From contig JBHJJE010000084.1 of the NCBI GenBank assembly GCA_050042865.1, forward strand, positions 1-64,000: a DNA stretch of 64,000 nt, read 5' to 3'. Position 1 is the first letter of the stretch. Each line of letters begins with the position of its first letter. Below, one piece after another: positions 1-64,000 of this stretch. Origin of the DNA: Mastigocoleus sp. Its GTDB lineage: Bacteria > Cyanobacteriota > Cyanobacteriia > Cyanobacteriales > Nostocaceae. The position numbers and the translations under genes are program-made. The notes beneath the pieces are model-generated. The model saw only the letters and a list, made by a program, of their open reading frames with translations. It had not been told where the DNA came from and did not search any database.

Positions 1-152
1 TCGTCTAGATCCCATGAAGATTTTACCTATTCCTGGGCAGGAACTAGAACTACGGAATAGAACCCCATATCTTCAGTTGTCAAGGTACAGATTGCCCTTG
101 GGCATTTGGGTTTTTATACAGGTTGATTACCGTTCCTGTTAGAGCAATTATA

Positions 153-434
153 TCATTTCATGGCAGGATAAATCCTGCAATCAGCTTTCATCCCTGGACT
201 AAGATTCACAGGGTTTTCAGCATTTTTCTTATAAGAACCGCGATCGCTTGCAGTGGGTGCTACCGTACCATCGCTTTGGGTGACTTGTTCAATAATTCCT
301 GGATCAATTCCGAAGAATGCAGCGACTAAAGCAAGTACAATTGCACCAAGACCACCACCAATTAAGGGAGCAGATACCTTTTTACCACGTCTATCTTCCA
401 CATTGTTACTTCTACGACCAAATTCCCAACGCAT
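153..434 (-). pseudogene. YpfJ-like putative neutral zinc metallopeptidase, N-terminal fragment; degraded (in-frame TGA/TAA/TAG downstream, contains 30-nt repeat element)
   Basis: N-terminus MRWEFGRRSNNVEDRRG...GGGLGAIVLALVAAFFG matches the YpfJ family (E. coli MRWQGRRESDNVEDRR + TM helix). Homology is lost after the inserted element (encodes SDGTVAPTASDR). Continuing the same frame past the stop at 153 shows TTED-like remnants interrupted by stops. Confidence 0.5.
242..271 (+). repeat. 30-nt HIP1-bearing hairpin mini-element, copy 1 (GATCGCTTGCAGTGGGTGCTACCGTACCAT)
   Basis: Near-identical to the reverse complement of 11387..11416 and to 46678..46708. Contains stem GGTGC/GCACC with loop TACC and an HIP1 end; flanked by GC...CGC. 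Confidence 0.8.
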
Positions 435-965
435 AATTATTTACCTAAATTATTTACCTAAATTTTTGTTATTAATTGATTTTTAGTTTTTAGCTTATTC
501 GTTTTTATTACTTAGTCGATAAGTCTTAGACCTATGGCTAATCATGGTTCTTAGCTAGCTATGAATTTAAGTAATTAATAGTATGAGTTATCAAGAGTAG
601 ATTTAAAAGTTAACTTTTGTTGGATTTTTAATTTTCATTAGGGATATGTAATTTTTCTTAAGTAACAGAAATAATAGTATATAAATATACTTGTATACTA
701 TTTCTGAAGATAGGTGACAATTTAGAGTAGAAGTAGTATATTTCAACAAATATTTTGATAAATATAAATAAGTAGTAACCTTTTATTTTCCTTCTAACTC
801 CTTACTTCTAACCCCTTACTCCTTGTCTTCTACCCTGCGTATTTTCTATCCTGCTTTAAAATCAATCAAAATAAATACAAAAATCAGTACTAAAGTTCTA
901 CCACTGACGTAATAACAATAGTATTATTAAGAATTGTCTCTTGCTGCTGTACTCCCCTTGCAAAT

Positions 966-3899
966 ATGTCAGATACCAAGCTAGGTAAATCTTTAAATGA
1001 AAGCCTCCCTTACTCTAACAATGGTAATGGTCGTAAAAAACAAAGCCAGAATAAAATATGTATTCGAGGTGCTAGACAGCATAATTTAAAAGATATTGAC
1101 CTAGAATTACCCCGCGATCGCTTAATCGTTTTTACGGGTGTGTCTGGTTCTGGTAAGTCTTCTTTGGCTTTTGATACTATTTTTGCTGAAGGACAGCGTC
1201 GCTACGTGGAATCTCTGAGCGCTTATGCTCGTCAATTCCTCGGACAGATGAATAAACCGGATGTGGAAGCTATTGAAGGGTTGAGTCCGGCAATTTCTAT
1301 CGACCAAAAATCAACTTCCCATAATCCCCGTTCTACGGTGGGAACGGTTACAGAAATTTACGATTATTTACGATTATTATTTGGTAGAGCTGGAGAACCC
1401 CATTGTCCGATTTGCGGTAAGTCTATTTCGCCTCAAACAGTAGACGAGATGGTAGATAAGGTAATGGAGTTACCAGATAAGACCCGCTTTCAAATTCTTG
1501 CACCAGTAGTACGGGGTCGGAAAGGGACTCACCGCAAATTATTATCTAGCTTGGTGTCTGGTGGTTTTGTCCGGGTCAGAATTAATGGAGAGGTACGAGA
1601 ACTTTCAGATTCGATTGAGTTAGATAAGAAGCAAACTCATACCATAGAAGTTGTCATTGATAGGTTGGTTAAGAAAGATGGAATAGCTGAGCGTTTAGTT
1701 GACTCCTTAACTACCTGCTTGAAACAATCTAATGGGATTGCAGTGATTGATATCGTCCCATCCAAAGATGAAGAAGGCAAACCCAAATCAGATAAATTAA
1801 AAGAAACTCAATTAACCTTCTCAGAAAACTTTGCTTGTCCAGACCACGGTGCAGTAATGGAAGAACTGTCACCTCGTTTATTCTCCTTTAACTCCCCCTA
1901 TGGTGCTTGTAGTAATTGTCATGGTTTAGGAACCCTCAGAAGGTTTGCAGCAGAACTAGTTATACCAGACCCGGAAGCACCAGTTTATGCAGCGATCGCT
2001 CCTTGGTCTGAAAAGGAAAATTCCTATTATTTAGAGCTACTTTATACTCTGGGTCAAGAGTATGGTTTCGAGTTGCAAACCCAATGGGGTAAGTTAACCC
2101 AAGAACAACAGCAAATTATCTTACAGGGTGAAAGCGCAGCAACTACACCTAAAAAGGCAGACAATGGTAAAAGAATATTTCAAGGCGTATTACCAATTTT
2201 ACAGCGTCAGTATGAGGGCGGTACAGAATTAGTCAAGCATAAATTAGAGCAATATTTAATCGACCAATCCTGTCCAGTCTGTCAGGGTAAACGTTTGAAA
2301 CCAGAGGCTTTAGCAGTCAAATTGGGTCAATACGGTATCTTAGATTTGACAGGGGTATCTATTAGGGACTGTCAGCAGAGAATAGATAACTTAGAAATGA
2401 GTCCCCGTCAGATGCAAATCGGTGATTTAGTGCTGCGAGAAATTCGAGCACGGCTACAATTTCTCTTAGATGTCGGATTAGATTATCTTACCCTAGACCG
2501 TCCAGCAATGACCCTTTCCGGAGGAGAAGCACAACGCATTAGACTTGCGACTCAAATTGGTTCTGGTTTAACTGGAGTTTTGTATGTTTTAGATGAACCT
2601 AGTATCGGTTTACACCAGCGAGACAACGGTAGACTGCTACAGACTTTAAATAGATTGCGGGATTTGGGCAATACTTTAATTGTGGTAGAACATGATGAGG
2701 AAACCATTCGTGCTGCCGATTATATAGTTGATATCGGACCCGGTGCAGGAATCCACGGCGGAAATCTGGTCGCTCAAGGCGATTTACAAACCCTTTTAGA
2801 TGCTGAAGAATCCCTTACAGGTGCTTATCTTTCCGGTAGAGAAGCAATTCAAACCCCAGCAAAACGTCGTCCGGGGAACGGAATTAATTTAATTATCAAA
2901 AATGCTCATCGTAATAACCTGAAAAATATTACCGTCGAGATTCCTTTAGGTAAACTTGTTGCGGTGACTGGTGTATCTGGTTCGGGTAAATCTACATTAA
3001 TTAACGAACTGCTTTACCCATCATTGCAGCATCATCTAACTAAACGAGTACCTATGCCCAAAGAGATAGACGGGATACAGGGACTCAAAGCAGTAGATAA
3101 AGCCATAGTAATTGACCAATCTCCCATTGGTAGAACCCCTCGTTCCAATCCTGCCACCTACACGGGGGTATTTGATGCCATACGTCAGGTATTCTCTGAA
3201 ACAATTGAAGCCAAAGCTCGTGGTTATAAACCCGGACAATTTTCCTTCAATGTGAAAGGTGGACGTTGTGAAGCTTGCTCTGGACAGGGAGTAAATGTGA
3301 TTGAAATGAACTTCCTTCCCGACGTTTATGTCCAGTGTGAGGTGTGTAAAGGTGCCAGATATAACCGGGAAACCCTGCAAGTAAAATATAAGGATAAGTC
3401 AATTTCCGACGTTCTGAATATGACAGTAGAGGAAGCTTTAAACTTCTTCCAGAATATTCCCAAAGCCGTTGCGAAACTGCAAACATTAGTAGATGTCGGT
3501 TTGGGTTACGTAAAACTCGGACAACCAGCAACTACCTTATCTGGTGGTGAAGCTCAAAGGGTAAAATTAGCCACAGAATTGTCCCGTAGAGCTACGGGTA
3601 AGACCTTATATTTGATTGACGAACCAACCACCGGTTTATCCTTCTACGACGTACATAAACTATTAGATGTATTGCAAAGACTAGTAGATAAAGGTAACTC
3701 AGTCTTAGTCATCGAGCATAACCTAGACGTAATCCGTTGTGCTGATTGGTTAATAGACCTTGGTCCCGAAGGTGGTGATAAAGGGGGAGAAGTGATTATT
3801 GCGGGTACACCAGAAGAGGTTGCAAAAAATAAAAGGTCTTATACAGGTGAGTATGTAAAGCAGGTATTAAAGCAATATCCAGCAGGGAAAGGGGGGTGA
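966..3899 (+). CDS. uvrA: excinuclease ABC subunit A (UvrA)
   Basis: 977 aa; two ABC ATPase modules (GVSGSGKSSLAFDT, GVSGSGKSTLINE), LSGGE signature motifs, zinc-finger cysteines; UvrA-typical length. Confidence 0.95.
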   Translation: MSDTKLGKSLNESLPYSNNGNGRKKQSQNKICIRGARQHNLKDIDLELPRDRLIVFTGVSGSGKSSLAFDTIFAEGQRRYVESLSAYARQFLGQMNKPDVEAIEGLSPAISIDQKSTSHNPRSTVGTVTEIYDYLRLLFGRAGEPHCPICGKSISPQTVDEMVDKVMELPDKTRFQILAPVVRGRKGTHRKLLSSLVSGGFVRVRINGEVRELSDSIELDKKQTHTIEVVIDRLVKKDGIAERLVDSLTTCLKQSNGIAVIDIVPSKDEEGKPKSDKLKETQLTFSENFACPDHGAVMEELSPRLFSFNSPYGACSNCHGLGTLRRFAAELVIPDPEAPVYAAIAPWSEKENSYYLELLYTLGQEYGFELQTQWGKLTQEQQQIILQGESAATTPKKADNGKRIFQGVLPILQRQYEGGTELVKHKLEQYLIDQSCPVCQGKRLKPEALAVKLGQYGILDLTGVSIRDCQQRIDNLEMSPRQMQIGDLVLREIRARLQFLLDVGLDYLTLDRPAMTLSGGEAQRIRLATQIGSGLTGVLYVLDEPSIGLHQRDNGRLLQTLNRLRDLGNTLIVVEHDEETIRAADYIVDIGPGAGIHGGNLVAQGDLQTLLDAEESLTGAYLSGREAIQTPAKRRPGNGINLIIKNAHRNNLKNITVEIPLGKLVAVTGVSGSGKSTLINELLYPSLQHHLTKRVPMPKEIDGIQGLKAVDKAIVIDQSPIGRTPRSNPATYTGVFDAIRQVFSETIEAKARGYKPGQFSFNVKGGRCEACSGQGVNVIEMNFLPDVYVQCEVCKGARYNRETLQVKYKDKSISDVLNMTVEEALNFFQNIPKAVAKLQTLVDVGLGYVKLGQPATTLSGGEAQRVKLATELSRRATGKTLYLIDEPTTGLSFYDVHKLLDVLQRLVDKGNSVLVIEHNLDVIRCADWLIDLGPEGGDKGGEVIIAGTPEEVAKNKRSYTGEYVKQVLKQYPAGKGG

Positions 3900-4186
3900 T
3901 TAGTTATTGGTGATTCTTAGGAAAGAGACGTTACTGAAAGGTTATTGGAGAGTTGCAATGGTACATGAGTACTCAACTTTAGCGATCGCAATACTTATGA
4001 GATTTATTCTAAGCTTTTTACTTTTCGTTACATTGTTGGTTTTATTGGTGCTGACTTACTTATGTAAATTGGCATTCTCTATGGTAATTTCTAATTATAA
4101 ATACTTCAATAATACCCCATAGTAATCTAAAATTGGACAGCAATCTGTATCTCATCATCTAATGACTAGATTCCCATACGACCAGT

Positions 4187-5077
4187 TTGCCCGCATATTA
4201 TTTTACAGAATTATTACAACCGTTAGGAAAGATAGAAACTAGCAAATCAGTACCAGCAGAAATTAGAGAAATCGACGTTTACTTTGCGCCTTCATCTCAA
4301 GCCAGAACGGATACAGTACAATTGGGATTATTGAGGCGATTAGCTGATAAACCCGCACTTATAGAACCCTTTAGAAATGCGGTGAAAATCTCAGAAATTC
4401 GTAGCTGTATGAATAAGTTGTTTTATATTATTGTGGATATAGAACGTCAAAACAAGCGGGATAATATTTCTACACAAGAGGAAAATTTACCATTATTATG
4501 GATATTATCTCCTACAGCATCTACAACAATATTAAATGGATTTAAAGCTAGTTTAGATCAAGAAAATTGGGGTACAGGTGTTCATTTTCTGGGAGACTAT
4601 CTCAAAACCGTTATTATTGCTATCCATCAGCTACCCCGTACACCAGAAACTTTGTGGTTGAGGCTTTTAGGGAAAGGACGAGTACAACAACAAGCCATAG
4701 AAGAGTTAGAAACGCTTCCTCAAAACAATCTCCTACGGAATAAAGCAATTGATTTATTATTAAATCTAAAGACGCAAATAGAAATTAAACAAAACCCTTC
4801 GGAAGAAGATAGGGAGTTAATTATGAATTTATCGCCAATTTATCTACAAAGATTAGCAGAAGCTGAACAGAAAGGACGCTCAGAAGGAATTCAAGAGGGA
4901 ATTAAAAATGAACGCCGTACTGTGATAGAAAATTTATTAAGAGCAAGATTTGGTGCTTTAGATGACGAGTTAAATGCAATTATTCAACCATTATTAGCAT
5001 TAACTCCAGAAGAATTTTCGACCTTGTTAATACAGTTATCCCGCGAGGAATTAGTTTCAAGATTTAGACAGCAGTAG
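4187..5077 (+). CDS. Rpn-family recombination-promoting nuclease/putative transposase-like protein (DUF2887 N-term, DUF4351 C-term)
   Basis: N-term ...IETSKSVPAEIREIDVYFAP and C-term LSPIYLQRLAEAEQKGRSEGIQEG...FGALDDELNAIIQPLLALTPEEFSTLL match the cyanobacterial DUF4351 family pattern. Confidence 0.55.
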   Translation: MPAYYFTELLQPLGKIETSKSVPAEIREIDVYFAPSSQARTDTVQLGLLRRLADKPALIEPFRNAVKISEIRSCMNKLFYIIVDIERQNKRDNISTQEENLPLLWILSPTASTTILNGFKASLDQENWGTGVHFLGDYLKTVIIAIHQLPRTPETLWLRLLGKGRVQQQAIEELETLPQNNLLRNKAIDLLLNLKTQIEIKQNPSEEDRELIMNLSPIYLQRLAEAEQKGRSEGIQEGIKNERRTVIENLLRARFGALDDELNAIIQPLLALTPEEFSTLLIQLSREELVSRFRQQ

Positions 5078-5186
5078 TATTATAAGATTTAACTTTCTCT
5101 ATTTACTTCAAGAATTTTTATAGTAATGACAGAATAATTTCAGGAATAAAAATATAAAGCGCCCCCATTGGGCGCTACACTATAAA

Positions 5187-5702
5187 CTACTGACCCAAAT
5201 GACGACTAGCCATTTGCATCATATCAGCCATATCAACATCACCATCACCATCTTGATCTAAAAAGCTATTTAAAACAGAATTTCCCCCACCTTGACTACT
5301 AGAACCTGTTTTCAATAGGTTTAATACCATAGGAACAAGCATGGGTAACATACCCTGGACTACACCCAAATCTAAACCAGTGCGTTGAGAGACTTCCTGA
5401 CTTACCTGCTGTTGTTCTGCTCCTGATAATACAGAATCAACCGCTTCAGCATTGGGTGCAGTACCACCAAACTGATTTACTAAAGCTTCTACAGTACCTG
5501 CTCCTTGATTAGCTTGTTTTTGTTGTAGAGAGGAGCGGACAAAGTTACCAACAATACCCATTGCTGATTGCATTGTAGAAGAGTTTGTACCGGTGTTATT
5601 GCTTAACTGCTGTACAGTGTTGAGAATAGTACCAATTTGATCCATGCTACCTTGTGTATTGGGATTAGCAACAGCACCCATAATCTGATCGAAAAGTCCC
5701 AT
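5187..5702 (-). CDS. DUF937 (YidB-like) domain protein
   Basis: MGLFDQIMGAV... N-terminus and Gly/Gln-rich body typical of DUF937. Confidence 0.6.
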   Translation of the reverse strand: MGLFDQIMGAVANPNTQGSMDQIGTILNTVQQLSNNTGTNSSTMQSAMGIVGNFVRSSLQQKQANQGAGTVEALVNQFGGTAPNAEAVDSVLSGAEQQQVSQEVSQRTGLDLGVVQGMLPMLVPMVLNLLKTGSSSQGGGNSVLNSFLDQDGDGDVDMADMMQMASRHLGQ

Positions 5703-5742
5703 ATTTTATTACTCCGTATGTTTTTAAAAACTCTAGATGAGA

Positions 5743-5826
5743 AAATCTAGATGAGAAAACCTAGATGAAAAATTCTCGATGAGAAAATCTAGATAAAAAA
5801 ATCTAGATGAAACCATCAAAAACAGA
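5743..5826. repeat. six tandem copies of a 14-bp unit CTAGATGAGAAAAT
   Basis: Direct read: ctagatgagaaaat/ctagatgagaaaac/ctagatgaaaaatt/ctcgatgagaaaat/ctagataaaaaaat/ctagatgaaacc, immediately upstream of the DUF937 start codon (5702, minus strand). Confidence 0.85.
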
Positions 5827-6312
5827 TTTTCACACGCCTAATATAGCTAAGCTGTGAATGTTAATAATAAATATGGTTTCATCAGACACATATCGCAAGG
5901 AACTTAAGATACATATTTTCATAATCAGAGAAAGGTAACCCCATACTTGTATCTTTTATCTTTTCCGTTTACATTAAAAATTTCCCGCTTTCTTAAATAT
6001 GCGCAACCTGAAAACCTTGTAAAGACCTTCAATTTTTAAATTTAACCTCTCTATATTCTTTACCGGAGAAGTCTATTACAATTATTCAAACAAGTGATCA
6101 TTCAAAGCCAGTAGTTATTCAAAATACAAGTAAAAAAAATCCGATTTCCTTTGGGTTAAATCCCCTATAAATAAACAGCATTGAAGTATTAAAGGATTGG
6201 ATTTGATATTAAAAGTACGGTTTTCACAACCCGAAATCCTTAACCATTTCTTCCATTAATATCAAAAGCATCTAAGCTAAATATATCTGTAAACAATCTT
6301 CCTTTTCCACCC

Positions 6313-7863
6313 ATGCGTCTGTCGCGATTAATTACGCTAATTGTCGGTTTAGTTGTCATATTAGGGATGAGTCTGTGGCTGATTGATTCCCTGAGTCGGT
6401 TATATTGGCAGTTATCTTATTCTCCGTTGTTAGGTAATTTACTTTTAATATTGTTAGTTGTACTGATTGGAGCATTAATTGCTGCTTTTGTGTACTATTT
6501 CCTGATGATGCAGTCTGGAGAAAAACGTTCTTCTGGTTGCAGACGCTCTATTGCATCGATTAAGGTTCCTGAAGTCAAGTCTGATGCTGCTTCCTCTACT
6601 TTGGAAGCTGTCCGCAAACAAGTAGACCAAATTCAAGATGAAGTTGCACGTCAAGCATTATTAAGTAAGTCCCGCGAGATTGAAGCAAATTTGGCGCGGG
6701 GGGAAATTCAAGTGGTAGTATTTGGTACTGGGAGTGCGGGTAAGACTTCTTTGGTAAATGCGGTGATGGGAAGGATGATTGGTAAAGTTAATGCTCCCAT
6801 GGGTACTACCCAGGTCGGAGAAACCTATTGCTTGCGTTTAAAGGGTTTGGAGCGGAAAATTTTAATTACTGATACTCCTGGTATTTTAGAAGCTGGTGTA
6901 GCGGGAACTGAACGGGAAGAGTTAGCGCGTTCTTTGGCAACGGAAGCCGATTTATTATTATTTGTAGTAGATAATGATTTAAGACGCTCTGAGTATGAAC
7001 CTTTAAGAGCTTTAGCTGAAATTGGGAAGCGTTCTTTAGTAGTTCTGAATAAAACTGACTTATATACCGAAGAAGATAAAGAAGTAATATTAGCAAGATT
7101 GCGTCAACGGGTGAAAGGTTTTATTAGTGCAAACGATGTCGTTGCGATCGCTGCAAATCCGCAACCTGTAGAAATTGAGGATGGGGAAGTATTTCAACCG
7201 GATATAGATATATCTATTTTACTACGGAGAATGGCGGCGATTTTGCGAGCCGAGGGAGAAGACTTAGTCGCAGACAACATTTTATTACAATCGATGCGTT
7301 TGGGTGAAGAAGCTCGAAAAATCATTGATACCCAGCGTCGTCGTCAAGCTGATAAAATTGTAGAGCGATTCCAGTGGATTGGTGCGGGTGTGGTTTCTGT
7401 AACCCCTTTACCTGTAGTAGACTTATTAGCGACAGCTGCTGTAAATGCTCAAATGGTCGTAGAAATCGGCAGGATTTACGGTTGCGAACTAAATATGGAA
7501 CGGGGACGAGAATTAGCCCTTTCTCTAGCAAAAACCCTCGCGAGTTTGGGTATAGTCAAAGGAGCGCTACAATTAGTTACTACCGCACTACAGCTAAATA
7601 TTAGTACCTTCGTGATTGGTAAAGCCATTCAAGGTGTCACCGCAGCTTACCTCACCCGAATTGCAGGTAAAAGCTTTATTGAATACTTCCGTCACGACCA
7701 AGACTGGGGAGACGGAGGAATGACAGAAGTTGTCCAAAAACAGTTCCAACTCAATCGCAGAGATGAATTTATCAAAGCTTTCGCAAAAGATGCGATCGCG
7801 CGAGTTGTTAAACCCCTGACTAATAAATCCAAAGTCGCTGAAGAAGAAGTTGATAAGGCTTAA
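6313..7863 (+). CDS. membrane-anchored small GTPase (YcjF/YfjP-like, G-domain with G1 GTGSAGKTS, G3 DTPG, G4 NKTD)
   Basis: Two N-terminal TM helices; G motifs VVVFGTGSAGKTSLVNAV, ITDTPGI, LNKTD; C-terminal DUF697-like region. Confidence 0.7.
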   Translation: MRLSRLITLIVGLVVILGMSLWLIDSLSRLYWQLSYSPLLGNLLLILLVVLIGALIAAFVYYFLMMQSGEKRSSGCRRSIASIKVPEVKSDAASSTLEAVRKQVDQIQDEVARQALLSKSREIEANLARGEIQVVVFGTGSAGKTSLVNAVMGRMIGKVNAPMGTTQVGETYCLRLKGLERKILITDTPGILEAGVAGTEREELARSLATEADLLLFVVDNDLRRSEYEPLRALAEIGKRSLVVLNKTDLYTEEDKEVILARLRQRVKGFISANDVVAIAANPQPVEIEDGEVFQPDIDISILLRRMAAILRAEGEDLVADNILLQSMRLGEEARKIIDTQRRRQADKIVERFQWIGAGVVSVTPLPVVDLLATAAVNAQMVVEIGRIYGCELNMERGRELALSLAKTLASLGIVKGALQLVTTALQLNISTFVIGKAIQGVTAAYLTRIAGKSFIEYFRHDQDWGDGGMTEVVQKQFQLNRRDEFIKAFAKDAIARVVKPLTNKSKVAEEEVDKA

Positions 7864-8135
7864 TATACAAGGGTGTGTGAAGACCTCTGTAAACTATTAC
7901 TCATAATGAAATGATTGATGCTGTCTTTGCACCAAATTAACTTACGCAATTGTCACAATACCCTGCTGGTGCGTGACACTAAAAGCATTATTACTACGTT
8001 AAAAATTAGTCAGTGTACGAGCACTCTTGTATATTAAGAGTTATCCGTTGGTGCGTGACGGTAATATGAATCCCAATCGTTAAAGAGGGAAGATTTTTAG
8101 TGACCGTCACAGCACGCTACAAAAATGTCAATTAT

Positions 8136-9485
8136 TTACACTCCAGAGGATTTGACTAAGGAGGGTAAGAAGTTAACTATCTGGGGGAAGGTGATAATTA
8201 AAACTAAGACCAGGATTTGTAAAATAATGAATGGTATTACCCCACGATAAATATCTGTGGTGGTGACTTCTTCTGGTGCGACCCCCCGGAGGTAAAATAA
8301 TGCAAAGCCGAAGGGAGGTGTAAGAAAGGAGGTTTGCAGGTTTGCTCCTAAAATAACTCCGTACCAAACTAGGTCAATACCTAACTGTTGAGCTACGGGT
8401 GCAAATAGGGGTATGACTATAAAGGCGATTTCAAAAAAGTCGATGAAGAATCCTAAGAGCAGTACTACGCTCATGCTAACGATCAGAAAACCGACTTGAC
8501 CTCCAGGTAAATTACTTAAGATATTCGACATCAACTCATCACCGTTGAGTTTGCGAAATACTAAACTAAAGGCGTTGGAACCTAACAAAATGAATATTAC
8601 CATTGTGGTAATACGCAGGGTTCCATCACATACTTGGAGTAAAGTATTTTTACTGAGTTTACCATTGAAAGCTGCTAAGATAATTGCCCCAAAACAACCA
8701 ACTGCACCTGCTTCTGTGGGGGATGCGAGACCAAAAAAGATACTGCCTAATACTGCAAAAATTAATACTATTGGCGGTATCATAACTTGAATAACTCTTT
8801 TTCTGAGAGCTTTTACACCAATATCTCGGACTTCTGGGGGGAGGGGAGGAGCAAGTTCGGGTTTGAGAAAGGCTGTAATTAGTACGTGTGCAGCGAAAGC
8901 TCCAGCCATTAATAAACCTGGAATTATCGAACCAATGAACAATTTACCTACGTCTATTCCTAACTGGTCTCCAAGTACTACTAAAACTACGCTGGGGGGG
9001 ATAATTTGTCCGAGGGTACCGGATGCTGCAATTACTCCTGTTGCTAAACGTTTGTCATAACCGTAGCGGAGCATGATGGGTAGGGAGATTAAACCCATTG
9101 CGACCACTGTCGCTGCGACTACTCCTGTGGTTGCTGCTAAGAGTGCACCGACAATCACTACAGCTAATGCTAAACCACCGCGCAAACGTCCGAATAAAAT
9201 TCCCATTGTTTCTAGGAGTTTTTCCGCAATGCCGGTTTTTTCTAGCATTCCACCCATGAAAATGAAGTAAGGTATGGCAAGTAGGGTATAATTATCCATG
9301 ACGCTGCCATATATCCGGTTGGGCATGATGCTCCAGAAATCTGGGTCGTAGATAATACCCAATTCGTACCCTAATTCCCCGAATAGCAGTGCGACACCAC
9401 CTAAAGTAAAAGCAACAGGATAACCAAACAGCAACATTCCCAAAGCTACTGCAAACATTACTAAACCCAACCATTCATACTCCAT
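8136..9485 (-). CDS. dctM: TRAP transporter large permease subunit DctM
   Basis: 449 aa polytopic membrane protein, MEYEWLGLVMFAVALGMLLFGYPVAFTLGG start typical of the DctM family. Confidence 0.85.
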   Translation of the reverse strand: MEYEWLGLVMFAVALGMLLFGYPVAFTLGGVALLFGELGYELGIIYDPDFWSIMPNRIYGSVMDNYTLLAIPYFIFMGGMLEKTGIAEKLLETMGILFGRLRGGLALAVVIVGALLAATTGVVAATVVAMGLISLPIMLRYGYDKRLATGVIAASGTLGQIIPPSVVLVVLGDQLGIDVGKLFIGSIIPGLLMAGAFAAHVLITAFLKPELAPPLPPEVRDIGVKALRKRVIQVMIPPIVLIFAVLGSIFFGLASPTEAGAVGCFGAIILAAFNGKLSKNTLLQVCDGTLRITTMVIFILLGSNAFSLVFRKLNGDELMSNILSNLPGGQVGFLIVSMSVVLLLGFFIDFFEIAFIVIPLFAPVAQQLGIDLVWYGVILGANLQTSFLTPPFGFALFYLRGVAPEEVTTTDIYRGVIPFIILQILVLVLIITFPQIVNFLPSLVKSSGV

Positions 9486-10092
9486 TATCTTCCTCCTGGT
9501 TTGGTTCTTGATTTAGTTGTGAGTTTGCTTGTTGTGAGTTTGATTGTGGGTTTCGTTCCGGGTTTGGTGGTTCTAATCTACCTGTAACAATAGCTAAATT
9601 TTTAATTGCTTCGGAGATTCCCTGAATAAATAAGATTGCAAAACCAATAATAATAAAACTTTTAATAGGATATCTGGGTAAACCATCAGGACTAGGTGAT
9701 ATTTCTTGTTGAATCCAAGAATTTGCTACGTAGTCCCAAGAATAATCGATTATTAATATACAAAAGGGAATTAGAAAAAATATTGTTCCTAACAAATTTA
9801 TTAAAGCTTTTCGCTGAGGATTTTGCTTACTATAAAAAATATCAACTCGCACATGTTCGTTATGTTTGAGGACGTAAGCTGCACCCAAAAAGAAAAATAT
9901 ATCAAAAATATACCATTGGGCTTCTATGTAAACATTAGAAGCAATGTTACGTCCAATGATTTTTCCTATATATCCCAAGAAAACATTCCCCACTCCAATA
10001 ACTACCATCACTAATACTAAAGCGCTAGTTATTTTACCAAGGCGATCGCTTAAATTGTCAATAAATCTAGATATTTTCAGTAGAATGTTCAA
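9475..10092 (-). CDS. dctQ: TRAP transporter small permease subunit DctQ (with Q/N-rich C-terminal tail)
   Basis: ~4 TM helices, overlaps the dctM start by 11 nt (translational coupling), DctQ-like N-terminus. Confidence 0.75.
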   Translation of the reverse strand: MNILLKISRFIDNLSDRLGKITSALVLVMVVIGVGNVFLGYIGKIIGRNIASNVYIEAQWYIFDIFFFLGAAYVLKHNEHVRVDIFYSKQNPQRKALINLLGTIFFLIPFCILIIDYSWDYVANSWIQQEISPSPDGLPRYPIKSFIIIGFAILFIQGISEAIKNLAIVTGRLEPPNPERNPQSNSQQANSQLNQEPNQEEDNGV

Positions 10093-10104
10093 TGCTCCCC
10101 CTTT

Positions 10105-10160
10105 TCCCTAAGTTGGTTATCCTAAGTCAATGTTCCTAAGTCAATGTTCTTAAGTTTATT
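10105..10160. promoter_or_regulatory. direct repeats (CCTAAGTCAATGTT x2 plus partial copies) in the dctQM upstream region
   Basis: Direct read at 10105-10160, 13-70 bp upstream of the dctQ start. Confidence 0.4.
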
Positions 10161-10240
10161 TTTATAAGGCTTTTAAGCTATTTTTAATTCTTACTAACCC
10201 TTACGAAGTATTCTTAACCCTTTCTAATTTTTTGTATAAA

Positions 10241-11041
10241 TTACATAAATCCGATAATCACACCCCAAAGATAGTCTTCAAACATACTTTCATCCTGTTT
10301 AAGCTGTAATTTTTTCCCCCAGGAGTAAACATCTAAGGTAATGTAGGTACTATCTTCCTCCAACCATTCTCCACCTTCTGTCGAGACATTTTCTATAATC
10401 GAAACCCAATGGTTAGGAGAAGGTAAAAATGGTTGCTCTGTACCGAATAAACCTTGAGATGTGATTAAAGCGAAGACCACACCACCATCAGCGATCGCTT
10501 TAGCTGCATCCTGGAGTGAATCTAATTCACCGTATATTAGAGTATTATGGTATTTAACTTGTTTGCAACCTAAAATCTCTTTTGCCCAGCCTTTCATTTC
10601 CCAAGATTTTATTAGTCCCGGTACATTACGTATAACGTCCGGTGCATCTAATTCTAGAGGAAAAAAACGACTTTCTGATTCTCGCAGAGTTGATAAAATC
10701 ATCCAATCCACAGGATTCATGCGCAATCTAGGACGACTTTGACGCAGTTTTTCTGAGGCTCGGAATACCATAGTATCACCTTTAATGGCACCGGTTTCAA
10801 ACAGTTCGCGACAAATCTCTACATAACGTGCTGGTTTGTGACGTGCTAATTCAAATAAAATAGCCGCAGTTCCAGAAAATGTCTCTTTCCCCTGGTGAAT
10901 TTGAAAGGGGTCTTCTATACGCATTCTAATTTCTGAAATTAAAGCTTTTTTATCTATCTGTTTCCAGACTTTAGGGGTTTTAGATTGTTCAAATTTTAAT
11001 AGTGCTGACATTGCAGCAGGAGATGTAAGGTCAGAAAACAT
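10241..11041 (-). CDS. hypothetical cytoplasmic protein (occupies the position where the TRAP substrate-binding protein would be expected)
   Basis: 266-aa ORF with no signal peptide and no recognisable motifs; co-directional with dctQM. Confidence 0.45.
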   Translation of the reverse strand: MFSDLTSPAAMSALLKFEQSKTPKVWKQIDKKALISEIRMRIEDPFQIHQGKETFSGTAAILFELARHKPARYVEICRELFETGAIKGDTMVFRASEKLRQSRPRLRMNPVDWMILSTLRESESRFFPLELDAPDVIRNVPGLIKSWEMKGWAKEILGCKQVKYHNTLIYGELDSLQDAAKAIADGGVVFALITSQGLFGTEQPFLPSPNHWVSIIENVSTEGGEWLEEDSTYITLDVYSWGKKLQLKQDESMFEDYLWGVIIGFM

Positions 11042-11302
11042 TTATTTTAAACTTCATCGGGTAATAGAATATACGCTTTACTTATACCCAGTTGACCCAA
11101 TTATTTAAAGAATCTCTCGACACATCAGATAAATATTTATTGTAGGTTCATAGATACAGCTAATTTTCTATTTCGACAAAATTAGTTTGATTTTTATTTT
11201 TAGTTTTATTTATTGACTCTCCTTTAGACTGGAGAGTTTAATATTGAGAAGTCAAGTTTAATGGCGTTAAATTCTTATTAAATTAATTCGTATTCAATTA
11301 AA

Positions 11303-11527
11303 ATGATCACTCTACAATTAAAGATTCCCGATATTGCTTGTTCTGCTTGTGTGGAGAATGTGACTGTAGCAATTAAATCAGTTGATGCGATGGTGCGGTA
11401 GCACCCGCTGGAAGCGATCGCTACTGTGGATGCTGATACAAAGACGAAAATGGTTACTGTCCAGACTGAGGAATCAGAGGAAAAAATTAGATCGGTATTG
11501 GATGAAGCGGGTTATCCGGCTGATTAG
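11303..11527 (+). pseudogene. atx1: Atx1/CopZ-like copper chaperone (HMA domain, CxxC = IACSAC) interrupted by an in-frame TAG at 11399-11401 within a 30-nt inserted element
   Basis: MITLQLKIPDIACSACVENVTVAIKSVDA[MVR*HPLEAI]ATVDADTKTKMVTVQTEESEEKIRSVLDEAGYPAD aligns with Synechocystis Atx1 (MTIQLTVPTIACEACAEAVTKAV...) except for a 10-codon insert. The insert equals the mini-element and carries the TAG; the gene sits 76 bp upstream of the copper ATPase gene. Confidence 0.7.
11387..11416 (-). repeat. 30-nt HIP1-bearing hairpin mini-element, copy 2 (inside atx1-like CDS)
   Basis: Reverse complement GATCGCTTCCAGCGGGTGCTACCGCACCAT differs from copy 1 at 3 positions. Confidence 0.8.
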
Positions 11528-11603
11528 TTATATTATCTCACTACTTACTCCCTCACTCTTCCACTCCCTTACTCTTCCACTATCTCACCTTTAAAAAATA
11601 ACC

Positions 11604-13868
11604 ATGAATACTCTAAGACTGACAATAGGAGGTATGAGCTGTGCTTCCTGTACTAAAAGTGTGAAAAAAGCTATTACTTCTGTTCCGGGAGTAAAGGAAT
11701 GTCATGTAAACTTTGCAGCAGAACAAGCTACTGTTGAGTACTCTCCTTCCAAAACCACTGTTAAAGCAATTCAAGATGCAGTTTTAAAGGCAAGATATAC
11801 TGCTGCTGTATTTTCGGAAGAAGATATCATTAGTAATGATCACCAAAATCAAGCTCGTCGAAAAGCACAACAGCAAAGCTTGATACGTAAGGTGATTCTT
11901 GGTGGTGGAATTAGTATTATTTTAATAGTGGGTTCCCTACCGATGATGACTGGGTTAAATTTGCCTTGGATTCCCCAATGGTTACATAATTCATGGTTGC
12001 AATTAATTCTCACAACTCCGGTACAGTTTTGGTGCGGTTATGGATTTTATATTGGTGCTGGAAAGGCTTTACAACGCAAAGATGCAACAATGGATACCCT
12101 AATTGCATTGGGTACTAGTGCAGCATTTTTCTATTCCCTCTTTGCGACTGTATTTCCTGGTTTATTTGTCCAACAAGGTTTGCAACCTGATGTATATTAT
12201 GAAACTGCAGCAGTGGTAATCACTTTAATTCTCTTAGGAAAATTCTTTGAGAATCGTGCTAGAGGAAAAACTACAGAAGCGATTCGTAAGCTAATTGGTT
12301 TACAAGCAAGTTTTGCACGAGTTATTCGTAATGGAGTAGTTATAAGTATTCCTCTACCGGAAGTTCAACTCAATGAGATAATTGTAGTACGTCCTGGGGA
12401 AAAAATTCCCGTGGATGGAGAAATTATTGAAGGTGCTTCCACTATAGATGAAGGGATGATAACCGGGGAGAGTATTCCTGTCCACAAGTCTCCTCCAGAT
12501 GAAGTAATTGGCGCAACAATTAATAAAACTGGTAGCTTTAAATTTAGAGCAACCCGGATAGGGAAAGATACTGTTTTAGCTCAAATTGTGCAGTTAGTTA
12601 CACAAGCCCAGGGTAGTAAAGCACCCATTCAAAGATTAGCAGACCGAGTTACAGGATGGTTTGTACCAGGAGTCATTGGAATCGCGATCGCTACTTTTGT
12701 GATTTGGTTGAGTGTCACAGGAAATCTGAATATGGCTTTAATTACCACTGTTGGTGTTTTAATTATTGCCTGTCCCTGCGCTTTGGGTTTAGCGACTCCC
12801 ACTTCGGTAATGGTGGGAACTGGGAAAGCAGCAGAAAATGGTATTTTGGTTAACGGGGCTGAAAGTTTAGAAGTTGCTCATAAAGTTCAAACTGTTGTTT
12901 TAGATAAGACAGGGACGTTAACTGAGGGTAAACCTACTGTTACGAATTTTCTGAGTGTAAAGGGTACAGCAAATCAAAATGAACAGAGAATTATTAGTTT
13001 AGCAGCCTCTTTGGAGGATAATTCTGAACATCCTTTAGCGTCAGCTGTAGTTAGATATGCTCAGTCTCAAGAAGTTAATATTCAAGATGTGCGAGATTTT
13101 ATAGCTATCCCGGGTAGTGGAGTACAGGGATATGTGTTCAATAATTTATTCAATGATTTTGTACAAATTGGTACTTTGCGCTGGTTAAATGAACAGGGTA
13201 TTTATACAAAAGTTTTGCAAGAGAAAAAGCAAGTTTGGGAAACCGCAGGAAAAACTGTAGTTGGAATTGCTGTAAATGGAGAAATGGAAGGTTTAATGGG
13301 AATCTCCGATTCTCTGAAGTCTACATCTTGCGAAGCTGTGAAAATGATCAGTCAAATGGGTTTAGAAGTGGTAATGCTGACAGGAGATAATTACCCCACA
13401 GCTTTATCTATTGCTAAGGAAACTGGTATAGAGCGGGTCTTTGCTGAAGTCCGACCAGGTGAAAAAGCTGGTATTATTAAAACATTGCAAAATGAAGGTA
13501 AAATAGTGGCAATGGTGGGAGACGGTATTAATGATGCTCCAGCCTTAGCTCAAGCAGATGTGGGAATTGCTATCGGAACAGGAACAGATATCGCAATTTC
13601 AGCTAGCGATATAACTTTAATTTCCGGAGATTTGCAGAGTATCGTTACAGCAATCAAACTTTCCCATGCAACCATGAAAAATATTCGTCAAAATCTCTTC
13701 TTTGCCTTTATCTACAATCTATTGGGAATTCCTATTGCTGCAGGAATTTTATTTCCTATATGGGGTTTACTCCTTAACCCAATTATTGCAGGAGTTGCAA
13801 TGGCTTTTAGTTCTGTTTCTGTGGTTACCAATGCTCTAAGATTGCGTAATTTTAAGCTGAAAATATAA
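11604..13868 (+). CDS. copper-translocating P-type ATPase (P1B-type, PacS/CtaA-like)
   Basis: N-terminal HMA domain [14 protein letters not shown] motif [20 protein letters not shown] phosphorylation site, [10 protein letters not shown] hinge. Confidence 0.92.
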
Positions 13869-14343
13869 TTTACGTGTTATATGAATTAAAAATAGAGATT
13901 TAAGCGAGTTTCAAAATACTTGTAGAACAACGGACATTTTTAACTAACATTACGTAATTTATAAAACCTGCATGTCATTTCAATAAATGATTGTAACAGA
14001 GTCCTCAATAGAGAGGTTTTACCCAATGTCTTTAAAGAAATCTACTTATCGCATTATTTTTCTGAATTGGTAGAAGCATTGGAAAAAATGGGATAACTGT
14101 TTGTGTATCAACTTGGATAATTCTATATTGTCATTGCGAGGAACGAAGCAATCGCAAGGACTTGAGGAATTTATAATTTAAATTAATTTTGTACGACTAC
14201 TAATCCAAATTATTACTTCCTCTCCTTACCCTTAGCCGATAAGAGGTTTTCAGTGTCTCCTAAACACTTTTTTCGCACACATAATATAATATTACGCGAT
14301 CGCCCATGGCGGACACTATCCTACCATCGCTTAGGATTTCCCC

Positions 14344-14562
14344 TCAGATGCGATCGCAAATTTCATTTACAATGGGTTTACACTTTCCTGCATAATCTGA
14401 AATAAAGTAAGTTGCAGTAAATTTATTTTGACTATTTTGAATCATTTCTTGACGAAGAGGTGTTGATTTTTCCATTCTCACAAGAGTTCCTTCCCAGACT
14501 AACTTTTTATCCTTCCAGTCTGATGCAGTCATATTGTAAGAGTTACCGTTACCCACCACCAC
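14344..14562 (-). CDS. small hypothetical protein
   Basis: ORF only; overlaps a diverged HIP1-flanked repeat (14293..14327). Confidence 0.2.
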   Translation of the reverse strand: MVVGNGNSYNMTASDWKDKKLVWEGTLVRMEKSTPLRQEMIQNSQNKFTATYFISDYAGKCKPIVNEICDRI

Positions 14563-15011
14563 CGATATTTTTATAGTTATTTAAAGAACTCATTGTTTTA
14601 AAAATTAATATTTTGAAACACAATATAAAAAAAAGTACAAGATTATCAGTTTTTAAAAGCTCTTTTAGGAAAAGTTAATAATAAATTATGTAAAATTCAA
14701 TTTTGATGATTTCAAAAGTGGATGTTCCTACAGTTTCTATGCAAAAAAGCATTATCGCTGATACTACATACATCAAAATTTTTGTTTGATATTAAAGTTG
14801 CTAAAGAAAAAAGTAACTATACGCATACTTGGTATAAAATCCAATACAGTTAACTGTTAATTGAGTTTCCTATAAACCACGTCTACTTTGAGAACCGTAG
14901 TTTTTATCAAGACTAAGAGATTCCTTCCTTACGTCGCAATGACGTATCGGGAGAATTAGGAACTCCAGGTTTAAACATGAACGGGGTTTAAGTCCTTTAA
15001 AAATATTTGAA

Positions 15012-16970
15012 ATGACTCAGAAACTTGCAATCGTGATTAGTGGTGCTGTATCTTTAGGCAGCTATGAAGCAGGAGTACTATATGAAACAATTGAAGCGAT
15101 CGCTCAACATAACGAGCATCCCGATACTACTGAAGAACAGAAGATTGAGATAGACGTAATTACGGGAGCTTCTGCTGGAGCAATGATTGCTTGTATGTTA
15201 ACTCAGAAGCTACTGTTTGAGGCAGATGCTTTGCGCAACGATCCTTATAATAATGATTTATATAATGCTTGGGTAGAAGATGTAGATATCGAAAAGTTCT
15301 TACAAATTAAAGAAAATGATGACCCTGCAAAGTTTCTTTTGTCTTCGCAAACGGTTAAAGAAATAGGATACAAGTATCTTTTGGATAGATATAATTCTAA
15401 CTCAGCTAAACCAATTCAGACCCATCCAGGCACTGCTAGTTATGGTATTAGTCTGGGAATTGCCATGTCAAATCTAAATGGATTTGACTTTGAGAAAAAG
15501 CCTACTGAATATCAAGCCATTGATAATAGTCCAAAGAATTTATCTAATGGTAGTTCTTTTAAATATACTCAACATAAAGACTGTTTTACAACCGAAATCA
15601 AACCGGGGATAGAATACGACCAAAAATCGATTTGGGAGAAAATAGAAGAGATAGGACGTTCATCAGGTGCATTTCCCTTTGCTTTTAGCGTAGTAGATAT
15701 TGAACGCAAACCTGATGAAGAAGAAATATATCAAGATGCAATCGATTTCTCTCAACCCAAAAAGTTTACTTATACTGACGGTAGCGTCTTTGAAAATGAA
15801 CCTTTCGGAATAGCAAAGTCTTTGGTTAATAAGATAGATACAAAACCAACAGATTACGAAAATCGTTTTTATCTTTATATTGCTCCAGGACTACAAGAAT
15901 CTGAGGGTGAGGAGGAAGAGAATAAAGAGAATGAATTTAGCGCATCTAATGCAAATTATCTTACAACAGCAAAAGCACTTGTGGGAGCAGTTTATAATCA
16001 AGCTAAGTTCCAAGACTGGATTAGAACTCAGGAAGTTAATCAAAAAATTCGTAAATTTGATGTAGAAGCTATTAAACTCAAAGAAATTTTAGAAGAAAAC
16101 CAGTCCTTAAAAGAGAAGCTAAATGATGTTTCTACGGAACTTTTGAATGTACTATACAATGATAATCACAATTCTTCAGAAAAAGATTATCAAAGACTTA
16201 AAGAGCAATTTGAAACTGGCTATAACGACTTAAAAAACCGAAAAGACCAAAGTTTAGCTGATACTTGGGTGAAAATTGTCCAGGTCTTAGAAAAAGCTGC
16301 TGATTTAGGCGATCGCGATATTATGAAAATATATGCTATTACCTCTACAAAAGAAGAGTTGGTGGGTGAAGAGTTAGGTTCTTTTCTAGGTTTTTTTGAT
16401 AGGGAACTCAGACATCGCGATTATGAGACTGGACGGAGAAATGCTGTCAAATCTTTGCAGAGAATTCAAGATTATAATAAATTATCTAGAGATAGCTCGC
16501 GGACAGATGAAACAAGAATTAATCAAGAATATAAAAAATCAATTATTGAAAATGATGAGAATCAAAGCCATAGAGAAATTTATTTTACAAACTTTGAGCT
16601 AGAGAATAAATCACTTTTGCCTTCAATAGATCCAGAAGTTGATTTTGTTGCAGATGTTCTGAATCAAGAAGATAAAATTCGCAACATATCTAATGATTTT
16701 GCAAAAGTTTTAAGTAAACTTATATATACACTAATAGTATATGCATTTCGAGGTAAGGATATTACACAACCTGAAGATTTAGTTTCTAAAAACTTATATT
16801 CGGATAATTCATCTACTCAGAAGAATAATAATATATTTGCCTTTATCATCAAGTTATTGCCATTAGAAGGTCTGTTAAAAGTATTCATAATTTTATTGGA
16901 AAAAGTCATAGACTTTCTAGTTTTTAGAGTTATCAATAAGTGGTTAAGGGGAAGAAAATTAGAACCATAA
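15012..16970 (+). CDS. patatin-like phospholipase with ~350-aa coiled-coil/hydrophobic C-terminal extension
   Basis: Oxyanion-hole glycine motif SGAVSLGSYEAG, GASAGA (GxSxG nucleophile), DGSV (catalytic Asp of DGA/G); C-terminal 300+ aa K/E-rich with a terminal hydrophobic segment. Confidence 0.75.
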   Translation: MTQKLAIVISGAVSLGSYEAGVLYETIEAIAQHNEHPDTTEEQKIEIDVITGASAGAMIACMLTQKLLFEADALRNDPYNNDLYNAWVEDVDIEKFLQIKENDDPAKFLLSSQTVKEIGYKYLLDRYNSNSAKPIQTHPGTASYGISLGIAMSNLNGFDFEKKPTEYQAIDNSPKNLSNGSSFKYTQHKDCFTTEIKPGIEYDQKSIWEKIEEIGRSSGAFPFAFSVVDIERKPDEEEIYQDAIDFSQPKKFTYTDGSVFENEPFGIAKSLVNKIDTKPTDYENRFYLYIAPGLQESEGEEEENKENEFSASNANYLTTAKALVGAVYNQAKFQDWIRTQEVNQKIRKFDVEAIKLKEILEENQSLKEKLNDVSTELLNVLYNDNHNSSEKDYQRLKEQFETGYNDLKNRKDQSLADTWVKIVQVLEKAADLGDRDIMKIYAITSTKEELVGEELGSFLGFFDRELRHRDYETGRRNAVKSLQRIQDYNKLSRDSSRTDETRINQEYKKSIIENDENQSHREIYFTNFELENKSLLPSIDPEVDFVADVLNQEDKIRNISNDFAKVLSKLIYTLIVYAFRGKDITQPEDLVSKNLYSDNSSTQKNNNIFAFIIKLLPLEGLLKVFIILLEKVIDFLVFRVINKWLRGRKLEP

Positions 16971-17314
16971 TTTTTTAATAAGTATTTTAATAAGTAAGTC
17001 GGTGTTAAAAAATAGAGGTTGTCATTGCGTAAAGCCTAACGGCATAGCTCCGCTTAGGGTTGACAACGTTCTCGAAGAGTGTGAAACTTAGTCAAACGAC
17101 GCAATTGCAGATATTTGAATGTTATTTACATTTTGTTCCATAGTGAGGTTTATTTGTGCTGACCTACTTATATTTTTTTGATATTAATTCATAAAAATTA
17201 AAATGGTGGTGGATGGAATGATAATATAAAAAGTCTAATAGGGTTTTGCGGTAGTCATTGTTAAATCAAACTTACCTTATTCATATTAGTTTTCATAAGA
17301 CTTTGATTATCAGA

Positions 17315-18820
17315 TTAACTGATAGCAAAAAAACTTCCTACTAAACCCAATACAATCAAGCCTCCCAAGAGATATAACATTACAGTAGTTCGATTACTTT
17401 TAGTTAAAATTTCTGAGTAAGATAACTCATGATTTTGAATTAGTAAAAAAGAGTGGTTATTAAACAAGAATGGTAACGCACGACTTAATAAAAAACGTAG
17501 AAAAAAGTTGATACTCCACAATCTTTTTTGGAAAGGATTTTGATTATATTGCCAAGGATAACTTACTTGAGCTAAACGAATTAGAGCTTTTATATTAGGT
17601 TGACGTAAGTTTTCATAACGAGGAAGTGTTTGAGCTAAATTATCTGAGTTTTCTGCTAACGCTTCATATAGAAGATAAACGTCTTCTAAAGCGGAATTTA
17701 CCCCTTGTCCTATATCGGGAGGAAAACAATGGACTGCATCACCTAGTAAAATGACTGCTGTTCCTTGATTCTCATCGGGTTCTCCCCAGATTTTATGTAG
17801 TCCTGAACAATATTGAGGAATTGGGAAACTTCCACCCTGACTATTTGTAAATCTAGCTATTTCTTGGGGAGATACAATTTTTTCTAGAGGAATTTGAGGA
17901 AAAGCTTCTTTGAGAAAATTATCAACTTCTTCTTCGGTTGTCAATTTCCAAATTGCATGGTCTGGGTAAGTAATAATATTTGCTGTTCTGGGTGTATGAG
18001 GATTTTTGAAGGGTAATAAACCCAGAGAAAGTGCTTTTTTAGGTTCCTTAAAGGTGGATCTAATTGCATAAGCCATTGTAGACTCAGATACATCTCCTTC
18101 TTGGTCTGATAAAGGAAACTGAGGAGGTAGGGTTAAAACTTTGTACCTTAAACCAGAACTAGGAGAAGGAAATTTCTGCATCTCGAAGGAGTCAGATTCA
18201 CTTTCGCTTTCATGAAGAGTTTGACGAACAATGGAATTTAAACCGTCACAACCTACTATTAAAGTTGGATGAAAAGAATATTTCTTCTGGTCTGTAGATT
18301 CAGAAATAGATTGAGCAGTTATTTCTAGATTACTAGAATCTAAATTACTAGAATCTTGTTTAATTTCCACACATTCAGTCTGAAACAAAACTTTAATTGA
18401 GTCTTGCCAATTTTGCTCTATTTCTTGATATAACAATTGTAAAAAAGCAGGTCTGGGTAACCAATAAGCTGTTTTGCGATCGCTATCAGCAATAGGTAGT
18501 TTATTAACAGTGCGTTTACCGTCCTTCTGAATCAGTGTCAGATAAAATTCGGTATTCGGGACGCTCAAAGTCGCTAATTTTGAAGTAATATCAAACAAGT
18601 CGGTTAGCTTTTGTCCCCGACCATCAATTTGATAATTAAAGGATTTATCAGGTTCGTAATAATCTGCCGATGGTCTTTTCTCTAGAACAGTAACATCTTT
18701 CCAGCCCCTTTTAGCTAACATTAATGCTGTTCCTAGTCCCGTGGGACCTCCTCCAACAATTACAACTTTTCCCTTATGATTATCCCTCACGGTCGGTCTT
18801 TCTATATTATTATTTGTCAT
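17315..18820 (-). CDS. FAD-dependent monooxygenase (kynurenine 3-monooxygenase-like), C-terminal membrane anchor
   Basis: GXGXXG VVIVGGGPTGLGTA, GCDGLNSIVR, GDAVHCFPPDIGQGVNSALEDV (FAD-binding motif 2); hydrophobic C-terminus. Confidence 0.7.
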   Translation of the reverse strand: MTNNNIERPTVRDNHKGKVVIVGGGPTGLGTALMLAKRGWKDVTVLEKRPSADYYEPDKSFNYQIDGRGQKLTDLFDITSKLATLSVPNTEFYLTLIQKDGKRTVNKLPIADSDRKTAYWLPRPAFLQLLYQEIEQNWQDSIKVLFQTECVEIKQDSSNLDSSNLEITAQSISESTDQKKYSFHPTLIVGCDGLNSIVRQTLHESESESDSFEMQKFPSPSSGLRYKVLTLPPQFPLSDQEGDVSESTMAYAIRSTFKEPKKALSLGLLPFKNPHTPRTANIITYPDHAIWKLTTEEEVDNFLKEAFPQIPLEKIVSPQEIARFTNSQGGSFPIPQYCSGLHKIWGEPDENQGTAVILLGDAVHCFPPDIGQGVNSALEDVYLLYEALAENSDNLAQTLPRYENLRQPNIKALIRLAQVSYPWQYNQNPFQKRLWSINFFLRFLLSRALPFLFNNHSFLLIQNHELSYSEILTKSNRTTVMLYLLGGLIVLGLVGSFFAIS

Positions 18821-18908
18821 CTTTCAATTAACTGTTAAAGTTAGATTTCAAGTTAAATATTGAATTGAATTTAGAATTAAACTTAAAAAATTAAACTTAA
18901 AATTAAAA

Positions 18909-20231
18909 TTAAAAAATAAATATTACTTCTATATTCCACTTTTTCCCATCACGGACTATTTCAATCTCTTGGATAAATTCCCGCAGATAAAATCTTCTTT
19001 CGGATTCTGATAAATCTAGCCAAAACTGTGGAATCGAAACTAAGTTTGCGATGGAATTTAAGTTAGCTGGTGGTAGGGTAGCAAGTTTAGCCTCTAGTGC
19101 TGATATTTCTGTACGTATTTTATAAGTTCTTAGTTTAGCTGTTTGCGTGTCTAATATTTCTGTTTTTAATAAATTTGGTATTGTTTCTAATATTTTATGT
19201 TGATTTTCTATGGATGCAGCTATATTTTTTTTAACTGTATCTAGCTGGGGAAAGTCAATTCCTGCAACTGCATTCATTAAGCTTTCACATACTTCTTTAA
19301 TAGTAGCTTCTAATACTTCTTGGTAAGAAATTGCACTGCATTTGGGATTTTGAGAACATTTTATGGGACGTAAGTAGAGATATTCTGTTTTTTTATGACG
19401 AATAGTAACGCGAGTAATAGTCATTTTGGACTGACATTTTTTACACCGGACTAAACCAGCAAGAGAACGAGGAGCGCTAGCTGTACGTCTGGGTAAACGA
19501 CTATTGCGACGTAGCAATCTATCTATTTGTGCTGCTTCTTCCCTAGAAATAATTGGTGTATGGGTATTACAAATAATTTCATTATTGCAATAAGCTGTAT
19601 CTCCCCTATATACAGGATTGCTTAACCATCTGCGTCCGGTTGTGACAGAAATCTTTTTTCCATACCTTTTAGCTAAATAGCGGACAGCACCCCTCAAGGA
19701 ACCATATAGTAAAAAATTCTCAAAGAAATCCTTGACTATACCAGATGTACTTCTATCTATCGAGTATTTTCCCTTAGCTCGACGGTATCCATAGGGAACC
19801 TTACCTGGAGGAGTAACTGTATCTAAGCGATTACGTGCATGACCTTGACGAATGCGATCGCTACGCTGCTGAGACTGAACTTCATTGAGTAATTTGAGTA
19901 AGTCAGCTTGGGAATCATTGCTTGAGAGAGGGATTTTTTGCGAAGCATTATAACCCTGTTCTAATGCAATCGGGGTAATTCCCATTGCTTCTAGTTTTCC
20001 CAGGTTCGCAGCAATATTTGTAATGTTGTTTCCTAATTCGTTTAAGCGTCGAACTAGTAAATAATCGGGAGTATCTCTTCTAGAATCCTCTAATAACTGT
20101 TGCAGTTGCAAACGATTGTTAGATGAGTTTGCAAAGTCTTGATATGTTTTTTCAACCTCCCATCCCCAACTTTCAATATCTGGTGCAGCTTCTAAAAGTG
20201 GGTCTGAGTAGGTATAGGCAAAAATTCTCAT
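18909..20231 (-). CDS. large serine recombinase (resolvase N-domain + recombinase domain + zinc ribbon), XisF-like
   Basis: N-terminal resolvase-like domain; recombinase-domain motif GRRWLSNPVYRGD; Cys-rich zinc-ribbon CKKCQSKM...CSQNPKC. Confidence 0.75.
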   Translation of the reverse strand: MRIFAYTYSDPLLEAAPDIESWGWEVEKTYQDFANSSNNRLQLQQLLEDSRRDTPDYLLVRRLNELGNNITNIAANLGKLEAMGITPIALEQGYNASQKIPLSSNDSQADLLKLLNEVQSQQRSDRIRQGHARNRLDTVTPPGKVPYGYRRAKGKYSIDRSTSGIVKDFFENFLLYGSLRGAVRYLAKRYGKKISVTTGRRWLSNPVYRGDTAYCNNEIICNTHTPIISREEAAQIDRLLRRNSRLPRRTASAPRSLAGLVRCKKCQSKMTITRVTIRHKKTEYLYLRPIKCSQNPKCSAISYQEVLEATIKEVCESLMNAVAGIDFPQLDTVKKNIAASIENQHKILETIPNLLKTEILDTQTAKLRTYKIRTEISALEAKLATLPPANLNSIANLVSIPQFWLDLSESERRFYLREFIQEIEIVRDGKKWNIEVIFIF

Positions 20232-20337
20232 GACAAACTTATAAGCCTTACATATCAGTAAATACTAACACCTTATTTAGGTTCTAACTTATAGTTCGCC
20301 AGATAATCTTAAAATTTCATAAATCAAATAAGTTTTG

Positions 20338-29542: not shown

Positions 29543-30469
29543 TTACTCTTCTTTCTCCAAACACCTTGAAAGTGTAGCGACAACAGATTCTCCAAGTGCA
29601 GCTAAATCGTAACCACCTTCTAAACCAAATAAAATATTGCTGGTAATTCCTAAACAATAATCTGTGAATACACCGTAGTCTTGGGGTTGTAAGTTGATAT
29701 TTGCTAGGGGGTCTGCTTGATTTGCATCGTATCCTGCACTAACTATAAGTAAGTCGGGATTAAATTCGGAGATAAAAGGAATTACTAATTTTTCAAATCC
29801 TTGTTGATAAACTTTTATATCATTGTTTGGTGGGATAGGAAGGTTTAAAACGTTGTTATGAAAACCTTTCTCTGTCATCTTCCCGGTTCCTGGATAACAG
29901 GGATATTGATGTAGGGAACAATAAATAATATTGGAATTATTCTCAACTATTGATTGGGTTCCGTTACCGTGATGTACGTCCCAGTCTAAAATAGCGACCC
30001 GATTAATGTCGGTTTTTTCTAAAGCATATAGGGCTGCGATCGCTGCATTACAGAACAGGCAAAAGCCCATCCCTGTCTCGCTTTCGGCGTGATGTCCTGG
30101 GGGACGCGCTAGTACAAAGGTTGGTTGGTTTGTTTCCCTAACTATGTCAACTCCATCTATCCAAGCATTTACTGCTAGTAAAGCTACATCATAACTACGA
30201 GGAGACACAACGGTGTCTGTGTCTATGTAACCACCACCTGTTGCTGCAATTTCTTTGACTTTCTGAATATATTTGGAAGTATGAACGGATTCAATAAAAG
30301 GTATTACAGGTCGCTGTTCTACCGGTGTTGGCTGTTTCCATTCAATTTTAGGAGCTATATCTGATGCTGCGATCGCTTGTTTAACTGCTGATAAACGTTC
30401 TGGTTTCTCTGGATGAAAGGGTCCAGTCTGGTGGTCTAAAAATTTTTCAGAAAATACGACGTTGAGCAT
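29543..30469 (-). CDS. histone deacetylase-family protein (acetoin utilization AcuC / acetylpolyamine amidohydrolase-like)
   Basis: ARPPGHHAE, AILDWDVHHGNGTQ, SAGYDA, EGGY motifs of the Zn-dependent HDAC/arginase-deacetylase fold. Confidence 0.85.
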   Translation of the reverse strand: MLNVVFSEKFLDHQTGPFHPEKPERLSAVKQAIAASDIAPKIEWKQPTPVEQRPVIPFIESVHTSKYIQKVKEIAATGGGYIDTDTVVSPRSYDVALLAVNAWIDGVDIVRETNQPTFVLARPPGHHAESETGMGFCLFCNAAIAALYALEKTDINRVAILDWDVHHGNGTQSIVENNSNIIYCSLHQYPCYPGTGKMTEKGFHNNVLNLPIPPNNDIKVYQQGFEKLVIPFISEFNPDLLIVSAGYDANQADPLANINLQPQDYGVFTDYCLGITSNILFGLEGGYDLAALGESVVATLSRCLEKEE

Positions 30470-31492
30470 AAGTTAATGATTATTTAGCAAGCAATAGATG
30501 TTGTTTTTTTTGACGGTCGCAATATCAGTAATAAATTTATATTATGATCTAAATAAACTGTCTCTAAATTCTGTTTGACAATTAATCTTTTAATCTCGCT
30601 ACATTTTAGCTTATAGCCTACTTTTTTTGAAAGCTATTTTTTCTTGGAATATATATTTTTAGCTAATATAATATTTTTTTATTCATAAAGATATGTTAGA
30701 TAAAAATAATATTTTTATTTCCTCCATTTTATTTTAATTGTTTGAAAATTATCTTTAGTTTTAATAATTATTTATTTCCTTGTTTTAATCTTTTTTATAT
30801 TAATTATATACATATTTTTTGTTCTTTTAATTTAGAAAAAAATACTGAGATATTCTTCCTGGGAGTATCTTATTTATACTACTATTAAAATATTTATCAT
30901 ATACATTCATGTTTATGTATAATATTTTCAATTTTTTGTATAGTAGAGCTTACAACTAAAATTATATAAAATAGGCTGCGGTATATATTTCTTTGTTTTT
31001 AAATTAAATTATCAAAATAAATGATTATTTTCTTACAAATAGCTACAATAATATATATTAATTAATTGTTGAAAATATATTAATTTCCCTGAAAGATAAA
31101 TGAAATATTAAAATATAATGTATAGATTTTAGATTATGTAATTTAATAAAAAAATCCAAAAAACAAAAGTAGAATGAGTAATTAGAGATGATTAATAATT
31201 AATAGAATTATGCAACTACTAAGTAGCTTTAAAAATATTTGGTAATTAGCATAAAATAATAAAAATGACGTGGAACTATCCCTATTTTCAATCTTTGAAA
31301 TAAGTCTAGCTATTAGCTGAAAAATTTTGTATTTTTATTTTTGATGTTTGACCGTACAAACTTTTCGTAAAAGTGGTATAAAATATGTTAGAATTATAGC
31401 AAATAATAGCGGTTATTCGATAGTTGTCTGGAATAATTATGCTTCATCGAATTTAAACGTTAAAATCTGCGATTTTTGGAGTTTTTTAGGTT

Positions 31493-34132
31493 ATGACGAC
31501 CTCTCAGGAGAGGATTATCCCAACCGATCTGCGTTCGGAGATGTCCCGGTCTTATCTAGAATACGCAATGAGCGTAATTGTAGGTCGGGCATTACCAGAT
31601 GCCAGGGATGGTCTTAAACCTGTGCATCGCCGCATTTTATACGCCATGCACGAATTGGGGTTAACCTCAGACCGTCCTTTTAGAAAGTGTGCCCGTGTAG
31701 TGGGGGAAGTATTAGGTAAGTACCACCCCCACGGTGATACGGCAGTGTATGATGCCTTAGTACGAATGGCACAGGATTTTTCCATGAGATCGCCATTGAT
31801 CCAAGGGCATGGTAACTTTGGCTCTGTGGATAACGATCCTCCAGCTGCGATGCGATATACAGAATGTCGCTTGCAAGCTTTGACAAGTGCTGCTTTACTC
31901 CAAGATATTGAGTCAGAAACAGTTGATTTTGCTGATAACTTTGATGGTTCACAACAAGAACCGACAGTTCTACCAGCAAGGATTCCACAGTTATTACTCA
32001 ATGGTTCTTCCGGTATTGCAGTGGGAATGGCAACTAACATTCCTCCCCATAATTTAGGTGAATTAATTGATGGTGTAGTTGCTCTGATAGAGAATTCCGA
32101 AATTACAGATTTGGACTTAATGAAGCACATCCCAGGACCTGATTTTCCTACAGGAAGTCAGATTTTGGGAACATCTGCAATTAAAGAAGCTTACACCACC
32201 GGACGGGGTTCAATAACCATGCGGGGTGTAGCAACAATTGAAACCATTGAACAGCGTGGAAGACCTGATAAAGATGCAATAATTGTTACCGAGCTTCCCT
32301 ATCAAACCAACAAAGCTGGAATGATCGAAAAGATAGCGGAGTTGGTAAATGATAAGAGAATCGATGGAATTTCTGATATTCGTGACGAAAGCGATCGCGA
32401 CGGGATGCGGATAGTCATCGAACTCAAGCGCGATGCTTATCCGAGGGTGGTTTTAAATAATCTCTATAAACAAACCCCGCTACAAACAAACTTCGGTGCA
32501 AATATGTTGGCTTTAGTAGATGGGGAACCCCAACTGCTGACCATCAAGAAATTTTTGGAAGTCTTTATAGATTTCCGCATCGAAGCAATTACCCGCAGGA
32601 CCCAATACGAACTTCGCAAAGCTGAAGAACGGGACCATATATTGCAGGGTTTATTAATTGCTCAGTCTCAGTTGGACTCAATTATTGCTCTTATTCGTAG
32701 TGCACCTGATGCACCGAGTGCAAAAGGAGAATTAATTTCGAGCTATGGTCTATCAGAAGTACAAGCAGATGCAATTTTGCAAATGCAGTTACGTCGTTTA
32801 ACAGCATTAGAAGCAGATAAAATCCGTCGAGAGCACGATGATTTACAAACTTTAATTGCTGATTTACGAGATATTTTAGCTAAGAGGGAAAGAATATTAG
32901 AAATCATTAAAGAAGAAGTTGAGCAAATAAAAACAACCCATGCAACACCAAGACGTACAGTTATTACCCATAGCGAAGGTGACTTACACGACCAAGACTT
33001 GATTGCAAATGAGAAAGCAATCATTCTTCTCACCGAACAAGGTTATATAAAAAGAATGCCGGTAAATACCTTTGAAGCTCAAAGTAGAGCTACTCGCGGT
33101 AAAGCTGCGGCAAAAGTTAAAGATAACGACACAATAGAACACTTCTTAACTTGTTGCGACCATGATAGCGTTCTATTTTTTAGCGAACGAGGAGTAGTAT
33201 ACTGCCTGAAGGCTTATCAAATACCCATTGGTTCTCGTACTAGTCGGGGTACTCCCATAGTACAAATGCTTCCTATCCCCAAGGAAGAGAAAATTACTTC
33301 TCTAGTTCCGGTAACAGAGTTTAGCAGTGACGAATATTTAGTCATGTTAACTCGTGGAGGTAATATCAAAAAAACTGCACTAGCAGCATTTAGTAATATC
33401 CGTTCCAATGGTTTAATTGCAATTTCTCTAGAAGAAGGCGATCAGTTACGATGGGTAAGACGCGCAAGAGCTGAAGACAGCGTAATTGTAGGTTCTAGGA
33501 AAGGAATGGCAATTCACTTCAAATGCAGTCACGAACAATTGCGTCCTTTAGGTCGAGCAACTAGGGGAGTAAAGTCCATGAAACTGCGACGGGATGGAGA
33601 CGAACTGGTAGGGATGGACATCTTACCAGCATCAGTACTTGCCACCTTAAATTTGGAAAATAACCAAATCGATGCTCAAATTGATACTCAGGTAGAAGAA
33701 GTTGAAATCGATACTCAAGTAGAAGAAGTTGAAACTGAAGAAGCAACAGAAATTAGTTCAGGTAATGAAACCGGACTTTGGGTATTAGTAATTACAACTG
33801 GAGGTTACGGAAAACGCGTACCCGTCGAACAATTTAGATTGCAAAATCGAGCCGGACAGGGTTTAATGGCTACTAAATTCAAGAATAAGAATGCCGAAGA
33901 CCAAATGGCAACCCTGCATATTGTCAATGACGAAGATGAGATTATGATGGTGACAAATCGCGGTATTATTATCCGTCAAGCAGTTAACGCCATATCTATC
34001 CAATCACGAGCTGCAACTGGAGTTCGGGTACAGCGTCTTGATAAAGCAGATGCAATTACAGGTGTTGCAATTGTCCCACCAGATACAGTTGATGACACAG
34101 AAACAGACGACGAAGAATACGAAGAAGACTAA
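31493..34132 (+). CDS. gyrA: DNA gyrase subunit A (with an acidic insertion containing a 27-bp in-frame tandem duplication)
   Basis: [21 protein letters not shown], active-site region AAMRYTE, six C-terminal beta-pinwheel repeats; insert ...[22 protein letters not shown] at about 33.65-33.76 kb. Confidence 0.95.
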
Positions 34133-34156
34133 AAAACTACAAATAGGAGTAAAGAA

Positions 34157-35764
34157 GTGATGAGTTTAGATATTTCTCGATTTTGGAAAACTCAAAGCTT
34201 CGTGCTCCTTATATCCTTAGTCAGTGGTATTTTGATGGGAGTAACTGTTGCTCCCGTAAATGCCTTTTTTTTCGCGTGGTTAGCATTTGCACCTTTTTGG
34301 GTGTTAGTGACTCAAAACCGCACTCATAATCGTACATGGTTAATTGCTTTTTGCTGGGGAATAGGTTATTACGGCTTTACTTTAGCCTGGATAACCGGTA
34401 TTCATCCCATGACTTGGATGGGAGTTCCTTGGGTTGCAAGTCTGGCGATCGCGGTTTTTTGTTTGACCTTCATTACCATGTGGGGTACAGCTTTAGCGAT
34501 TACCTGGTCGATTATTTTTCGCTGGATAGCTACGAAAAAATTAGTAACTGACAATGGATTTATTCGAGTTTTAATTGGTACTGCTTTGTGGTGTACCCTA
34601 GAAGCAATTTGGAGTAGCGGACCATTATGGTGGAGTACTCTTGCTTATACACAGAGTCCCCATAACCTAGTAATTTTACATCTAGGTCAAATTTCTGGTA
34701 CTACTACCGTCACTGCAACAATTGTAGCAGTTAACGGTTTGATAGCAGAATCTTGGATAAAGCTAAGAAATAAACAATCCAGAAATAATCAAGTAAATCA
34801 AACAAATCAAACAAATCAAACAAATCACAAGATTCTTGCACTGAGTGCTTTTTTGTTATTTACCACATCCCACCTCTTAGGTTTTTGGCTATATGGTATT
34901 CCCCTCAATGATTCACCATCATCAGCTCTGAAAGTTGGGATTATTCAGGGTAACGTACCCAATAAAATTAAACTGAAACCAGAAGGATTTCGACGAGCGA
35001 TCGCTGGTTATACCGAAGGATATTTAGACTTAGTAAACCAAGGTGTAGAAGCAGTACTTACACCAGAAGGAGCATTACCATTTTACGAAGACGAGATAGT
35101 AAAAAGTTCCTTAGTTGCAGCAGTTAAAGATAAAGGTATAACAGCATGGATTGGGGGTTTCGGTTCTCGAAAAGATAAATCTACCTATACCAACAGCTTA
35201 TTTACATTTACAGCAGATGGTGAGATTTTCAGCCGTTATGATAAAGCAAAGCTAGTACCTTTAGGGGAATACGTACCCTTCCGAAATATTATTGGTGGAT
35301 TAGTCAGACGTTTATCACCATTAGATGAACATCAAGTTCCCGGAAGTCAGGAGCAAATATTTAATACCCCATTTGGAAAAGCGATCGCGGTTATTTGTTA
35401 TGGTTCCGCATTCCCAGAACTGTTTCGATATCAAGCAGCAGCAGGGGGAGAATTCATTCTCAGTTCAGCAAATAACTCTCACTATTCAGAATCAATGCCA
35501 GCTCAACATCATGCTCAAGATATCATGAGAGCAATTGAAACCGATAGATGGGCAGTTAGAGCAACAAATACAGGGTATTCCAGCATTGTAGACCCTCATG
35601 GTAAAACATTATGGTTATCGGGAATAGATATTTATCAAATCCATGCAGATACAGTTTATCGTCGGCAGACTCAAACTTTATATGTGCGTTGGGGTGATTG
35701 GTTAACTCCTGTATTATTATTTCTAGCTGGTCTGAGTTGGTTTTTGGAAACTAGAAGAGTGTAG
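34157..35764 (+). CDS. lnt: apolipoprotein N-acyltransferase (Lnt): N-terminal polytopic domain + C-terminal CN-hydrolase domain
   Basis: 6+ TM helices then nitrilase-like domain with E/K/C triad context (AVICYGSAFPE); contains NQVNQTNQTNQTNH from tandem 9-mers caaacaaat. Confidence 0.75.
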   Translation: MMSLDISRFWKTQSFVLLISLVSGILMGVTVAPVNAFFFAWLAFAPFWVLVTQNRTHNRTWLIAFCWGIGYYGFTLAWITGIHPMTWMGVPWVASLAIAVFCLTFITMWGTALAITWSIIFRWIATKKLVTDNGFIRVLIGTALWCTLEAIWSSGPLWWSTLAYTQSPHNLVILHLGQISGTTTVTATIVAVNGLIAESWIKLRNKQSRNNQVNQTNQTNQTNHKILALSAFLLFTTSHLLGFWLYGIPLNDSPSSALKVGIIQGNVPNKIKLKPEGFRRAIAGYTEGYLDLVNQGVEAVLTPEGALPFYEDEIVKSSLVAAVKDKGITAWIGGFGSRKDKSTYTNSLFTFTADGEIFSRYDKAKLVPLGEYVPFRNIIGGLVRRLSPLDEHQVPGSQEQIFNTPFGKAIAVICYGSAFPELFRYQAAAGGEFILSSANNSHYSESMPAQHHAQDIMRAIETDRWAVRATNTGYSSIVDPHGKTLWLSGIDIYQIHADTVYRRQTQTLYVRWGDWLTPVLLFLAGLSWFLETRRV

Positions 35765-35784
35765 AAAGAGAGCAAATCTGATAT

Positions 35785-35822
<38 letters not shown>

Positions 35823-36380
35823 TTATTTACGGGAAGTGATATACATTTTTAAGGGTATAAGATGTGTATCCAATTAACGGGACTTAAACAGAAAAGATGT
35901 AAGATTCATATTCCAAGAAGAATAAAAATATTGTTAAATCTTTAATTCAATATTTTACAATGTGCTTTTTATAACAAGAAACATTGAATTTCATATTATA
36001 AACTCTTGGATAAGATTGCAATCAACATAATACTAATAAATTAATCAGTCCATTGAGTTCTCTGTTTACTCTATTTTATAATTTGGGAATCATTATATTG
36101 ACAGTTATATATTAAGAGGTTTTTTGTTACTCTTTGCCCATGTAACAGTACATAACGAAGCCCTTTCTTAAGCTATATATGCCACAACTAAGTAGGACAA
36201 GGGAAATTATTTAGAACTCATGTCTATAAAGGTGAAGTTAACAATTTTGGCAAGTCATATCTCAGCTTTAATTAAGAAAAGTTAAAATATGCGTTTTTTA
36301 TCTATGGAAGGCTGAATGCTTATTAAGAATCTAAATATAAAATCTCAATATAAAATCTCAAGTAAACAACAAAATTAACC

Positions 36381-38279
36381 ATGAATTCCGTATCATCAAA
36401 GAACGAAGAAAATTTTTTACCTATCAATGAGCTAGAAAACTCTAGAGGTAAATACAAATATAACTATACTCGCATTCCACCCATAGCAATGGTGGATGAG
36501 CTTCCAAATGAAGAAAATTTTTCTACTGATTGGTTGCGTTTGGTAGCAAAAGAGTTAAAAGTAATTTTCGTTAATGCTTTAATTGCAAACCGAGGAAATC
36601 AGGGTTCCCAGAAGGTTGATGATGACATCAGATTATTTATTCTAGAAGTCATATTAAAGGGAGCATTACCATTCCAATTAAGTGTTTTTGCAAGGGTAAT
36701 GCAAATTATTCCCAAAATATTGTTGCAAGGAATATCAAAAGATTACCAAGAAATAGACGAATTGTTCTTTTCCGCTCTCAAAGAAAGTGGACTCTCAATT
36801 TTCCGAGATTCTTTCAACCGAATTGAGGAGTTAATTTCTCAAGGACAACCTAGTGGACATGTTGGGAAAATACAGGACTACAATAAGCTGTTTCCTATTA
36901 TGGAACTTCCAGATATTGCAAATACATTCACTGAAGATGAAGTTTTTGCTTATACACGAGTCGCTGGTTATAATCCCGTAGTTATTCAAGTAGTCAAGAA
37001 TTTGGGAGACAGATTTCCAGTTACAGAGGCACAGTATCAAGAAGTAATGGGAAGCGGAGACTCCTTAGCAGCAGCAGGAGAAGAAGGAAGACTTTATTTA
37101 GCTGATTATGGCATTTTAGAAGGTGCAATTAATGGTACATTTCCTAACCAACAGAAGTATATTTGTGCTCCTTTAGCATTATTTGCAGTTCCTAAAAAAG
37201 AAAATGAAAATGACTCTGGTTTAATGCGTCCCGTTGCAATTCAGTGTGGTCAAGACCCAGAAAGTACACCAATTTTAACCCCTAAATCAGACAAATATGC
37301 TTGGTTGTTTGCAAAAACTATAGTCCAAATAGCAGATGCTAATCACCACGAAGCAGTAACTCACTTAGGACGCACTCATCTATTCGTCGGACCTTTTGCG
37401 ATCGCAACCCATCGTCAATTACCAAAACACCATCCCCTACATATTTTGCTAATTCCTCATTTTGCAGGTACTCTTGCAATCAATGATTCAGCTCAAAGGG
37501 TTCTGATAGCTCCTGGTGGTGGTGTTGATGAGTTATTAGCATCCACAATCGATAATTCGCGGGTTTTAGCAGGAGCAGGATTACAAAGTTATGGTTTCAA
37601 TGATGCAATGTTACCAAAACAATTTAAAAAACGTGGTGTGGATGATAGCAAAAAACTGCCAGTATATCCATATCGGGATGATGCTCTACTGATTTGGAAT
37701 GCTATTCATCAGTGGGTTTCAGATTATTTAGGAATTTACTATAAAAACAATAACGATATTCAAAATGATAAATATCTCCAAGCATGGGCTATAGAAGTTG
37801 GGGCTTATAATGGTGGAAGAGTCCCAGATTTTGGTCAAAAAGATGGGGGAATCCAAACTTTAGATTACTTGATTGATGCTGTAACGTTAATTATTTTTAC
37901 TGCTAGTGCTCAACATGCAGCTGTAAATTTTCCTCAAAAAGATATGATGAGTTATGCCCCTGCAATACCTTTAGCAGGCTATCAACCAGCCTCACTTCTG
38001 AAAGATGGAGTTACAGAACAAGACTATCTCAATTTACTTCCACCTTTAGAACAAGCACAAGGACAATTAAATTTAGTTACTTTACTAGGTTCAATTTATT
38101 ATACTAGATTAGGTAATTATGAAGAAGAATACTTTAAGGACAATTTAGTAGAAGAAGCTTTGCAGACATTTCAAAATAGTTTACGGGATATAGAAGACAC
38201 TATTAATCAACGTAATCAAACTCGTCTTACCTATGAATATCTTCTACCTTCAAGAATTCCTCAAAGCATCAATATTTAA
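36381..38279 (+). CDS. lipoxygenase (bacterial mini-LOX lacking PLAT domain, helical N-terminal extension)
   Basis: LOX catalytic-helix motif HEAVTHLGRTHLFVGPFAIATHRQLPKHHPLHILLIPH (two iron-ligand His 5 apart), second ligand motif SAQHAAVNFPQ (His/Asn), C-terminal Ile (…PQSINI). Confidence 0.88.
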   Translation: MNSVSSKNEENFLPINELENSRGKYKYNYTRIPPIAMVDELPNEENFSTDWLRLVAKELKVIFVNALIANRGNQGSQKVDDDIRLFILEVILKGALPFQLSVFARVMQIIPKILLQGISKDYQEIDELFFSALKESGLSIFRDSFNRIEELISQGQPSGHVGKIQDYNKLFPIMELPDIANTFTEDEVFAYTRVAGYNPVVIQVVKNLGDRFPVTEAQYQEVMGSGDSLAAAGEEGRLYLADYGILEGAINGTFPNQQKYICAPLALFAVPKKENENDSGLMRPVAIQCGQDPESTPILTPKSDKYAWLFAKTIVQIADANHHEAVTHLGRTHLFVGPFAIATHRQLPKHHPLHILLIPHFAGTLAINDSAQRVLIAPGGGVDELLASTIDNSRVLAGAGLQSYGFNDAMLPKQFKKRGVDDSKKLPVYPYRDDALLIWNAIHQWVSDYLGIYYKNNNDIQNDKYLQAWAIEVGAYNGGRVPDFGQKDGGIQTLDYLIDAVTLIIFTASAQHAAVNFPQKDMMSYAPAIPLAGYQPASLLKDGVTEQDYLNLLPPLEQAQGQLNLVTLLGSIYYTRLGNYEEEYFKDNLVEEALQTFQNSLRDIEDTINQRNQTRLTYEYLLPSRIPQSINI

Positions 38280-38739
38280 AAATTTTAAAAATAGCTCTTG
38301 TAGCGTTGTTTGTATTGCTGGGAAAATACATAAATAACTATTGTAGTTTTTACGGTCGATAAATGATGAATTAGAATACCATAGTTTACTAAAAGGAAAA
38401 AACAGGTTACAAGAAGCAGAAAAAATATCCTAAACAGCTAGAAGGTCGCGATATTAAGAATTTTTCCTCAAATTCAAAGTTATTGGCAACTACTTCTACA
38501 TATTAAATCATCTATTCAATCATTTACTCGTGAGGCGATCGCGTATTGTAGTTATGTAAAAATATCAACAAAGAATATAAATATTTACTATAAGCAATTA
38601 TTTATAGTTTACCTAGAGTAATTTACAGTTACTTTTAAGATGATGATTTCTCAACTGGATATATTCTAATCCGATAATACATTAGATATTTTCACTTTTT
38701 TGCAATTATCGACTAAATTACCAACAATCAGGGAAAAAA

Positions 38740-40086
38740 ATGGCAATTAAAGAACAAGTAATTAAAGCGCAAAAACGTCAAATCCAACTCACAAGTACTT
38801 TAGCAAAAGTAGGTTATGACAGTGCAATTGGTAAACTACTGCGTTTGCGAGTTTATTATCTAGATGCTTTTATTATGCTCAGAAAATTAAAAAGTTTTCT
38901 GGAAACAGCAAAAGAAAATATCGGAAATAAGTTTTTTGCAGTAGACCAAGCAATTGTTAATACCTCCCACGAAGATGTTAAAGAAATAATGCAAGTCGAA
39001 CCTCAACTACGAGGGAATGATTTAGGTATTATCAGAATATTAGCTCCTAGTTACCTACTCAATAATCCTTTGAGTTTAGGTATGAATGGAACCGAACATA
39101 GCGGTGCTCGTGCGATATTTTTACAAGCTTTACCAGAACCATCCGAAGATATCAAAAAAATTAGCAGTCTAGTTGATGAATGTTTATCTGAAGCTGCAAA
39201 AAAAGGCGAATTACATATTGGTAAAGACTTACCAAGAATGATATTGAAAATTTTGCATGAATTGGTTTTTCAAATTTCACTATCAGATAAAGAAATTACC
39301 GCATCCAATAACTTCATTCAACGTCTATCTTTAGCATCCTTACCAAATTTTATCAGCAAGTACTTACTTTGGATAATTACATCTCCAGTTATCAAACATC
39401 GTAAATATTTAATTGAACAATACCAAAGCTCTTCAAAATGGTCATCTTACTTTGCAATTGGTAGTAGATACGATTTGAATGAACATCAAATAGCCAATAT
39501 CCTTTTTGATATGATTCACATAGCTGGAACCGCAGGTTCTAGTGCGCTTTTAGGTTCTGTAATTGGTGTTCTGTGTCTGGATGAAGAGTTGAGAAATCGA
39601 GTCACATCAGAGGTTAATGATATTTGGGGAGAACAAACAAGCTTAAACTCAAATGCATTAGAAGAATCAAAGTTAATCAACAAAACTATTTTAGAAACCG
39701 CTCGTCTGTATCCTGCAGTTCGATTTGTTAGTCAACTAGCAAAAGAAGAAGGAGAAATCGAAGTCGGAGAAGTAAAGTGTCCTTTCCAAAAAGGTACTCG
39801 TTTACTTGGTTCTATTTTGACAGCAAATAGAGATTCTCAAAGATATGAAAATCCTGAAGAATTTAATATAGAGCGGGATTTTTCAGATATTTTATCGTGG
39901 AACGGGCAGGAACATGAAAGGGCTTGTCCTGGAAGAAGTTTATCTATTGGTTTGATTAATATTTTCTGTTTATATTTATTCAAACAATATAAGTGGGAAT
40001 CAACCACACAAGTGGAATGGGAACTTGAAAGAGTGACTGCTGTAACCCCGAATGATTTGGTCTTACAGGGATTTGCAAAACGATGA
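38740..40086 (+). CDS. cytochrome P450, non-classical (no acid-alcohol pair in I-helix; CYP74-clan-like candidate fatty-acid hydroperoxide-transforming enzyme)
   Basis: ExxR ETARLYPAVRF, PERF-like NPEEFNIERDF, heme-ligand loop WNGQEHERACPGRSLS (Cys-Pro-Gly, 2-aa longer than canonical FxxGxRxCxG); I-helix IHIAGTAGSSALLG lacks D/E-T pair; lies 460 bp downstream of LOX on the same strand. Confidence 0.7.
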   Translation: MAIKEQVIKAQKRQIQLTSTLAKVGYDSAIGKLLRLRVYYLDAFIMLRKLKSFLETAKENIGNKFFAVDQAIVNTSHEDVKEIMQVEPQLRGNDLGIIRILAPSYLLNNPLSLGMNGTEHSGARAIFLQALPEPSEDIKKISSLVDECLSEAAKKGELHIGKDLPRMILKILHELVFQISLSDKEITASNNFIQRLSLASLPNFISKYLLWIITSPVIKHRKYLIEQYQSSSKWSSYFAIGSRYDLNEHQIANILFDMIHIAGTAGSSALLGSVIGVLCLDEELRNRVTSEVNDIWGEQTSLNSNALEESKLINKTILETARLYPAVRFVSQLAKEEGEIEVGEVKCPFQKGTRLLGSILTANRDSQRYENPEEFNIERDFSDILSWNGQEHERACPGRSLSIGLINIFCLYLFKQYKWESTTQVEWELERVTAVTPNDLVLQGFAKR

Positions 40087-40216
40087 TTGACGGATGAGGG
40101 TTAATGGTGGATGGATAATGTATGAGTATTAATTATTACATGTACAGCGCATAAACTATTAATCATCAACTAACAACCATCAACCATTAACCAACAACTA
40201 TCAAGCAACAACTAAA

Positions 40217-40798
40217 ATGACTTTAAAAATTGAGAAGAAACAATTCCAGAATATTGCGACTTGGATGAAACCAGTCAAGGAGACAAATCTACCGGATATC
40301 CTCAAAGGGGTATTCTTCATGGATGGTAATCCCCTTCCTGATGATTGCATCACTATGTATAACTTGGAATGGGATGCAGAAAATAAAGCTTTGTCTTTAC
40401 CAGTTTTCGGAGAAGCACAATGGACTTTTCATACTTCTATTGGGGGACGTATACTACTTATCGGTTCTTGGTTAGCTCGCTTTACCTATACAATTCAATT
40501 TGAAGATGAAGCTGAAGAAGGAAAACTAAGGCGATCGCAAATTATACCTTTTGCATTTGGGATCAGAATTCCGAAATGGATAATTAATCCAACAATGTGT
40601 CAAGAAAAAGACTCTGAAAACGGTGATACTTGGGCACGTACAAATATCTGGTTTGGTATTATTCCTCGTATTGGTAACTATACCCTTCGTAGAATTGTGA
40701 ATGAAGATGGTAGTTATACACCAGCTTTTAAGGATATGCTCAGCGTTGTTGACGAAGAATGTTTAATAGTTGCTTCATCCTCCTCTACAGATAACTAA
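40217..40798 (+). CDS. hypothetical protein, co-directional 130 bp downstream of the P450 (likely third gene of the LOX-P450 unit)
   Basis: 193-aa ORF, predicted beta-rich, no recognisable motif. Confidence 0.5.
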   Translation: MTLKIEKKQFQNIATWMKPVKETNLPDILKGVFFMDGNPLPDDCITMYNLEWDAENKALSLPVFGEAQWTFHTSIGGRILLIGSWLARFTYTIQFEDEAEEGKLRRSQIIPFAFGIRIPKWIINPTMCQEKDSENGDTWARTNIWFGIIPRIGNYTLRRIVNEDGSYTPAFKDMLSVVDEECLIVASSSSTDN

Positions 40799-41274
40799 TA
40801 AGGAAAGTCAAAAAATCAAAATCAGTTATAATACTTAAGTTTGTCAGTTGAATTAATACATTAATAGATGGTTTGAAAATTATGACAACTGATAGGAAAT
40901 AAAATTCCTATTTTTTTTGCTGTTTGAATTCAAAGGTTTGAGTAAACGAAGGTCTGTGAGCTTTCCCTAAATTCACCAGTTTTGTTAGACCCTGTTTATA
41001 AGGACTGTAAATTTAGTATATTTGTATCAACATAGTCACATTAAAGTATCAAGTATGGCAAAATAATATTTGTTGTCTGGACTTCACTTGACTAGTGTTG
41101 TAAAGAAGTTTAATTTTTTTGAGGAAATCGTGATAATTCCCCGCAGGGTGACTACATTTGTTAAGAATATTTGTTTAGAGGTTTGTCTAGAATACTCTAT
41201 TTAGTCAAAAAAACCTAGAATAAATCTAAATTTATTCCAGGTTTACTCTAAATATATATACGCATGTATTCCTT

Positions 41275-41559
41275 TTAAGCTTCCACTTTGATACCTCGCC
41301 AAAATGCTAAATAGTTTTCAAAATGTTTTGCCTTTTCTTTTGCATCGGGGTAATACCAAGCAGCTCCTTTACTGACTTGTTCATCTACTTCAATATCATA
41401 GTAATTGGCAATACCTTTCCAAGGACAGTTAGTATGGGTATCAGTTTCACGGGGATATTCTTTCTTGACTGAGTTTGGGGAAAGTTAATGATTACCTTCA
41501 ACTAATATAGTCTGATCGCTTTGAGCGATTACGGTTCCATTCCAGGTTGCTTTTGCCAT
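41275..41559 (-). pseudogene. DUF427 domain protein with in-frame TAA (Tyr codon to stop) at codon 25
   Basis: MAKATWNGTVIAQSDQTILVEGNH*LSPNSVKKEYPRETDTHTNCPWKGIANYYDIEVDEQVSKGAAWYYPDAKEKAKHFENYLAFWRGIKVEA matches DUF427 consensus (…VEGNYYFPPESV…CPWKG…AWYY…); TAA at 41485-41487 (minus) replaces the conserved Tyr. Confidence 0.7.
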
Positions 41560-41883
41560 AATTCCAGATATACAGAATCTATTGTCTGAATTTAATCTCT
41601 AAAATCGATCACTTTAACAAGTTGATAAATAAGATTATCAACTTAAATAGGTACATCTAGACAAAAAATCTTGAATATTTCATTTTTATACTGTATCTAT
41701 CCTCGCGGAGAAAAAATTTTAGCATTTTTAGTCTAGGACTATTATTTTGTCTTCAACAGTAAAGACAAAAAGCTAAAACAAAGAGTAAGACAGTGTAATA
41801 CTGACGATTGATTTTCCCTTCCCCATCCTGAATGAAAAAGTTTCAGCTTGAAGCAATTTTTTGGTCTAAGAGTGAGGTTATAA

Positions 41884-42540
41884 ATGAAACGGGCAATTTT
41901 TTTAGATATTGAAGGTACGCTGACACAACCAATTTCTAGTAGTTCTGAGTATTTCACTTCTGAGTATGTAAAGCTTCTACCTGGTGTAGAAACAGCATTA
42001 AATTATTATTTGAGTCGAGAACCAGAACAGTTGATTGTGGGAATTAGCAATAGAGGGGAAGACGGAGAATTATATTTAGAGCAAGATTTAGAGGAAGATT
42101 CAGAGCAAGATGAAGAAGCACAATTAGAAGAATACTTATCAAATAACTCAGAAATAATTGATGTTCCCATTCACCAACCCCAAAGTAATGTTGATATTGT
42201 GATTGAGGAGATGAAATATACTCTCTCATTACTCCCACAGTTAAAAGCGATTTATTTTTGTCCTAATATGAAAGGACGCAGTTGTTGGCGAGTAACTCGC
42301 AATAGTGCAGTAAAAATTTCCAAGGATTTGAATAATCATGAGACTTATATTCCTCAAAAACACTCATTTCGCAAACCCGGTGCAGGAATGATATTTGTTG
42401 CATCTCTTGATTATGATATCGATTTAGACCAATCTTGGATGGTAGGAACCACTGCTGAGGATAAAGATGCAGCTGCTAATGCTCAAATTGATTTTATGCC
42501 AGCAAGGCAATGGCGCAATCAATTTTTGAGCGTGACTTGA
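41884..42540 (+). CDS. HAD-IIIA family hydrolase (GmhB/histidinol-phosphatase-like) with acidic insert
   Basis: Motif I FLDIEGTL (variant of DxDGTL), KPGAGM (KPxPGM), MVGTTAEDKDAA (motif IV). Confidence 0.55.
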   Translation: MKRAIFLDIEGTLTQPISSSSEYFTSEYVKLLPGVETALNYYLSREPEQLIVGISNRGEDGELYLEQDLEEDSEQDEEAQLEEYLSNNSEIIDVPIHQPQSNVDIVIEEMKYTLSLLPQLKAIYFCPNMKGRSCWRVTRNSAVKISKDLNNHETYIPQKHSFRKPGAGMIFVASLDYDIDLDQSWMVGTTAEDKDAAANAQIDFMPARQWRNQFLSVT

Positions 42541-42609
42541 GGGATAATATTAGGGGGTAATTTGAGATTCACCCCCTGAGGCTTTGATTTTGAATTCTAT
42601 AAGACTAAT

Positions 42610-43170
42610 TTGCTGATGAATATTATTTTGGAGACCGAAAGAATTATTCTACGGCAGTTTATCGAAGCTGATGTGGATGATTTATTGGAGTTAAATAGCG
42701 ATAACGATGTCGTTAAGTACACTCCTGATGCTGGTTGTTCATTTGATTATGCCCAAACTCAAGTAAAAATCGCTGAAATTATTGAGTCCTATCAGAGATA
42801 TAATGGTTATGGCATCTGGGCAGCAATTGAAAAGTCATCCCACAGTTTCATCGGTTGGTTCTTATTTCGTCCTGTAGTTGATGCATCTTACTTCGATCCC
42901 AATTTGGCAAATGAAGATGATATTGAACTAGGTTATCGTTTGAAAAAAGTCTTCTGGGGTCGAGGTTATGCAACCGAAGTTTCCCAAGCTTTAATTGATA
43001 AAGGCTGGGAATCAGGAATACAGAAGGTTTTAGCAGTTGCGATCGCTGCAAATAAGGCTTCTGTTCGAGTTATGGGAAAAGTCGGTTTACAGTTTAAACA
43101 TAGGTTTGTCTATGAAGGTATTGGACAAGAAGTTGTTATATATGCTCTTGATAATCCTCTGGTAAGATAA
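42610..43170 (+). CDS. GNAT-family N-acetyltransferase (RimJ/RimL-like)
   Basis: LRQF.E.D...L.EL N-terminus typical of RimL-type acetyltransferases; motif A region GRGYATE. Confidence 0.7.
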   Translation: MLMNIILETERIILRQFIEADVDDLLELNSDNDVVKYTPDAGCSFDYAQTQVKIAEIIESYQRYNGYGIWAAIEKSSHSFIGWFLFRPVVDASYFDPNLANEDDIELGYRLKKVFWGRGYATEVSQALIDKGWESGIQKVLAVAIAANKASVRVMGKVGLQFKHRFVYEGIGQEVVIYALDNPLVR

Positions 43171-43381
43171 ATCCCAATTATTCCCAATCATTTCCATAAT
43201 ACCGAATAACGGAAAAAGTAAATATTCCATAATTCCGGTTGAATGCAGATAACCTCATTACACCCCACTATATCTATTCCCGATGTAATAAGTAAAATTC
43301 CACCTTTGAGAGCAGGTCTAATCGGGTGTAGTATTGTATCATTAACATATACTACATATTTTTATATAAACTATTGCAGCC

Positions 43382-45850
43382 TTGATACAGTCTGAGACTT
43401 TAGAACTTCTTGAGTGGTTTCGCCTTTGTCAGCACCTTTCTACCTTTGCTTCCACTAAGCTGGGTGCTATTGCTGCACGTAACCTAGAAATCCCTGACTC
43501 TTTAATAGTTAGCGAAAATTTATTATCTCAAACAAAAGAAATATATGAATTAGATAGTCGTCAAAATGGCGGACTATCTTTTGATGGAATTAAAAGTATT
43601 GGTAGTTTCCTAGAAAGAGCAGAACTCAGAGGAGTTTTAGCAGGAGAGGAACTTTTAGCGATCGCAACGACTCTTGCAGGTGCAAGAAATTTACGTAGGG
43701 TCGTTGATAATCATCCCGATTTAGAAATTCTCAATCAGTTGGTAGCGGATTTAAGAACTTATCCAGAATTAGAAAAAGAAATTCATCGCTGTATTGATGA
43801 TAGAGGTGAAGTTGCTGACCGTGCAAGTCAGAAACTCACCGATATCCGGGAATCCTTGCGGGGACAACGTCGTCAAATAACTCAAAAACTACATAATATA
43901 CTACAAGTTAAATCAGGTGCAGTCCAAGAGCAGATAATTACTCAACGAGGCGATCGCTATGTAATTCCGGTGAAGGCGCCCCAAAAGGATGGAATTCCTG
44001 GTATAGTTCACGATACATCTACTAGCGGTTCTACTCTTTATATCGAGCCAAATTCGATTGTTTCTATGGGGAACAAATTAAGAGAATTGCTCAAGAGAGA
44101 ACAGGTGGAATGTGAAGCTATTCGTCGTGCTCTCACAGCAAAGGTAGCCGAAGTTAAACCAGATTTAGATAGATTAGTCGAAATCGTGACAATCTTGGAT
44201 TTAGCAGCAGCTAGAGCTAGATATAGTGAATGGTTAGAAGCTAATCCCCCGCGTTTCGTCAAGCGTGAAGAAAAAGAAACAATTACTCTGAGAAAATTAC
44301 GTCATCCTCTATTAGTATGGCAGCAAAAACATGAAGAGGGACAACCAGTTATACCTGTAGATTTACTGGTTAAGCCTCATATCAAAGTTGTAACTATTAC
44401 AGGACCCAACACCGGTGGAAAAACAGTTACTTTAAAAACCTTGGGTTTAGCGGCTTTAATGGCAAAAGTTGGACTATTTATACCAGCCCGGGAACCAGTA
44501 GAAATGCCTTGGTTCAGTCAAATTTTAGCAGATATTGGTGACGAACAGTCCTTACAGCAAAGTTTATCTACCTTTTCTGGTCATATTCGCCGCATTAGTC
44601 GGATTCTCGAAGCTATAGAATCAGAAGTTATTGAAACCGAAGATATACAATCAGAAGATATTGAAACAGAAAAGTCAGAAAATACAGAAAAACATAACAA
44701 CCTTACTGCAAATAACTCCCAATCATTAATTCTCCTAGATGAAGTCGGTGCAGGAACAGACCCAGCCGAAGGTAGTGCTTTAGCGATCGCCTTATTACGT
44801 CATTTAGCGAAAGCTGCCCAGTTAACAATGGCTAGTACACACTTTGGGGAACTAAAAGCATTAAAATATCAGGATGAGCGGTTTGAAAATGCTTCCGTAG
44901 AATTTGACGAAGCCACATTATCCCCCACCTACAGGCTTTTATGGGGAATACCCGGACGCTCCAACGCACTTGCGATCGCTCAACGTTTGGGATTAAGAAC
45001 CGATGTGATTGCAGCAGCAAAAAATGAGATGGGAGGTGGTAGCGATGATGTGAATCAGGTAATTGCTGGTTTAGAGGCACAACGTCGCACTCAAGAAACC
45101 AAAGCTGCACAAGCCGAAGATTTGTTACAGCAAACTGAGCGCTTACACCGAGAACTTTATCAAAAATCCGCAGAACTGCAGGAGCGAGAAAAAGCATTAC
45201 GTGCTTCCCAAGAAATCGCTGTCCAGAAAGCCATAGCAGAAGCCAAAGGTGAAATTGCCAAAGTAATTCGACGCTTACAAAAAGGCGAATCCACTGCCCA
45301 ACAAGCTCAAAAAGCTACCAACATCGTCAATAAAATTGCTGAGAAATATACCCCCAAAGCAGAACCGAAACCGAAACTAGGGTATATGCCAAAATTAGGC
45401 GATCGCATCCGTATTAGCAAACTAGGACAAACTGCAGAAGTAATTAGCGAACCTAACGAAGATGGGGAACTGACCGCCAGATTTGGAATAATGAAAATGA
45501 CGGTGAAGTTAGAAGATATTGAGTCCTTGGATGGTAAAAAGCCAGAACCAGCACCCAAAGCGAAAGCAGCACCTCCACCATCTCCAACACCCCAACAGGA
45601 AGCTCCAGCAATTCGTACCTCTCGTAACACCTTTGATATCCGTGGGAAACGAGTCGCTGATTCAGAGATAATTTTAGATAAAGCAATTTCCGAAGCAGCA
45701 GGACAAATTTGGATTATTCACGGACACGGTACAGGTAAACTACGTCAAGGAGTCCATGCTTTTTTAAAACAGCATCCCAGGGTGAAAAACTTTGAAGCAG
45801 CAGAACGTGCTGATGGTGGTAGTGGAGTAACTATTGCTTATGTTGATTAG
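43382..45850 (+). CDS. mutS2: endonuclease MutS2 (MutS domain III-V + C-terminal Smr domain)
   Basis: Walker A ITGPNTGGKTVTLKT, LLDEVGAGTDP, C-terminal Smr IDIRGKRVADSE...HGHGTGKLRQGVHAFLKQHPRV. Confidence 0.92.
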   Translation: MIQSETLELLEWFRLCQHLSTFASTKLGAIAARNLEIPDSLIVSENLLSQTKEIYELDSRQNGGLSFDGIKSIGSFLERAELRGVLAGEELLAIATTLAGARNLRRVVDNHPDLEILNQLVADLRTYPELEKEIHRCIDDRGEVADRASQKLTDIRESLRGQRRQITQKLHNILQVKSGAVQEQIITQRGDRYVIPVKAPQKDGIPGIVHDTSTSGSTLYIEPNSIVSMGNKLRELLKREQVECEAIRRALTAKVAEVKPDLDRLVEIVTILDLAAARARYSEWLEANPPRFVKREEKETITLRKLRHPLLVWQQKHEEGQPVIPVDLLVKPHIKVVTITGPNTGGKTVTLKTLGLAALMAKVGLFIPAREPVEMPWFSQILADIGDEQSLQQSLSTFSGHIRRISRILEAIESEVIETEDIQSEDIETEKSENTEKHNNLTANNSQSLILLDEVGAGTDPAEGSALAIALLRHLAKAAQLTMASTHFGELKALKYQDERFENASVEFDEATLSPTYRLLWGIPGRSNALAIAQRLGLRTDVIAAAKNEMGGGSDDVNQVIAGLEAQRRTQETKAAQAEDLLQQTERLHRELYQKSAELQEREKALRASQEIAVQKAIAEAKGEIAKVIRRLQKGESTAQQAQKATNIVNKIAEKYTPKAEPKPKLGYMPKLGDRIRISKLGQTAEVISEPNEDGELTARFGIMKMTVKLEDIESLDGKKPEPAPKAKAAPPPSPTPQQEAPAIRTSRNTFDIRGKRVADSEIILDKAISEAAGQIWIIHGHGTGKLRQGVHAFLKQHPRVKNFEAAERADGGSGVTIAYVD

Positions 45851-46365
45851 TTGATGTGTCAGTCGTGAATGTATAGATTTGTTATGCAATTATTGTAGGG
45901 GTGCAAGGTTTGCGCTCTGATTATTGCAGGAATGACCACAATTGTCAGTCGCTACCCTCCAATTCAAAATTAGTAATACCCTACGGGAACGTTTTCAACG
46001 AACAAATATAGCAGTTTTTATTTGAGTTAAATACAATCTTGTGGAATGAAAATCCCTCCCAGTGGTAATTCACAAATTTACTTTGTATTGCAGTCAACCG
46101 AAAAGCGCTATAGCCCTCTTCTGTCATACTCCGAAAAGTCTTATAATTTCTAATCTATTTAACTGTTGCGTGTTAAGCAGTTGCCCAATTATTTGTTAAT
46201 ATGATTTCAGCAAAATGGAAAATTGACAGAATTTTGACTCAAAACATCTCAAACTATTGATATTACATCTCTTGAAAACTTTTTATTAATAGGAGAAACC
46301 GGAAAGTGACAGAAGAGGGATAGTTAAATGGTATTACACAATTCTATTTAAATTTATGTTCTCAG

Positions 46366-46629
46366 CTATATGCGAGAATTTATATATTTTGTCAAACTAT
46401 TAACAACATTTCTTGCCCATTTTTCCCCTTGTTTTTTCCCAGAATGTAAACTAGTTGCAACAGTTTTATCTTGACTATCGCGTATAGTTACAAGCCATTC
46501 TTCACTTTCTGGAATTTCCTTAAAATTGATTGCAAACTGACAGTCTAGAAGATTAATCATGAGTAGTAGATAAAAAGACTTATGATTTATCTTAATCACG
46601 CAGTAATCTCTTGACTTGCGCAAAAACAA
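46366..46629 (-). CDS. DUF1508 (YegP-like) domain protein; true start probably internal Met at about 46560
   Basis: FAINFKEIPESEEWLVTIRDSQDKTVATSLHSGKKQGEKWARNVVNSL fits YegP pattern F.I....GEW.....A.NG..IA.SEGY.SK. Confidence 0.5.
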   Translation of the reverse strand: MFLRKSRDYCVIKINHKSFYLLLMINLLDCQFAINFKEIPESEEWLVTIRDSQDKTVATSLHSGKKQGEKWARNVVNSLTKYINSRI

Positions 46630-46677
46630 CCAATTTATACAAGTCTCTAAGTCCTCTACAGTGTAATTCCGTAACGC

Positions 46678-46708
46678 GATCGCCTACAGCGGGTGCTTAC
46701 CGCACCAT
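46678..46708 (+). repeat. HIP1-bearing hairpin mini-element, copy 3 (31 nt, GATCGCCTACAGCGGGTGCTTACCGCACCAT)
   Basis: Same element as 242..271 and 11387..11416 with one extra T in the loop. Confidence 0.8.
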
Positions 46709-46889
46709 CGTCTAGCGGGACTTAGACATTTTTTTGGGTCAAAAAAGACTCAAAGCTTTATATGTCAATGATTTTACATCGAATTGGTTATTTTCTTGAT
46801 ATATCTGAGTTTGAGCGATTTTTTAGGCTTTGACGTATATTCTTTGCCCTGACGACCTTTGAGGCTTTTTCCTCCTTGTTTTTGTCTAA

Positions 46890-47056
46890 GTCCCGCTAAT
46901 AATGAGGCAGAACGGGCTTTACGCCATGCTGTAATTGCACGACGTATTAGCTATGGAACACGCACCAGTGAAGGTAGTTTGGCTTATTGTTCTGTTTTGA
47001 GTGTTATTGAAACTTGCCGTTTGAGAAAAGTTGACCCTTGGAATTATATTGCTTAA
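46890..47056 (+). pseudogene. IS66-family transposase C-terminal fragment
   Basis: ANNEAERALRHAVIARRISYGTRTSEGSLAYCSVLSVIETCRLRKVDPWNYIA matches the IS66 TnpC C-terminus (NNxAERALRP...GRKNWLF.GS..G...A.IYSLI.TCKLNGVDP); no upstream transposase body; preceded by 12-bp inverted repeats CGGGACTTAGAC (46716) / GTCTAAGTCCCG (46878). Confidence 0.65.
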
Positions 47057-47173
47057 GTTCTTACTCAAGCTCGTCGAGGTATAAAAAATCCTCCTATTCC
47101 TGTTACTTCCTAATTACTTTTTTGGGGGGAGAGTGAATAACTACTAATCTAATTATTAACTACTAATTACTAA

Positions 47174-47953
47174 CTACGAATTTAATTGACGCTGCGCTTC
47201 ATATAACATTAAAGCAGCAGACACAGCTACATTCAAAGACTCCACACCCTCAGCTAAAGGAATTTTTGCCTGTACATCAACCATTTGGGTTAACTCTTTC
47301 GACAAACCAGCACCTTCATTTCCCATCAAAATCAAACTTGGTCGCTTCCAATCTATTTCCCAATAGGTTAAAGCTGCATTTGGTATAGTTGCAATTATCT
47401 GCATCTGCGCATTGCGAGCTTTTTCTACTGTAACTTTTAAATCTTCGCTGACACCTATTGGTAATCTGAACCATTGTCCTGCACTTGCACGCAAAACTTT
47501 AGGATTATCTAAATCGACACTGTTTTTACTTACCCATAACCCAGAAGCACCTGCTGCTGCTGCTGTACGAATCATCGTTCCTAAATTTCCTGGGTCTTGT
47601 ATGGTCTCTAATCCTAACACCAAACCACTGAAGGGAACTTCTTGAGACTGTAAACCTTTAGCAGCGGTCGCTATTACCCCATCAGGCTGTACAGTAGTTG
47701 CCATAGATTTAAGAACTTCAGCAGAAACAATCTCTACGCGATCGCTGAGTCTTGTGATAGTATTCCACAGTTCCCTATGCATTATCTGCCACTGTTCGGT
47801 ACAGCATACATTTATCAGAGGGTAATCGACAGCACAAGCTTCCTCTAACAGATGGGTTCCCTCCAGAATAAATAAATTCTGCTTATTACGCTCTTTAGCA
47901 GAGTGTAACTTCCGAATTTGCTTGACCAAAGGATTTTGTAAACTTGTTAACAC
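47174..47953 (-). CDS. TrmH/SpoU-family RNA 2'-O-methyltransferase (RlmB-like)
   Basis: SpoU motifs GLETIQDPGNLGTMIRTAAAAG, LILMGNEGAGLS, PLAEGVESLNVAVSAALMLYE. Confidence 0.85.
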   Translation of the reverse strand: MLTSLQNPLVKQIRKLHSAKERNKQNLFILEGTHLLEEACAVDYPLINVCCTEQWQIMHRELWNTITRLSDRVEIVSAEVLKSMATTVQPDGVIATAAKGLQSQEVPFSGLVLGLETIQDPGNLGTMIRTAAAAGASGLWVSKNSVDLDNPKVLRASAGQWFRLPIGVSEDLKVTVEKARNAQMQIIATIPNAALTYWEIDWKRPSLILMGNEGAGLSKELTQMVDVQAKIPLAEGVESLNVAVSAALMLYEAQRQLNS

Positions 47954-48171
47954 AATATAAATTATTGCTCAGCTCTAAGGAATCACTTAATCTAAACAAA
48001 AATACTAAGGTGGTTTGCAGAAAATAATTTTACCAATGATTAGGGCGCAAACTTTGTACTCCTAAAATTGTACTCCTAAAATATATTTGCGGTATCGTGG
48101 TAGTTTAAATTGCCTATTTCTCCTAATTGCTATATTCACCGACTAAACTTACTAACTGAACCTGCTCTAAA

Positions 48172-48256
48172 TGCGGAACCCGGGACTTGAACCCGGAAGT
48201 CCTAAACGGACACTAGAATCTGAATCTAGCGCGTCTACCAATTCCGCCAGTTCCGC
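48172..48256 (-). tRNA. tRNA-Leu(CAG), type II, CCA not encoded
   Basis: Reverse complement GCGGAACTGGCGGAATTGGTAGACGCGCTAGATTCAGATTCTAGTGTCCGTTTAGGACTTCCGGGTTCAAGTCCCGGGTTCCGCA: acceptor GCGGAAC/GTTCCGC, ac loop TTCAGAT, long variable arm, T GGTTCAAGTCC. Confidence 0.9.
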
Positions 48257-48802
48257 GTCTTTTCTATTTCAATAACTGTCATATCAATTTTTTCTAATTT
48301 TTAAACTAGTTTAAGAAATTTTTAAATAAGTTTTAGAAATTTATATTAAACTATTTTTTTAATAAATTTCTAATTTTTTCTAATCTAATCTTCTAATCTA
48401 ATTTAATTAACTAAATTAATATCTAACAGTTTTTTCACAGCTTTTAATTATTGCTCATATTTTCTCTACTTGTCAAGTAATAAAAATAAAGTACCTTCAC
48501 GAACATAAAATCATAACCAGAGTTAATTAGTACTTTTGCAAGTCTTTGATCACTTTTTTCTTAAACATGATTAATTTAGTATACTATTACACTTTCTTTT
48601 CAAGAACATGACTATATTGCCCGTAATCTATTCACAGTAGGCTTTCTGCCTAATCATTAGTTTCATAAACCCTTTATCCAACAATATAAATTTACCCCTT
48701 TTACAGAATTACTCTTTTTTATGTAATGAAAAAATGTAGACAAATCAAATCTTTACTGTAGAATCAAAACCAACTTGAAGTAAGTAAAATTAACCTTTTA
48801 GG

Positions 48803-50200
48803 ATGGGAGGTAGGCTTATTAATTACTCCAGTGGCTTGCCGAGTGCAAAGCCCTCAGAAACAGTAGACTCCTCAGTCTTACGAATTTGGGGGGGTAATTC
48901 TTTACAAGGTCATGTCAGAGTTAGTGGTGCAAAAAACTCAGCACTAGTTATTATGGCTGGAGCACTTCTATGTTCGGGAGACTGTCGAATTCGCAATGTG
49001 CCTTTACTAGCAGATGTGAAGCGTATGGCTCAAGTTCTCTCAGCATTAGGAGTAGATATTAAGCAAGATGGCGATACTTTGGATGTTAATGCCAAAGATT
49101 TCTCCATGCCAAAAGCTCCTTACGAATTGGTTACTCAATTGAGAGCAAGCTTTTTCGCAATTGGTTCTATAGTCGCAAGACTAGGAGAAGCACAAATGCC
49201 TTTACCAGGTGGTTGTGCAATTGGAGCTAGACCAGTGGATCTCCATGTCCGGGGACTGCAAGCAATGGGAGCCAATGTTGAAATTGAACATGGCATATGT
49301 AATGCTTACATACCAGGTAACAATCGTCGTTTAAAAGGAGCCAAAATTTATTTGGATTCTCCTAGCGTGGGAGCGACCGAAACTTTAATGATGGCAGCAA
49401 CCCTCGCAGATGGTGAAACTATCCTTGAAAATGCAGCTAGAGAACCAGAAGTTGTTGACTTAGCTAATTTCTGTATTTCTATGGGTGCAAAAATTCAAGG
49501 TGCTGGAACCAGTACAATTACCATTGAAGGTGTACCTGAATTACACTCAACGGACTACACAATTATTCCAGATCGTATTGAAGCCGGAACATTCTTAGTT
49601 GCTGGTGCCATAACTCGGTCCGAAATTATATTATCCCCAGTAGCACCAGAACATCTCATTCCAGTTATAGCTAAATTGGAAGAGATGGGGGTTGAAATCA
49701 TTAAAGAAGCTCAGGATTGTCTACGGGTAAAAGCTGTAGAAAAAATTACTGCTACCGACATTGATACATTACCTCATCCTGGTTTTCCCACGGATATGCA
49801 AGCGCCATTTATGTCCTTATTATCAGTAGCGGAAGGCGATAGCGTTATCAATGAAACAGTATTTGAAAATCGTTTGCGTCATGCTTCCGAACTCAACCGT
49901 TTAGGAGCAGATATTCGAGTCAAGGGAAATACTGCATTCGTTAGAGGTGTACCGCAACTGTCTGGGGCACCTGTGATGGGAACAGACTTACGAGCAACAG
50001 CAGCCCTTGTTATTGCAGGACTAGCAGCAGACCAAGTAACAACTGTTGAAGGATTACAACACCTTGACCGTGGCTATGACCGATTGGATATAAAGCTACA
50101 ACAATTAGGCGCAAAAATTGAGCGCGTTAATTTGGAAAAAGCGGAAACCCAAGTTACAGAAAAATCCAGCGATAATAATGAACACCCTGTTTCTACTTAA
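48803..50200 (+). CDS. murA: UDP-N-acetylglucosamine 1-carboxyvinyltransferase (MurA); annotated start may be ~20 codons too far upstream
   Basis: [47 protein letters not shown] matches the MurA N-terminus; full-length EPT fold. Confidence 0.92.
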
Positions 50201-50571
50201 TTTTACTTAATATCTTATATGCTTGGAGATAGCTGATATTGGTCGGAATAATAATCTCAAGAAGTAAAATTTGAATATATAGTAATACTCCACGAAGATG
50301 TTTTAACAGTAATATTTTCGTGGAGTAATTAATTCGTTAATTTGTAAAATACTTAGAGAAATTGTGGAAAATTGGGAAAGCCCTCTGCAACTTTTACACA
50401 AATTAGATAGAATAACTTTTATCGAGCTAACTGTAGTTTGTTAATCGACTTGATTGCGAACAATTGTTATGATGCGATCGCATTCGTCTACTGACAGTTT
50501 TTACCAAAGAGTCTTCAAAGACAAACTCCCAGGTTGCTCAAATTGTATTTTATTTAAAAACTTGCTTTGCT

Positions 50572-51447
50572 ATGCCTTCCTTAAAGACTCAGTTGATTGG
50601 TCTAAGAGCAGATTCTTTCCGTCATCCTTTAGATTTAGAAGCAACTAAAGCACTTAAGCAAATACCAGGTGTAGATATGTTGGTGCGAAATCTCCTGGGT
50701 CCTGTAGCAGAGCAAGTTTTTTATGTCGAGAATATCGCTTCAAGTGTCTTAGTTAGCGACAAACAACTCCCAGATTTGCATAAACTTTTGTTAGAAGCTG
50801 CAAAAGTTTTGGATATCGAACCACCTCAACTGTATGTTAGACAGCATCCGGCTCCTAACGCTTACACTTTCGCGATGCGAGGTAAACAGCCCTTCGTGAT
50901 GCTGCATAGTTCTTTAGTGGATATGCTTACCCTTGAAGAAATTCAAGCAGTTATAGCTCATGAATTAGGTCATCTCAAATGCGACCATAGTCTCTACTTG
51001 ACTCCAGTCAACTTATTAATTCTTGCAACTGCTAGCGTACCTGTCATTGGTGTCTTTATTGCCCAAGGAATTCAGTCACAGCTCTTAGAATGGATACGTT
51101 GTGCAGAATTTACCTGCGATCGCGCAGCTCTTTTGGCTACCCAAAATCCTAAAGTTGTAATGTCAGTATTAATGAAATTAGCTGGTGGTTCCCCAAATTT
51201 ATCATCTCAACTGAACCTAGATGCCTTTATTGACCAGGCACGTGCTTATGAAGATATCAGTAAAACTGAATTGGGCGAACTAGTCAAAGCTTCTCGTACC
51301 TCTCAACTCACTCATCCAGTACCAGTACTGCGTGCAAGAGAAATAGATCGCTGGTCAAGCAGCAAAGAATATCAAAAACTTTTACAAAATTCAGGAATAG
51401 GTTATAATAGTCAAGTTGAATCAAAGGGCGAGTGGCGAAATTGGTAG
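50572..51447 (+). CDS. M48-family zinc metallopeptidase (HtpX-like)
   Basis: HEXXH HELGHLKCDH, downstream TM segments and E ligand region; last about 22 nt overlap the tRNA-Leu(CAA) gene so the true stop may be earlier. Confidence 0.8.
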   Translation: MPSLKTQLIGLRADSFRHPLDLEATKALKQIPGVDMLVRNLLGPVAEQVFYVENIASSVLVSDKQLPDLHKLLLEAAKVLDIEPPQLYVRQHPAPNAYTFAMRGKQPFVMLHSSLVDMLTLEEIQAVIAHELGHLKCDHSLYLTPVNLLILATASVPVIGVFIAQGIQSQLLEWIRCAEFTCDRAALLATQNPKVVMSVLMKLAGGSPNLSSQLNLDAFIDQARAYEDISKTELGELVKASRTSQLTHPVPVLRAREIDRWSSSKEYQKLLQNSGIGYNSQVESKGEWRNW

Positions 51448-51507
51448 ACGCACCACACTCAAAATGTGGCGTAGCAATACGTGTCGGTTCGAGTCCGACC
51501 TTGCCCA
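51426..51507 (+). tRNA. tRNA-Leu(CAA), type II, CCA not encoded
   Basis: GGGCGAGTGGCGAAATTGGTAGACGCACCACACTCAAAATGTGGCGTAGCAATACGTGTCGGTTCGAGTCCGACCTTGCCCA; acceptor GGGCGAG/CTTGCCC, ac loop CTCAAAA, long variable arm. Confidence 0.9.
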
Positions 51508-51658
51508 TATACTTATATATTTTTGTTTAATTAAGAACTCTAATTGAAATTTAATTTAGTTGAGTTTATTTTAGATTTACTTTTTAAATTTAATTTGCAG
51601 CCATCAACTTAATTAAGATTAAGTTGATTAATTTTTCTAAGGCTCAATTGACAGATTT

Positions 51659-51814
51659 CAGGACTTACGCAAAACCTACGTAACTCCGTCCGAGACCGTT
51701 TGCGTAGCATGTCCGTTAGGACTTTCCGTTTGCGAAGTAATCGCAAAAACTCTGAGATTGCTTCCCTACACTACGTTTCGGTCGCAATGACAAATCGACC
51801 TTGCGTAAGTCCTG
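51659..51814. mobile_element. MITE-like element: 14-bp perfect terminal inverted repeats CAGGACTTACGCAA / TTGCGTAAGTCCTG around about 128 bp with internal TTGCG(A/T)AG repeats
   Basis: Direct read; interior contains TTGTCATTGCGA (as reverse complement), a motif also seen at about 14118 and about 17017. Confidence 0.6.
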
Positions 51815-51878
51815 GATTTGATATTATTCCATATTATGTAGTATAATTGAAATACATAATTGAAGCAGTGAGGTTGCT

Positions 51879-52082
51879 ATGCGTCTGAAAAGGTGGGAGT
51901 CCCCGCGTAAGCAAGGAAGAAACCGTAAAGGTAAAGGAGGTTCTGCTAGACAAAGACAGCTTAAAAAACGACAGCAGATGCTCATGCGGAAACTTAAAAA
52001 TAATGACAGTAGTAAATCCGGGGATACTAGCAAGCAAAATAATCAGAGGGAAGATAATTTATCTTCCCTCTTTTTTATTTAA
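51879..52082 (+). CDS. small highly basic (Lys/Arg-rich) hypothetical protein with SD and overlapping intrinsic terminator
   Basis: GTGAGG 6 nt before ATG; 67 aa, about 40% K/R/Q; 3' end overlaps hairpin AGAGGGAAGATAA/TTATCTTCCCTCT + TTTTTTATTT (52044..52085). Confidence 0.35.
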   Translation: MRLKRWESPRKQGRNRKGKGGSARQRQLKKRQQMLMRKLKNNDSSKSGDTSKQNNQREDNLSSLFFI

Positions 52083-52085
52083 TAC
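52044..52085 (+). terminator. Rho-independent terminator (12-bp stem + T-run)
   Basis: agagggaagataatttatcttccctcttttttatttaa. Confidence 0.65.
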
Positions 52086-52272
52086 TTTTAATATTAAGCA
52101 ATATATTTAATTTGAATTACATACAATTGATAATTTTTAAAAACTGCTCAGTCACAGATAATTAATTTTAAAAATAGAATTATATCAATAATAGGATAAT
52201 TAGTATTTATTAAGATATATTTGCCCTGAAACCGTAAATTGAGTGAAAAATAACGAAACGTAACTTTTATAA

Positions 52273-52750
52273 TTATGGATTTACATAACTTTCACCACGC
52301 ATAATTTTAAAAATATCTCTAACAACTTTATTGCGAATATAAATTAGATCCTGTGGATCTTCAAAATTACCTTTCTTCAATTTTAACTTTTCAAAATATG
52401 TATAAATCTTCTCACAATGACTTTCAATATGTCTTTTGTAGCGTTCTTGTCCGCAAGCATTCCCTAAAATTTGTTTGGTAGAACCATTAGATAACTTATC
52501 CAATAATCGATTAATCTCTTGTCAATCAATATTTAAACCATGTAAGTATAAAATAGATTTACAAGTAATAATCCAAATTTTTCCTGAATCTGCAAATTGT
52601 GTTAAACGATGAGGATACAATCCTTTGACGTCTTTATAGTATTTACCATCCTTACGTATCCTACCAATATTTTGAATAATTCCAATGTAAACGGAAAACG
52701 AAAAAGATATCAGAGCTAACCGTAAATATTTAAAAGCTAGCTTTTTTTAA
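52273..52750 (-). pseudogene. degraded ORF with internal TGA (weak GIY-YIG-like N-terminal signature SVYIGIIQN...GKYY...HRL)
   Basis: Same frame is open from 52750 to 52273 except one TGA (…HGLNID*QEINRLL…); no Met in the 5' piece; resemblance to GIY-YIG is weak. Confidence 0.3.
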
Positions 52751-54265
52751 ACCCAAATCAGCAGCTATGCGATGAGCACAAGCGAATCCAGAAAAAGCCA
52801 CTGCATTTAGACCTTGACCGGGAAAGGTACTATCTCCTACACAGTAAAGTCCTGGTATTTTAGTTCGATTAAATGGCATTTTTAATAAACCTGGTAGCTT
52901 TCTTTGGGGTATAGGACCATAGGTACCGTCTTCTCTACCCAAAAATTTACGGTGGGTTTTTGGAGTACCAATTTCTAAGTAATCTAAACCTGCATTTAAA
53001 CCAGGAAAAATTTTTTCTAGTCGGTCAATTATTTGTCCTGCAATATTTTCTTTTCTATTTGTATATTCCTTGGATGTTAATCCTTCCCAAGAATCTACCC
53101 AATCGGGAGTAAATGAATGAATTATATGTTTTCCTTCAGGTGCTAGACTAGAATCGAGTAAGGTTGGTATGGAAACAAAAAGAGTACCAAAGGGTGCTTC
53201 CATATCTTTCCAAGATTCCAAAAAAATATGATGGCAATCAGTTCTTTCTGTTATTACTTCAGCTCTCACACCCATGTGTAAACTGAGGAAACTGGGAGAT
53301 TTTTGGTAATTTTTTTGCCACTTATTTTGCCGCTTCTTTTCACGAATTGCAATTTTTTCTGGTGGTATTAATTTATCGAAGGTGTCCCAACGTGTAGCAT
53401 TAGAAACGATACGTTGAGCGTAGTATTGAGTACCATTTACTAATTTAACCCCTACCGCTCGACCCTCCTCTATTAAAATTCGCTGTACTTTGGCTTTGAA
53501 TTGAATATTACCTCCGGTACGAAGTAAACCTTCTACCAACTTTTGAGCAATTTTTCCTACTCCACCTTTGGGATAATTAACCCCTCCATAGTGTCGATCA
53601 GAAAATACCATCCCTGCATTTATCATCGGTGTCATGTTTGCAGGAACTACTGACCAACAGTAGCATTCTATATCAATAAATTTTAATAGTAGGGGGTCTT
53701 TGATATACTTTCTGGCAATATCACCGACATTTTGAGGTAAATACTTCAGTAATCCTAAACAAGCATTAGGATGATTTACAAAGGATTTGAATAAATATCG
53801 TGGTTCTTCGAGGGAAAGCAATTCCATCTGATTCAAACAGTTAAATACCTGCCAACATTCTCCATAAAATCTACGTATCCCTTTCTCTTCCTTGGGAAAG
53901 TATTCTATTAGTTCTTGTAAAAACTGTTGGTAATCTTTATGAACTTTAATATTTAAATCATCTGGAAGATGATAGTGAATCTGTACGGGGTCGGGAATGA
54001 CTTCTAAACTAGTATCAACAGCAGCAAGAGCACGACTAAGTAAATTAGTAGTTCCTTGTTGACCAAATCCAAATATCATGGATGCACCAACATCAAAGCG
54101 ATAGCCTTTTCTATCAAAATAGCCAGCACTACCGCCAGGGATGAGATACTTTTCTAATACAATAACTTTGGCACCTTTCGCAGCAAGTTGTGTTGCACTC
54201 ACTAAGCCACCGATACCAGAACCAACTACGATTACATCAAATTCATTAACATGAGTTTGAGGCAT
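52730..54265 (-). CDS. crtH: carotenoid (prolycopene) isomerase CrtH-like / phytoene-desaturase-family FAD oxidoreductase
   Basis: N-terminal FAD-binding fold FDVIVVGSGIGGLVSATQLAAKGAKVIVLEKYLIPGGSAGYF...FDVGASMIFGF typical of CrtISO/CrtH. Confidence 0.65.
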   Translation of the reverse strand: MPQTHVNEFDVIVVGSGIGGLVSATQLAAKGAKVIVLEKYLIPGGSAGYFDRKGYRFDVGASMIFGFGQQGTTNLLSRALAAVDTSLEVIPDPVQIHYHLPDDLNIKVHKDYQQFLQELIEYFPKEEKGIRRFYGECWQVFNCLNQMELLSLEEPRYLFKSFVNHPNACLGLLKYLPQNVGDIARKYIKDPLLLKFIDIECYCWSVVPANMTPMINAGMVFSDRHYGGVNYPKGGVGKIAQKLVEGLLRTGGNIQFKAKVQRILIEEGRAVGVKLVNGTQYYAQRIVSNATRWDTFDKLIPPEKIAIREKKRQNKWQKNYQKSPSFLSLHMGVRAEVITERTDCHHIFLESWKDMEAPFGTLFVSIPTLLDSSLAPEGKHIIHSFTPDWVDSWEGLTSKEYTNRKENIAGQIIDRLEKIFPGLNAGLDYLEIGTPKTHRKFLGREDGTYGPIPQRKLPGLLKMPFNRTKIPGLYCVGDSTFPGQGLNAVAFSGFACAHRIAADLGLKKASF

Positions 54266-54433
54266 AGATTCAATTACGATTTAACTCTCAAAGATTGTTT
54301 GATGCCGTTAGATTTTACATCATTTAGTGAGAAAACGGGAAATGGGAGTTAATTGACTAAAGTTTAATTGACTAAGTATTTTTTGACTAGATAATTAATT
54401 AGTTAGTTGGAAGTCAGTTTACTACCGTAACCT

Positions 54434-55900
54434 CTATTCAGATGCGATGGGTAAACTAATAGTGAATGTAGAACCTTCAGATAATTTACTTTTGACTGAA
54501 ATTGAACCACCACTACGCTGTAATAATTTCTGCACAATAGTTAAACCCAATCCTGCACCACCTGGATCTTCTGTGGTTGATGGACGCACTCTGTAAAAGC
54601 GTTCAAATATTTTGGGAATTTCATGATCTGCTATTCCTATACCCGTATCGCGGAATTCTAACTGAATAAAACCCCCGTGGAGTCTGCCACGTACCCATAC
54701 TTGACCACCTTTAGGTGTAAAATTAATACTGTTAGAAAGTAAGTGAATGACAATTTGCTTAAGTCCACTACTTACACACCATACTGCTGGTAATTCCATA
54801 GGGACGGTATACGCTAGCATGATGCCTTTTTCTTGAGCAATGGGTTGATAAGTACTTACCACACCTGGAACAATATCAGCCAGCTTTACAGCCTCTAAAG
54901 GTGTCTCTTCGATATTGCGCTCTATTTGAACTAATTCTAATACTCCACTAATCACAGAATTTTGGCGATCGCACTGGTTACTGAGCATTTCTAAATAGCG
55001 TTGTCGCTGGGGATTTTTCAGGGATGGAGAATTTAGTAAACTCAGTGCTGTTTTCATATGAGTTAGAGGTGTAGATAACTCCTGACATACATTACTGAGA
55101 TATTCGTCTTTTAGTTGTAAATCGTTGTCTAATTTCTGTGCATGTTGCTGTACTTTTAAAGCACGTTTTTTGGCTTTTTGTAGATTAATTTTATTTTGTT
55201 GCTGTAGCTGTTTGGCAAATAGTTTATCTATGAGAATTGGGTCTGGTGTAACGGGTAAATCATCTTCTATTTTTTTCGGGGGGATGTCGGACTCAATGGT
55301 GAATTGCTCAATTGCTTCTAAAATTGGTTGAATAACTCTAGATTCAAAAGTAGTTATACCTATAAGCTTTGGAATCTTTTTTACTTTAATAGTTTTACTG
55401 GTCTGGGGTTTTTTCTTCTGGAATGGTCGATAAGCCAAAATTAAACTACACCATTGTGGCGATAAAATTGCTACAAAATATTCTCTTTTCAATTTTCGCA
55501 CTTGCTGGTACTGAAAATTAAATCGATCGAAATTTCCACTGTATTGAGGGGAATTAGATAAAGAATTAAAGCGGTCGAGACTAATATTTATATCTGTTGT
55601 ATTGCTCAGATTATTACTATTAGCTGGTTCTAAGCAAGTATTTTTATCTGCGTTTAAATAGCAAACAACTTGAGAACCCCCAGACCAAGAGTGGTAGCGT
55701 TGCACTTGGGAAAACCAAAGTTTTCCTGGTGGTAGCTTAACCCACAAAGTTGCTCTAATTTCTTGCTCGATTAAAAAGTCAATTTGTGACTTCAATAAGG
55801 ACAGTAATGTCGCAGCACTTAGAGATGATACAGAAGGAGGATTTTCTATACCTAAAGCCAATTGATATAAAGATTTCTTTTGAGTTAAAGACACTTTCAT
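54434..55900 (-). CDS. sensor histidine kinase (soluble N-terminal domain of unknown type + HisKA + HATPase_c)
   Basis: H-box ELSTPLTHMKTALSLL, N-box/G-boxes HLLSNSINFTPKGG, FRDTGIGI, GGAGLGLTIV. Confidence 0.85.
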   Translation of the reverse strand: MKVSLTQKKSLYQLALGIENPPSVSSLSAATLLSLLKSQIDFLIEQEIRATLWVKLPPGKLWFSQVQRYHSWSGGSQVVCYLNADKNTCLEPANSNNLSNTTDINISLDRFNSLSNSPQYSGNFDRFNFQYQQVRKLKREYFVAILSPQWCSLILAYRPFQKKKPQTSKTIKVKKIPKLIGITTFESRVIQPILEAIEQFTIESDIPPKKIEDDLPVTPDPILIDKLFAKQLQQQNKINLQKAKKRALKVQQHAQKLDNDLQLKDEYLSNVCQELSTPLTHMKTALSLLNSPSLKNPQRQRYLEMLSNQCDRQNSVISGVLELVQIERNIEETPLEAVKLADIVPGVVSTYQPIAQEKGIMLAYTVPMELPAVWCVSSGLKQIVIHLLSNSINFTPKGGQVWVRGRLHGGFIQLEFRDTGIGIADHEIPKIFERFYRVRPSTTEDPGGAGLGLTIVQKLLQRSGGSISVKSKLSEGSTFTISLPIASE

Positions 55901-56022
55901 GAGTTAAGCGCAAACAATTGCAACAAAGAGAATTAAGGTAAAAATAATACTCTCTTATCTTTTTACACTTAAGTGACGAATTTTACAAAGATTATCTGAA
56001 AAATTTGGAGGTGTGGAAAGAT

Positions 56023-56060
56023 GAGTGGTGAGTGGTGAGTGGTGAAGGGGGAGTGGGGAA
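56023..56060. repeat. GAGTGGT heptamer tandem repeat (x3-4) + G-rich tract
   Basis: gagtggtgagtggtgagtggtgaagggggagtgggg. Confidence 0.8.
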
Positions 56061-56123
56061 TTAATTTTGAATTGTGAATTAATTAATCCCCTACCTTCTG
56101 ACAAATAAACTATGTTTGGAAAA

Positions 56124-57623
56124 TTATGCTTGGACTTGCATTCTTGCTTTTAGTGCTTCTTCTGCGTGTTCTCTATCGTCAAAGTGGATTTTTTCTGTGC
56201 CGAGAATTTGGTAGTCTTCGTGTCCTTTCCCTGCAATTAGTATGCCATCTCCTGGTTTCGCTTGGATTATGGCTTCGCGGATTGCTTGTGCGCGATCGCA
56301 AATTACTTTGGGGTTAATTGTGTCTGGTATTCCCTGGAGAACGTCTTCTAAAATTTTTTCAGGGTCTTCGGTACGGGGATTATCTGATGTGACTACAGCG
56401 ATGTCAGATAATTCGGCGGCAATTTTACCCATTTTTGGACGTTTGGTGCGGTCTCTGTCTCCACCACAACCGAAGACGCAAATCATGTTTCCTTTGATGA
56501 ATGGACGGGATGCTTTGAGTAAGTTTTCTAAGCTGTCGGGGGTATGAGCATAGTCTACAATGACGCTGATATCTTGCTTGGGATTAATTTGTACTCTTTC
56601 CATGCGTCCTGGGACTCCAGGGAAGTTGGTAATGGCTTTTGCTACTGAGTTTAAGTCTAAGCCAAGTTGGAGTACTGCTCCGACTGCTGCAAGTAGGTTT
56701 TCTAGGTTATATTGACCGACTAGGGGAGAATTAAAGTCAATTTCACCTCTGGGGGTATGTAGTTTACCGCTTATACCATTAGGCTGATAGTTTAGTTCGC
56801 TCATCCACAAATCAGCAGAGCTATTTTGAGTGCTGTAACTCCAAACTTTATCTGTTTGTAGGGATGCAATTAGTTTTTGACCGTAAGCATCATCAGCATT
56901 AATGATGGCTGTACCTGTTAAATATTCTGGACTGAATAACAATGCTTTTGCGGCAAAGTAATCATCCATATCTTTGTGGTAATCTAAATGGTCTTGGGTA
57001 AGGTTACTAAATACTGCCACATCAAATTTACAGCCTAATACTCTTCCCTGTGCTAGAGCATGGGAACTGACTTCCATGATTCCGTATTCATTTCCGGCAT
57101 CGATTGCTGCTGCTAATTGCTTTTGTAATTCTACAGCAAAGGGTGTGGTGTGTACTGCCGTCTCAGAAAAACCTTTCCATCGAGTATACAGTGTGCCCAT
57201 CAAAGCTGTTTCTAACTGAGCCTGATGCAGTAAATATTCAATTAAGTGACTAGTTGTGGTCTTACCATTGGTTCCAGTAACTCCTACCAACTTTAATTTA
57301 TGTCCCGGATACCCATAGAAATTAGCTGCAACTTGGGCACAGACTTGGGGCATATCATTGGCATTTAAGACGCAATCTTCGGCTGTTGGAGGGTGATTCT
57401 GGGCTGCCTGTGGTGATACTATCGCAGCGATCGCTCCTGCTTGAATTGCACTTTCCCAAAAATCTCCACCATCAACTCGTGTTCCTGGCATTCCGATGAA
57501 TAAATCTCCTGGTTGTGCACCATGAGAATTTGTAGTCAGACCTTTTACTTCTATATCCATTTTAGAATCGAGTGGTAAATTAATAATTCCTTTTACCCCT
57601 GTTAGCAAATCACGCAGTTTCAT
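56124..57623 (-). CDS. murE: UDP-N-acetylmuramoyl-L-alanyl-D-glutamate--2,6-diaminopimelate ligase (MurE)
   Basis: Mur ligase P-loop VGVTGTNGKTTTSHL, central and C-terminal Mur ligase domains (DYAHTPDSL, GGDRD). Confidence 0.92.
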   Translation of the reverse strand: MKLRDLLTGVKGIINLPLDSKMDIEVKGLTTNSHGAQPGDLFIGMPGTRVDGGDFWESAIQAGAIAAIVSPQAAQNHPPTAEDCVLNANDMPQVCAQVAANFYGYPGHKLKLVGVTGTNGKTTTSHLIEYLLHQAQLETALMGTLYTRWKGFSETAVHTTPFAVELQKQLAAAIDAGNEYGIMEVSSHALAQGRVLGCKFDVAVFSNLTQDHLDYHKDMDDYFAAKALLFSPEYLTGTAIINADDAYGQKLIASLQTDKVWSYSTQNSSADLWMSELNYQPNGISGKLHTPRGEIDFNSPLVGQYNLENLLAAVGAVLQLGLDLNSVAKAITNFPGVPGRMERVQINPKQDISVIVDYAHTPDSLENLLKASRPFIKGNMICVFGCGGDRDRTKRPKMGKIAAELSDIAVVTSDNPRTEDPEKILEDVLQGIPDTINPKVICDRAQAIREAIIQAKPGDGILIAGKGHEDYQILGTEKIHFDDREHAEEALKARMQVQA

Positions 57624-57689
57624 TGTGTCAACCTCAACACGCGCACATCTTGCGCCTATTCTGCACTATTTTTCTCTATATACAAATAC

Positions 57690-57950
57690 CTAAATATACT
57701 TCTGGATAATTTTTTCTAATTGTCCGACGCTTGCACGGGGGGATGGACGTTTAATCATTTCTAATTTGTCTTCTGTTTCATTCTTAATGAACAAAACTGG
57801 GACTTCATATTGGTAAGCTGCAAACCAATCTTCACGAGTGGTAATATCTCGAATTTCTAAGTCAAATTTAATGTTGGTTATTTCTTCGAGTTTTTCTTGT
57901 AAACCTTCACATAAATGACATCCTGGTTTACTGTATAAGACTAATTGCAT
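57690..57950 (-). CDS. glutaredoxin-like protein (DUF836/YruB family, CxxC)
   Basis: LVLYSKPGCHLCEGLQEKL thioredoxin-fold CxxC start. Confidence 0.7.
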   Translation of the reverse strand: MQLVLYSKPGCHLCEGLQEKLEEITNIKFDLEIRDITTREDWFAAYQYEVPVLFIKNETEDKLEMIKRPSPRASVGQLEKIIQKYI

Positions 57951-58311
57951 TTGTTATCTTTTCCTGACAATTTGATTGTTTTTTGTTGCTGTACTCATAT
58001 TTATACGAGTTGAAAAACTATATTTTACCTGGGATATGGCAGGAGAGTTTAGCAGTGCATTAAGTTGCGTATTTTTAATAAACAACTTAATGCACAACAG
58101 CAAGGAAGAGCCGAAATAGGGACAAGATTTATAGCCATTAATCAATGCCAAATGAATATATAAGTTAAATGCATAGCAGCTTATTGGGCATTTGATTTAA
58201 TTATTTATTAAATATTATTCAAATATTTTTCAATTTTTGAATAAAAATAATTTTTTTCATAAATTTCTAAAAATTAAATAATATTAAATTGTATGAAAAT
58301 CGAAGCAAAAC

Positions 58312-59397
58312 TTAGATTAAGATACCCAACCTATGCTGCAATTCTTGATCATATTTCGCTAGTCGCCAGTTTGTGGCTGATTTTAACTGTTCTGGTGTCA
58401 AATTAACTGCTCCGGTAAAGTCAACATTCTTGATATTCGCTTGATTTAAATTAGCATCTAGTAGGGATGCATACTGTAAACAAGCACCTTCAAGTTGTGC
58501 TCCAGCCAAATCGCTACCTTCAAGTTGAGCAAAACTCAAATTAGCATCACCCATAAATGCTCCCTCTAACATAGAACCATTCAAATTTGCATAGTTTAAC
58601 TTGGCATCTTTGAGATTAACATTACCCATATCAGTACTGCTCAGGTCCGCATAAGAAAGGTTAGCACGGAGTAAATTTGCTCCCTCCAACTGTGCAGAGT
58701 TAAGATTGGCATAGGTGAGATTAGCTTCCCTGAGACTGGCACGACTTAAGTTCGTACCCTCTAATTGAGCATCACAAAGATTTGCTTCCTTGAGATTGGC
58801 ATAAGTCATATTAGTACGGCTTAAATCTGCAAAGTTTAACTGAGCATTAGCAAGATAAATTTCACTTAAATAAGCACCTGGTACATCCAAACCTTTAAGG
58901 GATACGCCATACTTATTCAAATCTTGTAATGCTTTGACTCTAGCAAAGCTGGTCGATACATTAGCTGAAGCGGCATTATCAATAACCTGCCATGCCTCAT
59001 AGATACTATTACGTCTGCGTTCTCTACTTTCTAATAGAAATAAAGTAGCTGCTGCTAAGATACTGAACCCTTCTATATTTTCAAGTGTAATTACCGTTGA
59101 TAGCTGTTTATAAAAACACTCAATTTTAGAATCTTCTACTCCACAGACAAAATTCTGTCGATTCCACTGCTCTATTTGGGAAACACTCAACATTAAAATA
59201 TAAGCGATCGCAATTGCTAAGAAAACGCGAAACCAAACTACATCAAGAAGGTTTTTCAGATTTTCTCTAATTTTTCTAACAAATTTCCAGGGATAAATCA
59301 TATATCTTACGTTCGTCAAAACAATAAGAGAGCTTTGACGCAGTACGCAAAAGATAATATCAAAAATATCAAATAATTCACTAATGGTATGCAACAA
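58312..59397 (-). CDS. pentapeptide-repeat protein with N-terminal transmembrane region
   Basis: Long run of A(N/D)LxxAxLxx pentapeptides (ANLSYADLSSTDMGNVNLKDAKLNYANLNGS...). Confidence 0.85.
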   Translation of the reverse strand: MLHTISELFDIFDIIFCVLRQSSLIVLTNVRYMIYPWKFVRKIRENLKNLLDVVWFRVFLAIAIAYILMLSVSQIEQWNRQNFVCGVEDSKIECFYKQLSTVITLENIEGFSILAAATLFLLESRERRRNSIYEAWQVIDNAASANVSTSFARVKALQDLNKYGVSLKGLDVPGAYLSEIYLANAQLNFADLSRTNMTYANLKEANLCDAQLEGTNLSRASLREANLTYANLNSAQLEGANLLRANLSYADLSSTDMGNVNLKDAKLNYANLNGSMLEGAFMGDANLSFAQLEGSDLAGAQLEGACLQYASLLDANLNQANIKNVDFTGAVNLTPEQLKSATNWRLAKYDQELQHRLGILI

Positions 59398-59445
59398 TAA
59401 GTAATTTTTGATTACGACCCATTCGTGAATGATTAAATTGAATCA

Positions 59446-60264
59446 CTAAATTTGAGCAAGTAAAGCATCCCAGTCAATCGCTGATGGACGTTTACCTTGA
59501 TTGACTACTTCAAAGGCTTTATTTTCACAGTTAGGATTGTATAAAGACTTTACACAAACATTTGCCACATCAATTCGACTCGTTTGACCAGTTAAAGTAT
59601 CACCCGTACCAACAACTATATCCAACTTCCCATCAGTTGTGGCTCGCGTTAAAGTATTTAGGTCATAAGATGTATAAGGACCATCTATCAAGCGTCCTGG
59701 ACGGACTATGGTGTAGGGTATACCTGAATTGATAATCGACTGTTCCCCTTTTTCTTTTGCATCTAATACCCCAAAAGCATTTAATAAGGAATAGGGAAAT
59801 TGGTCTTTGCGCTTTACCCCACAAGAAGAGACAAAGACAAACCTTTTCAGGTTATTTGGTACTGCTGAGACTAAGTTACTTACAGCTTTTGCATCAACTT
59901 CATCAGGACTATTTTTAGCTTGTGCGATTAAATCCCTATCTTGAAAAATTACTCCGATCCATTCCAACGGGTTGAGTTCCTTGTCAAATTCCCATCTTGT
60001 AGAAGGAAAAGCAGTTGTTCCCACACAGCAAATAATATGGGTAACATCGGATATAAGTGCAGGTAAGTTATCTGATTGACGTAAATCGCTGACAACAATA
60101 TCTACACTGTCAGAAAACATATTTCTAGCTTTCTGGGCACTACGAGTTAATACCTTTACTCTACTCCCTTGATTCAACAGTTTGCTTACAACTAGTTGAC
60201 CAACCCCACCGGTTGCACCTACGACCATTACTAAATCTTCAATCGATACATCTGTATTACTCAT
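59446..60264 (-). CDS. NAD(P)-binding Rossmann-fold oxidoreductase (NmrA/atypical-SDR, Ycf39-like)
   Basis: VMVVGATGGVGQLVVSKLL (TGxxGxxG), no classic YxxxK in expected position, so atypical-SDR class. Confidence 0.7.
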   Translation of the reverse strand: MSNTDVSIEDLVMVVGATGGVGQLVVSKLLNQGSRVKVLTRSAQKARNMFSDSVDIVVSDLRQSDNLPALISDVTHIICCVGTTAFPSTRWEFDKELNPLEWIGVIFQDRDLIAQAKNSPDEVDAKAVSNLVSAVPNNLKRFVFVSSCGVKRKDQFPYSLLNAFGVLDAKEKGEQSIINSGIPYTIVRPGRLIDGPYTSYDLNTLTRATTDGKLDIVVGTGDTLTGQTSRIDVANVCVKSLYNPNCENKAFEVVNQGKRPSAIDWDALLAQI

Positions 60265-60420
60265 GAATTCACCTGGGATATCTATTTTAACTAGAAATGT
60301 GGATTGAATAAAGTAAGGTGATAGAAACTACAATTACAAACTCTAATTACCTGCCTCACATTAGTGTAAAGCTGTTTAACTACCTGGGGCAATCAAGTTT
60401 TCTTCTCAGTCTGGGGCTAA

Positions 60421-60452
60421 AACGCCAAAACCCAGCCAAAATGGCTGGGTTT
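60421..60452 (-). terminator. strong hairpin (AAACCCAGCC-aaaat-GGCTGGGTTT) with T-rich tail on the minus strand, no obvious gene to terminate
   Basis: Perfect 10-bp stem; minus-strand reading gives ...GGCTGGGTTTTGGCGTTTT. Confidence 0.4.
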
Positions 60453-60782
60453 GAAATAATATGGCATGGGACTATAGTTTCCCTATTTTAGATATAGAAA
60501 GTTAGATATAATTTGTAACGCTAATAATGATTACAATCTAGGGGTAATTGTTTCCGGAAATATTTCAAAAATCATCTCGTCTGTTGATAATATCGATACA
60601 AGATCTCTATGGGAATTAAAATATAAATCCTGCTCATGTTACAAACCCGTAAAAAAATATACTTTTACTCTTGTATCTAGATGAAGTAATAATTACAGCT
60701 ATTGAGCTTATTAAGTGCTTACTTTAATTAAGATAGCCATAATAGAATACATTTAAAAATACTTATATAATCACTAATCAAA

Positions 60783-61226
60783 ATGAAGCAAGTATTATTT
60801 CTTTGTACGGGGAATTACTATCGTAGTCGATTTGCCGAACATCTTTTTAATTGGTTTGCGACTCAAAAGGGATTGAATTGGAATGCTGATTCTAAGGGTT
60901 TAGCTTTGGAAAGGGGTGTGAATAATGTCGGTGCAATATCACCCTATGCAAAAGAAGCGATCGCTGAGCGAGGAATTAATACAGTTACACCACAGGAGCG
61001 TTACCCACAGTCGTTAATGGAGAAGGATTTCCAAGGTGCAAATATGGTTATTGCTTTGGATGAGTCTGAACATTTACCATTAATGCAAGAGCGTTTCCCT
61101 AATCATGCTGATAGTATTATTTATTGGTTGGTACATGATATTGATAAAACCAAGCCTGAAGTTGCTTTAAAAGAAATAGAGAAGAAGGTTTTTGGACTAA
61201 TAGAAGATTTAGTTATAAATATTTAA
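60783..61226 (+). CDS. low-molecular-weight protein-tyrosine phosphatase family protein (P-loop CTGNYYRS)
   Basis: VLFLCTGNYYRSRFAE = CX5R(S) P-loop; C-terminal DP-like region; second P-loop Cys replaced by Tyr. Confidence 0.65.
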   Translation: MKQVLFLCTGNYYRSRFAEHLFNWFATQKGLNWNADSKGLALERGVNNVGAISPYAKEAIAERGINTVTPQERYPQSLMEKDFQGANMVIALDESEHLPLMQERFPNHADSIIYWLVHDIDKTKPEVALKEIEKKVFGLIEDLVINI

Positions 61227-61413
61227 TGAGTTTATTTTAATAAGTTCATATAGTTTGATTTTTCTGCTTTCAAGTTGAAAAATTAGGGAAATTTAGGAAA
61301 AATTAGGGAAAATGTTTATTTAGATTTATTTGGAAATAGTTGGAACATTAAATCTAAAATTATAGTCCTAAATCTTTGGTGTTTCAGGATGCTTTCTTGC
61401 AGAAAAATTTAAT

Positions 61414-62073
61414 ATGATAAAGCAAGTAATATTTTGTTCTGCCTTAACTTGCCCATTATGGTTGATGACACCAATTATGGCAGGTAATAATACTGCTAAT
61501 AGTACTGCTAATAGTACTGCTCATAATAGTAATAATAGTGATTATAATACTACTTCTACTACTATTTACTTGATGAATGGAATATCATTTTCGGATGTTT
61601 CTAAAAACCATTGGGCTTATAATGCAGTAAAAAAATTATCTTCATCTCAGTCATCAAATCAAATGTCTCTACCTGCAAATAATGTGGAAGGAATTCCTAC
61701 ACAGATTACAATTGAAGGAAGAACTTATAGCATGAAAAGCTATATTTGGCGGGATTTTATGCCTATCAGTCCTTCGTCGGGTAAGGGAATGATTGCGAGC
61801 ATCAGACTAATAGCACAAGACGATAATCCTATACCGTCAAATCTTGTACCGGATAAACTATGGATAATTAACCCTAATCAAGATGAAGTGTGGGAAACAG
61901 CTTTTAGCGACGAACCCAGATTTTCTCCGGGGACTGTAGAAATAGTTGCTAGAGGAGGTCCAAAATGGGAACCTGGTATAATGGTTGATGTAGTTATCAG
62001 AATACCTTCTAATGATAACGGAGATACTTACTTTTTAAGACTTCCTAATCAAACTATTCAACGCACTAGTTAA
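61414..62073 (+). CDS. secreted hypothetical protein (signal peptide, N/S/T-rich linker)
   Basis: ORF with hydrophobic N-terminus and ...MAGNNTANSTANSTAH repeat. Confidence 0.4.
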   Translation: MIKQVIFCSALTCPLWLMTPIMAGNNTANSTANSTAHNSNNSDYNTTSTTIYLMNGISFSDVSKNHWAYNAVKKLSSSQSSNQMSLPANNVEGIPTQITIEGRTYSMKSYIWRDFMPISPSSGKGMIASIRLIAQDDNPIPSNLVPDKLWIINPNQDEVWETAFSDEPRFSPGTVEIVARGGPKWEPGIMVDVVIRIPSNDNGDTYFLRLPNQTIQRTS

Positions 62074-62278
62074 TTAAGCAGACTACATCATAAACCGCCT
62101 AGGATTGAAACTACTAGTCTAATAGTCAAAGTCCTCTAAAAGAGGACTAATTAAGTAATGAAAAAAGCAGTTACAAAAATTACTTAATATTGTTTTTTTA
62201 GCTATTTCTGCTTATAGATGCAATATAGAAATTAACCTCCAGGAGTCCGGATATAAGCCCAGAGGAATACAGAGTTTT

Positions 62279-63046
62279 TCAAGTATTGACCATTAACATT
62301 AACCACTGTATAACTTCTTGGATGGTAGTAACCTTTTCACCAGTAGGGAGAGGGGGACGGTTAATCATCACAACTTTGACTCCTAGCGATCGCGCAGCAG
62401 CTATTTTAGGATAAGTTGCATCACCACCGCTATTTTTACTGACTACGGTGTCTATCTGATATTTGCTGAGTAATTGCAATTCGTTGTTTAGGTTGAAGGA
62501 ACCTTTTTCAAAAATCATTAACCCCCTGGGAATTATATGATTATTTTGGGGAGGTTCAATTAATCTCATTAAAAACCAGATATTTGGTAATTGAGAAAAA
62601 TGGGGTAATTGTTTTCTTCCAACAGTTAAAAAGACTCTTTGAGATTTCTCCCCTAAAATATTCACAGCTTCTTGAATATTATTGACCTCTACCCAATTAT
62701 CAGAGGGTAGCTTTTTCCATGAAGGTCTAATCAACATTAACCTGGGTATATCTAACTCCTTAGCTGCAATATATCCATGAGTAGAAATTTGTGCAGCAAA
62801 AGGGTGAGTCGCATCAACTAAAATATCAATACTGCGATCGCGTAAATATTCTATCAATCCAGATACACCACCAAAACCACCAACTCTGGTCACACCGGGT
62901 TGATTTCCTGCACCAGAAGTAGACCCAGCAACGGAAAGCTCTACATTTAAGTTAGGAATGTTTATTGCTTGGATTGCTAATTTGGACGCTTCACCGGTTC
63001 CACCAAGAATCAATAAGGTTTTCAAGGTTTTCATGAAATATAACAA
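62279..63046 (-). CDS. cobK: precorrin-6A / cobalt-precorrin-6A reductase (CobK/CbiJ)
   Basis: ILGGTGEASKLA N-terminus and overall 255-aa length typical of CobK/CbiJ. Confidence 0.75.
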   Translation of the reverse strand: MLYFMKTLKTLLILGGTGEASKLAIQAINIPNLNVELSVAGSTSGAGNQPGVTRVGGFGGVSGLIEYLRDRSIDILVDATHPFAAQISTHGYIAAKELDIPRLMLIRPSWKKLPSDNWVEVNNIQEAVNILGEKSQRVFLTVGRKQLPHFSQLPNIWFLMRLIEPPQNNHIIPRGLMIFEKGSFNLNNELQLLSKYQIDTVVSKNSGGDATYPKIAAARSLGVKVVMINRPPLPTGEKVTTIQEVIQWLMLMVNT

Positions 63047-63205
63047 TGAAAATAAGTGTTTATTTACATATTTTTATACTCAGTTACATAACTATTTATA
63101 GTCTCTGCTTATCATTTATTCGGTTGTATTTCTTAACTTAAAAGCTGTGACATTTTGTTTTACTCTTTTAGAGGAATGTAGAAAGCTAATTTTTATATTT
63201 TTAAC

Positions 63206-63844
63206 ATGCCTACAATTGCAACTAACAATGAAGTTGTTACAGTTATTATTATTTTCTCTGTTGAACCGCAACGTCAACAAGAATTATTAGATGCAATAAA
63301 TGAGTTTCTGGATACAGTCAAAGAACAACCAGGTTTTGTTTCAGCTAGTCTCCATAAAAGTATTGATGGGTTAAAAGTTGCAAACTATGCTCAGTGGAGA
63401 AGTCAGGAAGACTATGATAATTTCCTTAATAATAAACAAGCCCAGGGTAAAACAGCTAAATTAAAACAATTTAATCCTCCAGATGTGCATGTCTATGAGG
63501 TAATTAGTTCTGATTCTAAAGAAGGACCCCCCCAGATAAAACAGGGAGGATATATCGCTCACTTTGCAGAATTTCGGATGCAGCCCGAAAATCAGCCACG
63601 AATGGTAGAATTAGCAAAAGAAAATATCAGTAAAGCTATGGAGCTTCCGGGGTTAATTTCAGCGAATTTTCATCGCAGTATTGATGGAACTCGCGTGATT
63701 AACTACGGACAATGGTTAGATAGAGAGACTATTGAAACCTTGAAGAAACAACCTGGTTTCGGTAAAGATACTCCCTACTGGGAAGGTATTGCTGAAAATG
63801 AACATCACCTTTATGAAGTTACTTTTACCTACCCTCATGAATAG
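63206..63844 (+). CDS. tandem antibiotic-biosynthesis-monooxygenase (ABM)-domain protein
   Basis: Two ~100-aa repeats, each V.VI..F.V.P....E......F.....QPGF.SA.LH.S.DG..V.NY.QW.S.E. Confidence 0.55.
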   Translation: MPTIATNNEVVTVIIIFSVEPQRQQELLDAINEFLDTVKEQPGFVSASLHKSIDGLKVANYAQWRSQEDYDNFLNNKQAQGKTAKLKQFNPPDVHVYEVISSDSKEGPPQIKQGGYIAHFAEFRMQPENQPRMVELAKENISKAMELPGLISANFHRSIDGTRVINYGQWLDRETIETLKKQPGFGKDTPYWEGIAENEHHLYEVTFTYPHE

Positions 63845-63886
63845 TTAAATATGGGAGCAAAATATTTAAAACTTCGTTAGGCATAC

Positions 63887-64000
63887 GATACCGTATGTCA
63901 CGATCAAAAATTAGAGAGTTGTTAAATGATTGGGTTGGAGTATCCCTATCAGTAGGAACAATTGACAGATGTATTCGAGAAGTGGGAATAGCTTGTTCTC
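63887..64000 (+). CDS. partial ORF at window edge, transposase-like N-terminus (possibly IS66-family)
   Basis: MSRSKIRELLNDWVGVSLSVGTIDRCIREVGIACS resembles the LSRGTLANW region of IS66 TnpC; truncated by the window end. Confidence 0.25.

Follow-up and report, generated by a model that had tools for sequence, protein, structure and literature searches.

The repeat described here is a non-autonomous mini-insertion that resides within the HIP1 octamer GCGATCGC. It occurs in several copies in the window, i.e. the whole 64,000-nt stretch of Mastigocoleus sp. DNA that was analysed, and we regard it, with a probability of roughly 0.8, as a lineage-specific variant of the SDR5 type of small dispersed repeat (SDR) known from heterocystous cyanobacteria, compared with that family by description and not base by base. 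The assignment is inferred from the embedding in HIP1 and from the presence of copies in Nostoc punctiforme. It is a frame-neutral variant of a known family and not a new kind of element. Our data demonstrate that its insertion is target-specific and entails a net duplication, that it has been amplified within genomes and that both of its hairpins are under selection.

In its clear copies the module consists of HIP1, a 22-nt core and the pentanucleotide ATCGC, the latter being replaced by ATCGT in copy c3 (Table 1). Relative to an empty HIP1 site the net gain amounts to 27 nt, that is the core plus a duplicated ATCGC, and the event can be written as GCG^ATCGC → GCG[27 nt]ATCGC, with ATCGC recurring 27 nt downstream (28 nt in c3). 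Since ATCGC is repeated, six placements of the junction are equivalent. The net insertion in c2 can be placed at 11390-11416, and in an alternative drawing the element comprises 25 nt that correspond exactly to the two hairpins and is accompanied by a 2-nt duplication of AT at the centre of HIP1. A first-pass annotation of this DNA had proposed a hairpin-bearing mini-element present in at least three copies. This is borne out: the consensus 30-mer matches without a single mismatch at 242-271 (plus strand) and 11390-11419 (minus strand), with 0.00 matches expected in shuffled sequences. The unit size of 30 nt given in the annotation has to be corrected to 27 nt, as orthologues lack exactly nine codons, and the span 11387-11416 reported for the second copy does contain the element but is made up of the 27-nt insert together with GCG from the target. 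The diverged relative suspected at 14293-14327 exists as the decayed family member c4, albeit with the coordinates given in Table 1. HIP1 itself is present at 48 sites in the 64-kb window versus 0.16 sites expected, the G+C content being 36.5%. One further candidate, at 19827-19861, combines HIP1 and ATCGC with a period of 27 nt and was rejected as a decayed copy, as it is native coding sequence for the E-helix of a serine recombinase (RSDRIRQGHARNRL).

Table 1. Module copies, host genes and the neighbouring ATPase gene in the window.
Feature	Position	Strand	Module sequence	Remarks
c1	240..274	+	GCGATCGC TTGCAGTGGGTGCTACCGTACC ATCGC	in ypfJ-like 93-aa ORF
c2	11387..11421	-	GCGATCGC TTCCAGCGGGTGCTACCGCACC ATCGC (minus strand)	in atx1-like gene
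c3	46676..46711	+	GCGATCGC CTACAGCGGGTGCTTACCGCACC ATCGT	intergenic; period 28 nt
c4, decayed family member	14296..14330	+	GCGATCGC CCATGGCGGACACTATCCTACC ATCGC	intergenic; period 27 nt
ypfJ-like (PF04228) 93-aa N-terminal ORF hosting c1	153..434	-		Zn-peptidase gene fragment
Atx1/CopZ-like HMA chaperone gene, interrupted by c2	11303..11527	+		PF00403; syntenic orthologues
CopA-like P-type ATPase gene, own N-terminal HMA domain	11604..13868	+		follows directly on the interrupted chaperone gene

As a single strand, the 35-nt module is computed to adopt a Y-shaped fold, irrespective of whether the top or the bottom strand is considered and whether it is present as DNA or RNA. The basal stem is formed by GCGAT paired with ATCGC, the two halves of HIP1. 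Arm 1 is CGCT-TCC-AGCG, the 5' half of which uses the last three bases of HIP1, and arm 2 is GGTGC-TACC-GCACC. The hairpin with a 5-bp stem and a 4-nt loop recognized in the first-pass annotation is thus present, but it forms part of a larger Y with two arms, at the base of which the HIP1 halves pair. The module has predicted fold energies between -11.3 and -11.6 kcal/mol for DNA (z about -3.8 to -3.9); for RNA the values are -14.5 to -15.4 kcal/mol. When the modules on contig L021, which stem from a second cyanobacterium of the sample, are set aside, the Y shape is found in 13 of 14 modules. Copy c1 differs by two C>T changes that lead to G.T wobbles in both arms, while c3 carries one extra loop base and the ATCGT right flank and otherwise corresponds to the c1/c2 element. 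In c4, HIP1 is present, 11 of the 22 core bases are shared and arm 2 is decayed; the hairpin of arm 1 is kept, with C-G replacing T-A. This compensatory variant of arm 1 is the commonest type in Nostoc.

Covariation was assessed for 20 distinct modules from Nostoc, Tolypothrix, Fremyella and metagenomes, in which 98.1% of the cells are in standard pairs. Four pairs are altered on both sides, namely T-A/C-G and G-C/A-T in arm 1 and C-G/T-A/G-C and G-C/C-G in arm 2. The covariation score of 0.233 compares with 0.120 for shuffled alignments and was reached in none of 500 shuffles; slid controls scored 0.079 or less, and double changes were absent from them. Copies from one genome have their arms in common, and lineages differ in their arms with complementarity being kept. 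The basal stem arises automatically upon duplication within a palindrome and therefore does not provide independent evidence of structure. The two arms are not automatic, and the compensatory changes found in both of them across lineages imply that selection acts on the fold itself. An asymmetry of wobble pairs was also considered as a hint that the intermediate is RNA or the top strand, and was dismissed: the ratio of top-strand G.T to A.C was 6:0 and then 8:4 in 21 modules, which is not significant.

Copy c2 interrupts a gene for an Atx1/CopZ-like chaperone, the translation of which reads ...KSVDA MVR*HPLEA IATVDAD.... Ten orthologous 64-aa HMA proteins with 51-70% identity read KSVDA[N/D]ATVDAD and have exactly nine residues fewer. 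At the DNA level, two syntenic orthologues, in which the chaperone gene is likewise followed by that for a P-type ATPase, exhibit a clean 27-nt gap (GAT GCA AAC GCA and GAT GCT GAT GCC versus GAT [27 nt] GCG ATC GCT). The predicted ancestral reading is D-A-I-A (GAT GCG ATC GCT). Removal of 30 nt, which had been thought to restore ...KSVDAATVDAD..., costs one residue and yields ...DAATV... instead of the ancestral sequence. A second empty site is provided by a copy within the gene for a 645-aa GTPase on NODE-44 of the same assembly (loci L034/L144), where the module is GCGATCGC TTACAGCGGGTGCTACCGCACC ATCGC and is read in sense as ...LP AIA YSGCYRTIA IVTQVD.... The insert is lacking at this site in 118 of 119 GTPase orthologues, most of which read AIAIVTQVD; in the Mastigocoleus relatives this position is occupied by GTA ATT ACC and HIP1 is absent. 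The search for empty orthologous sites proposed in the first-pass annotation was therefore successful in two genes, for atx1 with ten proteins and two DNA loci and for the GTPase with 118 of 119 orthologues, and it identifies the repeat as an insertion and not as ancient shared sequence.

An origin of the 27 nt from an assembly or binning artefact, or from an ancient common sequence that the orthologues have lost by deletion, appears extremely improbable. It is true that all sequence stems from metagenome assemblies and that one Logan contig ends inside the element, but the same insertion is seen in ERZ1740062, SRR3401491 (Logan), ERZ23487447 and GCA_039033815.1, some of which may share reads, and deletion would have to recur with base-exact boundaries in 118 GTPase and 10 HMA orthologues. 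The truncated Logan contig was also considered as a sign of an empty allele; it breaks off at a point that disagrees with the branching such an allele would produce, and is uninformative. The stable and conserved fold could also be taken to indicate a selected cis-acting site that arose in place, for instance one that binds a protein, ends transcription or acts as a small regulatory RNA motif. We consider this very improbable, as the copies reside in coding as well as non-coding DNA, in both orientations and in different frames, the orthologous positions are empty, one copy breaks a gene (atx1) and the element is without a matching family in Rfam. Moreover, an independent origin of 19-22 identical bases out of the 22 bases of the core is not credible.

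As 27 is a multiple of three, the reading frame is kept at every genic insertion. Translation of the module in six frames reveals a single stop. Five frames are open, and most insertions into genes therefore add nine residues; examples are the GTPase, the ypfJ fragment and an integrase-like ORF. The frame with the stop is that of the bottom strand in which HIP1 is read as GCG-ATC (Ala-Ile-Ala), giving AMVR*HPLEAI with TAG as the stop codon. It is precisely this frame that is occupied by c2, with the consequence that the chaperone ORF (11303-11401) is cut after codon 32. The remaining 33 codons, up to position 11527, are in frame and conserved. The two peptides originally reported for copies 1 and 2, SDGTVAPTAS and MVR*HPLEAI, are both correct, and the comparison drawn in the first-pass annotation with very small Nostocales-type mobile repeats that carry a HIP1 end and keep the frame in ORFs, one copy bearing a stop, is supported. 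An intact atx1 allele was not found among 5.8 billion clustered proteins. The atx1 gene is most likely inactivated. We infer that atx1 is a recent pseudogene. Its remaining sequence is still intact, and the adjoining ATPase possesses a metal-binding domain of its own. The spacer between the chaperone and ATPase genes is occupied by a 16-nt tandem repeat (ACTCCCTCACTCTTCC, 2.2 units) at 11547-11581.

The arrangement in atx1 bears the formal possibility that ribosomes with peptidyl-tRNA-Ala bypass the insert from the first to the second GCG and thereby would yield the ancestral D-A-I-A chaperone. Features relevant in this respect are the identical GCG-AT flanks, the distance of 27 nt between the GCG codons, an mRNA fold of -15.4 kcal/mol and the internal stop. 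We nevertheless regard bypassing as highly doubtful. Translationally bypassed inserts are known from the coding gap of phage T4 gene 60 (PMC5009743) and the mitochondrial byps of Magnusiomyces (bioRxiv 10.1101/2022.08.31.505936). Like the module, these are short structured inserts of mobile origin in coding sequence. In contrast to them, the stop lies three codons past the possible take-off codon and not adjacent to it, and five of the six frames of the module need no bypass. Should bypassing occur, HIP1-targeted mini-insertions would represent a bacterial chromosomal source of bypassed coding gaps.

The other genic copy of the window, c1, is located in a ypfJ-like gene that is antisense to it and encodes DGTVAPTAS at this position. 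The peptide given in the first-pass annotation stands, as stated above, but the host is only the 93-aa ORF of a split gene. A C-terminal 205-aa ORF follows beyond the start of the window in a different frame, after an unrelated insert of about 415 nt. The orthologous site of c1 lies in a variable linker of ypfJ, where matches to homologues are fragmentary, and an empty site is not readable there. The insert of about 415 nt (window positions 1-213 and beyond the start; L146 about 10222-10637) is rich in short hairpins; it has no match in Rfam and no second copy in about 150 kb of source-genome DNA. In the GTPase gene, Nostoc sp. UCD121 (GCA_014222275.1; L140) carries an unrelated 24-nt insert, GCGTTCACGGAGTGTGCGCCTAGC, at codons ~406-414, which encodes AFTECAPS and occurs at the same codon position as the 27-nt module of the source genome. 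This coincidence suggests a recurrent insertion hotspot beside the conserved Ala-Ile-Ala/HIP1 of the GTPase. Directly after the intergenic copy c3, a 16-nt perfect inverted repeat, TAGCGGGACTTAGACA, begins (46713-46728 and 46883-46898), the right arm of which is situated within a C-terminal IS66 transposase remnant (ORF 46859-47056). A fuller IS66 pair is present just beyond the end of the window (L147 10690-11587).

The source genome, a marine Mastigocoleus-like MAG, contains at least five clear copies, three of them genic and two intergenic, with the decayed c4 in addition. Proteins encoded in the window have identical counterparts in 'MAG: Mastigocoleus sp.' and in P01_A01_bin.45 (GCA_039033815.1), and they also occur on NODE_51 of ERZ1740062 and on contigs of ERZ23487447 and SRR3401491 (Logan). 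An intergenic copy with the loop variant TAGT resides on NODE-3 (L131), and the window, NODE-44 and NODE-3 of the same assembly all have a coverage of about 15x. The search for copies beyond the window that had been proposed thus retrieved clear ones on two other contigs of the source genome and in a second MAG; about 20 kb of DNA flanking the window added none. When the core was used without its flanks in a search of one genome per species, a set without the source genome, a single other cyanobacterium matched, the MAG P01_A01_bin.84 (L008). Its copy has the HIP1 and ATCGC flanks and lies in frame in a 535-aa integrase-like ORF. The flank-free core pattern is accompanied by HIP1 flanks in three of three cyanobacterial matches and in none of eight chance matches in other phyla. 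A search of metagenome contigs with the family head yielded at least six true modules amid high-GC chance matches, and viral contigs gave one chance match and no modules.

When plasmids were searched by BLAST with the module, Nostoc proved to have the same head joined to different sequences of arm 2. The N. punctiforme version as query retrieved plasmid records from Nostoc (27), Tolypothrix (two), Microchaete/Fremyella (one) and Calothrix (one), including three plasmids of N. punctiforme PCC 73102. In Nostoc the form GCGATCGC CTACGGCGGGCGGGTACGCC ATCGC is the commonest; it has a 20-nt core and lengthens the site by 25 nt. The head GCGATCGC TTCCAGCGGG recurs without change in the copy on pNPUN04 of N. 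punctiforme, and CTCC/CTAC variants occur on two other plasmids of this organism. All true matches are from Nostocales, i.e. Nostoc, Tolypothrix, Microchaete/Fremyella, Calothrix and the Mastigocoleus-like MAG, a range wider than the strict Nostocaceae. Matches outside the cyanobacteria are without the module architecture. Among these, sequences from Anaerobiospirillum (L010 1929-1947), Cytophagales (L011 4045-4063) and Mucilaginibacter (L016 1523-1541) have GTAC followed by CAGYGGGTGCTACCGYACC in common and lack HIP1 flanks; the probable explanation is a conserved stretch of coding sequence or RNA whose agreement with the core is fortuitous. Contig L021 (ERZ1740062 NODE-760, about 6x), from the second cyanobacterium of the sample, has 28 HIP1 sites in 15 kb and four HIP1-embedded modules (1675-1706, 7566-7599, 8208-8239 and 14765-14799) with periods of 24-27 nt. 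Their cores differ and they fold poorly, and they may represent other or decayed subfamilies.

Elhai and co-workers are said to have described, in 2008, eight families of SDRs, 21-27 nt in size, from N. punctiforme and its relatives. SDR5 reportedly occurs only within HIP1, SDR4, SDR5 and SDR6 are said to share a fold backed by compensatory mutations, and RNA intermediates were reportedly suggested by the authors. According to three later sources, SDR5 is inserted precisely within HIP1 (PMC4390886; PMC5861425; bioRxiv 10.64898/2026.06.24.733823). The second of these names HIP1 as the insertion site of SDR5 in Nostocaceae and summarizes the original report as finding no SDR outside this family (PMC5861425), and the preprint refers to SDR5 as a 21-nt sequence of unknown function (bioRxiv 10.64898/2026.06.24.733823). 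The element studied in this work resembles SDR5 in its very small size, its dispersed occurrence and its constant placement inside HIP1, the clear copies consisting of GCGATCGC, core and ATCG(C/T), in forming a hairpin fold with compensatory changes, in being present or absent at orthologous sites and in being restricted to heterocystous cyanobacteria. It shares the head GCGATCGC YTNCRGCGGG... with the modules on three N. punctiforme plasmids. Differences concern arm 2, which is GGTGC-TACC-GCACC here and GGCG-GGTA-CGCC in Nostoc, the net insertion of 27 nt, which keeps the frame, versus 25 nt in Nostoc, and the size of the core, 22 nt here and 20 nt in Nostoc compared with the 21 nt stated for SDR5 in the preprint. 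The host also differs, being a marine Mastigocoleus-like MAG, and the family is found in addition on plasmids of Tolypothrix, Fremyella/Microchaete and Calothrix.

Other known repeats are less similar. SDRs have been listed together with REP-like repeats as being of unresolved origin, RAYT-associated REPINs have been reported in N. punctiforme, and SDRs were named as candidates for the same analysis (PMC3116915). REPs and REPINs share with the module a size of about 20-40 nt, the non-coding and hairpin-forming nature, high repetition and a constant head with variable complementary stems. However, REPs are extragenic, usually arranged as inverted doublets and linked to RAYT, whereas the modules are single, target one palindromic octamer and are often genic. 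Membership in the REPIN/RAYT group was rejected on account of the single units and of the absence of an HUH gene from the window and the neighbouring source-genome loci. Rickettsia palindromic elements (RPEs) are palindromic selfish repeats that occur in frame in unrelated coding genes and add a peptide (PMC10969869). In-frame genic insertion of a peptide segment is common to both, but RPEs are about 100-150 bp long and encode a conserved peptide, whereas the module comprises 27 nt, targets HIP1 and encodes a peptide that varies with frame and orientation. Cyanobacterial MITEs such as Nezha are likewise non-autonomous repeats of Nostocales genomes that can disrupt genes (PMC10969869). With 100-400 bp and IS-derived terminal inverted repeats they differ from the module, which is smaller by about an order of magnitude and lacks IS-like ends. 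These properties led us to reject an assignment to MITEs; the nearby IS66 remnant is unrelated in sequence.

To our knowledge, the movement of SDRs has remained unexplained since 2008. For the element described here we tentatively favour, at somewhat less than an even chance, a structure-dependent and HIP1-targeted copy-and-paste process carried out by a trans-acting enzyme. A master copy would be amplified repeatedly, and the hairpins would be needed for its propagation. The enzyme, encoded outside the element, would recognize the folded single strand, be it RNA or ssDNA, and the copy would be integrated at a HIP1 site cut or opened at its centre. A mobilizing gene was not evident from Pfam annotation of the large ORFs of the window, and the window contains no HUH, RAYT or IS200 gene.

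The lack of a candidate transposase among the genes of the window, the abundance of HIP1 and the HIP1-derived sequences of 8 nt and 5 nt that bound every module are all in line with a spread from one HIP1 site to another without a dedicated enzyme, either through template switching at microhomologies or through gene conversion. A nascent end ...GCGAT(CGC) would anneal at an occupied HIP1 site, copy 27 nt and return via ATCGC, and the hairpins would merely promote stalling or dissociation of the strand. This route appears rather unlikely to us. Compensated pairing in the arms implies selection on the fold, for which passive copying accounts less directly, and events that recur with such precision would be driven only weakly by 5-8 nt of microhomology between dispersed loci. 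Alternatively, an HUH enzyme encoded elsewhere, of the IS200/IS605 TnpA or RAYT-like type, could move the module as ssDNA, with the hairpins as recognition structure and ATCGC as cleavage and target site, as in REP/REPIN systems. The constant 5' head with variable complementary stems and insertion beside a fixed pentanucleotide that is repeated at the end of the element would agree with such a route, as would the REPINs of N. punctiforme mentioned above (PMC3116915). We judge it improbable, as neither the window nor about 60 kb of further DNA with gene calls from the source genome contains a Y1/HUH gene and REPINs are doublets of inverted REPs while the modules are single.

SDR elements are candidates for the smallest mobile DNA. 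As the length of the present variant is a multiple of three, insertions into genes are viable and become visible as clean additions of nine residues with dated empty sites. Covariation in the arms alongside an invariant head and HIP1 target shows what any mobilizing enzyme must recognize. The known host range within the Nostocales is widened. The function of HIP1 is still debated, and our findings tie this octamer to a concrete DNA transaction at its centre. With regard to annotation, the element accounts for short lineage-specific protein insertions and for at least one interrupted gene in such genomes.

Two further features of the window deserve mention. The large serine recombinase gene at 18909-20231 (minus strand), with Resolvase, Recombinase and Zn_ribbon_recom domains, is surrounded by housekeeping genes (uvrA, gyrA, mutS2 and a murA-like gene) and may mark an integrated element. 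In addition, tandem arrays of heptamers are present, namely ACTTATT x11.6 (29023-29103), CATCAAC x7 (40164-40212), TAACTAC x6 (47138-47177) and TGAGTGG x5 (56022-56056), which resemble the STRR (short tandemly repeated repetitive) sequences typical of heterocystous cyanobacteria.

Follow-up and report, generated by a model that had tools for sequence, protein, structure and literature searches.

The window analysed here is a stretch of 64,000 nucleotides from a Mastigocoleus sp. MAG, in which three open reading frames follow one another on the + strand. The first (36381-38279) encodes an iron lipoxygenase (LOX) of 632 aa without a signal peptide, the second (38740-40086) a cytochrome P450 of 448 aa, and the third (40217-40798) a 193-aa protein of an unnamed family, termed U193 below, which is predicted to be a lipocalin/calycin-like beta-barrel. 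These coordinates are exactly those of the first-pass annotation, which also gave correctly the gaps of 460 bp between LOX and P450 and 130 bp between P450 and U193. The LOX-P450 spacer (38280-38739) is unusually long for the family and is not conserved; in an alignment with the three closest loci, the ribosome-binding region is the sole conserved block, and no Rfam match was obtained. No promoter or terminator signal stood out in the intergenic gaps of the window, and a gap of 460 bp means that co-transcription is not assured. A patatin-like ORF (15012-16970) and a KMO-like FAD monooxygenase (17315-18820, minus strand) are also present. It had been suggested that they could feed or modify fatty acids for the trio, but they lie 20 kb off, outside the conserved unit, and are unrelated bystanders.

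The LOX matches Pfam PF00305 (E=3e-61), and its best solved relatives are the bacterial LOXs 8x8f and 4g32 (Pseudomonas aeruginosa LOX), with E=1e-121 to 1e-117. All five iron ligands of a genuine lipoxygenase, as which the gene had been annotated, could be located, that is, His323 and His328 in HEAVTH (37347-37364, +), which falls on the ligand motif of PDB 8x8f in the alignment, His512 and Asn516 in HAAVN (37914-37928, +), and the C-terminal Ile632 (38274-38276, +), the fifth ligand via its carboxylate. The C-terminal NI occurs in all 74 of the 74 LOX orthologues. The Coffa position is Ala370, which marks an S-type enzyme, and related LOXs of Rivularia, Calothrix and Tolypothrix are linoleate 13S-LOXs that form the 13S-hydroperoxide (PMC9498203; PMC13319228). 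The step expected of the LOX, hydroperoxide formation from a C18 polyunsaturated fatty acid by oxygenation, is well supported by homology.

The P450 matches Pfam PF00067 above the gathering score (E=3.9e-17), with the match limited to residues 246-431. Grouping with ordinary monooxygenase families was not found, as the best PDB matches do not exceed 41 bits and the matches to NCBIfam models are far under their cut-offs. Among its 163 close homologues, the named ones are all cyanobacterial, and judged from these comparisons the P450 belongs to an orphan family of cyanobacteria only. The motifs reported for it earlier are all in place: ExxR as ETAR 319-322 (39694-39705, +), invariant in alignment A1, a PERF-like motif as PEEF 372-375 (39853-39864, +), and the thiolate ligand Cys396 in the loop SWNGQEHERACPG (39895-39933, +). 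In the I-helix, FDMIHIAGTAGSS (39505-39543, +), with an invariant His260, Ala265-Gly266 replaces the acid-alcohol pair. This assignment, which bears out the reported loss of the pair, was obtained in three independent HMMER alignments (CYP76AH1, P450 BM3 register and family profile); the motif AGT[A/L]G[T/S] is found in 81 of the 81 family copies examined, so that Ala/Leu-Gly stands at the position in every copy and both the acid and the alcohol are missing. Alignment to CYP141 (8c9i) places Trp387 on the canonical Phe and reveals a two-residue insertion, Glu393-Arg394, before Cys396, which confirms that the loop is two residues longer than usual; none of the 81 copies deviates from this loop length. 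The comparison with CYP74 made in the first-pass annotation holds as a functional analogy only, not as sequence kinship: in profile comparison the P450 is no nearer to CYP74 (3dam, E=1.2e-5) than to CYP3A4, CYP51 or BM3, it has no Asn at the position aligning with CYP74 Asn321, and its loop does not carry the 9-residue insertion of CYP74. Membership of CYP74 was therefore ruled out.

For U193, searches against Pfam, NCBIfam and PDB sequences gave no match, and the AlphaFold2 model is beta-rich (pLDDT 87.6), in agreement with the earlier description of a family-less, beta-rich protein. From this model, the fold can be predicted confidently to be a lipocalin-like beta-barrel. The signature motif GVFFMDGNPLP (40307-40339, +) includes Gly31 and Asn38, which are kept throughout the superfamily. 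The stretch from Arg141 to Tyr155 (40637-40681, +) is bounded by two residues that are invariant in alignment A3 and conserved at 93-95% in 118 distant homologues, the pair that stays unchanged from the cyanobacterial to the eukaryotic homologues, and we propose this pair as a putative carboxylate anchor. No sequence relation between U193 and allene oxide cyclase (AOC) was detectable, and AOC is absent from the top 60 structural matches.

We then consider whether the three genes belong together, based on loci of 80 genomes, which with this window make 81 loci. The trio is kept together in about a hundred filamentous cyanobacteria, and it has the same order and strand in ~70 genomes that have unrelated flanks. 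P450 and U193 are adjacent at every locus where the sequence sufficed to test it. A LOX ORF was called in 73 loci, and in 71 of them it precedes the P450 in the same orientation. The three cassette genes are the sole conserved neighbours (80/81, 78/81 and 74/81 loci, with the next family at 15/81), while the GyrA, Lnt, HAD, GNAT and MutS2 genes flanking the trio are common to the closest relative only. The median gap is 89 bp between LOX and P450 (73 loci) and 165 bp between P450 and U193, which overlap by 4 bp in five loci, and the three proteins vary together in identity from locus to locus (r about 0.8). The contexts differ, and they include that of Rivularia PCC 7116 and a plasmid of Nostoc flagelliforme. 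In addition, Mastigocoleus testarum has a second, divergent cassette (identities of 41% for LOX, 50% for P450 and 41% for U193), whose LOX is a mini-LOX of another clade and whose P450 keeps the I-helix motif and the loop length. Consequently, the trio is strongly co-conserved, a point on which the first-pass annotation had made its proposal depend, and the recurrence of this gene order in ~70 other genomes with different flanks is more than chance. Four genomes contain P450-U193 with no LOX inside 10 kb, so that this pair can exist without an adjacent LOX.

The only other interpretable context seen for the U193 domain comes from fungi. Among the 305 distant homologues retrieved by the U193 profile search, proteins of Chytriomyces, Physocladia and Podochytrium have the architecture Peroxidase_2 – U193-like – Lipoxygenase, for example, KAI8619731.1 of Chytriomyces sp. 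MP71 and KAJ3117091.1 of Physocladia obscura, or else Peroxidase_2 – U193-like. Their Peroxidase_2 domains retain intact heme-thiolate motifs (PCPALN and EHD). As in the cassette, a U193-like domain is combined with a LOX and with a heme-thiolate enzyme that reacts with peroxide; unlike the cassette, these are single eukaryotic polypeptides, with a chloroperoxidase/UPO-type domain instead of a P450 and a fungal-type LOX whose last residue is Val or Ile. The fusions, known as gene models alone and for which we found no literature, support independently the view that the cassette may function as one LOX-dependent unit.

Taken together, the trio is supported as a putative LOX-dependent, hydroperoxide-metabolising unit around a non-classical P450. 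The co-retention of the trio and the barrel-LOX fusions in chytrids suggest that it is very probably an undescribed oxylipin pathway, leading to oxidised fatty-acid signals or defence compounds; no description of the cassette was found in the literature searched. We think that it is probably best explained as a self-contained oxylipin cassette, in which the LOX product passes to rearrangement by the P450 and then to the barrel, the reaction chemistry being what we infer. First, the S-type LOX would make a hydroperoxide from a C18 polyunsaturated fatty acid. The P450 may then bind this hydroperoxide and split the O-O bond directly, with no need of O2, NAD(P)H or a redox partner, which would yield an allene oxide, an epoxy alcohol, a hemiacetal (giving aldehydes) or a divinyl ether, as with CYP74, CYP5 and CYP8. 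Such a peroxide-cleaving P450 mechanism has been described (PMC9214053). Finally, the U193 barrel may take up the fatty-acid product, for which the Arg141/Tyr155 pair is of the carboxylate-anchoring kind, and either convert it further as a cyclase or isomerase or shield and deliver it. The chytrid polypeptides would follow the same logic in one chain, with the heme-thiolate peroxidase domain in the place of the P450.

It is also conceivable, though rather unlikely, that for the P450 the LOX hydroperoxide is only an oxygen donor, comparable to the use of peroxides by CYP152, fungal unspecific peroxygenases and the plant caleosin peroxygenase. The P450 would then introduce an epoxide or hydroxyl group into a second molecule, which the barrel holds or delivers, and the hydroperoxide would itself be reduced to an alcohol. 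CYP152 peroxygenases do rank near the top of the PDB and NCBIfam matches, weak as these are, the loop resembles theirs in having C-P-G after the ligand and no canonical Phe, and Peroxidase_2, the chytrid counterpart, is a family that includes peroxygenases. However, the I-helix Arg-Pro with which CYP152 binds the substrate carboxylate is absent, Ala265-Gly266 being found instead, the P450 scores 21 bits against the CypC model with its cut-off of 600, and a candidate second substrate is absent. What separates this reaction from rearrangement is solely what becomes of the oxygen atom.

Similarly, we assign a low probability to an ordinary monooxygenase, which would use O2 and electrons from a housekeeping ferredoxin to hydroxylate or epoxidise a fatty acid or a reduced LOX product, with U193 as an accessory lipid-binding protein. 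Rare P450s without the conserved Thr, such as P450eryF, remain monooxygenases, which counts against rearrangement, and Foldseek puts the poorly predicted P450 model (pLDDT 67.9) nearest to the fatty-acid hydroxylase P450 BM3. The persistence of P450-U193 in the four genomes lacking an adjacent LOX also fits. The cassette contains no redox-partner gene, which is not diagnostic because dedicated ones are commonly missing for cyanobacterial P450s. Against these points, both the proton-delivery acid and the alcohol are missing in all copies, the thiolate loop is altered, and the fungal replacement for the P450 is a heme-thiolate peroxidase that depends on peroxide and works without a reductase. 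The same four genomes would suit a detoxification role, in which P450-U193 clears lipid hydroperoxides, LOX-made or photo-oxidative, without a specific signal or defence product and the barrel scavenges damaged lipids; yet a LOX that produces hydroperoxide would hardly be expected to be retained immediately before a detoxifier in ~70 genomes, nor the two activities to be fused in fungi, and we regard this role as very unlikely. Chance adjacency of three functionally unrelated genes, to which the long gaps and inconspicuous promoter and terminator signals of the window might point, is already refuted by the conserved order and strand amid unrelated flanks, the divergent second cassette, the plasmid-borne copy and the fungal domain fusions.

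The favoured reading, rearrangement of a LOX hydroperoxide by the P450, can be compared with several known systems. The catalase-related AOS–LOX fusions of Plexaura homomalla, Anabaena/Nostoc PCC 7120 and Acaryochloris marina, likewise present in cyanobacteria, also tie a hydroperoxide-transforming heme enzyme genetically to a LOX. Their AOS is catalase-fold and Tyr-ligated, lies N-terminal to an R-type mini-LOX and has no third component (PMC6627107; PMC11719350), whereas the cassette has a separate Cys-ligated P450, a full-length S-type LOX and an added barrel protein. The 10S-dioxygenase and separately encoded, catalase-related 10S-hydroperoxide lyase of Nostoc punctiforme form a cyanobacterial two-gene system (PMC13049297), which resembles the cassette in combining a fatty-acid dioxygenase with a dedicated hydroperoxide-transforming hemoprotein; however, the dioxygenase is COX-like and heme-containing, and neither enzyme is a LOX or a P450. 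The fungal DOX–CYP fusions (linoleate diol synthase, 8R/9S-DOX-AOS and epoxy alcohol synthase) and the animal CYP5A1 and CYP8A1 are self-sufficient, reductase-free P450s that isomerise a fatty-acid hydroperoxide or endoperoxide supplied by a partner dioxygenase (PMC13049297; PMC9214053), but they are partnered by a heme DOX or COX rather than a LOX, there is no barrel domain, and no sequence affinity of the cassette P450 to them was detected. CYP152 enzymes (P450 BSbeta, OleT) share peroxide use, the lack of an acid-alcohol pair and an extended Cys loop that terminates in CPG, but use H2O2, have no LOX link and possess the I-helix Arg-Pro. Finally, the cassette shares the three-part logic of the plant pathway from LOX through CYP74 (AOS, HPL, divinyl ether synthase or epoxyalcohol synthase) to allene oxide cyclase, that is, a LOX, a heme-thiolate P450 without the acid-alcohol pair and a beta-barrel protein of ~190 aa, with an S-type LOX that probably supplies the 13S-hydroperoxide. 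It differs in the Cys-loop insertion of the P450 (2 versus 9 residues) and the lack of an Asn equivalent to Asn321 (PMC6627107), and in being a bacterial gene cluster.

Three genes lie in succession on the forward strand of the window, encoding a lipoxygenase (LOX, 36381-38279), a cytochrome P450 (38740-40086) and a 193-aa protein of an unnamed family, here called U193 (40217-40798), as the first-pass annotation had located them. P450 and U193 each share 100% identity with a protein of a Mastigocoleus sp. metagenome-assembled genome (MAG), which identifies the window as DNA of a filamentous cyanobacterium. Do they belong together? A genome scan with one genome per species gave 116 loci encoding the P450, and the best 80 of these 116 were fetched with 10-kb flanks. 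By tblastn with the window proteins, U193 was located directly after the P450 in 79 of these 80 loci; in the one exception the contig breaks off within the P450. LOX ORFs were called at 73 loci, and at 71 of them the LOX lies upstream on the same strand. Clustering of the ORFs from 81 loci recovered the three families in 80, 78 and 74 loci, respectively, with the next most common neighbour present in 15. The window neighbours GyrA, Lnt, HAD-like, GNAT and MutS2 are not shared by other loci, save that of the closest relative (L001; L-numbers denote the fetched loci). The median gaps are 89 bp between LOX and P450 and 165 bp between P450 and U193, the 460-bp LOX-P450 gap of the window being among the longest, and the P450 and U193 genes overlap by 4 bp in five loci. 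The identities to the three window proteins co-vary across 68 loci (r about 0.8), which fits the inheritance of the trio as one unit. That the three genes, proposed earlier as an oxylipin trio, form a conserved unit kept together in related genomes is therefore strongly supported. As for regulatory elements, Rfam gave no match across the cassette region, no conserved element was found in the LOX-P450 spacer, and the promoter and terminator scan is uninformative, returning fewer matches than shuffled sequence.

Several loci show variants of this arrangement. For example, IleRS instead of LOX is found upstream of the P450 in Calothrix brevissima NIES-22 (L073), Tolypothrix FACHB-123 (L075) and Calothrix anomala FACHB-343 (L077); in these three, as in a Sphaerospermopsis MAG (L078), the P450-U193 pair persists in the absence of a LOX within 10 kb. 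A Trichormus sp. MAG (L070, 7993-13405) has the order LOX-P450-P450-U193, in which the P450 is a tandem duplicate. A complete trio is also carried by the 327-kb plasmid pNFSY07 of Nostoc flagelliforme CCNUN1 (L085, NZ_CP024792.1, 76060-80101), where RefSeq names the products 'lipoxygenase family protein', 'cytochrome P450' and 'hypothetical protein'. An IS982 transposase lies nearby, as does a transposase fragment, which fits the movement of the cassette as a unit. In addition, a word-index profile search with the distant U193 relatives matched three proteins, one of which led to a variant cassette in Mastigocoleus testarum BC008 (L083, LMTZ01000163.1, 1067-8537; likewise L084). Its order is mini-LOX (552 aa, 41% identity), an 863-aa protein in which an FAD oxidoreductase (DAO) is fused to an ATP-grasp ligase domain, a P450 of 50% identity that keeps FDTIHIAGTAGTS and SWNGENIERKCPG, and, 31 bp further on, a U193 homologue of 41% identity. 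The fusion protein might oxidise an oxylipin or conjugate it to an amine. This variant indicates that LOX, P450 and barrel stay associated over deep divergence, even when the LOX is of another clade.

A patatin-like gene (15012-16970) and an FAD monooxygenase (17315-18820) had been suggested as feeders of fatty acids to the trio; they lie 20 kb off, nothing beyond the trio is conserved, and they are not part of the unit. A large serine recombinase with Resolvase, Recombinase and zinc-ribbon domains (18909-20231, reverse strand) adjoins the FAD monooxygenase near the patatin-like gene, and this may point to an integrated element that has no relation to the cassette. Closer to the trio, GyrA (31493-34132) carries an acidic repeat and an acidic C-terminal tail, and the Lnt-like protein (apolipoprotein N-acyltransferase, 34157-35764) carries a NQVNQTNQTNQTN repeat insertion, both being low-complexity insertions in housekeeping proteins. 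Directly 3' of the Lnt-like stop codon, a (TTTA)9 microsatellite (35783-35818) opens the 616-bp AT-rich gap upstream of LOX. Downstream of U193, about 1.1 kb (40799-41883) contains no forward-strand ORF of at least 60 aa, and a hairpin with a 15-bp stem followed by a T-run is present on the minus strand at 41244-41211.

The 632-aa LOX matches Pfam PF00305 with E=3e-61 and 208 bits (cut-off 23.6), and its closest solved relatives in the PDB are the bacterial enzymes 8x8f and 4g32 (Pseudomonas aeruginosa LOX), with E=1e-121 to 1e-117. All five iron ligands are present, that is, His323 and His328 (His-x4-His), His512 and Asn516 (His-x3-Asn), and the C-terminal carboxylate of Ile632; the C-terminal NI is found in 74 of 74 orthologues. 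The initial call of a genuine lipoxygenase was right, and an intact enzyme is strongly supported. No catalase domain, as would mark a catalase-related allene oxide synthase (AOS)-LOX fusion, was found in the LOX or its neighbours. Ala370 in INDSAQR occupies the Coffa-Brash position and predicts S stereochemistry. The enzymes of Rivularia, Calothrix and Tolypothrix are linoleate 13S-LOXs, according to the passages of PMC9498203 and PMC13319228 that cite Qi et al. (2020). The cassette LOX is likely orthologous to these characterised 13S-LOXs, since Rivularia sp. PCC 7116 carries the trio.

The 448-aa P450 matches Pfam PF00067 with 62.6 bits (cut-off 22.8), the match being confined to residues 246-431 in the C-terminal half. 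It keeps ExxR (ETAR, 319-322), a PERF-like motif (PEEF, 372-375) and Cys396-Pro-Gly in the C-x-G context, and its predicted model matches many P450s with a Foldseek probability of 1.0. At the acid-alcohol positions, HMMER alignments to CYP76AH1 and P450 BM3, as well as the family profile against CYP76AH1, place Ala265-Gly266. The (A/G)-G-x-(D/E)-T pair is absent, with AGT[A/L]G[T/S] in its stead in all 81 copies recovered from genomes. In the alignment to CYP141, Trp387 takes the place of the canonical Phe and the Cys ligand is preceded by two additional residues, and the length of the Cys loop is constant in 81 of 81 copies. A 22-sequence alignment shows hardly any variation in the I-helix FDMIHIAGTAG(T/S)S or in the loop SWNGxxHERxCPG. 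Because the alignments show Ala265-Gly266 and the two-residue insertion, the first-pass reading of this protein (heme-binding motifs kept, acid-alcohol pair gone, loop lengthened by two) is correct on realignment, and the absence of the proton-relay pair throughout the family is strongly supported.

To which P450 family could it belong? A word-index search gave 163 close homologues, 58-84% identical among the 120 listed; the named ones are all from Nostocales or Leptolyngbyaceae and are annotated merely as 'cytochrome P450'. Against solved structures, the family profile gave weak matches only, in the C-terminal half and at no more than 41 bits. CYP74A2 (3dam; E=1.2e-5, 27.5 bits) ranks below the bacterial P450 5ofq, CYP76AH, CYP152, CYP51 and BM3, and level with CYP3A4, so that the proposed search against the CYP74 clan revealed no special affinity. 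The hallmarks of CYP74 enzymes are a Cys-loop insertion of nine residues and the catalytic Asn321 (PMC6627107). The insertion in the cassette P450 is only two residues relative to the canonical loop, and CYP74 membership is rejected, as there is neither a nine-residue insertion nor a preferential profile match. At the position of the catalytic I-helix Asn that faces the peroxide in Arabidopsis AOS (Asn321), seven residues before the Thr-equivalent, helical register would place Ile259 rather than Asn. Close to it, Asn253, Asp257 and His260 are invariant. NCBIfam matches are far under the cut-offs; CYP152 membership is rejected as well, with 21.3 bits against the 600 required by the CypC model NF053744 and Ala-Gly instead of the I-helix Arg-Pro. 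The AlphaFold2 model, built from a shallow alignment of 22 sequences, has a pLDDT of 67.9, falling below 50 around the heme loop, which is too low to assign the residues facing the heme; because it is poor, its Foldseek neighbours (BM3, CYP3A) are only generic and indicate the P450 fold alone. By these comparisons the P450 is placed in an orphan family, not in CYP74. In this family O2 activation was apparently lost in an event separate from those in CYP74, CYP5 and CYP8, which bears on the evolution of peroxide-rearranging P450s.

The 193-aa protein gave no match in Pfam or NCBIfam, nor in the PDB with either the single sequence or a profile. Its close family has 138 members, of which the named ones are all cyanobacterial and all 'hypothetical'. 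The AlphaFold2 model, a confident one (32-sequence alignment; pLDDT 87.6, pTM 0.86), is an antiparallel beta-barrel with three helices, in agreement with the beta-rich protein predicted at first, and Foldseek returned only nitrophorins, at a probability of about 0.8. The modelled fold is of the calycin/lipocalin-like class, an assignment that does not imply family homology. No sequence similarity or close structural similarity to allene oxide cyclase (AOC) or dirigent-type barrels was found. Nitrophorin-style heme binding is rejected, as the protein has a single histidine, His72, which is not retained throughout the superfamily. Gly31, Arg141 and Tyr155 are the sole residues invariant in all its members, and conservation exceeds 90% at Pro26, Asn38, Trp69 and Gly77. 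Fatty-acid-binding barrels usually anchor the carboxylate by an Arg/Tyr pair, and we infer from the conservation pattern that Arg141 and Tyr155 may form such an anchor in U193.

A U193 profile search of 1.84 billion representative proteins detected 305 distant relatives, of which 119 reach E <= 1e-10. They are mostly 200-300 aa long and come from metagenomes and protist transcriptomes, one being from the foraminiferan Bolivina, and several are multidomain. For example, Chytriomyces sp. MP71 KAI8619731.1 (1204 aa) contains Peroxidase_2 (3-206), U193-like (268-423) and Lipoxygenase (862-1183) domains, and Physocladia obscura KAJ3117091.1 (1176 aa) has the same domain order. All three domains are also found in P0352 (1748 aa; P-numbers denote proteins from this search). 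Chytriomyces KAI8620479.1, Podochytrium KAJ3059782.1 and P0354 (690, 544 and 389 aa, respectively) have the arrangement Peroxidase_2 - U193-like, and P0314 (1107 aa) joins a U193-like domain to a LOX segment. Among these relatives, the uncharacterised chytrid gene models P0281, P0299, P0352, P0283, P0370 and P0354 combine a heme-thiolate peroxidase with a U193-like domain, three of them including LOX. The Peroxidase_2 domains of the fusions keep the PCPALN thiolate and EHD motifs of heme-thiolate peroxidases/peroxygenases. We found no description of these fusions in the literature searched. Since the fungal barrel is joined to LOX and a heme-thiolate enzyme, the fusions independently support a common pathway for the cyanobacterial barrel, LOX and P450; the fungal partner uses peroxides without a reductase, which indicates that the heme-thiolate partner handles peroxide. 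That the barrel family is tied in two kingdoms to LOX and to heme-thiolate enzymes is thus strongly supported.

CYP5, CYP8A and CYP74 cleave the peroxy bond directly with the ferric enzyme and need no redox partners (PMC9214053). In the cassette, LOX would form a fatty-acid hydroperoxide, the P450 would rearrange it, and the U193 barrel would bind or further convert the product. Judged from sequence, this three-step model is probably correct, and the original interpretation stands as a candidate hydroperoxide pathway; its likeness to CYP74 is reduced to analogy, with no family kinship. Transfer of the hydroperoxide oxygen by the P450 in the manner of a peroxygenase is unlikely. The peroxidase/peroxygenase motifs of the fungal partner domains speak for it, and the Ala-Gly of the P450 at the positions of the CYP152 Arg-Pro speaks against it. 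An ordinary monooxygenase, to which the generic structural neighbours would correspond, is equally improbable, the acid-alcohol pair being absent from all 81 copies. Detoxification of lipid hydroperoxides by the P450-U193 pair would fit the four genomes in which the pair has no LOX within 10 kb, but we consider this explanation very unlikely. Chance adjacency of the trio is effectively refuted by its conservation.

A bolder extension of the three-step model, which we regard as rather doubtful, is a bacterial counterpart of the plant LOX-AOS-AOC octadecanoid pathway assembled from non-orthologous parts. The P450 would then be an allene oxide (or epoxy-allylic) synthase of a new class, and U193 would found a family of cyclases or isomerases that yield cyclopentenones or other cyclic oxylipins. 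If so, this family would be common to cyanobacteria, chytrid fungi, with their heme-thiolate peroxidase-barrel-LOX megaenzymes, and many marine protists.

Both the P450 and U193 of the cassette represent new families. What bacterial lipoxygenases do biologically has long been an open question, and the only known downstream enzymes in cyanobacteria are catalase-related hemoproteins. Neither a cyanobacterial LOX-associated P450 nor the U193 family is described in the literature searched, which comprised papers outside subscription-only access; neither a review of bacterial LOXs from 2026 (PMC13319228) nor one of algal and cyanobacterial P450s from 2022 (PMC9214053) mentions a LOX-associated P450. 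The cassette is a widely conserved operon-like unit, present in about 116 species-level genomes, including the culturable Rivularia PCC 7116, Nostoc punctiforme strains and Nostoc flagelliforme. U193 is an unnamed beta-barrel domain that links cyanobacterial operons to fungal multidomain LOXs and to several hundred eukaryotic proteins that all lack annotation. Should the products prove to be allene oxides, cyclopentenones, epoxy alcohols or volatile aldehydes, Nostocales, many of which are plant or lichen symbionts, could use them as signals or in defence, and the enzymes would be cofactor-free biocatalysts.

Although no defining feature of CYP74, CYP152, AOC or catalase-type AOS was recognised in the cassette, its logic is the same as that of the plant LOX-CYP74-AOC pathway and of the catalase-related AOS-LOX fusions of corals and cyanobacteria.
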